NCBI GenBank assembly: GCA_951406725.2
Contig: OX597836.1
Span: 25,978,001 to 26,042,000 of the forward strand
Length of the DNA: 64,000 nt
Direction: 5' to 3'
Source: Octopus vulgaris
Taxonomy: Eukaryota
Shown piece by piece: positions 1 to 64,000 of this stretch (position 1 is the stretch's first letter; every line of letters starts with the position of its first letter). Position numbers and translations under genes: made by a program. A model generated the notes under the pieces. It ran no database searches and was not told where the DNA came from. It saw only the letters and a list, made by a program, of their open reading frames with translations.

Positions 1-400
1 CTTAGGAGTTTGACACTCCCCATGAGAACAAAGTGATGCAGTTCTGATAATTTGGTGTTTCCTGGCATTTGGCCATAGTGTTCAAGAGTGTTTGATATTG
101 TCCCCCAAAACGCCGACTATCACAGTTACCGTTGTCGTTCTTAGAAGCCACATTTGTGAAGCTTCTATTTCAAGTTCCTTGTATTTCTGAACTTATTCAA
201 AAGTGTTACGGTCTGCTGTGGGTGACCAAACTATAAACAATCAGGCTTTGTCAACGCAGTTTTTAACCTTAGTATCTGGTCTATTGGCCTGCATAGTTCG
301 ATCAGTTTCAATACTAAACTCCCACCAGTTGCTCTTATACTGCAGTTCAAACTCATGGCATATGATGCAGTACAAATACTCGCCAAGTCTACCATGGCGA
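1..400 (-). mobile_element. Decayed 3' fragment of R4/Dong-like REL LINE
   Basis: Minus-strand translation gives RHGRLGEYLYCIICHEF..WWE/FSIETDRTMQANRPD and KELEIEASQMWLLRTTTVTVIVGVLG, matching the RH..TDR..NRPD..KY.L..E REL motifs; it has stops and a deletion. Confidence 0.8.
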
Positions 401-420
401 TTATTAATATCATCATCATT

Positions 421-760
421 CAGTAGTCTCATTTTTATCACGTGTTTTCACTGCACTACCAAGCGCAGCTCTGTGTGCCTTGGGTAAGTATTGTGGTTTG
501 CTGTGATACTCTTATGGTTACTTTACTGAAAGTGTTTTACGTAGGAAGTGTGCAGTGCCTAGTAGTGCTGTTTTTTGTATGTTATATATATTTGTTAGTC
601 CTGGTGTTTTTGTTATGTATTTGACTGAATATTTTATACCTAATGCACCTATTGCGATAGGAATTGTTTCCGATTTTAGACTCCACATTCAAGGTTTTTG
701 TGTTTTGAAAGTTTCTTCATTTCTTTTGGAGAAACATTGCCATCTGTTGATATTGATACG
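421..760 (-). mobile_element. 3' end of Dong-like LINE (REL C-terminus plus 3' UTR), same family as 16219-16718
   Basis: Reverse complement aligns with 16355-16718 (ETIPIAIGALG..TPGLTNIYNIQKTALLGTAH; UTR ccaaggcacacagagctgcgc). Confidence 0.85.
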
Positions 761-784
761 TCGATTATTATTATTATTATTATT

Positions 785-970
785 GAGTGAGAGAGCAGTT
801 CATGCTATCAAAGTGACACTGGGGTAAAATATACGATGCCCAATATACCCATCATGACTACCCGTCTGATAAGGGTACACCAGGCACTTGTATCACAACC
901 ATATGTGCGCGACATGGTGATCTCATATCAAGGTAAACAGCGCATGACCTTGCAGGTGGGGCCCAGTTAC
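785..970 (-). mobile_element. Probable 3' end of another non-LTR retroposon with (AAT)n tail
   Basis: Complex sequence abutting (ATT)n at 763-784; recalled as a dispersed octopus repeat; no second copy in window. Confidence 0.4.
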
Positions 971-1016
971 CCTTGTAATGTTCACCACATAACGCTTTTG
1001 CGGAATATAAAGAAAC

Positions 1017-1017
1017 G

Positions 1018-1113
<96 letters not shown>
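1017..1113. repeat. (ATT)n microsatellite
   Basis: Direct reading. Confidence 0.95.
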
Positions 1114-1115
<2 letters not shown>

Positions 1116-1993
1116 CGCAGCAGCAGCAACATCACTATCATCGTTGTGGTAGCTATTTTCTGTGAATGGCGGATTGGGGTACTCCGTAGAATAGAATTTA
1201 CCACGTTTTACTAGATAAAGAAAAGTATTACATTTTTTTTTTATAGTTTCATTTGCCAATTGAATAATATCAGCGTTCACTTTGCAATCTTGACTTGAGA
1301 AATTAATATTTCTTTCCTTAGACAATTGTTTTACTTTTAATATTTTTTTTTATCCGTATTTGAACATGGGTTCTTCTGGAGAAGAAGAAAGCATAGCCGC
1401 AAACGCAGCAGTAACATTTTTAGACAAAAAAGACAGATTTATTTTTTAAATAAAGTTAAAATTAAAATGACAGTTGCAAAGGCAGGCACATTGGGGAAAA
1501 AATATACTTTCGTAATTTATCACACATCAACGGTGATATTCAAACTTTTTTTTTAACAACGAACACAAAAAAAAAACCAATGTTATTTTGAATCAGCTCG
1601 TGTAAAAAAGGACTTGGAGAGGCATGTCACAAAAATGTTGTGCATCTTTGATGGTGGTTTTATCACGGAAAAAGCAAAGATGGAAGTGACATAGTTATAA
1701 TGTCTAAAAATGTGAGCACCTTCTATATGCCCCCGAAAGGATTAGAAGAGGCACTGGCCAATGTATGGAATGATATGTGCTCCGTGGATGGTAGTGGGAC
1801 GTAAGGAAGTTTATACTTGAGCTTGAAGATTGAGGGGCCGTGAGGAAATAGAAGGAGCTGGTGATGCAATATATACAGACACGAGTCATGAGAGAAACAA
1901 AAGAAGGGCAGTTGATGATCTCGTAATTAACACGTTATACATTAAGATCAGGTGGGGGTCCATCAGACGAGTTATACTGGGAAAAAATTGGTG

Positions 1994-2045
<52 letters not shown>

Positions 2046-2262
2046 GGGTGGCAAGCTGGTAGAATCGTTAGCACGCTGGGCGAAATGCTTAGCGGTATTT
2101 CGCCCGTCGCTACGTTCTGAGTTCAAATTCCGCCGAGGTCGACTCTTTGCTTTTCATCCTATCGAGGTCGATAAATTAAGTACCAATTACGCACCGGAGT
2201 CGATGTAATCGATTATCCTCCTCCCTAAAATTTCAGGCCCTTTGCCTATAGTAGAAAGGATT
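2046..2262 (+). mobile_element. SINE family A (tRNA-like head, core GGTCGACTTTGCCTTTCATCC..GGTCGATAAATTAAGTACC)
   Basis: A-box-like and B-box-like (GAGTTCAAATTCC) motifs; more than 15 homologous copies in window; flanked by (ATT)n. Confidence 0.9.
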
Positions 2263-2495
2263 ATTATTATTATTATTCTATGTTTGACTTTTGCTTTATG
2301 TCTGTACAAGTTGGCTCCAAGTCTCACCCAGAGACCTCAAGAGACAACAGGTTGGAAGTTCTGTGCCATATATTTGGGGTTTTTTTATGGTGTTGTACTA
2401 GTGAATGTCTAATACATAAAAATAAAAAATAAATAAATAAAAAATTAAAAAAAAAGTTTGTTTAAAACCTTGGGATTACATAGAGAGTATTTTGC

Positions 2496-2550
<55 letters not shown>

Positions 2551-3112
2551 TGAAGGTATTTCTATATCAATTTTATTTTAGGATGTATTATTATTCCCTC
2601 GTCTTGACAAACGATACATTTTTTTTTTTTAAAAACACTAACAAAAGAGACTAAATTACGCAGAAAAGAATAATGATAATAATAAAAAGAAAACAAAAAA
2701 TACTACAAATAAAACGGAAAAAATAATATGAATAAATCTAAAAACGACAATAAGAAGAGGAATTGACAGAGCATCTGGTTAAATTTTGGTTTTTTTTAAT
2801 TTTAGCATTTCTGCGTCTGAATTTCTCATTTTGAGTGAAGAATTTTAGTATCACGTGGTTAAAAAGCTGATAATAGATTGAAGAGAGGAAGGGAGGGAGG
2901 GAATGACAGAGAGAGAGCAGAAGGGGGGAATGAGAGAGATGGTGTGGGGTAGGGGGTGGAGAATCGATAATATGAAAGTTATTGATTGTGTCAGTTCTGT
3001 CTAAGTTATCTTATTGAATCTTGTTGCCGAAATGACAGCAGACGCGGCATTGGAAGGAAGTCGGTTATCCGTTGAAATGCGAACTCGACAAGGGCTGTCT
3101 GCTGTTGGGTTG

Positions 3113-3610
3113 TTGATGATTTTGATGATGATGATTTTGATGATGATGATGACGATGATGATGATGATGATGATGATGACGTCGATGATGACGACGACGA
3201 TGATGATTATAATGTTGGTGGTGGGAATGATGATGATAGTGATGGTGGTGGTGGTGGTGACGACGATGATGACGACGATGACGACGACGACGATGATGAT
3301 TATAATGTTGGTGGTGGGATTGATGATGATAGTGGTGGTGGTGGTGGTGGTGGTGGTGGTGGTGGTGATGAGGAGGAGGAAGAGGAAGGGGATGAAGTGG
3401 AAGAGAATACTTGTAAAAATTTTAAAAAACGTGAGGATAGTGATGATGATGTTCTTGTTTGCTTGTTCTTCACAATGATAGTGATGATGATGATGATGAT
3501 GACGGCGGCGACGGCGGCGGTGGCAACGAGGACAGCGTCAGCAGCGGTAGTAGTTGCCTAAATGATGCTGATGATGATAATGATTACGATGATCATGATG
3601 GTGGTGGTGT
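3113..3610. repeat. Compound GAT/GAC/GGT/GAG trinucleotide low-complexity tract with an internal ~90-bp duplication
   Basis: gatgatgattataatgttggtggtggga(a/t)tgatgatgatagt occurs twice (~3199 and ~3292). Confidence 0.85.
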
Positions 3611-4151
3611 TAGCTTACAATAAAAAAAAAAGAAACAAAACTATAGGTTTGATTATTTCCAAAGTTCTCAATATCAAAAGCAACTACCGAAGGATCAAAT
3701 AGAACGAATAACAAACACGTGATGTGGTTTAGCCAACATTATTGTTGGGTTGAGCAATCAAGGGAGGCAACTGAGAAGATTGTTCTCCGCTGACTTCATC
3801 AGCGGAGGACAATCTTTATAACTGACTGCTGCTCCCGTAGTTACTAACATACTACAAAGAAATATTTGTTACTAAAAAGTTCATTAGTGCCAGCACTAAT
3901 GAGATTATTGGATAATTTAATTATAAAGGGGTGCACCCACTGCATAATTAACTAATTGAATGGTAGTTTAATAATTAATAACTTTCTGCAATTAATGCGA
4001 CTGTGATTATTTCTGAGGTTATTTCTCTGGTGGGTTCCGATGATTAAAATAGTCGAAATAATGAAATAACGAAACCCGTAATATTATATAATTAATAAAT
4101 TATATAAGCAAATCTAGGGGAACATATGCAAATAAGGTATACAATTTTAGA

Positions 4152-4343
4152 CATGGCTGTGGGCTAAGTAAGCATGCTTTCCAACTACATGATTCCGGGT
4201 TCAGTCCCGCTGCGTAGCATTTTGCGTGAGTAACTTCTACCTTGGGATTTAGCCGTAGAAAGCAACCCCAGCAGGAATTATTCTTTGTAAGCCTAGAACT
4301 TATTTTATCGGTCTTCTTTGCCGAACCGCTATGTTACGGGGAC
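4152..4343. mobile_element. SINE family B head (+) fused to SINE B tail (-)
   Basis: 4152-4240 matches the B head (ggttcagtccc); 4265-4343 matches the reverse complement of the B tail. Confidence 0.7.
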
Positions 4344-4905
4344 AACATACATACATACATACATACATACATACATACATACATACATACATACATACAT
4401 ACGTACGTACGTATGTATGTATGTATGTATGTATGTATGTGTATATAAGTAAATAGTTGGTTAAATAAGAGGCAACACGGTGTAAAGCAACTTGGGTGGA
4501 ATAAAATCTACAGGTTAATTTTGTTCGAAAGCACCGGTTTATTCGTGATAGAAATAATACGATAGCGGAGGCCAGTTGGCAATATTAATTCACAAATTAC
4601 AGGGTTATGTATGATTTCTGAAAACTGAGACGCGAATTGTTAAGGTGAAGGTGGTATAAGTATGGACATAGTCAGAAAGTAAGAGACCGTTAGAGTGTAA
4701 GGAAGAGGGGAAAATGAGGGTCAAGAGAAAGAGAGAGAGAGAGGTGTAGAGGAAAAGAGGAAGTAGTGGAAAGAGGGAAGGGGATAATGCAGTAAATAAA
4801 AGGAAAGCGAGAGCATCACTTTCAATGCCCTTCACTATACGGTGAAATAGGAATAGAGAACAGATTGCGTAGTTTAAATAATATGTGTATGTGTGAGTGT
4901 GTCCC

Positions 4906-4972
<67 letters not shown>

Positions 4973-5081
4973 ATTCATTTATATATATTTATACATATAG
5001 CTTTATCGATATATAGATATACATGTGTATATATATATATACTAATATATATACATATATACATACATACACACACACACC

Positions 5082-5156
<75 letters not shown>

Positions 5157-5982
5157 GTGTGTGTGTGTGTAAATATGTGTACATACACACACGTGTATGC
5201 ATATCTGTAGATTTTGATGATAGAATTAGCAGCCATGTCAGCAATCTTTTCTTATTAACTGATTTTTCTTGGCAGAGGGCAAGAAAGAAACACATACACT
5301 AACATACGCACACACACACACACACACGTACGCGCATATTTACACAATGGCCTCTACGGACAGTGATACGCATCAACACACACACACACTCACACATACA
5401 TATGCATATACGTGTGCACATACATATATGCATATATGTGCGCAAACAACCATCCACTCTCAAATACGCATGCAACTACTTAACAACGCCTCCATACACA
5501 ACGACGCAGGGTTACACAATTCTGCTCGTAAGATAACACATACATAGACACACATTCACATAGGAAACTCACAGACGCAAATACATAAGGATACACGCTC
5601 TTACAAATACTTTCCCGTTTATAACTCTAAAGAAAATGGCCATTTCAACCTAATTAGGTCTCATCAACTATAATAAATCAGTATATAACAATACGCTGGT
5701 ATATTATAATACACTGATAGCCAATTGAAATGTCTGTGCTACAAGTCTATAAATTTGCGCTTTAGATGTAAGGAACCATTATTTTCATTGGCATTCGTTT
5801 TCCTTTTATAGATGTTCTTTATGCCAAACGACCGAAGGTGCATGACTTAGTGGTTATAATGCCGCGCTCGCGATTGTAAGGTCATTGATTCAATTCCAGG
5901 ACCAGGTAGTGTGTTGGGTAGTGTGTTTAACAAGATAATTCTATTCACATTGCTTCAGTTTACTCTGGTGACAATGAGTACC

Positions 5983-6212
5983 TATTTCTTTATTACCCAC
6001 AAGGGGCTAAACATAGAGGAGACAAACATGGACAGACATAGGTATTAAGTCGATTATATCGACCCCAGTGCTTAACTGGTACTTAATTTATCGACCCCGA
6101 AAGGATGAAAGGCAAAGTCGACCTCGGCGGAATTTGAACTCACAACGTAACGGCAGCCGAAATACCGCTAAGCATTTCGCCCGACGTGCTAACGATTCTG
6201 CTAGCTCGCCGC
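5983..6212 (-). mobile_element. SINE A, full length, inserted in a decayed SINE C
   Basis: 18-bp flanking direct repeat ctggtgacaatgagtacc at 5965-5982 and 6213-6230. Confidence 0.92.
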
Positions 6213-6591
6213 CTGGTGACAATGAGTACCGCTCATGGCGCAGCTTTGTCTCCCACCATTTGTCATATCCCTGATGTTCTACTGAGTTAGGGAATAGAAA
6301 GGCTTGCAAGGTATCCATAGCTGCTCTTGACTGCAAAGATACGTGAAACAAGTGAAGAAACCATGGCAAAAGTTAGCCAGTCTTATTCGCTTGCAAGTGA
6401 CGGTTAACCTGTAATATACGTCATGTGCTCACTATTATTGCCATTCTCTTCATTCTTTTTGTACTTCCTGTTACTGATGTTCCACATCCTGTTGTTGCTG
6501 CAGCAACCATTATTCTTGTCGTTGTTGTTGTTGTTGTCGTCGTTGTTATTCCTGTTGTTAGATGTAGTGGTGAAAATTGTTTTGTTATTAC

Positions 6592-6922
6592 TCATGGCTC
6601 AGTGGTTAGAGCGTCGAGCTTACGATCGTGAGGTTGTGAGCTCGAATCCCGGACCGGGCTGCGTGTTGTGTTCTTGAGCAAGGCACTGTATTTCACGTTG
6701 CTCCAGTTCACTCAGCTGTAGAAATGAGTTGCGACCTCTCTGGTGCCAAGCTGTATTGGCCCCTTTGCCTTTCCCTTGGATAACACTGGTGACGTGGAGA
6801 GGGGAGGCTGGTATGCATGGGCGACTGCTGGTCTTCCATAAACAACCTCGCCCGGATTTGTGTCTAGCAGGGTAACTTTCTAGGTGCAATCCCATGGTCT
6901 GTGTCATGACCGAAGGGGGTCT
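6592..6922 (+). mobile_element. SINE family C (tRNA-derived, CORE-like central domain)
   Basis: A box TGGCTCAGTGG, B-box-like GCTCGAATCCC, gtgttcttgagcaaggcac core; homologues at 39953 and 47163. Confidence 0.9.
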
Positions 6923-7050
6923 CCTGCTGTTGTTAGTCTTCCTACTTCATTGTTTTTCTATTTGTGCTTATTATTGTGATTATATTTATCATTATATCTT
7001 ATATCGTATTATAACTTTTATCATTATTATTCCTCTTACTCGCCTTTGTA

Positions 7051-7263
7051 AGGCAGCGAGTTGGAAGAATCATTAGCACGCCGGGCAAAATATTATGAGA
7101 TATTTCGCCCGCCGCTACGTTCATAGTTCAAACTGCACCGAGGTCGACTTCACCTTTCAACATTTTGGGGGTCGATAAATTAAGTACCAGTGAAACACTG
7201 GAGTGGATGTAATCGACTATACTCCTACCCCAAATTTCAGGCCTTCTGCCTATAGTAGAAAGG

Positions 7264-7266
<3 letters not shown>
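7051..7266 (+). mobile_element. SINE A with (ATT)n tail to 7339
   Basis: Homology to other A copies. Confidence 0.85.
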
Positions 7267-7340
<74 letters not shown>

Positions 7341-7778
7341 ATGTACTGCTATTATTGTTCTTCTTAGTATTATTAACATTGCTGCTGTTATGATGTAACT
7401 GTTATTCTCACCACCATCATCCTCATATCGTCCTCATCATCACTACAATAATTATACAACGCTAAAACCTACCAGAAACGCAAAGACCGCTGCACCGCTT
7501 TGTTCGACAGTGATAAGCCGCAAACCGCCCATTAATATGACGTCTCTAAGAATTGTATTATCTGCTGTTATAAGGCAACTATAAATAAGTACTAAGCATC
7601 ATTCGAAACGGCTCCAATTTAACATACAGTAAATACTAGCTGCTCTGACATCCAAATATTTATGAACGTCTGACGTTCTTTGAGTCTCCTATATTTCATG
7701 TTAACTATTTTCTTATATAGATATGCACTCATATATGTGTATATATATGCATACATGTATACATACACACACACACAC

Positions 7779-7811
<33 letters not shown>

Positions 7812-8009
7812 TGTATGTATGTATGTATGTATGTATATACAGATACGTGTTTTATCAGTAATTTGTGTGAAACTCTCGACCGCTGAGTCACTGACAATCA
7901 TATGGTGATCATTAATAAAGAAGTATACATGCTCGTGTTTTGCATTTTGTTTCCCTGTCCGCATCACCAAACCTATATTTACACCCAAACACATACACAC
8001 ACACACGCA

Positions 8010-8089
<80 letters not shown>

Positions 8090-8262
8090 CATACATATGT
8101 TAGTGAGTGAGTGATGAATGACTTACTGACTGAGTGTGTTTGTGTGTATGTAAGGTGAATCCTATCTAATCAAGTAAAATAAAGTAATTGTAGAAATGGT
8201 TGCCTGTGTCCACCAGACAGTTACTACGTCAGTAACAATATTGTATATAAATGTTCTGCATA

Positions 8263-8678
8263 TAGGCGAAAGAGTGGTTGTGTGGTAAGAAACTTGCTTC
8301 CGAAACGCATTGTTCCGGGTTCAGTCCCACTGCGTGGGACCTTGGGCTGAACAACACCTTGTGGGTGGGGCCGACCAAAACTTTGTGAATGGATTTGATA
8401 GACGGGAACTAAAAGGAGCCCATCGTATATATATATATACATATATACATATAAATACATATACATGTATTTATCTGTGTCTGTGTTTGTCCCCCCACCA
8501 TCGCTTGACAAATGATGGTGTGTTTACGTTCCCGTAACTAGCGGTTCGGCAAAACATACCGATGGAATAAGCACTAGGCTTACAAATTATGATTCCTGGG
8601 CTCGATTTATTCGACTAAAAGCTGGTGCTCCAGCATGGTCACAGCCAAATCACTGAAACAAGTAAAATAGTAAAATAG
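8263..8678 (+). mobile_element. SINE family B, full length, with internal (TA)n
   Basis: Head gtggttgtgtggtaag..ggttcagtccc; tail ccagcatggtcacagcc..ctgaaacaagtaaaa; matches reverse complement of 45071-45491. Confidence 0.88.
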
Positions 8679-9362
8679 CATATAGACTAGGAAATGTTTA
8701 CGGTTAAAATGGGGCAACCTCACATGGCTTTAAATGTAGATACTATAACCATATTCACAACTTTAGGGATAGAAATAAAGCTGACTCTACATCTTTAGCT
8801 AATTTCCTCTGGGTGCTTATAACATCGAGTATAACATTCCTGGTCTATTATATGCAAGGCACAACGTACAAATGTAGTAATGATTTCTATACGAAATAAT
8901 TACGTGCAAATCGAAATTTCTATCAACCAAAGAGATGACATATAAATATAATTGCTCGCATTTGTACTGCATGTCCTCCATACACAATACCAAAAGTTAA
9001 TGTAATAGCGTCATTAAATACATGATTCACATAACTATTACTGGAAGCCTTGTAAGTATATTATTGCTCCTATCTTCATTATTTCCAGATTTCTATTCTC
9101 TTTTCCTACCGTTGTTTACTGTAATTAGTTTATGTAATCTCAGTCCGACTGAGCTAATACGATCAGCAATTTAGCATTACCCTATTTAGAGAATAATGAC
9201 ATGTAAGGGTTTTGATTGTCGGATATCTTTAATCTTTAATATATCAACTAGTTACCTAATATCATGTCTCATATATGTATATATATATATACACGCACAT
9301 ACATACATACATGCGTACATACATACATACAGACGGACGAACGGACAGACAGTCAGATAAAT

Positions 9363-9363
<1 letters not shown>

Positions 9364-9436
<73 letters not shown>
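9364..9436. repeat. (GATA)n microsatellite
   Basis: Direct reading. Confidence 0.95.
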
Positions 9437-9781
9437 TAAAACACAAATGGAAAGGCAAACAATTTGGTAAGACAGGACAATGACATTTAACTTAGCGATA
9501 GAATAAAAAGGTATATACATCCTATAACTAAATTAAAGGTCCTTGTCAAGTCTTGCCAAACCGTTTGCCATTTCATTCCTGTTTTATTCTATACCTACCT
9601 ACTCAAGGGGAAGCCACTTCTAACCGCTTTGGAAAGACAGTTACAAAGTCACATGTTCAACTGCAGTTCAAACTAGAATTTTAGTGGCACACCAGACTGA
9701 GCACTCAGATATTGTATACCTATTAGTTCGAGTCACCTGACGCGAAAATTCATCGTATCTTTTGCGTGTGTATATAAATAA

Positions 9782-9816
<35 letters not shown>

Positions 9817-9978
9817 CATACATACATACATACATACATACATACATACATACATACATACATACATACAGAAATCCCTCGCCACATCGCGGTTCACCGA
9901 TCGTGGTTTATTTATTTAAGTTTACGTTGTTTCATCTGTGGTGTTGTTTTGCATTTATAATAAAATTAAAAGCATTAA

Positions 9979-10197
9979 ACCTTTAGCATTTAACCGGACA
10001 TATCAGGCTTAAATATTCTACTTATTTTATGTTGAACTAGGCCTGATCCAGCTTTTGACACCAAGCCTACAATGCCGTTCTAAAATTAAACCATCACATC
10101 ATTGAGATATCAAAACTATAAGATAATGCGTGATTGATTCAAAACAATATGAATAAATAAGTGTTATATATAACAGAATCATCAAAATTCTAAATGG
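9979..10197. mobile_element. piggyBac-like MITE
   Basis: TTAA at 9975-9978 and 10198-10201 flanking imperfect TIRs acctttagcatt / aattctaaatgg. Confidence 0.65.
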
Positions 10198-10439
10198 TTA
10201 AACAAACATTTAGATCAAAAGGAAAATGAGGAAAGCTTCTAGCAATGCAGAGATGAAAGCTGAAAATCAACTTCAGATGGGCCTTTGTGCTCGAAATACA
10301 TAAGGTTTTTAAACTTTCATTTCTGGAATAATAGAAGCTTTCTCCATCTACCTTTTCATTTATTATTCTAATTCTGTATTACAATGATTCAGTCAAACTA
10401 CAACACTCTTCAAATATTTAGATCAGTTCAAACTATTGA

Positions 10440-11090
10440 TCTTTTTGATTGTATTGTAACTAGTGATGAAAATATATTCTATAGAACAGCTGACGGTGTT
10501 CTTCGCAGCGACTGGAACCTAGAAAACATTAAGCGATTTTATCAGAATCAAAGCTGACCTTAGAGAATTTCTTATACATTGGTTGTCAGCAAGTTAGTCT
10601 ATTTCTTGAATCCCGTTGAAACTATCACAACAGACAGGTGTTGCGAGGACATCGGGAAAATAGTGCGAAAAGTACAGCGTTTATGTCTGGCATTGGTCAT
10701 CAGCAAAGAATTCTTCTCCATAATCCTTGCAAGAATATGTGTCTACTACCTAATAATGCGTTAGAAGTTCGGTGAGTTGGGCTGGGAAACTCTGCCTCAA
10801 CCACCTTACTCTCCAGGCCTCACCGCTACCGATTTCCATCTTTACAAACATCGAGATTATTTGCAGTAAGAAGAGTTTTGAACGACGAAGCGGCGGCTCA
10901 AAGTACCTTCAAAGAATTCATTGATTCCAGAAATACAGAATTCTCTGCTACTAGAATAGACTTGTTTGTGATTGCCATGAAACGGTAGATTTTAATGGTT
11001 GGTAATTTAATTAATAACATTTATTTCGAGCTGAGATATATAGCTTTAAAGTTGATGGGTAAACTGCAATAAGTTTTTTTCACCGGACAC
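10440..11090 (+). mobile_element. Decayed mariner (Tc1/mariner) transposase 3' half and right TIR
   Basis: DCIVTSDE (cf. DRIVTGDEKW), LGWETLPQPPYSPGLTATDFHLYKH (cf. HPPYSPDLAPSDFHLF), TIR-like aaactgcaataagtttttttcacc. Confidence 0.85.
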
Positions 11091-11151
11091 ACACACACAC
11101 ACACGCAGATATGCACATAAACATATACATAGAAATATGTATATGTATTTA

Positions 11152-11234
<83 letters not shown>

Positions 11235-11400
11235 GAAATTTATAGAATGGTAAAAGACGAAGACAGGTGTATGAACAACAACCAAGTGTAATACTTTGAC
11301 GTTCATGTAAAAGTACACATACATAGACACGCACATACATACACCAGTTTATTTATACAAATCTGTATGTACATGAAAACATGTATATACAAGTGCATCC

Positions 11401-11480
<80 letters not shown>

Positions 11481-12101
11481 GTATATAGTATATATAGAAG
11501 GACAGAAAGACAGAGAAAGAGAGTGACATATGTCTGTATATGTGTATGTACATATTCCAGAGTTGGTTATAAAGTTTATTTCCAGCCTCTATTATGTTTT
11601 ATATCACTTATAAAGAGAATGTGGAAGTGTCGAGTAGATCTGTCTTGTTTTCCATCGTAATAAAATTAAGTACAAAATAAAACCAAGCACAATGTTCACG
11701 TCTTCCTTCCGAAATATCCACATAAAACCACGTAATCCAATATATTTTAGCTAGTATCATTATAGGTTAACTTATTTCTCTCCTTTGTATGTACATGGTA
11801 TCGAAGAGATGTTAATTAAATCAGATAATGTAAGCACTAGATATACTTACACATTGCTTTTGTGCTGTTAATAATACAGTAGCTATTTCATATGGTTTGC
11901 TACAAGAAATACTCATAAGAGTTGGATGTCTAAGCTGACTATCTATAGAAATTTAGATTCGTTATTCAGATTAGTTATGTTCTATAACAAGACTGGAGAA
12001 ATTTCTTCTTTTGCTTGCTAATTCTGGAAGAAGGAACACAGCCCATGATCTTTTAAGGCCCTCCGATCATTGAGATTAATGCCGTTAAGGATCTGTTTAA
12101 G

Positions 12102-12200
12102 CTTCTTTACTTAGGTTGAGCCAGCTCCGACCAACTTCTTTACTTAGGTTGAGCCAGCTCCGACCAACTTCTTTACTTAGGTTGAGCCAGCTCCGACCAA
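12102..12200. repeat. Perfect tandem repeat, 3 x 33 bp
   Basis: cttctttacttaggttgagccagctccgaccaa at 12102, 12135 and 12168. Confidence 0.95.
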
Positions 12201-12848
12201 CGAGTCCCCCACGTCCGTCATGAATACTCACCATCTCTTTCGGTCGGTCACAGTCGTGGCTGTAATGGATATCTCACTTCCGGTTTCGTTTCACTGCCGA
12301 AGTCAATAGAAACGGAGGCCCGATTGTGCTTCTACGTCCACCTTTAAAATGCTGTCAGTCAACACTTGCATGAAGGACATGAGATGGGACTAGGTTCCAG
12401 AGGGTCGAACTTCTGTGGAGGAAGGACTGACACTATGGTTAGTGCAAGGCCTAATGGGTCAGACACAACAGGACTGACAAGACTGGAAGAGACTAGAGGG
12501 TTGGAAACGCCTGAATAGAGGGGACAAGCGCATCGGTCAGCATTAGAGAAACAGAGATCATTATACTTGTGATAGAAAAGACAGAGAGGAGACTGTGAGC
12601 CCAATCATAGATAAAACTTTCGATCACGTGGTTTTGCATTTTATTGACTACATAGTGACATATAAGAATTAAAGAGATTTTATAAGCATACTCACGCCCA
12701 CACACGCATACATGCACACACACATAGATATATTTGTGTGTGTATGTATGTATATTTATATGTAAGTATATTTATATGTATGTATATATGTGAAAACAGA
12801 AAGATGAACAGACAGATAGATATATCGATAGACAGACATACAGACATG

Positions 12849-12956
<108 letters not shown>

Positions 12957-13871
12957 CAGACATGTATATATTAATACACATACACCAAAGCTCACAGCAC
13001 TGCACTCTATTCAAAACGTAGCTCATAAGGACAGACGGAAATTCGTGTGGGGATTTACTAAAACGATAGATAGAAAGAAGCGGAAAAGAGTGAAATGCGC
13101 TAAAATCATTGATAGTATACGAAGTGTTATAACATGGATGATACAGTCGTCCTGATACAGGAGAATCTCCAACTAGGATCATCCAAGGAACCCCACCCGA
13201 TCCAAGATTCCCCTGACCACCAAAAGACACGAGCCCTCTCTCCTGCATTCCAATCTACAAACGCATACTTAGGGTAAAGCCATTTACTCGAACCATTTTT
13301 GTCTCAAATCCACAGGGAAGGAGCTCTTCCCTCTCCACTCTCACTTTCCTTTCTAAATGGAATTTTAAAAAGTCGATGGGGGTTTGACCGAAGAGGACGA
13401 TATCTTTCCCTAGTCCTTACAGCCCCGTCAACCAAACGGCCCCTTTCACCATAGCCACTAGACAAGGGAACGCCCATGATCGTTTTTCACAGGTCATGAG
13501 TTGAACGAATAGTGATAGTTTCTAACATAATCCCAAAGCCTCACATTTGAGAGGAGAGCAGAGTTATGATCAGTTTTTATCTCAGCATAAAGTTGAAGAT
13601 TTATGTGAAATATATATCGTGTGTGTGTGTGTGTGTGTATGTATTGTGCTAAAGTACATGAAGGATCATATATGCTTTTTCGTGTCAGTGGAACATTCAG
13701 TAATGCATACCAGATTGCGTCGACCATAATAGATATGCAGCATCAGCGATATTCGTTGAGTGCTCTTTCGATGGTTCACCTATCTGCCAGCACACACATA
13801 TACATACACACACAAACATACAGACACACATATGTGGATATATATATATGTATGCACACACACATACAAAC

Positions 13872-13904
<33 letters not shown>

Positions 13905-14399
13905 ATACTTCCATATGATATGCATATGTGTACGTGCGTGGGTGATGTGTAAGCATTTCTTGTATAACATTTTATTTGGCATCTCAAGTGGTAATCTTTA
14001 GAACTAAATATTCTACAAGAAACAGATTCGTTTCCTGCATGCTGCACAGAATATTCAATGAACAGGGAAATGCAATGGCGACGATGTTATCTGTTTGAAA
14101 GCACAAGGAGAGTGAGAAAGAGAGTGAGAGAGAGTGGGAAAGAGAGGATAAAGAGGGAGAGTGGGACACACGCTAAGGGAATACTGCAATGGAGTGATGA
14201 CATTACCGTGCAATGATGTCAGAATATTTCATATTCATTGTTGAGTAACTGACATGAATACCAAGAATATGCGCGCGATCGAGTAAAATGCATGTTCATA
14301 TTTAGCCAGCAATCTATCTACCTACCTACCTATCTAAGTAACCATTCTTCCATGAATAGAAAGATAGATAAATAGGTAGATAGATGAAAAAAATAGATG

Positions 14400-14455
14400 A
14401 ATAGATACATAGATACATAGATAGATACATAGATAAAAAATAGATAGGTAGCTAC

Positions 14456-14552
<97 letters not shown>

Positions 14553-14901
14553 AAGATGGATAGATAGATAGATAATAAATAGGTAGGTAGATAGATAGAA
14601 AGTTAGATAGATAAAAAAATAGATAGATAGACAAATAGACAGATAGATAGACAGATAGATAGATACATACATACATGCATACATACATACATACATACAT
14701 GCATACATACATACATACATACATACATACATACATACATACATGCATGCATGCATACATGTATACATACATACATACATACATACATACATACATACAT
14801 ACATACATACATACATACATACATACATACATACATACATACATACATACATGTATACATACATACATACATAAACAGACAGACAGACAGATGGATAGAT
14901 G

Positions 14902-14935
<34 letters not shown>
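14400..14935. repeat. Compound (GATA)n/(CATA)n/(GACA)n/(GA)n microsatellite
   Basis: Direct reading. Confidence 0.95.
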
Positions 14936-15195
14936 AACATACACACGTACATACATATGTACAAACATAAATATTTGCAGACAATAGTTGAGAGCTAGAT
15001 ATGCTCAACATAAAATGCATATAGTAGTGTTCAAATGGATTTGAACACGTTCCCCGAGTTCTTTGTTCAGGGCATCAAAATCGACTCAAACAGAAATGTA
15101 AATAGGTCTGATTTGAATGTAGTAATGCAGATAAACACAGCTTTCTCATTCCATCTCGCTCTCTTTCTCTCTCTCTCTCTCTCTCTATCTATAAA

Positions 15196-15515
15196 AATTT
15201 ATATTATTTAAAATATATATCAAAATTATTAAAAAGATAATGAGTATAACACTACCTCACACACACACACACTCTCTCTGTGTATACATTGTTAAACCTC
15301 GCTAAGATAAATATTTCAATCACCTGAAGATTGACTGTAACTCGAATTATTATGAATTGGACAGCCATGAAACGATGGTAGTGTTATACTCATTATCTTT
15401 TTAATAATTTTGATATATATTTTAAATAATATAAATTAATTAATCTTATGTATTGGCTTAAGTTTTTCATTGTATGATTTGTCTAATAATGGTTTTATCT
15501 CTAATTTAATATAAT
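15196..15515 (+). mobile_element. Penelope-like pLTR remnant with an inverted partial copy
   Basis: Perfect 61-bp inverted repeat 15196-15256 / 15377-15437, HHR motif at 15321-15383, 3' end abuts (TA)n. Confidence 0.65.
15321..15383 (+). ncRNA. Type I hammerhead-like motif with long stem II
   Basis: cac-CTGAAGA-t-tgactgt..acagcca-t-GAAA-cgatgg-TA-gtg. Confidence 0.6.
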
Positions 15516-16142
15516 ATATATATATGTAAATGTGTGTGTGTGTGTGTGTGTGTGTATGTATGCATATATATAGACACGTAAGTAGATGGATAGATAAGTA
15601 AACACCCAGAGATTTTGATTGATAGATAGATACATAGATAGAGCACAAGAAATATAGAACATAATGAAGAAAATATGCAATTCTTAAACTCGACAGCTGT
15701 TTCATAATGCACAGAATTATGTAATTAACATAATAATCACAGTTTGCACATGAAATGTGCAAAACGCCAAGGCTATGTAACCGGTAACTAGTCAAGGAAG
15801 GATTGGTGCATGCGCAATAGTGACAGAGACAGTCGGATGATGGTTTATCAGGCTGAAACTTCGAAGCGACTGTCAGTATTACTCATTTTAAATAATGTAA
15901 GGTATGCAATACATCAATAAGGTATATAGCGATATCTAAACATATGCAAATTTATCCTATAAATATATATTTTTTCACTTTCATGAGAGAAACTAGTGAA
16001 GGTTTTTTTATGTTATATATACATTTTACTTCAGTTTTATATTTAAGAGATGGGGAATTATGTACATTATTTACATTATTTACATATTCCCACGGGCAAC
16101 TTACCCCAAGATTCCGAGTTCGATTCCAGGCAGTGACCTGAA

Positions 16143-16183
<41 letters not shown>

Positions 16184-16185
16184 TT

Positions 16186-16218
<33 letters not shown>

Positions 16219-16220
<2 letters not shown>

Positions 16221-16714
16221 ACCAGAAAAGGTCACAGAAAACGAGAAAGCAACCATACTCTGGGATATGCCGATACACACAGATAGAGAAATTAAGGCCA
16301 ACAGACCAGATATAGTTGTCAGAGATCATTAAGAAAAAAAATGTTTTCTAATTGATGTATCAATACCAGCGGATGACAACGTGTCTCTAAAAGAAATGGA
16401 GAAACTTTCAAAATACAAAGACCTGGAAATAGAGGTAACCAGAATGTGGAATCTAAAAACAGAAACAATTCCTATCATAATAGGTGCATTAGGCATGATA
16501 AAAAAATATTCAGACAAATACATAACAAAAACACCAGGACTTACAAACACATATAACATACAGAAAATTGCACTACTGGGCACTGCGCACATCCTACGCA
16601 GAACACTTTCCATACAATAACCATCAGAGCATTACAACAAATCACGGCACATACCCAAGGCACACAGAGCTGCACTCGGTAGTGAAGTGAAAGCACGCTA
16701 TAAAAAATATACTA

Positions 16715-16718
<4 letters not shown>
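16219..16718 (+). mobile_element. 5'-truncated R4/Dong-like LINE (REL domain plus 3' UTR) in (TAA)n
   Basis: TPEKVTENEKATILWDMPIHTDREIKANRPDIVVRDH*EKKCFLIDVSIP..EKLSKYKDLEIEVTRMW..IGALG; one stop; (TAA)n on both sides. Confidence 0.93.
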
Positions 16719-16785
<67 letters not shown>

Positions 16786-17004
16786 TAATAATAATAATAA
16801 TAATTTTACTATAGGTACAAGGTCTGAAATTTATGGAGCGGAGGCCTGTCGATTAGATCGACCCCAGTACGACGCAACTGGTATTTAATTTATCGATCCC
16901 GAAAGGATGGAAGGCAAAGTCAACCTCGGTGAATTTTAAACATGATAATAATGATAATGATGATGATAAGGATAATAATAATAATGATAATAATAATAAT
17001 GATA

Positions 17005-17055
<51 letters not shown>

Positions 17056-17686
17056 TCCTCAATTTGCCTTAAGACGTGGGAAGTTGTACAACGACAAAAA
17101 TTTGCGCATCATTGCGTGGGAGTGGCTTAAGGAATCGATTATTAAATGTAGAGAGAAAACAGGTATTAAAAATAAACAAAAGATAAAGATAAATTTAGTT
17201 TTATGCCATGATATGTAAATGCTGTGGGTGGAAAACAAAATCACCAACATAAACTTCCTGGGGAACAACCAATAAAGCATTAATTCGTGCAATGTCTTCC
17301 CGTTAGCGTTTCTAATTTAAATTACCGTTAAACTAACTGAAAGTATAATTTCATTTAAATGCTTCAAATTTCATTTATTTTCGGAGGAGAAAATGTTGTT
17401 TAAGGGTAATTATGGTAGCTGACAATGCAGCGATTTCACCGTTGATGTTGGTGTCGCTGATGGTCGACAACGTTACATTTTCCGTGCGTCTGCTACTGGA
17501 GAAATTGTAATTTTTAAACATAAAAATCCTACGAAAATCCATTAAATATTACATTTGATTATCTACGAATTAAATTAGAAACAACAGGTAATCATAGATA
17601 GATATACATATATATGTGTATACATACATACATATATATATATGTATTAATCTATATATGTGTGTGTGTGTGTGTATGTATATACA

Positions 17687-17723
<37 letters not shown>

Positions 17724-17979
17724 CAGAACTACCTTTGTGTTTTTATTAATTATATACTTTTTATTTATTATTTTGTACTTTACTTAATTATTGGTATATG
17801 TTTTATCATATATTTAATTTTTTTCTATATGGTATAATTTAATTATATCATTGTTATTTCATTGTTGAATTGATAAAAGGCGGTTCTTCTCTAATTTATA
17901 TACATACATTATAAATTGTGAAATTTGATTTAGTATTACTAAATTGAATTTTCCCCTGTAAGTTTGAAATAATATTCCC

Positions 17980-18043
<64 letters not shown>

Positions 18044-18054
18044 CTATATATACA

Positions 18055-18410
18055 CGACTGTTCCAGATGATTCGATCAACGGAACAGCCGGCTCATGAAA
18101 TTAACGTGCAAGTGGCTGAGCACTCCACAGACACGTGTACCCTTTACGTAGTTCTCGGGGAGATTCAGCGAGACTCAGAGTGTAACATGGCTGGCCCTTT
18201 GAAATACAGATACAACAGAAACAGGTAGAAAGAGTGAGAGAAAGTTGTAGTGAAAGAGTACAGCAGGGTTCGCCACCACCCCTCTGCCGGAACAGCGCGG
18301 AGCTTTAGGCGTTTTCGCTCAATAAACACTCACAACGCCCGGTCTGGTAATCGAAACTAATTCTACGACCGCAAGTCCGCTGTCCTAACCACTGGGCCAT
18401 TGCGCCTCCT
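18055..18410 (-). mobile_element. SINE family D
   Basis: Reverse complement starts ggaggcgcaatggcccagtggttag..gtttcgatt; homologues at 42088 and 47913. Confidence 0.88.
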
Positions 18411-18434
18411 CACACACACACACAAACACACACA

Positions 18435-18530
<96 letters not shown>

Positions 18531-18899
18531 GACACACACATAAAGATATTTATTTATATATATATAAATATGGTAAAAAGATTCCATAAAATCCCCCACG
18601 TGATGTATAATAGGACAAAATAAAAAAAAAGAAAATGCAGTGATATTAAGATTTTCTTTGTGTAATATGATTACATAATCAACCGGCTTCGTTCGTTTAA
18701 GCTCTTCATGATGGAGCAATTAGTGGTGATGATATAATTTCATTCTGCTAACTGTTTTAGATGAGATGCCGCCTGATAAAACATTGCGTTTGATTAATCT
18801 TCTTTAATCATATCATGATTATCTTTGAAACAGGTATGAAAGTTTTATGAGTAAATACATTTTTCAGTTATATTCTCCAATCTTGTTTCGTTTTATTTG

Positions 18900-19292
18900 T
18901 TTCAACTGTTTCAGTCCTTTGAGTGCGGCCACGCTGGAGCACCACCTTAAGGGGATTTTAGCTGAAGAAATCAGCCTCAGGACTCATTCTTTGTAAGCCT
19001 AGTACTTATTCTCGGTCTCTTTTTCCGAACCGCTAAGTTACGGAAACAGAAACACACTAGCATCTGTTGTCAAGCGATGGCGGGGGCACAAACACAGACA
19101 TACGCATAAATACATGTGTGTGTGTGTGTGTTTACGACAGGCTTCTTTCAGTTTCTGTCTACCAAATCCACTCACGAGGCTTTGGTCTGTCCGAGCTTAT
19201 TGTAGAAAACACTTGCTCAAGGTGCAACGCAGTGGGATTGAACCCAGCACCATGTGGTTGGGAAGCAAGCTTCTTACCACACAGCCCCGCCT
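18900..19292 (-). mobile_element. SINE B
   Basis: Homology to 45071-45491. Confidence 0.88.
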
Positions 19293-19322
19293 TTATATGT
19301 GCATGTGTGTGTTTGTACTTAC

Positions 19323-19397
<75 letters not shown>

Positions 19398-20413
19398 CAT
19401 ACACTTATGTATGTATGTTTGTATGTATGCATTTCATGTATTTGTGTAATTGTCTCTCATCAAAGCAGTTCCTCGGCTCGGCCTCAACTGAATGACTGGA
19501 ACAACTTGATGAATATATTTTACCTTGTGTGTGTGTTTGTGTGTCTTTGTGTTTATCTGTGTTCGCATGTCATTACGAGCAGTTTATTAATGCAAACCAT
19601 TTCACCTATACTTTTGTCGAGTACAAATTTACTATTTTTAAACAAGAATATTATTGGCAGTAACTCGGAAGTTTCGACCGTCTAAGCCATATAAAATCAA
19701 AATAGCGGATTATAGTTAATTAATTAATCCTTTAATTAATAACTGAAACAATATTCCAGCTTTTGCCTTCATAAATATTACTTAATTCTATCTACCGCTC
19801 AACGGTAAACCTGTGCTGCGGCAGCTCATTGTCTGGGAGCAACTTATATGGAGACACGCTCACTGGTTCATTTGCTTTGGGGGTTCGGGTTCGGGTTCCA
19901 TTTTCCCAGAACTTTCCAAGAGTTTCTATTTTGTAACGTAGAGTTCATGTAATATTTTATTACTTGTGTCCTTTCCCATTTTGTTTTTGTTTTCATCCAC
20001 GTGACATCATTATTTGTAACCACAAAATACTGCAAAATCCACTGATTTCAGTTGCTGCTGCTGTTGCGGATGTTGTTGTTGTTATTTTGATCGAAAAGAT
20101 GGTGGTTGTTTATCTTTTTAACTCTAACACAGAAAATATGGCAGCGAAGAAATTGTTTGCCGTGATTGAGGGAGATAAGATTTCGAAGGAAAAATAAATC
20201 TCTGGAGTTAAGACTAGAGATTATATCTGAGTCGATAGTCGATGTTATTGGCTGTTGCTTTTATAATTGTACACATTTAAACGAAGATAATGGAAAAAAA
20301 TTTTTCTTGTGAATTTTACAATTTTTTTAGCTTATAGTTTGTATGTTTTCCCTAAAACAATCTAAATTTGGAATTTATCGGAAGCCAGATATTTTGAATG
20401 TTCTGATAACATA

Positions 20414-20455
20414 AATAATAATAATGATAATAATAATAATAACGATAATAATAAC

Positions 20456-20520
<65 letters not shown>

Positions 20521-20569
20521 TAATAATAATAATAACGATAACAATAATAATAATAATAATAACGATAAC

Positions 20570-20623
<54 letters not shown>
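20414..20623. repeat. (AAT)n microsatellite
   Basis: Direct reading. Confidence 0.95.
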
Positions 20624-21201
20624 CACCACCCTGAGGCTGTAACTGAAGGAGAAAATGTAACCATTCTGTGGGACTTTCCAGTACATACAGACCGAACCAT
20701 CAAGGCCAATAAACCAGATATTGTTGTGAAAGACCAAAACAATAAAGTTTGCTTATTGATAGACATGAGCATCCCCTGTGATCATAATATCTCAGCGAAA
20801 GAGTTTGACAAGCTCAGAAAATATAAAGACCTACTCATTGAAATTGAGAAAATGTGGCATCTCAAGGCGGTTACAATACCAGTGATCGTAGGAGCACTAG
20901 GAATGATCAAGAAGGGAACCGAAAATTATATGAGAATGATCCCTGGCTTACCATCCCTGCAAGAAGTGCAAAAGATTGTCTTAACTGGTACATCACACGT
21001 ATTGAGAAGAGCATTGTCGATGTGAGAACTGTTGCTGCTCATGTATTTTAATTTAACTTTAAAAAAAAAAATTTTTTAAATGAACGAACTACTGAGTTTG
21101 GTTTAATGGCCTACCAATGTATACTATGAGTTTCTTTGCCCTAGGAGTCGGGAAGACACTCGGCAAGAAATGATAGCAAATTTGAAAGAAGAAAAAAAAA
21201 A

Positions 21202-21202
<1 letters not shown>
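20624..21202 (+). mobile_element. 5'-truncated R4/Dong-like LINE, second subfamily; open frame 20624-21025
   Basis: HHPEAVTEGENVTILWDFPVHTDRTIKANKPDIVVKDQNNKVCLLIDMSIP..KLRKYKDLLIEIEKMW..VGALG..RRALSM*; (TAA)n on both sides. Confidence 0.93.
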
Positions 21203-21259
<57 letters not shown>

Positions 21260-21384
21260 TAATAAAAGAGATCCTGTGAGACCTCAGACAGCAGGTTGCT
21301 GTCCGGTGTCACTGAGTCGTCCAAAGCAAGTAAGGGCGAGAGCTCTGACAAGTAAATTACGAATAACAACAAGGATTGTTTCAA

Positions 21385-21596
21385 ACTTTTGCACAAGGCC
21401 AGCAGTTTTTAGAGGGATAGTGTTAGTCGATTGCATTTACTCCCCAGAATATGACTGGTACTTTATTTTATCGACTCCGAAAAGGATGAAAGGCAAAGTT
21501 GATCTCAGTGGTATTCTAATTCGGAACATAAAGATCTGGAACAAAATACCGTTAAGCATTTTGTCCAGCACACAAGCGATTCAACCATTTCGCCAT
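21385..21596 (-). mobile_element. Diverged SINE A
   Basis: ctggtactttattttatcgactccgaaaaggatgaaaggcaaagttgatctc. Confidence 0.75.
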
Positions 21597-22735
21597 CTTA
21601 TATGTTATATAAGTTCTCACGTTATGAGAGCATTAAGCAGTGATAAGTATGAATACAATGTTATTACAAGTCCGAATACGCACGTTCGAACTTGTAAACA
21701 AGCCATTCACCGTGTTTTACCATGGAGAAAATTTCTCGCTGTAGACGTATGGTGAAAATACACCCAAATCAACTTGCAGCGCCACCTATACACTCAAATC
21801 AGCTCGCAGCGCCACCTGTCCAGATTGTGATATTAACAATGTTTTCTTTATTGACTCGAAGGACCGCATAGAAACTTCTAACGAAATATAAAGAGAAGGA
21901 ATTGTGGTGATTTCCATCCAATCCTTTGCGCGATAATGAACAGTAATTAATAAATGAGTTCGAACAACAAAATTCCCCCTACGGTAGAGAAGTCCCACCA
22001 GGGGTAACAAAGAAACTTCTTACATTCCGAACCAGCCTACTCACCAGGAGTACCAAAGCAAGTCCTCCTCTGTTCTCGCACTCGGGCCATCATCGGTACA
22101 TTCACCACCCACCTTTCTACAAATATTTAGGGTGTGGTGCAGCGCATCCCCCTCAAACCCCACCTACCTTTTTAAGTGGAATTGAAAATAGTTGGCCGTA
22201 GGGGAAAGTAACTGTTTTCAGTCCTTTCACTCTCTTCCAACTCACAAACACATTTGCCATTCACTGCGGTTAGAGAAACAAAAGTTGGGGACAGGACGAT
22301 TCCGATGCTGGATTCGGCCGATAGCCGGTCCTATCATTACAAGCCAATGAACATTGCATATTTTACATACTCTAGAAATACCAAAGCCACCCGGTATTTC
22401 ATCAGACCCAATGAACACCGGGGAAAATATAAAAAATATTTTCTAGAAATGTCAGAGTCACTTGGTATTTCACCCGAGCCACTGAATACTCTAGACATTA
22501 TATAACTATTTTCATGAATTATCAGTTCCGTTTTACATTTCACCAAAGCTATATAACTTAGTAATATCTTACAAAAAATAATTCTGTCTACTTCTATTTC
22601 ACCAGAGAGAATTTTGTTTTTCTCTGCTGTTAAAATATGATACGATGTTGAAAGCTAAATAATCACTCTACCTGCAACTGTATCCTATCAAAAATAATCT
22701 ACAGCGTTATTTTACTACACTATAAGGCGGTGAGT

Positions 22736-23040
22736 GGAGGCACATGGCCTAGTGGTAAAAGCAGCGAGCTCGCAGTCGAGGGATCGCGCGTTCGAATCTC
22801 AGACCGGGCGATGTGTGTGTTTATGAGCGAAACACCAAAGCTCCACGCGGCTCCACCAGAAGGTAATGGCGAACTTCTGCTGATTCTTTCGCCACAACTT
22901 TCTCTCACTCTTTCTTCTTGCATCCAGCAGCTCACCTGCGACGGACCGGCGTTCCATCCATGTGGGGAACCTATACGCCAAGGAAACTGGGAAACCGGCC
23001 CTTATGAGCCAGGGATGGCTTGAGAAGGAACAAACAAAAA
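22736..23040 (+). mobile_element. SINE D variant with alternative tail
   Basis: tggcctagtggtaa..gttcgaatctc head, shared D body, tail ccggcccttatgagcc..aggaacaaac. Confidence 0.8.
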
Positions 23041-23717
23041 CAACAATAAGGTGGCGAGCTGGCTGAATCGTTAGCACACCGGGCGAAATGCTTTGGATGT
23101 ATGCATATATGAATGTGTGTCATTGTTCAGTTTTATTTCAAGATTTCTTGCCAATAGAGACAGAGCTGGTTTCAAATCTAGATTCAAGACGCCTTCATTG
23201 GAATTTCAACATCAACAACAGGGTATTTTTGTTTGTTTGTTTGTTTGTTTGCTTGTATGTATGTATGTATGTATGTATGTATGTATGTATGTATGTATGT
23301 GCAGATTTGCCTGTTTTATTTCATGCATGTATACCTGTTGAGCTGCTGTTTTTGTTCTGTTCCTCGGTTATGTTGCTGTCGATGTTGTGTCCAGCCATGT
23401 TCTTTGTAGCAAATCTCTCCATGGTCAATTCCATTTTCAGTCGAAAATCACTACGATCTTAGATAAAAGACTCCCTTAGTTAATTTCACCTGAAGATCAA
23501 CCAGTTATTTAACAGGGTTGATAGTTGTAGCTTCAAAGTTGGAGAGAGTATTTTCGATAAATTGTATCCCACGTCAAATACACGACTTGATGCTTCGAGT
23601 GTGTGATGTATGTATGTATGTATGTATGTATGTATGTATGTATGTATTATGTATGCATGTATGTAATTCACAGTTCTGTAGAGCAACTTTGTTCTTTATA
23701 CTATTTCATTCACTGAA

Positions 23718-24333
23718 GGCGGCGAGCTGGCAGAAAAGGTTAGCACGCCGGGCGAAATGTTTAGCAACATTTCGTCTGCTGTTACGTTCTGAGTTCAAAT
23801 TCCGCCGAGGTCGACTTTGTCTTTCATCCTTTCGGGGTCGATTAAATAAGTACCAGTTACGCACTAGGGTCGATATAATCGACTTAATCCGTTTGTCTGT
23901 CCTTGTTTGTCCTCTCTGTGTTTAGCCCCTTGTGGGTAGTAAAGAAATAGGTATTTCGTCTGCCGCTACGTTCTGAGTTCAAATTCCGCCGAGGTCGACG
24001 TTGCTTTTCATCCTTTCAGGGTCGATTAAATAAGTACCAGTTACGTACTGGGGTCGATATAATCGACTTAATCCGTTTGTCTGTCCTTGTTTGTCCTCCC
24101 TGTGTTTAGCCCCTTGTGGGCAGTAAAGAAATAAGAAACGTTAGCACTCCGGACGAAATGCTTAGCGGTATTTCGTCTGTCTTTACGTTCTGAGTTCAAA
24201 TTCCGCCGGGGTCGACTTTGCCTTTCATCCTTTCGAGGTCGATAAATTAAGTACCAGTTGCGTACAGAGATCGATCTAATCGACTGGTCCTCTCCCCCAA
24301 AATTTCCGGCCTTGTGCCTAGAGTAGAAAAGAA
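23718..24333 (+). mobile_element. SINE A trimer bounded by one TSD pair
   Basis: Three cores in tandem; 16-bp TSD tatttcattcactgaa at 23702-23717 and 24334-24349. Confidence 0.92.
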
Positions 24334-24945
24334 TATTTCATTCACTGAAATTATGGGTTCAAGTTCAAGTCCAGACACGTACACATTCCTCTGACATGGA
24401 AATGAACATTTAGGACAATTTATTAAAATTTACTGAAGCTTTACCACCATAGCTGTATTGTAGAAGATTATTAGAAATTGATTATGTACACGAGTTTATT
24501 CCATTGTTGAGATTTTTTTAAGAGTTTGCTATATACATTTTCTTTTCAATGTAGTTTCAATCATTTTAATAATATTTTCACAATGAAAAAGGGCAAAGAA
24601 AAATAAAGCAATTCTTTCTTATAAACAATAATTTCTGTTTCTATTCAAATCTTAACACAAATATAAAAATAATAGATAATAACTCTCAAAGTAGGAGAGG
24701 TGTCAATTATATACCAATGACTATAGCTGTCAACGACGTTCTCTCCTAATACTATCTTCAGAGCAATCTATGAGGAATTTACGCCATCTCAATTAGTTAA
24801 TATATAACAGAAATATATTAAAGTTATCTCTACAGATACCTTATAGAAATTATAGCCAACACTGATTTCTGCTACGACGTTTTGTATGCGAGACGTCAGA
24901 TGTAAACAACCAATGATTTTGAAGACGAAATATGGCGTATATGGC

Positions 24946-25012
24946 GTAATGGGTGCATATACCGTATTTCGGGAGTTCTTGCCCTTTCATCAGCGCCCAT
25001 CTTACCCATTAC
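24946..25012 (-). ncRNA. Type I hammerhead ribozyme candidate with bulged stem I
   Basis: gtaatgggt-aagatgg-gcg-CTGATGA-aa-ggg-caagaact-ccc-GAAA-tacggta-TA-tgc-acccattac. Confidence 0.7.
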
Positions 25013-27040
25013 TCATCATTTTGTTTAAATAGCCTCTATGTCTTGTGATGTGTACTTATTAGATATAGCAATTTACAAATTAAACGCATTCCCGGAACAG
25101 GTACGTAAATATTAATGACTTCTTGCGACGTAGTATTTCCTTACGCAACCATAGTATATTACAGTTGCATAACGAAATACTACAAGTCATTAATACCACA
25201 GAAAATACAATTTCTTAAGGAATTATAATTTTGGTAATTTTTCTATAAACTTTCAAGAAAATAACCACGAAATTCTTACTGGTACAATGTTGTAATGAGA
25301 TTTTTTTCAATCGGCGAGGTGTCACGCATATTGGTAGGGAGAAAGTAGCATATTTGATTGGCACTTTATATCATCGGTTGCAGAAATATAAAACGCAAAA
25401 TCGATCTCAGTGTAATTTCAACTAAGGACGAAAAGGTACGTAACAAAAACTCAGAAAATAATTTGTCGACTGTTTTACCATTTGTGTCAATCATTGACCT
25501 GTATAATATGATTTCTAGCCTGTATAATATCGATTTTTAGCATAAGTACAAGGTCTCGAATTTGGGGAGGGGGTATTGACGATTGTATCGAACCCAGGAC
25601 CATACTATTTCTGTGCTGTGCTGACCATACCGGATTTTATAAACAACGGAGCAATAAAAAGCAAAAGTCACACTGGTGAAGCCGAAACCCAAATATTGGA
25701 GGAATGAAATACAAAGTATTTTGTATGACTTAGTATGACTATTCTCTTTGTATAATACTGATTTGGTTTTAATACGCCTGTTTTACTGATTTGGTATTAA
25801 TACGCTTGGTTTATGGACGCAAGAAAACCACTGTAATTTCAGATCCATCACATATCGAACATAAGTTACGACATCACAACAAGAAAAATGGCGGAGGGAA
25901 GAAACGGGTGATTTCAGAAATTGACTTCACCTCGACACAGCACAAAAGTATATTACGTGTAGGTCACTTCCATATTTCCTGTTGCCAACGGAAGCTAGCA
26001 TTAACACAATGCCATTAACCATTATGAAGCTTCCAGACTTTTAATATGTAATTAATAAAATTATTATCGACTAATTGCCTTCATTTTTCCTGCAAGGAAA
26101 GTAATTCCAAACATGTTTCTACCCAATTTACATTTTTATTCTTTACTGTCTGTTGAAGTATTATTAAAACAAGCATTAAGTAAACGGAAAAGATTGTACA
26201 ATGCTGGAGTATGGAATTATTTAAAGACAATGGAATTAAAGTCAATGGAATCATTTACAGATTATATAATTCAAACCACTTACTGAACACTCCTACTTCG
26301 GCTGCCATCATAACTTGAAACGATTCCCGTTGATCAAACAGATAATATTTTGGATTTATATTTAACTATTTCGCCTGGAAATTCTAAAATAGCTTATCAC
26401 TTAATCAGTTTTTTACTTTATCTGCAGTAGTAATCAAAGAACTGTTCTGGAAATTATTTGCAGTAATTCTACCGCATTTTACAGTCAAAGTTTAAAAGAA
26501 TTCAACAAGTTCACATACGAATCACATACATATGAACGTAGTAACCAAAGCTACCATTCCTAGGACAGAAACGCAAAACCCAAAGAGAGAAACAGCACAC
26601 AATCTTTATGGTTTTGAACCCCATTGCTTTAAACTCCTATTTTCAAATTCCAACAACGTCCGCCACCGCCGTCATTATATTAGATAAATTGGTCTGATGC
26701 AGAAACCTTGATTATTTGAGCTAATGTTAAACCACTATTGTTAATAAATTCTGTCCGTCTTTGGCAGAAAATAAGGAGATTTTCCCCGAGGAATATATTC
26801 CAATTATCAAAGAAACACGCAGTTTCTATGGTTTTCATGGTGAGATTATTTTTAATCAGGAAAAGGCTCTCCTATCGCGTTTATTTATTCTTTTGTATTT
26901 CCTTTTTGTTCATGATTCAAAGAATTATTCTTTTTATTTTTGATAAAGAAAATGTCATTCCATTATCTGGAAATAATTTTCAAATATGCACGTATGTGCG
27001 CGCGCGCGTAAGTGTATCACTTTGCTTGCGTATATGTGTC

Positions 27041-27080
<40 letters not shown>

Positions 27081-27115
27081 CATGTTTGTGTGAATGTATG
27101 TTTACATGAATATAT

Positions 27116-27505
27116 ATAATTGTCACTAAATATGACAAAGGATTTAGAACACCAACATTGCTAGAAATAAGAGCTAAAAAGCTCTAAATCTTTAGTTAAA
27201 ACACGTAACTCTATAGATATGTACTGACAGGGACGGTAATCGCCTGAAAACACCGGTCAAGAATTCCCTATACTGATCGGTCAGTTTCGGCTAATTCCGT
27301 AGCCTCATCAGTAGGGAGCACTCGGCTCGGCTGATTCTGGACATAATTCTCTGTCAGTACATATGTAGTCACCATAAAAATCTATGGATGATTTAGCGAA
27401 TCGCTAATCTGTATCCAAAAAATTCATACAAACAATGTGTTATAATGTGTTGCCAAAAAATAAAACCATAATTGTCACCAAATATGACAAGGGTGTTAGG
27501 ACACC
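27116..27505 (-). mobile_element. Non-autonomous HHR-bearing element (retrozyme or Penelope-pLTR-like), 352-bp unit
   Basis: 38-bp imperfect direct repeats at 27116-27153 and 27468-27505; internal 17-bp inverted repeat 27217-27233 / 27348-27364; central HHR; microsatellite flanks. Confidence 0.75.
27265..27317 (-). ncRNA. Canonical type I hammerhead ribozyme
   Basis: tcccta-CTGATGA-GGCTA-cggaat-TAGCC-GAAA-CTGA-ccga-TCAG-TA-taggga; all core residues and three perfect stems present; GUA triplet. Confidence 0.92.
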
Positions 27506-27542
27506 TTTTTGATAATACATTGCACACGGCTATCTATATATA

Positions 27543-27598
<56 letters not shown>

Positions 27599-27619
27599 CA
27601 TTATGCATACATACATACA

Positions 27620-27650
<31 letters not shown>

Positions 27651-27726
27651 GTGTGTGCGCACGATTGTGTGTGTGTATGCGTGTGTCTTTATGCGTTTTT
27701 AATGTATATACATATATACATTTATA

Positions 27727-27774
<48 letters not shown>

Positions 27775-28505
27775 CACCTACATAGATGTTCGAGTGCGCT
27801 CAGACGGGAAAAGACCTTCCTTTGCGGATAAAATGCTTGGAGAAAATCCTCATCCTAGAGATATGTGAAAAGAAGGCCTGTGATGACATCATTAAATCAT
27901 TTGACGCATCCATTTTTTTGCCGTTTCACCTTGTCTACTATGAACACCACATACGTCAATCATATCCTAATGAGAACGAAATGATGGTAATGTATTAATA
28001 GGAATAATTTCTTTTGTGATTGATAGATTTGGAGTTCGAAGTCGAAGCAGTAAAACGACATAAAATCGAATGCGTCCTACGTTCCAAAAACCTCCTGTCA
28101 CGGACCGTCTTGTGTTTTTACACGTCCTTCAAGAGACTTTTCTGCCAGTATTATCTCCAGGGCGGAAGGTTTTCTCGTGTCCGAATGCATTCGAATAAGG
28201 CTTCATCCGGATTCATTCAACACTGCTTCGTGCAACATCGTTACACACCTATATATTTCTTTCTGTGTATGTGTGTCAGCATCTTTGTCTTTTAGTTAGT
28301 TTGTCAACACTGACAATGGGTGTTGCTTGTATAGATCTCCGTTAAGTAGCAGTCCGGCAAACGGAACACGATAGAATAATTATCAAGCTTAAAATTACTT
28401 GTGGACGTCGATCTGATTAACTAAACGATATTGCAGTCACCAGAAAATAGACAAAACATGTACACCAAGTATAATGTTGTTAATAATATTTATTATACTA
28501 GAAAA

Positions 28506-28662
28506 CGGCGAGCTGGCAGAAACGTTAGCACGCCAGGCGAAATGCGTAGCCGTATTTCGTCTGCCGTTACGTTCTGAGTTCAAATTCCGCCGAGGTCGAC
28601 TTTGCCTTTCATCCCTTTGGGGTCGATTAAATAAGTACCAGTTACGCACTGGTGTCGATGTG
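28506..28662 (+). mobile_element. SINE A, 3'-truncated, followed by SINE B pieces to ~29055
   Basis: Homology to other copies. Confidence 0.88.
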
Positions 28663-29078
28663 ATATACATACACGTGTGTTTGTATTTATATGTGTGTGT
28701 GTGTCTTTGTGCCTGATTTTCCCCCACCATCGCTTGACAATCGGTGTTGATGTGTTTACATGTTCGTCAAAAGAGACGGACAGGATAAGTATCAGGCTTA
28801 AAGAAGTGTTGAGGTCGAATCATTCGACTGAAATTTCTTATGGCTATGCCCCAGCATGGCCACTGCCTAATGGTAAAAGATAAAATATCGACAAACTGCT
28901 GGTTCAATTTAAGAATAACGATGATAATCCTTTCTACTCTACCCACATGGCTTGAAATTTTGAAGAAGTGGTTATTGTAGAAGACACTTGCCCAAAGTGC
29001 CACGCAGCAGGACTGAACCCGGAACCATGTGGTTGGGAAGCAAACCTTTTACTGCAATGTTGATATAGAGTTATAAAG

Positions 29079-29306
29079 CGGCGAGCTGGCAGAAGCGTTA
29101 GCCCGCCGGGCGAAATGCTTCGCGGTATCTCGTCTGTCGTTACGTTCTGAGTTCAAATACCACCGAGGTCGACTTTGCCTTTCATCCTTTCGGGGTCGAT
29201 AAATAAAGTACCAGTTTTGCACTGGGGTCGATGTAATCGACTTAATCTCTTTGTCTGTCCTTGTTTGTCCCCTCTATGTTTAGCCCCTTGTGGGCAGTAA
29301 AGAAAT
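29079..29306 (+). mobile_element. SINE A, full length
   Basis: 16-bp TSD atatagagttataaag at 29063-29078 and 29307-29322. Confidence 0.93.
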
Positions 29307-29637
29307 ATATAGAGTTATAAAGGGGAACTTTCTTCTTTTATTCTCTCAGAACAAGATCTGACAGGAAGAATTTCATTGGCCAGCAGAGAAGCTCTGACAG
29401 TTGTATGAACGTGAAATATCTGGACAACAGTTGTGTGCGGTTAGAAAATTGAACAAAACATTGAAAAAATTCATCGATGCAAGAATGAAATTTAACTGTC
29501 AATATTTACTCAATCGATGGATTTCTAAATAAATGATCGAACGAAGAAATAGTGATGCGTGTTGACGTGAATGCATGAATACAAACAAGAAGGCGGAGAT
29601 AAGAAAAGAGAAAAGCTTAAGAATATAATATAAATAC

Positions 29638-29739
<102 letters not shown>

Positions 29740-29884
29740 CAAAGAAAGCGGAGAAGGATATGCGCAACCATTGATAGCATCAATGTTGCTCCGCACTGTT
29801 GGTTGGAACGATGATGTCAAGAAATGTCGAAATCAATCGTGTCAGGTCTCCAGTTGACGGCTAAAGAAGAGGAATGCATCGAAG

Positions 29885-29886
29885 CA

Positions 29887-29929
<43 letters not shown>

Positions 29930-29940
29930 ATGTATGTATG

Positions 29941-29984
<44 letters not shown>

Positions 29985-30006
29985 TGTGTATTTGTATGTA
30001 TGTATG

Positions 30007-30039
<33 letters not shown>

Positions 30040-30058
30040 ATGTATGTGTATTTGTATG

Positions 30059-30091
<33 letters not shown>

Positions 30092-30264
30092 GTATGTATG
30101 TATGTATATGTATGTATGTATGTATGTATGCATGTATGTATGTATGAATATAAGTGTAAATATACAAATGCATGAATATATACATATATATATATAAAAT
30201 ATATATATATGTAAATATATATATATATACATATGTGTGTATACATATATGTCTATATATATGA

Positions 30265-30317
<53 letters not shown>

Positions 30318-30365
30318 TATACATTTATATGTATGTATATACATATATGCATATATTATATACAT
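29885..30365. repeat. Compound (TG)n/(TA)n/(TATG)n microsatellite
   Basis: Direct reading. Confidence 0.95.
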
Positions 30366-30926
30366 GCATATAAATAAACATATACATGTGTGAGTGTGTG
30401 TATCAAGGGGAACCCATTAATATGTGATCAGCCTTGTTAAGAAATAAAATTTGCCATGTTGAATTATAACTGCCAAAGGCTGTTACATTAGAAAGTGAAA
30501 TAAATTCACCTGACTTCAATGTTGAATAATTTAACCCCTCCTCGTTCCCGTCTGCTGTGTGCATCATATTGAGAGCAACCTATACACGTATGACCACCTC
30601 TTTTGCTTGTATAACTCCTCCTATACCCACAGAACTCTTTGTATTGGTCATACTGACCTCCACCACCACCATCACATTCACGCAGCACCTTTTGAGCGCT
30701 TATTATCACAGGGTAATTTGTGTGAGTGTACGTGAGTGTACGCGTGCTCGTGTGTGTGTGTGTGTGTGTATCTGTGTGTGCACGTACCTATGTGTATGTG
30801 TGAGGATATAAAAATACCCTTTTCTGGTATTAGTGATTCGTAACCCTTGTAATATTACACCCGATCCCCTAGAAAAACAAAAAGAAAAGCACAAAAAGTA
30901 CATTGGGTAAATAGAGTAACTCTAGA

Positions 30927-31164
30927 CAGAGGGTTCTCATCCATTTTTTATCTATGGACCCTTTTGATTATTATTTTATTCTTGTGGACTCCCATAACCA
31001 TTTGATGCTTCAGAAATTCTTTTATATTAAATATTAGGAACTATATTTTTTTTTAAATGACTAAAATATTTTCGTATTGTAGAAGTATAGCCAAAGATAA
31101 ACTTTAACAAGAAAATCTTACATGGAACCTCAAGAGCCATATGCATCCTGGCTGAGAATCACTG
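30927..31164. mobile_element. hAT (Charlie-type) MITE; partial second copy at 31908-32090
   Basis: TIRs cagagggttctcatcc / ggctgagaatcactg, TCTAGA-like target site; tatggacccc..ttgatta..ttcttgtggac shared with 31936-31975. Confidence 0.7.
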
Positions 31165-32142
31165 TTCTATACTCAAGAAGTGGGGGAAAAGACGAGCGAC
31201 ATATGATGATGTCTTCAAGACGTTTGACCCGACGGTTGCTGGAACAGGGAACAACCAAAGCAGATCAGTATTCGTGTAGTTAACCATTTACTGTAAATAT
31301 AACTACGATGGGAACTCTAATTTCAAATCAGAATTTTTTAAGGAAGATCCGCCATCATTATCTTACTGATTCTACCAAATAAAACTACATTAAACGTCTT
31401 TTTTTTTTTTTCAAGAATATTAATGGCAGTCGAAAATATAATCTCATCCCCATCAACTAGAACGGATAGGACGCCGGATAGGATCTTATGTAAGATATTC
31501 GTCGCTATTTACATTACTGATTAGCCATGGAGGCTATTAACGTAAAAATTCTGTTTAAAGACGACAAAATCAATCAATACAATCATAATTGATTATTATT
31601 TTCCTTGTCTGCAGAAATCTCTCTGGAGGCAACGACTGGTCTATTTCGGAAAGTTCTTTTTAATTAAAAATCATGAAAATCGAATGAGCTGATGTCTGAT
31701 TACTATTTCTCATCGTCTCATAAATTGTTATGAAGATGTCTGACTGATAGACAGATCAGTTATTTTTACATTTTACAAAACTATCTTCTCTCTTTAACTC
31801 TCCGAAACCCATTGATGCTTTGTGTGATACAAACAAGGACATAACATGTCACCTTCGTTAACATCAGCAAAATCTCCCTGAGTGTTTCCGAAATCAATCT
31901 GTTAAAACAGGGTTTCACGACCATGTTTATTGTTTATGGACCCCCTTTGATTAATATTTTGTTCTTGTGGACCCCAACAGCCATTCAATATTTCAAAACT
32001 AGTTTTATAGACGCTTCTTTCAAAATTCCCATTTCGCTTTCCTCACATTCACTTGTGTAAGTTGAACCTCGGAAAGTATTAGAGGAAGAAACCTAACTCT
32101 CTCTTGCAATAAATACCAATACATGCATTCTTCTTCTTCTTC

Positions 32143-32177
<35 letters not shown>

Positions 32178-32289
32178 GTTATTATTATTACTATTATGTT
32201 ATTTTTAGTATTATGAAAAGCGATGGAGTTACAGAAACTGCGGGTTGCATTGCCGCACTTATGTACTTTACGTTGCAAGTTGAAATCGC

Positions 32290-32363
<74 letters not shown>

Positions 32364-32380
32364 CACACACACGCACACAT

Positions 32381-32530
32381 TGTGTGGTAAAGAACTTGCT
32401 TCCCAGGTACATGGTTCTGGGTTCAGTCCCATTGCGTGACACCTTGGACATGTCTCTTCTAATATAGCCTTGGGCTGAGCAAAGCTTTGTCAGTAGATTT
32501 GGTAGATGGAAACTGAAAGAAGCCTGTGGT
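32381..32530 (+). mobile_element. SINE B, 5' half
   Basis: Homology to 8263 copy. Confidence 0.85.
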
Positions 32531-32544
32531 ATATATATATATAT

Positions 32545-33326
32545 ATACGACAGTTGTCGCGAAAATCGGACAACTGATTATTGAGATATTAGGGGTTTTT
32601 GGGGTATGAATACCCAAATCTGTGCATAGTCGGAAAATTCTCCGAAAATAACTTAACCCTGAAAGGGAAGAAACTTTTACCTTTCGATTAGACACAGTGA
32701 CTGAACAACGAAAAAATACGATTTTTTTTTTACTGTATATGTTTCTATTTTCGCTTTTGTTAAACTCAATATTTTAATCATTTAGAAATATTTTTAAGTG
32801 AATGTGATTTCAAAAATGTAAGCTGTTTGTACATTAAGTATTTATATTTTGGCCTTCTTTAAACAGACAATATCTTAATGTTTTTTAGAAATTATTTTTA
32901 AGTGAATACCATTCCTAAATATATTGTTATGTAAAAAATGACTTTAAAAATACGGTAAATATTTCGTAGAAGACCCGTTCGTAACTTTGGGGTGAAATAA
33001 TTTTTTCCATAGGTATTTTTCGAGTACATTCAACGTATCTCACCTCCAAAGATTTGACTACTATTTCTAGCACGCCCTGCTTGCACGTAACTGTTATTTG
33101 CGATAAAGGACGCGAAATAACTGTTACATGGTAGAAGCCCATGTAAAAAATAGCAGGCAAATCTTTCCTTTTCTGGGAAAAGAATCCGTTTACGCGTGAT
33201 TTCCAAGTCACATACGTTGAAAACATGCGAAATAATTTGGAAAAGTACATAAAATCCACGGAACAAAACTCTGTTGCTGGGAAACTCAGAGTTTCCCGGT
33301 GACCCAACGGGTCATGGGCAGCCTAG
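32545..33326 (+). mobile_element. Non-autonomous Helitron-like element (5' end uncertain)
   Basis: 3' hairpin tgaccc-aac-gggtca (33300-33314) followed 8 nt later by CTAG|T (33323-33327); (TA)-rich flanks. Confidence 0.6.
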
Positions 33327-33354
33327 TGTATATATAGGCATAGCTATAGATATA

Positions 33355-33397
<43 letters not shown>

Positions 33398-33399
<2 letters not shown>

Positions 33400-33538
33400 C
33401 GGGCTTTTCCACTCACAAAGCTTTGGTCAGGCCAAGGCTATAGTCGAAGACAACTGCCCAAGGTGCAACGCAGTGGAACTGAACCCTGAACCATGTTGTT
33501 GGAAGCAAGCTTCTTACCACACGCCCACGCCTGTGTCT
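33398..33538 (-). mobile_element. SINE B, 5' half
   Basis: Homology to other B copies. Confidence 0.85.
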
Positions 33539-34970
33539 ATACACACACATACTCATATATATATATACATACACACACATAAATGCGAACATACACACAC
33601 ACCACACAAAAAGGGGACGCACACGCGCATTATCAATCATCATAGGAACTTGTAATCCAGATGTCATAACGAGAAGGAATTCAATGTCGACCGTTCGATT
33701 TTTTAAAAATATTATATTGAACCAGATCGATTGGCTACTTTTGGCTGACATCTGATTTGAGTGAGCCAATCACTGTAGAGTTAATAATTTACCCAGGAAC
33801 CCAGCACACAACATATCTGCTGCATGTTTGAACTCCCGACCTTTGCCAACGTAGTCTCATATTTTATCGACTCCATTTTATCCACAAATATTTTCGAGAC
33901 AAACAAATCCTTTCTTTTAGACTCTAATTAGTTCCAGCAGTAGGGTTGTGGCCATGCTTGAACACCTAGTCTTTTAATACATTAATCTGTTTATTTAACA
34001 CAGGTGGCAAAATGATTAGGTTTGGTGGATTTAGAGTTAAGATCAGGCGCGGGATTTGAACAGGAAAATAAGTACTGGGCTTACAAAGAATAAATCCTGG
34101 GGTAGATTTGCTCGACTAAAGGTGGTACTCCAGCATGGCCGCAGTCAAATGACTGAAGCAAGTAAAAGAATAAAAGAAAAAGAAAGTAGCAAATATAGAA
34201 TTCTTTATTTTATTATTTTTTTTTTTATAGACTCACATAGGAAATAAAATGACTGCAACTGGGATTTGAAACTGCTCTGAGGTTTTTTGCTACAGTTTTA
34301 CCCAAACGATTTGTAATTTAGATACTAGATCTACGTATTTGCGGTTTATAGTCGATAAAATAGACCCCAAAATATGACTGGTAATTGCTTTTAACGCTCT
34401 CGGGAAGATAAAACGCCAAATCGATCTTGGTGGGACTTAAACCCAGAAGATATAAAAGATGAAACTAAATACTACAATGCACTTCGTCCGCTGCGCCCTC
34501 TACCGACCCTTTTATAGGGACAATAACATTGATTTCTCTTTATAAGGCAGAAACCCGCTTTCTATGAAAATTGTGTCACAAGTTAATAATCGATCGAATC
34601 AATAAATAACAGTTATTTATTTTCTCAACGATCAACGTGTAATGATGTCCCTATTGTAATTAGTAATATTATTGTAATTAGTAGCGATACTACTGAGAAG
34701 TTGCGGGGGCGGGGCGATGGAGTGACAGGATTGGTTGAATAAAAGACTAAAACCAGTCTTTATAACATCTGAACACATATCAAGGAGATATCGATCTGCT
34801 GGGGCAACGGATGTTATAGTTTACCGCCTCAGCCATTAACAGCGACAGCGTCCGTCTGTTTACAAAAACAGGACAGCAAGTGAGAATGTGTGGCTCTCAT
34901 GCTTCTCTGAAATACATTAACGACGTGAATTAAGTAAAGTGGAAATGCTTGGTAGATGCCTGGATACCTC

Positions 34971-35381
34971 CTTACTCTTTTACTTGTTTCAATCATTTGA
35001 CTGCGGTCATGCTGGAGCAACGCCTTAGTCGAGCAGATCGACCCCAGGACTTGTTCCTTGTAAAGCCTAGTACTTATTCTATCGGTCTCTTTTGCTGAAC
35101 CGCTAATTTGCGGGAACGTAAACAGACCAAAATGGGTTGTCAAGCGATGTTGGGGGGACAAACACAGACACACAAACATGTACACACACATACATATCTT
35201 ATAATAACATATATACGACGGGCTTCTTTCAGTTTTCGTCTACTAAATCCACTCAAAAGGCTTTGGTCGGCCCGAAGCTATAGTAGAAAACACCTGCCCA
35301 AGGTGCCACGCAGTGGGAGTGAACCCGGAACCATGTGGTATTTAAGCAAGCTACTTACCACACAGCCACTCCTGCGCCTAT
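34971..35381 (-). mobile_element. SINE B, full length
   Basis: Homology to 45071-45491. Confidence 0.9.
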
Positions 35382-35394
35382 AAATTTTTGTCGA

Positions 35395-35544
35395 ATAAAT
35401 TGTCCCCCAGTACTTGCTATTTTTTAAATCTTCATTATGACTGGGACTTATTCTATCGGTCGCTAAGTTATTGGACGAAAACTAACCGACACCAGTTGTC
35501 AGACGGGGCGACAAGCATAAATACAAATGCAAACACACACACGG

Positions 35545-35590
<46 letters not shown>

Positions 35591-35775
35591 ACGCACACAC
35601 GCACACACGCGCACACACACGGCGGTCTTCTTTCAGTTTCCGTCAACAAAGTTTCCTCACAATGCATTAGTCGGCCCGAGGTTATAGTAGAAGACACTTG
35701 TCCAAGATGCCATACAATGGGACTGAACCCGGAACCATATGGTTGGAAAACAAGCTTCTTACCACACAACCACGC
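35395..35775 (-). mobile_element. SINE B, diverged
   Basis: Homology to other B copies. Confidence 0.8.
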
Positions 35776-36034
35776 CAATACAGCAAGCATTTCTCAGTAT
35801 TAATTTTGTTTCAGTAATTACTTTAAAAATAAATCATTAATCAGATTAATCTCTTGTGATGTTGTCGCAATAATTTACTGAAATGCATCTCTAGCCAATC
35901 TATATACCGGTCATCATCAGTCATTAATCTTTTCGAATTTTAAGGATTATTTTTTTTCTTTTTAATATTTATGATTAAATTTCTTTCTCACAAATAAAGA
36001 TTTGAATTTTTTTTTCTCAGTGACAGCATTTTTT

Positions 36035-36235
36035 TTAGGGGTGGGGGAATCGATTACATCGACCCCAGTACTTGGCAGGTACTGCTTTTATCGACCCCAG
36101 TACTTGACAGGTACTGCTTTTATCGACCCCGAAAAGATGAAAGGCAAAGTTGACCTCGGTGGAATTTGAACACAGAACGTTAAGACAGCTAAGCACGTTG
36201 ATCGGCGTGCAAACGGTTCTACCAGCTCGTCGCCT
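36035..36235 (-). mobile_element. SINE A with internal 31-bp duplication
   Basis: tcgaccccagtacttg(g/a)caggtactgctttta repeated twice. Confidence 0.82.
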
Positions 36236-36340
36236 TTCTCACAATTAATAAGAAGAATGTCTATGAACGCCAAGTCTGAAGTATGGAAAGGAAGAAGAAC
36301 CACAATTCACGTGTTGTTACAACTGTAAGAAGTAACATAT

Positions 36341-36704
36341 CTATTTCTTTACTACCCACAAGGGGCTAAACACAGAGGGGACAAACAAGGACAGACAAAG
36401 GGATTAAATCGATTACATCGACCCCAGTGCGTAACTGGTACTTAATTTATCGACCCCGATAGGATGAAAGGCAAAGTCGACCTCAGCGGAAATTGAACTT
36501 AGAACGTAACGGCAGACGAAATACCTGTTTCTTTATTACCCACAAGGGGCTAAACATAGAGGGGACAAACAAGGACAGACAAAGGGAGTAAATCGATTAC
36601 ATCTACCCCAGTGTGTAACTGGTACTTAATTTATCGACCCCGAAAGGATGAAGGGCAAAGTCGACCTCGGCGGAATTTGAACTCTGAACGTAACGACAGA
36701 CGAA
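36341..36704 (-). mobile_element. Headless SINE A dimer bounded by one TSD pair
   Basis: 16-bp TSD gtaagaagtaacatat at 36325-36340 and 36705-36720. Confidence 0.92.
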
Positions 36705-37103
36705 GTAAGAAGTAACATATTGACAAACTGAGGTATACTTGGACTAGACCTGACCTGAAAGAGCACAAAAGAATGGACGGTACTAAGGACACCAAAGATC
36801 AGATGTTGGTGGTAAAAGGAGCAAAGAATTTTGTGTCTTTGAAGATCGGACACGGTCCAACGAGTAGAGACACAAAAGACTTTCTTTAAGCATTATTATA
36901 CTAAAAGGTGCCTCGTGGTAGGAGCGAACCAAGACCCAAGTGACTGCAAAGTGAACTTCTTCACACCATGGCTATGATTACACCCCTAATTTAATTCTCT
37001 TCAAAGTCAAACCCCGCAACTTGTTTCGGACATAAGAGCGTCTGACGTGGATTCCAATGGACACTCCATACACCGACATACAACATAATACACAATAGGA
37101 AAT

Positions 37104-37165
<62 letters not shown>
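37104..37165. repeat. (GAAA)n microsatellite
   Basis: Direct reading. Confidence 0.95.
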
Positions 37166-37166
<1 letters not shown>

Positions 37167-38563
37167 GGAAGGCGATGTAGAATAAGCTTAAAAAGTATTT
37201 TGTCTCCTGATACATAGAAAGCTTTCTGTACATGAGACATACATGATGACGACTAGTCTGTGCGATTTATCTGATATTTCAGCGAACAACAATACAATTT
37301 CTACAGCATTGAGTTTCAGCTATTTTGACATTTGCTGAGAGAGAAAAACGTCAAACTATGTGTGTGACTGGTTAAATGGTAAAACATGGCCGACATTGCT
37401 CAACGTCAAATGCAATGGAAAGGAAGCGAGCAGATCCATTGACATGCAACATACGCAACTGTTTTCTATACATGCGAAAGCGTGTGTGTGTGTGTGCGTG
37501 TGTCTGTGTGTGTATGCATGTGTACATGTGTGTGTGTTTGTGTGTGTGTGTGCGTATCCGTACTTCTCTATGGAATTTCCTGAACAGTCGAAATAACTGA
37601 GACACACGTAAATGCATTTGTGAATGTAGGTGAGTTGTGTGTGTGTACGTCACACATCCAGGTGTGTGTGTGTGTATGTGGTAAGTGCTGTCTGTGTGTG
37701 GATGGATGGATGGATGGATATGTATGTGTGTGTGTGTGCATATGTATGCTTATATGTATATCTATGTCTGTGTGTGTGAATGGTTATGTGTGTATGTGTC
37801 TATGTATGAATACTTCTTACAACTGTGCGCTTTCAACAAAGACGAAAGGTTGTCAGGCATGTGTTGTCTGGGGTAGGCCATCTCTAGGCTAATACTGAGA
37901 CCAAATATCTTACTATACAGATGCAGAAATACGATCCAAAAGAACTTGCTTTATGTGCAACTAAATCGCAGTCCTCTGCATTAAAAAAATCACGAATAAA
38001 GGAGTGAACGACATATGCGTTGACAGCAAAACACAGCAAGCGGAAGGGACTAACAGAACATCGCTGCCTCATGTTAGATTCCAGAATGCCTCACATGTAT
38101 ACCAGAATACCGCACAAACATCCCAGATTACCTCACAAATAGCCAAGAATAGCTCACATATAATACAGAAGAGCAAGAAAATCATGAAATAGAGCAGTAG
38201 TAAATTAGAAGAGAAATAGACTTGGAGTAAGGATGTCACCGTTTTGACAGCATTTTCCTACAAGAATGGATCCCCATCGTCTTCACACTGACATTGATCC
38301 TTGCTACCATTTCATCGTGAAATGGTTTAATTATTGATGCAGATTTGATCTGAACAACCATATATGCAAAGCATTTTCAACAGAGATGCTTTAATTACAG
38401 TACGAAGGCTTCTGTTTGTTGAAGAAGAACCTAGAAAAGATCTGTTTTGTTCATAACGCCTTGTTTTCATATATCTTACTGTAAAGATCACAGCATTTGT
38501 TTATCTCGCTGGGCAACGTACTCAATCGTTTTGACTTTGTAGATCGGGATCACTTCTCTAAGA

Positions 38564-38710
38564 CAGGAACGGGCAATCTTTTTGAAGACGCGGCTCGTAT
38601 AAGACATGGATAAACATCAGGCAGGCCGCACTGGTAAAAGAAATCAATTTAATTTTCCATTTAGGTGTGACACTCAGAAAGTCTCAAGGGTCGCAGTTTG
38701 CCTATGATTG
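38564..38710. mobile_element. hAT (Charlie-type) MITE, 147 bp
   Basis: TIRs caggaacgggcaa / ttgcctatgattg, subterminal gggtcgcagtttgcc; 8-bp TSD-like ctctaaga / ctatatga. Confidence 0.7.
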
Positions 38711-38719
38711 CTATATGAC

Positions 38720-39200
38720 TTCAGGAAGCAGTTGATTCCTTCATGGTTCCTGAGTCTTGTGTCTGATCCCCGTGTATCACTAACAGGCGTACAAATGCTG
38801 CCGTGTATCGTGTCTGGATATTTCCTATTCCTTCTCAAGCGTAAATATTCTTAAGCGCTTTCATCAGATATGGTTAAGGCATATTCTAAATGCCATCTGA
38901 TCCTTGCGGATAATAAACACATCCATTTTAAATGAAGCCGAAGTTGTGAGCATCGAGGTAATGCTTGTGTTTGGCCGGTAACCAGATAGAACACAATAAA
39001 TGCATCATTTCCGCTTCCAAAAATGGCAATAATGTACAAATTATCAGCATAAACCATCAAAAGCCCATTACTGCGTTCAGAGGCGAGGTGAAGAGCTAAG
39101 GACTTCCATTGACCTGGCTTTTGTATTGAAAACATTATCGCTATAAGCCAATGCCCCTACAATACCATATTGATTAGAACAACTGGTGTGACACAGCTAT
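38720..39200 (-). pseudogene. Decayed Penelope-like reverse transcriptase remnant
   Basis: QKPG-(M)GS-LALHLA (cf. Q..G..MGSPLSP.LA, frameshifted), then LMVYADNLYII (cf. RYVDD) and MDVFI (cf. FLDV.I) in the expected order. Confidence 0.5.
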
Positions 39201-39952
39201 TTATATAATAACATCAAAAAATTACCCCTGAGGATAGATATAAGCACGATCGAGAAAATAGAAATATCTGGATCTATGCATATACTTGGATCATTCTGAC
39301 GAAGTCTTTGTATTTATGTTAACGTTGATTGTATTTATGTTAACGTATTATTGAACGTTGATTGTCTCTGTTAACCTTGAATACTCCCATGTAATATTTA
39401 CCGAACAATGCAGTATTCCAATCAATTAACTCAAATGTGAGCAGCTTTAGAATAGATTTACAAGCATTTCAAAGAAGAAAAGAATTTCAATAGAATATTA
39501 AACCTGATGTAAGCTTAGCAAACGTGCATAATAGAGTGGAAGAAATTGTGTTCCAGTGCATAAAATCGCAAAGAGAACAGAAAAAGCAATACTTTCACAA
39601 AAGAATGAAACCCGGTTTAAATTAAAGAATGGAATTGGTAATGCAGTGCATATATGTTGCGGTGATTGTGAGATCCAACGGAGAGGAACATTGCAAGCAT
39701 GGCTCAGTGATCAGGATGGTAAAGGAATGCGCCCAAGTTTAGATTCCTTGGGTGGTATATTGGACAAATTCTTCAATAATACTTCCGCATTTACCAATAC
39801 GTAGGAATGGAATTTGGGAGATCAAAACTGTTCGAAACCCCCACTCATATATGTAGGAATGTGCATGTATGCATGTATTTCTATGGATAATCTATATACA
39901 TGAGTATGTATGTATGTATGTATGTATGTATGTATGTATGTATGTATGTATG

Positions 39953-40280
39953 TATGACTGAGTGGTTAGAGCGTCAGGCTCACAATCATGAGGTAGTGAG
40001 TTCGACTCCCGGATCTGGCCGTGTATTGTGTATTTGATCAAGACACTTAATTTCACGTTGCTCCAGTTCACTCAGCTGTAGAAATGAATTGCGTTGTCAC
40101 TGGTGCCAAGCTGTATCGGCCTTTGCCTTTCCCTTGGATAACACTGGTGGCATGGAGAGGGGAGATTGGTGTGCATGGGTGACTGCTGGTCTTCCATAAA
40201 ACAACCTTGCCCGCACTTGTGCCTCGAAGGGGAACTTTGTAAGTGAAATCCCATGGTTATTTATAACCAAAGGAGGGCTT
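39953..40280 (+). mobile_element. SINE C
   Basis: Homology to 6592-6922. Confidence 0.9.
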
Positions 40281-40451
40281 TATATTCATATGTATGTCTG
40301 TCTGTATGTATGTATGTATGTATGTATGTATGTATGTATGTATGTATGTATGTATGTATGTATGTACGTAACTATGTATGAGTTATAGCATCTTGCTTTT
40401 CGTTGTTATGTCAACGGTCTTTTCGTTATAGTGGTGCTCAAATAAAAAAAA

Positions 40452-40688
40452 TGTTCCTTCTCGAGCCATGCCAGGCTCATAAGGGCCAGTTTCCCGGTTT
40501 CATTGGCGTAGTAATTCCCCACCTCGACGGGACGCCGGATTACTCATTTTTGCCAGCTGAGTGGACTGGTGCAACATGAAAATGAAGTGTTTTGCTCAAC
40601 AACACAACACATCGCCCGGTCCAGGAATAGAATCCACAACCTTAATATCATGAGTTCAACACCCTAACCACTAAGCCACGCACCACCT
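40452..40688 (-). mobile_element. SINE C-related variant with alternative tail
   Basis: Reverse complement gtggcttagtggttagggtgttg..; CORE-like centre; tail shared with the 22736 copy. Confidence 0.75.
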
Positions 40689-41822
40689 CAGTAGTGTTCA
40701 CCAATAAAACCAAAATATAGCATCGTAAAACTAACATTCATAAAGTGTACTCCAAGTGGCTTAGATGCACAAGTCACAGATATCCAAGAGATTGAAAGTG
40801 TCGGCAGAAGGGCACCCAAGAATCAAAACCTGGATGCAACTCAGCCTCTTAGACTGTATGAAGTTAAGGGCCGAAACATCTTCTCTGAAGACTTTCTGCT
40901 GTTTAGCTCTCTTGAGAGTCCCCTACCACCACCAACACGCACTGTACCAATAAGCCATAGATACCGGGACCATTTATTCCGAGCAACAATAGACTATTGG
41001 TACCAGATCGTTGATCCGACTCGATAATAAGCTACAGGCGCCAGACCATTTATCTGGCACGACGATATGCTATAGCTACCAGGACATTTAACCGATAAAC
41101 TTGTCGCTTTGAGCTAGCTGCATTTGGAGTGGTATGGACTGAAGTTTAGTATATTGATAATATAGCAATTATTAGTTTGAAACAATCTTTTCTTCCTTTT
41201 AAAAACAAATAAACACAAACATAAACGAAAATGAATAATGATTGTTATCAATTAGTTTTTATACTTCCCTGTCGTCACCTTAGATAAGATCTTTAATGGA
41301 TTGACTCTCCACTCCATGCAATCATAACTCCCATTAACGTATGGCTTAAAATAAACAATGAATACTAAAGAACGAAACTCTATTCAGCAGAAACAAATTA
41401 ACACACTCGTAAAATACGGTCCGTGTCATGCATATTAATCCACTTGAAATTCTCGTAAAATGGATCCTACACTGGCATATCGAGCGCAAACTGCTTCGTT
41501 TTCTTTCTTTCCACAAGAGCAGGTTGCTATCGTGCAGAGTATCTTAGAGGGGCGGGATAATTTATGACACTTTCATAAATTTCAATTTTTAATATCTGAA
41601 ATGATTCCAGACTTTATTTAGAATTCTAATGGTGCTTTTGTTTTACAACTTGGAAACACGTACGAATTGAACGCACGCTGGTATCAGCGCGAGATGTGCT
41701 AATATTGGTTGGAATTTGCAATTCTCTTAAACCTATCAACAATAATAAGTAAATATCTCTGCCACCTGATATATATATATATATATATATATCAAAATAA
41801 GCAACAAGGATATCCAGAGGTA

Positions 41823-41910
41823 ATGCAGTACGATCGTTTCATGCAACTCCAATTAATTGAACAATGCAATCATTACATGAATTAAAATGTAGAGCAATCT
41901 TCAACTGCAC
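41823..41910 (-). ncRNA. Hammerhead-like motif with long stem II (U3 variant) in a Penelope-pLTR-like remnant (41792-42080)
   Basis: gtgcag-TTGAAGA-t-tgc..gca-t-GAAA-cgatcg-TA-ctgcat; palindromic stem III. Confidence 0.6.
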
Positions 41911-42087
41911 AAAGGCAGGCATAGAATCTAATTAAATTAGAACAGATGGACACATTAGTATAATTATACCTAAAATCTCCAAGAACTGAAGGAAATAGAT
42001 AAAAAAACATCTCTACTTCAGCATAGAAGTTATCTTTGTGGCTTCTTTTGATTTTAATCACCTTACGTATGGATAATACCGTTCTAA

Positions 42088-42385
42088 ATGGCCCAGTGGT
42101 TAGAGCAGGGGACTCGCGGTCGTAGGATCGCGGTTTCGATTCCCAGACAGGGCGTTGTGAGTGTTTATTGAGCGAAAACACCTAAAGCTCCACGAGGCTC
42201 CGGCAGGGGATGGTGGCAATCCCTGCTGTACTCTTTCGCCACAACTTTCTCTCACTCTTTCTTCTGTTTGGTCTGCTCGCTTAGCCAGCGGGGTGGCGTC
42301 ATTTGAAGGCTAAAACAATGCGAAGTGCATTGTGACCAGCGATGTGTAGTAACATCTGATAACCTGATCGGTCACGGTCACGGTG
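42088..42385 (+). mobile_element. SINE D
   Basis: atggcccagtggttagagc..ggtttcgattccc head. Confidence 0.88.
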
Positions 42386-42406
42386 ATATATGTATATATA
42401 TGTATG

Positions 42407-42539
<133 letters not shown>

Positions 42540-43307
42540 ATAATAGTAACACAAGCCTGTCATATGTTCTGCCCTTTAATGCGGTGCATGTACAAAATTG
42601 GACAAGAATCTCCTCCCAAAACTGTCTTTTGAAATCGTGTGTGGCGTTTGACGAAAACACACGCGCGCATACTCAATTAAAGAGAGAGAGAGTCGAGGGA
42701 GAGAGAGAGTCGAGAGAGAGAGAGAGAGCGAGAATGCATACCTGGAAGTAACATTATTTATTTTAAATGCTATTTATAGCAACATAAGATCATGGAAACA
42801 TTAACAGGGCATTAACAGAGATTAACAGGGCATTAACAGGCTATCTTACCACAAAGAATGATCTCTTTAAATGGGAGAAATAGCAACCACATTTCTCATA
42901 AATTACGCTCAATTTTTTTCAAAGGACGAACTCACGTTACATAATGTAATCTTATATATTCCACTTGAACGGAAGACGGATATTATCGCCAAAATTTAAA
43001 TGTTTTACCTCACATTTTCACGCGTATTAATTCGCTTTTCTATAATTAACTAATTAAATTTTATATATTTATAATACACAATATAGGAATTCTCAATCAC
43101 CATCTCTAGCAATTCCATTCTTGTAAATTAATTATTTTAAATATCCTGTAGTTTTGAACAAATTAATACCAAAATAGATGTAAAACTGCTCGCACATTTC
43201 CTGTCATTCTTTCTTTCAGTAAATCTCTTTACGTAAACCACATTATAAACATTGAATTCCAGCCATAAATCATGACAATTTTCTCTGAGAAGGTTGCGTC
43301 ATTAATT

Positions 43308-43514
43308 CACAGAATCGCTGTTCGCCCAAAATGCTTAGCAGAATTTCCTTCCACTTTTACGTTCTGAGTTCAAATTCCTCCGAGGTTGACTCTGCTTTTC
43401 ATCCTTTCGGAGTCGATACATTAAGTACCAGTTGCGTACTGGAGTCGATGTGTGCGACTGGCCTCTCCCCTAAAATTTCGGGACTTATGCCTAGTGTAGA
43501 AAAGATTAGAAAAG

Positions 43515-43585
<71 letters not shown>

Positions 43586-44257
43586 GGTGTCGAGCTGGCA
43601 GAATCGTTAGCGCACCGGACAAAATGCTTAGCAGTATTTCGCCGGTCGCTGCGTTCTGAGTTCAAATTTCGCCGTGATCAACTTTGCCTTCAATCTTTTA
43701 GGGGTCGATAAATTAAGAACCTGTGAAACACTAGAGTCAATGTAATCGACTTGTTCCCTTCCCCCAAATTTGAGGACTTGTGCCTCCAGTAGAAAGGTTT
43801 ATTATTGTTGTTGTTGTTATTTTTTTTTATTAAGGTGGCGAGCTGGCAGAATCGTTTGCGCACCGGACGGAATGCTTAACGGTATTTCGTTTGCTGCTAC
43901 GTTCTGAGTTCAAATTCCGCCGAGGTCGACTTTACCTTTCATCCTTTCGGGGTCGATTAAATAAGTACCAGTTACGCACTGGGTTCGATATAATCGACTT
44001 AATCCGTTTGTCTGTCCTTGTTTGTCCTCTCTGTGTTTAGCCCCTTGTGGGTAGTAAAGAAATAGGTATTTCGCCCGTCGCTATGTTCTGAGTTCAAATT
44101 CTGCCACGGTTGAATTACCTTTCTTCCTTTCGGGGTCGATAAAATAAAGTACCAATTGAACACTGGGATCGATATAATCGACTCATTCCCTCCACCAAAA
44201 TTGCTGCCCTTGTGGCAAAATTTGAAACCGTTCTCCTTCTTCTTCTTCTTCTTCTTC

Positions 44258-44304
<47 letters not shown>

Positions 44305-44468
44305 TCGTCTGCAGTTAGGTTCTGAGTTCAAATCCCGCCGATGTCGACTTTGCCTTTCATCCTTTAGGGGTCGATAAATTAAGTACCAGTTCACTGGGGT
44401 CGATGTAATCGACTTAATCTGTTTGTCTGTCCCCTCTGTGTTTAGCCCCTTGTGGGTAGTAAAGAAAT
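43308..44468 (+). mobile_element. Cluster of five SINE A units separated by (ATT)n/(TTC)n
   Basis: Units at about 43308-43505, 43585-43800, 43833-44228 (dimer) and 44301-44468. Confidence 0.9.
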
Positions 44469-44478
44469 AATAATAATA

Positions 44479-44577
<99 letters not shown>

Positions 44578-45070
44578 GTCTTGAATTTAAAATTTGATAG
44601 TAGTATTGATTTCCTCCATTTTATTCATCACATCTAAACGTATATTTCCTTTTTATATCAATCTATATAAACTAGAAATAAACTACATACATACATACAT
44701 ACATACATACATACATACATACATACATACATACATACATACATACATACATACATACATACATCTTGATTTCAGTGTTATCTCCCTCTACGTTATCCAT
44801 CACCTCTATAAATTATTACTTTACAGGTCGCGACGAATCGAAAATAAAGTTCTCGCTTTATCTTAATTTCAATTTGGAGATTTTACAAAGTTGTGAAAGC
44901 AAAATACGAAGAAATTCAAACTTTCTAATGATTATTTATCACGCAATTTCTGATGTGAGCATATTTACTGCGAGATTCTTTCGAATTCATTTCTCTTCCG
45001 TCGCCATCTTAAAAGCCATATGTCTTTATTACTTGGCGCTTTTTCTTTTTTTTTTCTTTTTGTGTGTACC

Positions 45071-45491
45071 TCTTTACTCTTTACTCTTTTACTTGTTTCA
45101 GTCATTTGACTGCGGCCATGCTGGAGCACCACCTTAAATCGAGCAAATCGACCCCGGGACTTATTCTTTTGTAAGCCCAGTACTTATTCTATCGGTCTCT
45201 TTTGCCGAACCGCTAAGAAACGGGGACATAAACACACCAGCATCGGTTGTCAAGCAATGCTAGGGAGACAATCACAGACACACAAACATACACGCACACA
45301 CACATATATATATATATACATATATACGACGGGCTTCTTTCAGTTTCTGTCTACCAAATCCACTCACAAGGCTTTGGTCGGCCCGAGGCTATAGCAGAAG
45401 ACACTTGCCCAAGGTGCCACGCAGTGGGACTGAACCCGGAACCATGTGGTTGGTAAACAAGCTACTTACCACACAGCCACTCCTGCGCCTA
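45071..45491 (-). mobile_element. SINE B, full length, little decayed
   Basis: Complete head (taggcgcaggagtggctgtgtggtaag) to (gtaaaaga)n tail. Confidence 0.93.
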
Positions 45492-45579
45492 TTCTACCTT
45501 TAGCTAATTGACCAAAACCTGGTCGCTGCAAATGAAATATTATTAAAAACCTTATCAAGCATTTGAGAAGGCCCGTCTA

Positions 45580-46215
45580 TTCCGTTTCCTTTTCTTATAC
45601 TTCCGTTTCTTCTTCTTTCTCCTTCTCTTCTTCTTATCCTTCTTTTTCTTCTTCTTTACCTTCTTCCTCGTCATTATCTTCTTTTTCCTCATCATCATTA
45701 CAATCTTCTTTCTTCTTCTTCTTTCTTTCTTTTCTTCTTCTTTTCTTTTCTTTTTCTTCTTTTTTCTTATTTCTTTTTTCTTCTTCTTCATCGGCGTCAT
45801 CGTCGTCATCGACGTTGTGTTCATCATCTACTTCACTTTCCTCTTCGTGTCCTTCTTCCTCTTCATTTTCTTCATTTTCTTCATCATCTACTTCTTCTTT
45901 TCTTCTTCCTTCTCTTACCCTTATCATCATAAGCATCATCATCATTATCATCAGCGTCTTCATTTTCTCCTTTATTTTCTTCATCTCCATCTTCTCCTTC
46001 TTTTTCTTCTTTACCTTCTTCATCATCGCTACCATCTTTTTCCTCTTCTCCTTCTTCTTCGTCGTCGTCGTTGTTCACTATTATCATCTACTTCACTTTC
46101 CTTTTCATCTCCTTCATCTTCATATTCTTCATGTTCTTCATCATCTACTTCTTCCTTCTTTTCCTTCTGCCTCATTTTTCTCCGCTCCTTTCCATCTTCT
46201 CTTTTTCTCTCCAAC
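45580..46215. repeat. Pyrimidine-rich TTC/TCA/TCC low-complexity tract
   Basis: Direct reading. Confidence 0.9.
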
Positions 46216-46379
46216 TCCACAGCAACATCTAGAGATTGATACCTGATAAATGACAAAAATATGATACCTTCTGCAAAGTATAACTCGGATAACTAGCCCC
46301 ACAGTATCTCATTAGTTCGAACACATTTATCGTAACATTGATGCATACACCCATACGACACCGCTGACAATGATTTCGA

Positions 46380-46870
46380 GGCAAGCTAAGACTGGATATG
46401 AACTGAAGGGTCACTAACAAAAATGTTAAGCACTTGTTATTTACGGATGACTTCAAGCTTTGCAGTAAGGATGAATTCCAGATCAGTTCCCTCGTTGATA
46501 CGGTGAATACAATTAGTGCTGACGTCAGAATGAAGGTTGGATTGAAAAGCGTAGTTTTGAACAGAAGCAAAATTGAACATATGGATGGAGTGTGTTACCA
46601 TCGGGGAGGTTAGAAGAGGCAGGTTATAAGTACTTGGTGATAATTGACAGAGTAATAGAGGAGGAAATGGTGGGAAGTTTTAAAATAGAATGAATACATA
46701 CGCAGACTGAGACTTGTCTCCAAGTCGACATTGAAAAGACGGAGTAAGATTGAAGCTATTAACTTCAACATGGGTGGTCATCACTCCTAAGTTATGGAGC
46801 AGGAGTAATTGCGTGGACAATAGAGGAGCTGAACAGCTTATCCCAGACCGGAACACTAGAAACTTATTAA
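46380..46870 (+). mobile_element. Decayed R4/Dong-like LINE RT fragment
   Basis: NVKHLLFTDDFKLCSKDEFQISSLVDTVNTISADVRMKVGLK (cf. INHLLFMDDLKL) and GYKYL. Confidence 0.85.
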
Positions 46871-46886
46871 GTATCTATAAACCGAC

Positions 46887-46919
<33 letters not shown>

Positions 46920-46984
46920 CGCGTGTGTGTGTGTGTGTGAGTGTGGTGTGTATACATATATGTATATATTGTATATATATGTAT

Positions 46985-47162
<178 letters not shown>

Positions 47163-47497
47163 GAGACTCCCTTTGGTCACGACACTGACTATAGGATTGC
47201 ACCTAGAAAGTTACCCTCCCAGGCACAAGTCTGGGCAAGGTTGTTTATGGAAGGCCAGCAGTTGCCCATGCATACCAGCCTCCCTTCTCCACGCCAACAG
47301 CTTTATCCAAGGGAAAAGCAAGGGCCGATACAACTTGGCACCTGTGACGTCGCAACTCATTTCCACAGCTGAGTGAATTGGAACAACGTGAAATAAAGTG
47401 TCTTGTTGAAGAACACAACACGCAACCCGGTCCGGGATTCGAGCTCACAACCTAACGATCGTAGGCTCGACGCTCTAACCACTGAGCCATGCGCCTT
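47163..47497 (-). mobile_element. SINE C
   Basis: Reverse complement of 6592-6922. Confidence 0.92.
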
Positions 47498-47502
47498 CAC
47501 AT

Positions 47503-47614
<112 letters not shown>

Positions 47615-47704
47615 ATAATCAGTATTCAATTAATAGATGAAAACAAAAGAAAATGGAGGTTTGAAAGTTAATAATTATTTATTAATTGAATGATACTTCA
47701 TACT

Positions 47705-47797
47705 TCCTACAGATGTTTCATTCGTGCTCATGAAATGAAATACAATTTTATGCTTTAAATTTGCATTTATAAGATACGAACACAATATCATCAGGGT
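47705..47797 (-). ncRNA. Hammerhead motif with intact core and long stem II in a Penelope-pLTR-like remnant (47617-47900)
   Basis: ccc-CTGATGA-t-attgtgttcg..tgagcacgaat-GAAA-catctg-TA-gga. Confidence 0.62.
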
Positions 47798-47912
47798 AAA
47801 AGATATACGATAAAAATTACATGTTGACCTCTTATGGGGTTATTTAGGTGTAGAACCAGTGGTTTCTTGCAATCATCCAATAAAGAGTTTAATATATCCT
47901 CTAATTGGATGG

Positions 47913-48215
47913 AAGCACTCCGTCGGTTACGACGATGAGGGTTCCGGTTGATCCGACCAACGGAACAGCCTGCTCGTAAAATTAACGTGTAAGTGGCTGA
48001 GCACTCCACAGACACGTGTACCCTTAACGTAGTTCTCGGGGATATTCAGCGTGACACAGAGAGTGACAAGGCCGGCCCTTTGAAATACAGGTACAACAGA
48101 AACAGGAAGTAAGAGTGAGAGAAAGTTGTGGTGAAAGAGTACAGCAGGGTTCACCACCAACCCCTGCCGGAGCCTCGTGGAGCTTTAGGTGTTTTCGCTC
48201 AATAAACACTCGCAA
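47913..48215 (-). mobile_element. SINE D lacking its head
   Basis: Homology to 18055-18410. Confidence 0.88.
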
Positions 48216-49208
48216 TCCTCTAATTAACTTATATATATATATATATATATATATTCCATTCTTAAAGTGCCCGAAGGACATGCAGTAATACCAGTAAACA
48301 CTTGCCCAGTTTCTGCTCAGTGGTCTCTAAACATGAACCACGTGTTTGTGAACCGAACTCGTTACCCATAGAGCCACCTTTCCAATATATTTTAACGCAT
48401 TAGATCGAATATTACCCCAAGCTTAATATATCTATTTACCAATTTCATAGTTTATTTGAGGCCAGTTTCATATTGTAGTGTCTCTTTTAATTTTGTCCTT
48501 ATATGTTTTTTCCTTCGTCTGTTCAATTGCTTCCATTATCTAATGGATATTTACTAAGGCAAGTTACATTAGTTTTCTAATTGAAACTGTTTTCTTCTTC
48601 TTCTTCTTCTTCTTCTTCTTCTTCTTCTTCTTCTTCTTCTTCTTCTTCATTGAAACTATGCTAAATCCAATCTATAAATTTCCACATTTAAGGTAATAGG
48701 TTGTCATTAACATTACTGCTTGCATTCAATCTACTTTCATTTGCTCCAAATTTAACTGTAATAATATCTAAGTAAAAACTATAATATTGAAGTCTATTGA
48801 ATTACTTTCTTCTCTGTTGTCTTTGAGTACTCAGACATTTTAATTCTTTCTCTCTTAGTCACAGGTCTCTAATATGTTTTATTGTACAGTTTAGCAAGTA
48901 GTTGGTCGTGTCGGCTGCTTTATTTCTCATTTTTCTAACGTTGAGTTCATACCACCCGCAGGCGTGTCGTCGTTTTGTTAATAACCGGTTCCTTGTTAGC
49001 ATTTCCTTTTTTTCCTTTGGTTTTATTCTAAATTTATCCAGCGCTTTGATATACCAAATTATCTAATATAAACATACACACACACTCACATGTGTAAAAT
49101 CTATCTATTAATCAATTTAATATATCGAGCTGTTTGATATATCAATCAATCTAATATGTTCATGGTGGGTGTCCCCGTCCGTTTGCATCTATATATGATG
49201 TGTGTGTT

Positions 49209-49566
<358 letters not shown>

Positions 49567-50291
49567 CATATACATATATATATATATACACGTTCCGAGT
49601 TCAAATTCCGCCGAGGTCGACTTTGCCTTTCATCCGTTCGGGGACAAAATTCTTAGCGTCATTTCGTTTGTCTTTATGTTCTGAGGAGGCGGATAGGAGG
49701 AGGAGAAGGAAGAGGTCGAGGAGGTCGAGGAGGAGGAGGAATGAATTTCGTTCCCTCCAAGCAATCCTTCTTGACAGGTGAGGTTGCTACGACTGAAGTT
49801 CAGCTTCAACATATCCAGTGCAGGTCATTGTTTATGGGAACACGTAGACAGGAATAGCTGCCGATAACCTTGACAAAAGAGAGGACATCCGTTGCATGTA
49901 AGAAGGAACGAGGTTGTGGCCTTAAACATAGCCGTGTCAGAGCGGTTTGCTTTTATGTAAATGATTTTAGATTTTGTTCTACGTTGTTTGTTGCATAACA
50001 CGTCCCTTTATTACGAACGAAATCAACACTTTAGTTTGCATTTTTGTTACAAAACAGATACATCAATACTTCGATCTATTCCTCAAAGCTTCCAGCTGCT
50101 TTATTAATGTAGATTGTATTTTAAGACAATACAACATTAGTCGGTATCGATTAGAGTGATAAGCAGGTTTATCGAACTGAAATACACAGACCATAACACT
50201 ACAAAGGAGACAGACAAAATTAAACACAGATGTCAGGATTTATTCTGTTGTTGGTTGTTGTTGTTGCTATTGTTGTTGTTGTTGTTGTTGC

Positions 50292-50359
<68 letters not shown>

Positions 50360-51199
50360 CCAACATCATCATCATTATTATATAATTTTATTAATGTCCA
50401 GTTAACAATTTGGTGTTGGTCGAATGCTCTGTCTTCGAATCTAGTTTTAACGATTCATCGTTAACTGGTCAAGAATTAAAATCTACAAAATGTCTCTCGG
50501 TCAGTGAGTTTGTTTGTTTTTTCTCTTTCTTTTCTTTTTCTTTCGTTTTGTTTGAGCTGTCGATTCCTATCCGGCAAAATCCGCGGCACACTTTGTTCAT
50601 TAAAGTATGACACAGGAGATGGGGCTCAACAGATTAAATGCTAAATGGTGTTTAGTTACGTCCCTTCATTTTCTGTGTCTGAATCACCGTCGAGTTCAGC
50701 TTTGCTTTTATCGCTCCGGGAAAGACAAAGGTAAATAACAGATAAGTACTTTAGCCGAGCGATCGACCAGAACCTTCTCTACAATGTTTAACCCTTGTGC
50801 CTGTATTATCAATTATTGTCATTATAATATTCATTATTTCAGATATACAGCAAGGAATTCCTGTTTTGAAACAAGAAGGTACAGGCATAGAAGTGCCCAA
50901 AGGTAAACAAGTTTGTTCAAGGTTACACAAGAAAAAGGGCAAGACTTTCTAGTGCCAACAGCTTTATCCCAATTGGACCCCTTCCCCCGAGTACCACCTC
51001 TGTAGGAGCACAATCAACCATCTTTGCATACAGACAAGTTCGAAGCATAACACTGCAGACAGAAGACAGCCAGAAATGCTGCTGGAGACAAATGGACGGG
51101 TTTAGCGGAGAATGTGATATGAAATTCTGATTAGTGAGAAACGTTCAAGACTGCTTTGAAAGAGAAAAATTAATTAAGAACATGTTAGATAAAGGAAAG

Positions 51200-52080
51200 A
51201 TAAAGATAAAAGATTGAGATCAAATACAAACTTTGAAATAATTAGTAATCAATGAACTAAACAATGTACGACACACACAAATTGAAGAGAAATTCAGGAA
51301 GTAATATTGGAAAGACATTATAGTAATACTTAAAGTAGAGCTAAAAGTGACATCGATTACATAGCTGTACATATAATTAACTGCCAAGACTGGGCAGGAA
51401 AGCAAGAGAAACAATGCCTATAATTAGGACATAGTAACCAAAGTCTTGCACAGAAAGATTATATGTACCACAAATACAGAGTTGGGAATGAATGCGACTA
51501 GAAGTTTAATATAAAATATCAGTGTAGGACCATAAAACTAATTAGTAAAATACAACGAAAAATTAACAAATATCCAAAAGCTTGCACAAAAGACTGTTTT
51601 TTGTCTTCAAAGAAGCTAAGGAATACATGAGAGAGGCTGAAGTTGCAGAATTCTTTGAGAAGAAAGACTGAAGAAACTACACCAGACATTTAAACTAAAA
51701 GTGGTGGTGCCTACAGAATGCCATACTGTAAGCGATGGCATAAAAAAAAGGAAACCTACATGACCAATACCCGATGTAAGTAAATAGCCAATACTTGATA
51801 TAAATGAAAAGATAATGAAAAATTGAGGCATCTATTGAGAAATGTAGCCCTCAATTGTGAAATAGGGGAAACTGAAAAGAATTTTTATTGGAACGATTGA
51901 TCAAAGTTTTCACACTAGAAACTACGCAACGTATGTTAAGAAGGAACAATATTAAGTAACGGCACAGTATGAAGAGATTAGGAACAGACTTCTAACCACG
52001 CTGTCTCTGTAGTTCTAATGTTAGCCAAGAGACAAAACAGTAAAAGGCTTGATGGAGCTGCGTAATGCATTAAATCATTA
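51200..52080 (+). mobile_element. Highly decayed R4/Dong-like LINE (post-RT region)
   Basis: Remnants DQSFHTRNY (cf. QDQ.L.TRNY) and ..MLAKRQNSKRLD (cf. LA...Y..RHD); A-rich strand. Confidence 0.6.
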
Positions 52081-53949
52081 TTGATGTTGTCTAATATTAG
52101 TAATGAATTATGGATATTCAAACAATTCGCAAATTAACAGAGACAAATGGAAACGAAGTCAAGTCAACATCATGACGTAAAAACAATAAAACAAAAATGT
52201 AAACATTGTCCGGGTAAAGGTTTAAAATGGAATGCATAATTTGAATTTGATTTTAAAAAAGTACGAAAATAAGGATAGAAAATTTCACATCAACGCAAGG
52301 AAATCAATTGTTATCCGATAAAAAAAAGGCAGATAATCTAAAGGAAAAATGAGACTTTATAACATATGTACTACATAAATGAACGATAGAATTCGTTTTT
52401 ATCCTACATGTATATATTACAGTTATTTTGTACCACCAAATCTAGACTACAACTGCATGCACGCATAATACATCTGGAGAGAAAGTAACCTTGATGTAAA
52501 AGTAAATTTAGATACATTCTCAAATGAAAGAAATGTCAGGTATAGATATAAAAATGGAACATTCGGAAGAAAGAATGCACAGCGAAAGTACGAACACTGA
52601 GTTTAAAACAAACAATACAAAATAATGAGAATATAAATCTTGACGCCATAATTGCTGAAAACGTAACCAAGAAAGTTCGAACTAATATATAAGAAAAACA
52701 AATCAGCAAAATTAATTGCTGGTAGGAACACAGTATTTCGTTTTGGTCTCATGATATACTATCAAGTATATTAAAGGTTTATGAGTGAATACTGTGACCT
52801 AATTTTGTGTTGGCAGTGAATTGTTTTCATTTTTAACTTTTATCTTCACAGATTTTCCATAGAAAATCTGAAGAGATGAATTCAAAAGTGGAAACAATAA
52901 AAGAGAAAAAAAATCAAACTGCAGCATAGTTAGAGGATGCTGATTGACAAAAGTGAAACCACAAATAACGAAAATATGAAGGGAAATAAAAGAAAAAGTT
53001 GGGGTTACGAATAGAACAACTTAGAGAAGAAAATTTCCAATGCATTAATCTAAATATATAACGATCTTAGGCAGACGACACTTTAGCTTCGCCGTTGTTA
53101 TGCGTATTATTTCAGCCAATCAGCAAAGTAGTCGAAATCCAGTTGTATGTGAGGTATGCTTTTGGTTATTTAAAAGAACATGCGATTTTCCGGGACAATG
53201 TAGACTTTAATAATAACATTCTTTGAGTAAAAGTTACATACTCCAAACAAATTAATAAACAGCTTTCTTATTCTTAATGACAGTCATGGCTAAGCTGTCA
53301 TATTTTGCTCTTCCTCTTGACTTCTTTGTCTCTCTTTTCGCTCTCCTTCTCTCTCTCTCTCCTTCCATCTCTCCTTCTCTCTCCTTCTCTCTTCTGTCTT
53401 TGACCCCACTCTCTTTTTCTCTCTCTCTCTCGTTCCCCTGTTTAGCGAGGAGTTAGTCTTAATGCTCACTGAATACTTTCTACCATTTTAAAGACTTACG
53501 CCATCCATTTTTCTCTTTACTACTGGCTATTATCTGATCGCACTCATTTGCCTCTAAAGCACTAACTATTTCCATTGACAGGAATACACTTTCTATACAC
53601 ATTATCCGATTGATTTCGTAAATCCCATTTTCTATAACACTTTTTTGTGTGACACGAAATAGCTAAATGACTTGTGTGTGCATTCTTACAAACCTATTTA
53701 TTTAAACTCTGTATTGATTAACTTTATTAATTGATATTTATTATATTCTATGTTTAACTTCTTTCCTATCTCAAACCTGTCCTCGCAAGCCACGAATTGT
53801 GTAATTTTTATCGCATTATTTTACAGAGAACAAACAAAAACGGTCTGTTTTCTGTTACGACGTAGGAAATAAACGAAAAGAAAAAAATCAAATATCTTTT
53901 TTATGTTCTAGAAGCAATTTTTTAAATCTCAGCAGATGGAAATATCTAA

Positions 53950-56900
53950 AGAATTAAGATGGATTGAGTTTTCCATGTACTAACAAAATTTTCAGAGATA
54001 AAATCTAAATGATGAAACAGAATCAGCGACATAAAACGAAAAACGAACCTTACCGTCATAAACTTAGATTTGAACACCAACATTACCAACATATCAAAAA
54101 GAACCTCAGAACAAACAGAATATCCCAACCAAACTACTACAGCAGGGCCATCGAAATCCATGTAAACAACTTGGCAAGCAGAGAGACAATAGGGTGATAC
54201 ATAGAAAAGAAAGGATCTGTCACAAGTCTGGAAAATAAGGGACAAATACTATAAAAACCAAAACGTAGTTCCCTCCCTTTAAATCAAAGAAGTTCTAAAA
54301 ATAAAAGATATTGGTTAAATCTGCCGTTATGAACAGATGCAAGGATTCTTTTGGCAAAACAGAATTTTCGACGTTCATTCAAAACAATTTTACCGAGAAG
54401 CAGATAAAAAAAACAAGCTACAATTCATTGAAACTAAAATGAAGGACAAGAACTGGAATGGGTGGATACGGTAAATAAAGCACCCATGCGCAAAGAAAGA
54501 AGTGCAATACTTGAACAATAGCAGTTTGTGGGTGAATAACAGCAAGAGAAATAGCCAGGTACTTTAAAAAGGAAATTAACAACCAGACACAAAGAATTGG
54601 TCTAAACATTTGGCAGCACCACGTGTTTATGAATGTGTTTAATAACTTTTTGAAAGATGAATAAGCAACATCCGATTGGGTCCGAGAGGAATGAACGTAT
54701 TAACGAGAATCTCTGCTAGAAACAGCAGTTATATCTTGTTTAAATGAAACCTAACCTACTTTAAAATGGTTACATAGTGTAATTTAATCTAGAGTAAAAT
54801 ATTCAGATTAACATAGATGAGATGGTCACGTTTGGAATGGTATTTATTATTGGTCTACTCGATCAGAACGTACTTTTAGTAAACAACAACAACAGCAGTT
54901 GGCACGTCAAATAAATCATCAATAAATGGAAGACAATTAATTCTGCAGATAGAAACAGAACCTGGAACAATAAAACAGAACTTTTTTCCTATTTGAAGGA
55001 GCCTATTCCATGAGAACTCCATGTTTCTTCTGTTTCCTTGTCAAACGTTAACATTTATAACCAACATGTTGAACTAGACTGAACTCAGATGCAATTGCTG
55101 TAGAATGGCAATAAATAATATGTGCTACTCATGGATTACCTCAATGGAATACTGAAGATCACAAACAAGTAGAAACCCTGTAAAATACAGTTTACAGATT
55201 GATTCAATGAAAACAAAATTTGCTTTAGAAAAATATGCAAAAGGAAGATTGGCTCTGAAGAAATATTTAAGACACGACTGTGTTAGTTAACGAAACAGAT
55301 GTAGGACAATTAGACCAAACTCAGATTGAAACTTATTTTGGGATTCATGAACTCGGCAGAGCGCAACGCACATAAATTAAAGAACAACTTAAAAGAAATA
55401 ATATAGGTGGATTAAGTAAACTATTAAAAAAGAGTTAAATGCTAAAACTAAGTTAAGATATATCAATACTGTAGCTTCTACAGTAATAAGATAGAGTTTG
55501 AAATAAATTTCTACTGCAGCTACATGAATTAGATTGTTCAAAATAACACAAGCAAGAAGCAAGATACAATAACTGCATCATTTAAAAGAACGATTATATT
55601 TTGAAGGAATACGTGGGGAAAGAGCTTTATGCAATTGGGAAATTACTATACAATATCAACTCAACGACCACAAAAATGTATTGTAAAGAATAGAAGGAAA
55701 GTATATGACATAAGTAGAACACGTGAATGAATCATAAAACTAGGTTTGAGGTAAGATAGAGTTTTGATAAGGATGGAGAATGAACGTCAGAAAGCATTTA
55801 GAAAGCAGCAAACATTAAAAGTAAACAGAAAATAGGATGGCTAAATATTTACACTAAGACGTTGACAAGAAAAGTTCCTTCCTCCTTCATGGCCAATATT
55901 GGAGAAGATTAAGCAAAGCGGAAATGGATAAATAAGATTACTGCACTAACAGAAAAGTGAAGGACTTAATATTGAAAGCATAAGGTTTTCGATTGTGGCA
56001 CCGGACCAAATTCTTCTTAACAGAAATTGTCTAAAACATAAAAGTAACAAGAGAAAACGGAAGTTTAGAAAATATGGAGATTGTGATAAAGCAATTTCTT
56101 TGTTTTGACTGTCCAGTAGAGAGCAAATGTAAGTACGAGCATGGCATAATTGGAAGATTGATAGAGAGGAAATTATGGTAGGATTATGGAAAGCCAAAGA
56201 GGAAAAAAATACAGATGTTAGAAATATATAAAGCAGAAAGAAGACAGTGAACAACGAAATGGCAATACTCTAGGGCGAGTCGATTGATACAGGCAGGATA
56301 AAGGAAAATCGATCAGATATTATTGCTAAAAGCTACAAGGAAAAGAAATGTCCTAAAACCGATGTATCAATTCAAACGAACGGCCATATTTCTCGGAAAG
56401 AAGGTGAGAAACTATCCATAAATAAAGAACTGGAAATAGAGAAAGCGAGACTGCGTGAAACAAGCCACAAAATAATAGGTGCACTGGGAAAGATTCAAAG
56501 AGAAGTAGACAGAAATATAAGAGAAATCCTGACATGTAGCCACAACTGACATTAATACTCAAGGCACTGAACACATAAGGTATGAGGGGGAGGAATTTCA
56601 ATAGAACAATAATAGCAAAAAAATACTAGACATTCACAGTAGTGTATGCTCACACACACACACACATACATACACAAACCTACATATATGTACACATACA
56701 CACACATATACACACGTAGACGTGCACGGGCGCAGCAGCAATGGATTGTGCAATGAAAGCATTCGATAAAAGACCGCTAAAACCATAACAGAACGATCCA
56801 AATATAGAGATACGGAAATGGAGATACCGAGAATGTAAGGAGTGGAAACAGAAAGAATCCCCACGAAGATGTATGCTTTAACAATGGTTTAAAAAAAGAC

Positions 56901-57105
56901 ATTCAAGCAAATACATAACCGAAGTGTTTACGCATTTACATAACATAAAGAAAATAAGACTTTTCCGCCCTGAACAGATTTTATGTAAAATATTTCAATG
57001 CAATTGGGTGTAGAATCGGAAAAGGAACGCCACATACCGCCAATACACACAGAGCTGTGTTCAGTCGTGAATGAAAGAATATATTGAAATAATGACTACT
57101 GGAAT
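53950..57105 (+). mobile_element. Long decayed R4/Dong-like LINE (RT to 3' UTR) with (AAT)n tail to 57462
   Basis: GIFQGDS-like (54999-55030), LLMDYL (YMDDL-like, ~55125) and NRPD-like (56305) remnants; 3' UTR cacacagagctgtgttcagt..tactgga matches 16660-16718. Confidence 0.75.
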
Positions 57106-57106
57106 G

Positions 57107-57172
<66 letters not shown>

Positions 57173-57195
57173 GTAATAATAATAGTAATAATAAT

Positions 57196-57259
<64 letters not shown>

Positions 57260-57287
57260 GTAATAATAATAGAAATAATAATAATAA

Positions 57288-57318
<31 letters not shown>

Positions 57319-57348
57319 AATAATGATAATAAAAATAATAATAATAAA

Positions 57349-57437
<89 letters not shown>

Positions 57438-58199
57438 AGTAGTAATAATAATAATAATAATAAACGGCGTTGAATTATAATTTGTTCTAAAGAATTGCCA
57501 TTTTAAACAGACGATTAATAAAATTTCACATGAAAACAGAAAAAAAAAACTACAAAAGAACATGAGATGATAATAGGAAATATTCCCGTCTTGCATCAGA
57601 CATATTACGACTTCATGATAGAAGAGTTCAAATAACTTATAATCAGATTACAATAGCAACAACAGCAACAATAACAAAAAAACAGCGGCAGTAGCAGCAG
57701 CAGTAGCAGCAATAACGACTGCAACAAGAACAACAATAAAATTTTTACTGACTTTTGAAAATTGAAATTTCTATTGAACAAGAGATTTTAATAAGTTGTC
57801 TTCATAACAATGAAGAAACAGGAGAACGAAAAAAAAAAAACAATTGACTGATTCTTAACAACAGCAATAACAACAACAACAACAACAAGTTCCATCGTTT
57901 TTCTTGGGTTCCAGCCGTGACTGTGCCGTCTTTTCCGGCATAATTCATTCGGGACTAGATTAGACAGCGTGACCATCCATTTTAGCGCAACAAACTCCAG
58001 TCTTAATATTCTCTATCACTTATGTGTCCAAGACACCAGGAGATTCTATTGGGCTACGAGACAGCAAGGAAGTCTCTATGCAATGTCTTGACCAGCTAGA
58101 AATAACAGGCAAATTTTCCTCCAATGCTTTCCCAAGCTTCCTATAATTGTCTCAGGTGTCAATAAGGCCGCCAATAGACATAGGAACTTTCTTTTCCTC

Positions 58200-58400
58200 T
58201 CACCGTTCATCCAAGAATATGACAGCTGGATGGCCGAAGAGAAGGGCGCCCCGGTGCTGGTATTCATTTTCAACTGAGCAGACAGGACCAATGTAAAAAG
58301 GAGGGTCTTGCTCAAGGACACGGCGTGCTGCTCCGTCTGAGGATCGAAACCACGAATACGCGATCGCAGATCGAACATCGTACCCACTGGACCACACGCT
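58200..58400 (-). mobile_element. Diverged CORE-like SINE
   Basis: Reverse complement gcgtgtggtccagtgggta..ggtttcgatcct..gtgtccttgagcaagac. Confidence 0.7.
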
Positions 58401-59826
58401 TTCGCTGTAGACAAAGAATGGCCGAATAGTAAGGTTTGATTCACAATCATGAAATCCCGGCTTCCTTCGTACTACGGTCTTTAAAAAGAAAGAAAACGGA
58501 GCGACACACAGACAAAGGAAGTCTTGGACATAGTAACTTGAGTGTTGGTCACGGCTAGAACACATTTCATCAAAGCTCTTGCTCTATTAGAGAAGACTTT
58601 GAACCAAACAATACCAACAGCTGCAACTACTACTACTACTGCTACTGCCGCTGCTACTGCATCTACTACTATTACAACTACTGCTACTACTTCTACTACT
58701 ACTGCTAACACAATACCATCATAAACATTACACACAACCCTACAACGCTTCAGAACATTAGTACAAACGTATCCTAATAAAACCATACATTCTACTCAGA
58801 CCGGTAATACTCTGAGTCTGAATAAGAACTACAACAACATTACTATAAAACCATCCTAAAACTGTAAAGTATAGAAGCCATCTTATCAAGGCTAACCACA
58901 TAGGGGAGAGGGTGTTACTGTAGCTTTATAGCCCCAAGAGATCTTCGTCTCAAGCTGGCTTTAGACACAATATCTGTGTCCTTGGAGTATTTGCAAAGGG
59001 AGGCCATCCCTTCCTCGCAAGCCTGAGTGATACGCTGCTAAAACTGAAGCTGAACAATGACCGCGACAAAGAATCCAGAACAACCTTTATAAACTAATAG
59101 TAACAAATCTATCTTGCCTATTCTGTCCAAACAAAAACAGAAGCAGTCTCAATCCTTACATTATTCCCACACATCACGCTAAGATGTGCTTCAACAGAAC
59201 ATTACTACAACACAAGAGGATTAGCAATCTCTAGTTCAGCCGAAGACGTCTTATCCTACTGGTGTATATACAACCACAACTTAGTCATACACATAAGCCA
59301 GCAAAGGAAAGTGTTTGTGGTCGTTACTGCTTTTAAAATGTCTACGAGTTATAATGTGGAATTTGGTAATAGTGCTAATTAAATGTATTTTAAAATATAT
59401 TCGTGTTTGCTGCATTTGGAGGAAAAGTGTGATGTCTATAGAATTAGTTAAAAGGAATTTCTGTTTTCTAGTTTAAAAGTTTGAATTGATAATATGTCTA
59501 ATTTACATAAATTTCCATATGGAATAGATATGTGTAAGTAATTGACAATAGAATAATTTAGAAGAAACAATGGGAAATTAAAGAGGATAGGTAGAAGTGC
59601 GTTGTGTGGAGGGTGAACGACCTTGCAGAAACGGTAAGGGTATTTTCCAGTGAATAAGCAGCTACTATCAGTATGTGGACATGTATTAAATAATTTCTGT
59701 CTGGTGTTTAGTTAGCACAGAAGTTTAATTTACATACATACACGCAAACATACATTTACATACACACGCACATATATGTGTATGTATATGTGTTTTTGTG
59801 TATGTATGTATGTATGTTTCTGCCAG

Positions 59827-60244
59827 ACGGCGAGCTGGCAGAAACGTTAACGCGCCGGGCGAAATGCTTAGCGGTATTTCGTCTGCCGTTATGTTGTCAG
59901 TTCAAATTCCGCCGAGGTCGACTTTGCCTTTCATCCTTTCGGGGTCGATAAATTAAGTACCAGTTACGCACTGGGGTCGATGTAATCGACTTAATACCTA
60001 TGTCTGTCCTTGTTTGTCCCCTCTGTGTTTAGCCCCTTGTGGGTAATAAAGAAATAGGTATTTCGTCTGCCGTTACGTTGTGAGTTCAAATTCCGCAGAG
60101 GTCGACTTTGCCTTTCATCCTTTCGGGGTCGATAAATTAAGTACCAGTTACGCACTGGGGTCGATGTAATTGACTTAATACCTATGTCTGTCCTTGTTGG
60201 TCCCCTCTGCGTTTAGCCCCTTGTGGGTAATAAAGAAATAGGTA
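59827..60244 (+). mobile_element. SINE A dimer, 184-bp period
   Basis: ggtat recurs at 59873, 60057 and 60241; the two units are near identical. Confidence 0.93.
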
Positions 60245-60771
60245 TGTATGTATGTATGTGTGTATGTATAATTGTGTAAGATTTCTGACGCATAAAGATC
60301 TCGTGTGCGCAGCTTAATTTAACTTTGCGTATGAGTGGAACTGGAATAAATCGTTTGTGCTTCGTGTACGAAATATGTGAGGGTGGGGTGCGCTCACGCT
60401 CGCATGATTGTATATATGTGCGTGTGTGTGCGCACGTGTGCTTTTTAAATCTAGATAAACGCACAACATGAAAGCCTCAAAGTCACTGACACAATTAAAA
60501 CACACCATAATTAAATGATGATTACAGAAGATGGTAATTGCCAATGAAATATCGACTTTCTTTCAGCCGAAAAATCACTAGAGACGACAAGCTAATTTTA
60601 TGAAACTTTACTGAATAATCTAAAAGCGTACTTAAGTAGAAACGCGAGTGTGCGTGCGAGTCTGTGTGTGTGTTGATGTGCGTGTGTATGTGTAACAAAC
60701 TTTTCGTCAAGCATACATATACGTATACACATATACATACACACATATATATATATGTGTGTGTGTATGTA

Positions 60772-60811
<40 letters not shown>

Positions 60812-60846
60812 CACACACACAAACACACACACATATATAGTGGATT

Positions 60847-61036
60847 GTTGGCGATTTTTTCCTCCTTCTTCCTTATTCTCCTTGGATTCTCCTGTTTTAC
60901 CTGTATCCGGTGAAGGGCCATGCTTGAAACGTAAAACTACAACTCTCTTCTTTCTCTGAGTGTCTTATTAATACAGTGTTTGTGCTACGACCTCACGTTT
61001 GTTTCCTTTTACATTTTCTCTGTGTTTTTTTTAATT

Positions 61037-61040
<4 letters not shown>
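60847..61040 (+). mobile_element. Short Penelope-pLTR-like element with decayed HHR
   Basis: Homologous to reverse complement of 61614-61795; ccggtga-a-gggc-cat-gctt-GAAA-cg-TA at 60907-60933. Confidence 0.65.
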
Positions 61041-61096
<56 letters not shown>

Positions 61097-61124
61097 ATAA
61101 GGGTGAAAAGGAACACACGAGTTG

Positions 61125-61597
61125 ATATATATGAAAAAACAAGTCAAAATAGAAAATGCTAAAATAATTTTATAAAGAACATTACCGGTTTCGGTCATTT
61201 TGAGACCTTTTCAACTGTAACGATTAAATAATTAAATTTAGAAAAATTAGAAGAAAAGTTTTTTTAAAGGAATATTTGTATAGTAGTGTTCAAATATAAG
61301 TGGCATTCTGCCTTTCTCTGACTCCCTTGTTTGCACTTGTGTGCACTTGTTTGAGGGTTCCAGTTGTTCGACCTCGAACACACAAGTGCAAACAAGGGAG
61401 TCAGAGAAAGGCAGAATGCCACTTATATTTGAACACTACTATACAAATATTCCTTTAAAAAAACTTTTCTTCTAATTTTTCTAAATTTAATTATTTAATC
61501 GTTACAGTTGAAAAGGTCTCAAAATGACCGAAACCGATAATGTTCTTTATAAAATTATTTTAGCATTTTCTATTTTGACTTGTTTTTTCATATATAT
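61125..61597. repeat. 219-bp inverted repeat with 35-nt spacer and one mismatch; each arm carries an HHR-like motif
   Basis: Arms 61125-61343 and 61379-61597; only mismatch seen is 61185/61537. Confidence 0.95.
61178..61219 (-). ncRNA. Minimal hammerhead candidate, U3-A8 core variant
   Basis: acag-TTGAAAA-ggtc-tcaaaat-gacc-GAAA-ccgg-TA-atgt; mirrored at 61503-61544 (+) with one stem III change. Confidence 0.6.
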
Positions 61598-61613
61598 ATA
61601 TATATATATATAT

Positions 61614-61795
61614 AGTTAATCCAAACATGAAAACACAACAATCTGAGGACGTGGAACAAGTATAGTGTTATTGGACGCTCAGGAAAGGAAAGAAAGAAGG
61701 AGGATTTAACGTTTCGAGCGGAGCTCTTCGTCAGAAAGATAGAAAAAGGAAAGGTCCAAGGAAGGGAAGACGGAGAAAGAAAATCGCCACTGTAT
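61614..61795 (-). mobile_element. Short Penelope-pLTR-like element with minimal HHR at 61705-61737
   Basis: ttt-CTGACGA-a-gagc-tcc-gctc-GAAA-cg-TT-aaa; 3' end abuts (TA)n; related end fragment at 11231-11310. Confidence 0.7.
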
Positions 61796-61870
61796 ATAGG
61801 TGGTGCTATTAAGTTAGACATGGCCTGGGCCAATAATGGCCGAAACCTATCAAAGTATCAAAGTATCAAA

Positions 61871-61985
<115 letters not shown>

Positions 61986-62024
61986 ACATACATATGTATG
62001 TATGTATACATAGTGGTTATAGTG

Positions 62025-62300
62025 GTACTCTGCCTGTTACGACGACGAGGGTTCCAGTTGATTCGATCAATAGAACAGCCTTCTCCTAAAACTAATGTTC
62101 ACGTGACTGAGCACTCCACAGACACGCGTACCTTTAACGTAGTCTTCAGGAAGATTCAGCGTGGCACAGAATGTGGCAAGGCGGGCCCATTGAATTACAG
62201 GTACAACTTACTTTCACCAGCTGAGTGAACTACAGCAACGTGAAACAAAGTGTCTTGCTCAAGGACACAAGGCTCTGCCGGGAATCGAACTCATGTCCCT
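62025..62300 (-). mobile_element. Diverged SINE with D-type tail and CORE-like centre
   Basis: D tail homology at 62030-62205; gtgtcttgctcaaggacac near 62250-62268. Confidence 0.75.
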
Positions 62301-63840
62301 ACTTTCGTTGCCTTATAGTTGTTTCTGCTATAAGATGTCGCACATTAACATAGCTCTCAGTGCAATGCATTTTACTGTATACATAATAGTAAGCTGATGA
62401 AAGTGATTACGTAATTCTGCTCTTTTGGCCGTCATTAGGTGACTTTATGCCCTGTACACACTTGACGCTTTACTCTAAAGCATAATTATAGAAAACTATT
62501 GAAAAGGTTGCAACACGCAACGAAAATTTTAGGACAAGAAAAAATAAGAAATAAGTGGAAATTTTACCGGTGCGTGTGTTAAATAATAAGGCACAAAAAG
62601 AAAATGACTCTCCCCAGACACAACAGAATATGCTTCAACACACGAACTCATATAAAGAATCTTGCAAACCAAATCCAAAAACGAAATATAATTATTGAAG
62701 TCATCTGGCAAGACGGAACAATCATCGTGTATATATGTAGGCAGAATATGGTCAAATGGTTAGGAAATTCGCTTCGCAAGGTCCCGAGTTCGACCTCATT
62801 ACGTAGCATATTGAGCAAGTGTCATTTGCAATAGCCTCGAGTCGGCTCAAGGCTTGTGAGTGAAATATAATACACGGAAACTATGTAGCAGTCTATCTGC
62901 TGGATTATACCTTTTTATCAAAGGACCAACTTTACATCACACTCAATGATGTTGGTATCACCTGAGAATTACAATAACGGCACCTGTGTCTGCGGAATAC
63001 CCAAACACTCTAATTCAATGAACCTGGCAGCTCTGTTGACCAAACAGCGAAATATCACAACTAGCCATTTTTAACTGAGATATCTGTATATACCTATATG
63101 TAAGTGTAAACACGATTTCCTCTAATCGCGGACACCATTCAAGGTTGCCGGCACAATTAATTCACTGTATTCATCCATTCTACTATTTCATTATTCTTTC
63201 ATTCTTGTTCTGTTATCGTCCAGCAAGGTGGTATTGTGGCAGTAGGCTATAGTATGTATATTGAACATCGACTGAACAGCAGTGTGAAGAATGTGTTAAT
63301 AGCGAACTTGACTTCTGTATGTCAACACTACGAAAGAAGCTTCAACAGTGCATCGGGGATCGCTCGGCATACACAGGTAGATGGCTGATCATATAAACAG
63401 CGGTGCCTGAACGTAAAGATACCTATACGCATGAAAATATACACCACACACATATAAGCATGTATGTGTGTATATGGCTATATATATATAACTAATATAT
63501 ACACATATATATGTATGTATATATGTATACAATTATATATATATATACATGCACATAGACATCCTCACGTATATTTACATGTATATATATATATATATAC
63601 ACGCAAACAGACACACACATATTCATATGTCTGTATTCACACGTGTATATCTGTGAGTGTATGCGTGCATGTATATGCTTGTTTGTTATTTATAAATATA
63701 TGCAAACTTCTATCTATGTATAAATGCTAACATCCATGAACACTAGTATGTATATAAGCATGCATGTATATATGTGTGTGTATGCGTGAGAGAAAGAGTG
63801 TGTGTGCTCACACACACTCACATACACTCTCTCTCACTCA

Positions 63841-63847
<7 letters not shown>

Positions 63848-63907
<60 letters not shown>
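63848..63907. repeat. (CT)n microsatellite
   Basis: Direct reading. Confidence 0.95.
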
Positions 63908-63910
<3 letters not shown>

Positions 63911-64000
63911 CGCGCACACCTATTTTCAAATAACATTTCTAGGTCGATCTATAATTCGCCGAACTATACATATATAAATATTTAAAATGTTTATTTTGCC

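Follow-up and report, generated by a model that had tools for sequence, protein, structure and literature searches.

The 64,000-nt window analysed here carries one head-to-head inverted insertion of a 352-nt unit, which reaches position 27539. We consider it likely that the locus is an old insertion of an ORF-less hammerhead element that was mobilized in trans by a Penelope-like element (PLE). As the unit appears to work in the manner of a retrozyme, forms no tandem arrays in our sample and shows a PLE insertion signature without an ORF, we class it as a PLE passenger that is non-autonomous and retrozyme-like. The features of the locus are given below; unit coordinates (u) are circular, with u1 at 27270, and S1 and S2 are two recurrent 3' ends of the family.

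27116..27506, minus strand: long arm, 1.1 turns of the 352-nt unit, stopping at the tail-less 3' site S1 (u155-156)
27504..27539, plus strand: short inverted arm, a tail of ~36 nt (u160-197), stopping at the second 3' site, S2
27116..27153, no strand: terminal redundancy, copy 1, run-on past one turn and no boundary repeat
27468..27505, no strand: terminal redundancy, copy 2, run-on past one turn
27045..27115, no strand: left flank, (TG)15 microsatellite and TA-rich join
27540..27771, no strand: right flank, (TA)n/(TACA)n microsatellite, the likely target
27265..27317, minus strand: type I hammerhead ribozyme motif with a 6-bp stem I, intact core, 5-bp stem II and 5-bp stem III
27270..27271, minus strand: predicted self-cleavage site after GUA, by hammerhead consensus
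27253..27330, minus strand: stem I extension beyond an internal loop, 27330-27321 paired with 27261-27253
27217..27364, minus strand: outer stem, 27364-27348 with 27233-27217, containing the compensatory pair u263:u50
27272..27312, minus strand: core (27312-27307) bound to the 3' strand of stem III (27277-27272) in a predicted inactive pairing

The long arm runs for 390 nt and ends at S1 at 27116, the inverted arm runs for 36 nt and ends at S2, and the two overlap by 3 nt (27504-27506) at the head-to-head junction. The short arm (27504-27539) is 89% identical to the family (locus L001, 1889-1924) and lies within an nhmmer match at 27498-27551 on the plus strand. An earlier, sequence-only reading missed this inverted piece and ended the element at 27505. 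It had also described 38-bp imperfect direct repeats, 352 bp apart, as the bounds of the element. The repeats themselves are present (27116-27153 and 27468-27505, 87% identity), but copies run head-to-tail past one turn by varying lengths, with an overlap of 0 to ~200 nt among other copies, and the repeats are thus run-on rather than element ends. Long terminal repeats, target duplications and recombinase sites were rejected as readings of the 38-bp repeats, since the overlap length varies by copy and the repeat is internal unit sequence. A 6-bp ttgtca/tgacaa hairpin was found where that reading had placed it, although it depends on u134, which is off the column majority in both window repeats. 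No convincing ORF had been seen in the unit, in agreement with a longest ATG ORF of 35 aa.

All parts of the complete type I hammerhead that had been described on the minus strand were located. Stem I pairs UCCCUA (27317-27312) with UAGGGA (27270-27265), the core CUGAUGA occupies 27311-27305, stem II spans 27304-27289 and is followed by GAAA, and stem III (ACUGA/UCAGU) and the GUA triplet lie upstream of the predicted cut at 27271/27270. A cut after GUA is the hammerhead consensus. A type I descriptor matched once in the 64-kb window, compared to no match in 300 order-2 Markov controls of 64 kb, and the segment 27210-27370 folds with a z-score of -4.8. The claimed extension of stem I past an internal loop appears in the predicted fold, and it is decayed in the window copy. 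The outer stem, described as 17 bp, is present with 16 of 17 bp paired and a mismatch at 27231. Rfam models did not recognize the motif: nothing in the window reached a gathering score, the best scores being 22.9 bits for Hammerhead_3 (cut-off 48.5) and 19.1 for RAGATH-1, and a genome-wide search with Hammerhead_1 did not place the locus among the best 73 of 263,217 candidates.

The source genome (2.8 Gb, 227 contigs) was searched with four DNA queries that returned 241 to 2223 first-look candidates, three of them 1333, 1593 and 2223, and the best 40 of each were scored. After self-hits and pattern duplicates had been excluded, 117 fetched loci were mapped, and overlap removal left 94 distinct ones. 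The genome therefore holds at least 94 dispersed copies of the ORF-less unit, with over 2,000 further candidates unscored. Arms longer than one unit account for 34 of the 113 that end at S1 or S2, and these wrap through the same head-to-tail junction; the longest copies are 554-558 nt (1.6 units). The predicted cut is spanned by 89 of 153 arms, which argues that the template was not a cleaved linear monomer and was instead a circle or an uncleaved longer RNA. An apparent excess of exactly unit-length copies was discarded because it is confounded by query choice. The circularly permuted, longer-than-unit copies, together with the stem covariation described below, bear out the earlier suggestion of a non-autonomous, ORF-less, hammerhead-bearing retroelement; the two-unit tandem arrays that might have accompanied them are absent from the 94 loci.

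This absence bears on an unlikely alternative, namely that the family is a classical non-LTR retrozyme whose dispersed copies are monomers derived from long tandem arrays that are missing from our sample or from the assembly. The unit itself (352 nt, GC 38%, type I hammerhead, no ORF) lies within the range given for non-LTR retrozymes (170-400 nt, GC below 45%) and agrees with the description in the available text of PMC7229834, and monomers scattered beside arrays are described in the part of 10.64898/2026.07.22.740005 available to us. One sampled locus, L131/L136 (contig C1:101005243-101005690), has two complete hammerheads in tandem, 339 bp apart. Against this reading, none of the 94 loci contains two full units, the tandem-array length (two or more units) of non-LTR retrozymes. 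A spaced 11+11-base pattern for adjacent units also had no match genome-wide; at ~11% decay we estimate that it would catch roughly 8% of adjacent pairs, so that long arrays are unlikely and a few dimers may exist. The L131/L136 tandem is the only sampled locus listed with a layout that could release a monomer.

The evidence for mobilization by a PLE is the geometry of the insertions. The 5' ends are scattered, occupying 34 of 36 ten-base bins. The 3' ends of 153 arms are concentrated in two places, with 23 in u151-160 (14 of them exactly at u156) and 75 in u181-220. We defined S1 as u150-157 and S2 as u181-216, ~40 nt apart; these limits were chosen after inspection of the data, and S2 is blurred by its AT-rich likeness to the target. 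One family query selected tail-bearing arms. The 64 loci with a single orientation comprise 51 that end at S2, 10 that end at S1 and 3 that end elsewhere. The remaining 30 of the 94 loci are inverted, all of them head-to-head and none tail-to-tail. These comprise 17 S1+S2 pairs, one S1+S1 pair, no S2+S2 pair and 12 with an end elsewhere, such that 17 of the 18 classifiable inversions are tailed on one arm only (binomial p = 7e-5, with class limits set post hoc). A microsatellite adjoins the 3' end in 57 of 76 cases for S2 and 26 of 35 for S1, compared to 427 of 2820 random flank windows; for both sites together the figures are 83 of 111 against a background of 15%.

Variable 5' truncation, fixed 3' ends and partial tandems are thus combined with head-to-head inverted arms bearing a 30-40-bp tail on one arm and with a bias towards AT-rich or microsatellite targets, as in Penelope insertions. 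The available parts of earlier accounts describe inverted pseudo-LTRs (pLTRs) of Penelope-like elements with a 30-40-bp tail on one arm (PMC3846280; 10.1101/2021.04.23.441226), and a PLE protein that nicks and extends both strands at AT-rich DNA from two internal template sites that delimit the tail (PMC11167929). We had read the inversions at first as L1-style twin priming. This was replaced by the Penelope two-site reading because u156 is a recurrent end that is also used in 10 of the 64 single-orientation loci. The choice between a retrozyme and a Penelope remnant that the sequence-only reading had posed does not divide the evidence, as the family shows the Penelope tail and inversion footprint though no ORF is attached.

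From the insertion geometry we infer that a PLE reverse transcriptase started at two internal template sites. The hammerhead-sense strand would have been transcribed as an RNA of more than unit length. The ribozyme could then have cut partial tandems to a 352-nt monomer, and we lean slightly towards this having been circularized; the alternative is an uncleaved tandem transcript. The circle step is weakened by the in vitro finding, in the available part of PMC11167929, that ribozyme cleavage is dispensable for PLE insertion. A PLE protein would have nicked a TA-rich microsatellite on both strands and primed one cDNA from each, using as start points u156 and u190-200, which lie ~40 nt apart on the template. 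At the window locus, one cDNA would have reached 390 nt, copying the whole intact ribozyme and exceeding one turn by 38 nt, and the other only ~36 nt before both were joined head-to-head at the 3-nt microhomology. Neutral decay of the window copy would have followed. The redundant ends do not tell a circular from a tandem template: the two passes differ at 342 of 1900 sites, and the 28 variants shared between them are no excess over the 25.7 expected.

A bolder and tentative version holds that the family preserves the traces of a Penelope reverse transcriptase that rolled round a ribozyme circle of 352 nt, with a dimeric enzyme priming each of the two target strands at its own template site, the sites being 40 nt apart, and a built-in hammerhead switch stopping the circle from cutting itself. 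If true, this would be direct footprint evidence of retrozyme-type circles as PLE cargo, obtained without helper homology.

The postulated switch relates to the predicted fold. The 5' strand of stem III repeats the core-adjacent ACUGA, and ViennaRNA pairs the core to the stem III 3' strand with a probability of 0.96, compared to 0.04 for stem III. The active fold lies 1.6 kcal/mol above the core-blocking fold (2.9 in subfamily B), in linear and circular RNA alike, with a model that omits tertiary energy. Dominance of the core-blocked state is our working hypothesis from this model. The 5-bp stem III, compared to 1-2 bp or none in most metazoan and PLE hammerheads (PMC4209133, available part), is predicted to favour activity as a monomer. 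Monomer cleavage is nevertheless uncertain, since the core-blocking fold is predicted to dominate. Blocked hammerheads are noted in plant retrozymes, viroids and some mussel circles, and not in most animal ones, in the available text of PMC7229834.

Sequence variation indicates that folding was important to the mobile RNA. Linked variants split the family into subfamily A, with 48 rows, and subfamily B, with 27, as illustrated by an alignment of 12 copies. The two differ at 13 of 165 positions (u250-u62). Two pairs have changed in a compensatory manner: u322:u331 in stem II is U-A in 43 A rows and A-U in 25 B rows, and u263:u50 in the outer stem is G-C in 27 A rows and A-U in 15 B rows. One further change keeps a stem I pair (C-G to U-G/U-A). 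The remaining differences affect seven unpaired positions and break one terminal pair, with none in the core. With random placement, two compensatory pairs have p = 0.003 and at most one broken pair has p = 0.001. These compensatory changes show that the fold was under selection while the element was mobile, on the strength of a few events between two masters rather than many independent ones.

PLEs with GIY-YIG and reverse transcriptase domains are abundant in the genome (6136 candidates, 148 matches, many 781-aa open frames). Some end at (TA)n, and sampled ones carry minimal hammerheads with a 2-nt loop III. An alternative reading is that the unit is the solo pLTR and tail of an ordinary autonomous PLE and was never mobile by itself. 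Such a reading would account for the insertion footprint, which is that of PLEs, and 3 of 72 loci do have PLE fragments at most 1.5 kb away, with a weak case at a fourth. However, arms longer than a unit continue into a further turn of it rather than into an ORF, no reverse transcriptase and GIY-YIG ORF is attached to the unit in the 94 sampled loci, and 48 free 5' flanks from 72 loci share no sequence, PLE sequence included, beyond general repeats. The nearest PLE (L026/L167) begins mid-ORF behind a (TA)n spacer and has an end unlike the unit; it is a separate insertion from the family copy L026. The minimal hammerheads of the sampled PLEs likewise differ from that of the unit. For the sampled copies the solo-pLTR reading is thus largely refuted, and we regard it as improbable overall. 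A partner for the passenger that we favour was also sought directly. The unit profile found nothing in 40 GIY-YIG loci, a small sample of the 6136 candidates (best E 2.3), and the unit was absent beside 30 Rfam Hammerhead_1 matches save for one unrelated decayed family copy.

Across 68 arms, the mean divergence from the column majority is 11%, and that of the window copy is ~8%. Young members were sought among the scored copies and none was found, the best match between copies being 83-86% over the unit and 92% over 111 nt. In three unstranded RNA libraries, of which ~6% each was covered, 675 raw reads and 38 contigs aligned at 80% likeness and none at 99%; neither an end pile-up nor a 352-base back-joint was seen in this material, which may not retain circles. 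The divergence of the window copy makes present activity unlikely, and the ~11% divergence among copies together with the lack of any RNA read matching the locus makes the family look extinct, as it probably is. We conclude that the window copy is an old, decayed and dead insertion. Its ribozyme follows the family column majority for 51 nt, from 27316 to 27266, within a ~8%-diverged copy, and it is among only 3 of 63 hammerhead rows in which the core and all 14 tested pairs are intact; retention by the host for RNA processing is nonetheless a very remote prospect, as the copy was picked for its intactness, an estimated 1-2% of copies would be intact by chance at 8% decay, its stem I extension is decayed and no read or contig was 99% alike. 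The exact 51-nt sequence occurs at only two places in the source genome. Most of the reads that aligned to 27115-27312 derive from one other, rearranged family copy with a changed ribozyme core, which has good coverage in all three libraries and is probably a passenger in a host transcript.

The family resembles several known systems, each of them described here from the available parts of its sources. Metazoan non-LTR retrozymes (Cervera and de la Pena 2020; PMC7229834) are ORF-less, low-GC units of 170-400 nt with a type I hammerhead, the mussel repeats being 350-390 bp; like our family they are highly self-paired, permuted head-to-tail and co-occur with PLEs, which the same source proposes as their helper. 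They form dimers to large multimers, yield abundant circRNA and have a ribozyme that is mostly free to fold, whereas our family consists of dispersed 0.1-1.6-mers, has a core that is predicted to be self-blocked and showed no expression in ~6% of three RNA libraries. It also displays a visible PLE tail and inversion footprint, unlike the non-LTR retrozymes described there. Li, Clavereau and Pollet (10.64898/2026.07.22.740005) likewise conclude that a hammerhead unit rides on PLE machinery, and dispersed monomers also occur among their retrozymes. In that source the vertebrate retrozyme-PLE link is argued from co-occurrence and pLTR homology, in contrast to the integration geometry, without homology to a sampled PLE, on which our case is built; by its rule of two consecutive complete units our family would not count as active.

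The family also resembles endonuclease-bearing PLEs (Penelope/Poseidon, Neptune). Both are truncated at the 5' end, occur as partial tandems and carry a hammerhead in the repeat; in both, inverted insertions have arms that meet head-to-head, only one of which bears the tail of 30-40 bp, the targets are AT-rich or microsatellites, and two start sites for reverse transcription, putative ones in our family, lie downstream of the ribozyme cut (Arkhipova 2013, PMC3846280; Craig 2021, 10.1101/2021.04.23.441226; Frangieh 2024, PMC11167929; available parts). The family differs from these PLEs in having no ORF. Chlamys elements such as MRC1 are likewise ORF-less and PLE-type, with pLTRs and head-to-tail insertions, but those of the MRC1 type resemble an autonomous partner at the 3' end, whereas no partner was found in our sample, and Chlamys elements are mostly without hammerheads, whereas the ribozyme is central here (10.1101/2021.04.23.441226, available part). 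Our literature search found neither such a family in cephalopod-type genomes nor tail and inversion footprints for retrozymes; descriptions of either may exist in Repbase or Dfam, in subscription papers or in the supplements of PMC7229834 and 10.64898/2026.07.22.740005. Mobility of animal retrozymes has previously been argued from co-occurrence and pLTR homology. The evidence from the present family is of another kind: a unit with a hammerhead and no ORF bears the full Penelope footprint, and in its classifiable inverted insertions a tailed arm is almost always paired with a tail-less one. The family also supplies a 352-nt template with two mapped start sites that could be put through the in vitro PLE assay already in use, as well as an animal hammerhead that has a long stem III and is predicted to block itself.

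Several other elements were observed during the analysis. A young PLE family (L057, 2245-4587, and L058, 2164-4506, contig C16) has many 781-aa open reverse transcriptase/GIY-YIG frames with a CxxxxCxxC linker, and is Neptune-like by that motif. By eye, its pLTR seems to carry a minimal hammerhead whose core is a U3-A8 variant; CCAAT/TGACGT-like repeat arrays precede it. In a second PLE family (L060, 4806, plus strand; L063, 2740, minus strand) the minimal hammerhead core is CCGAAGA. The PLE at L167 (880-2406), 5'-truncated and of a further family, lies in the (TA)n tract that also contains L026; by eye, it has a minimal hammerhead-like motif of its own. Another abundant hammerhead family (L172, L174-L181, L183-L187, L189-L196) combines a short stem III with what look like two 3' ends and with partners in inverted orientation; a tblastn search, for which five frames served as queries, found no PLE frame within 1.5 kb of these loci, and the group is possibly a second non-autonomous family. 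The loci L169, L170, L173, L182 and L188 form a hammerhead family with a stem II insertion of ~60 nt. Within the window, the plus-strand frame 20366-21025 ends in what we take to be the C-terminal restriction-like endonuclease of a non-LTR retrotransposon, and 23769-24133, 36337-36704 and 59873-60245 are dimers of a 184-bp SINE-like repeat.
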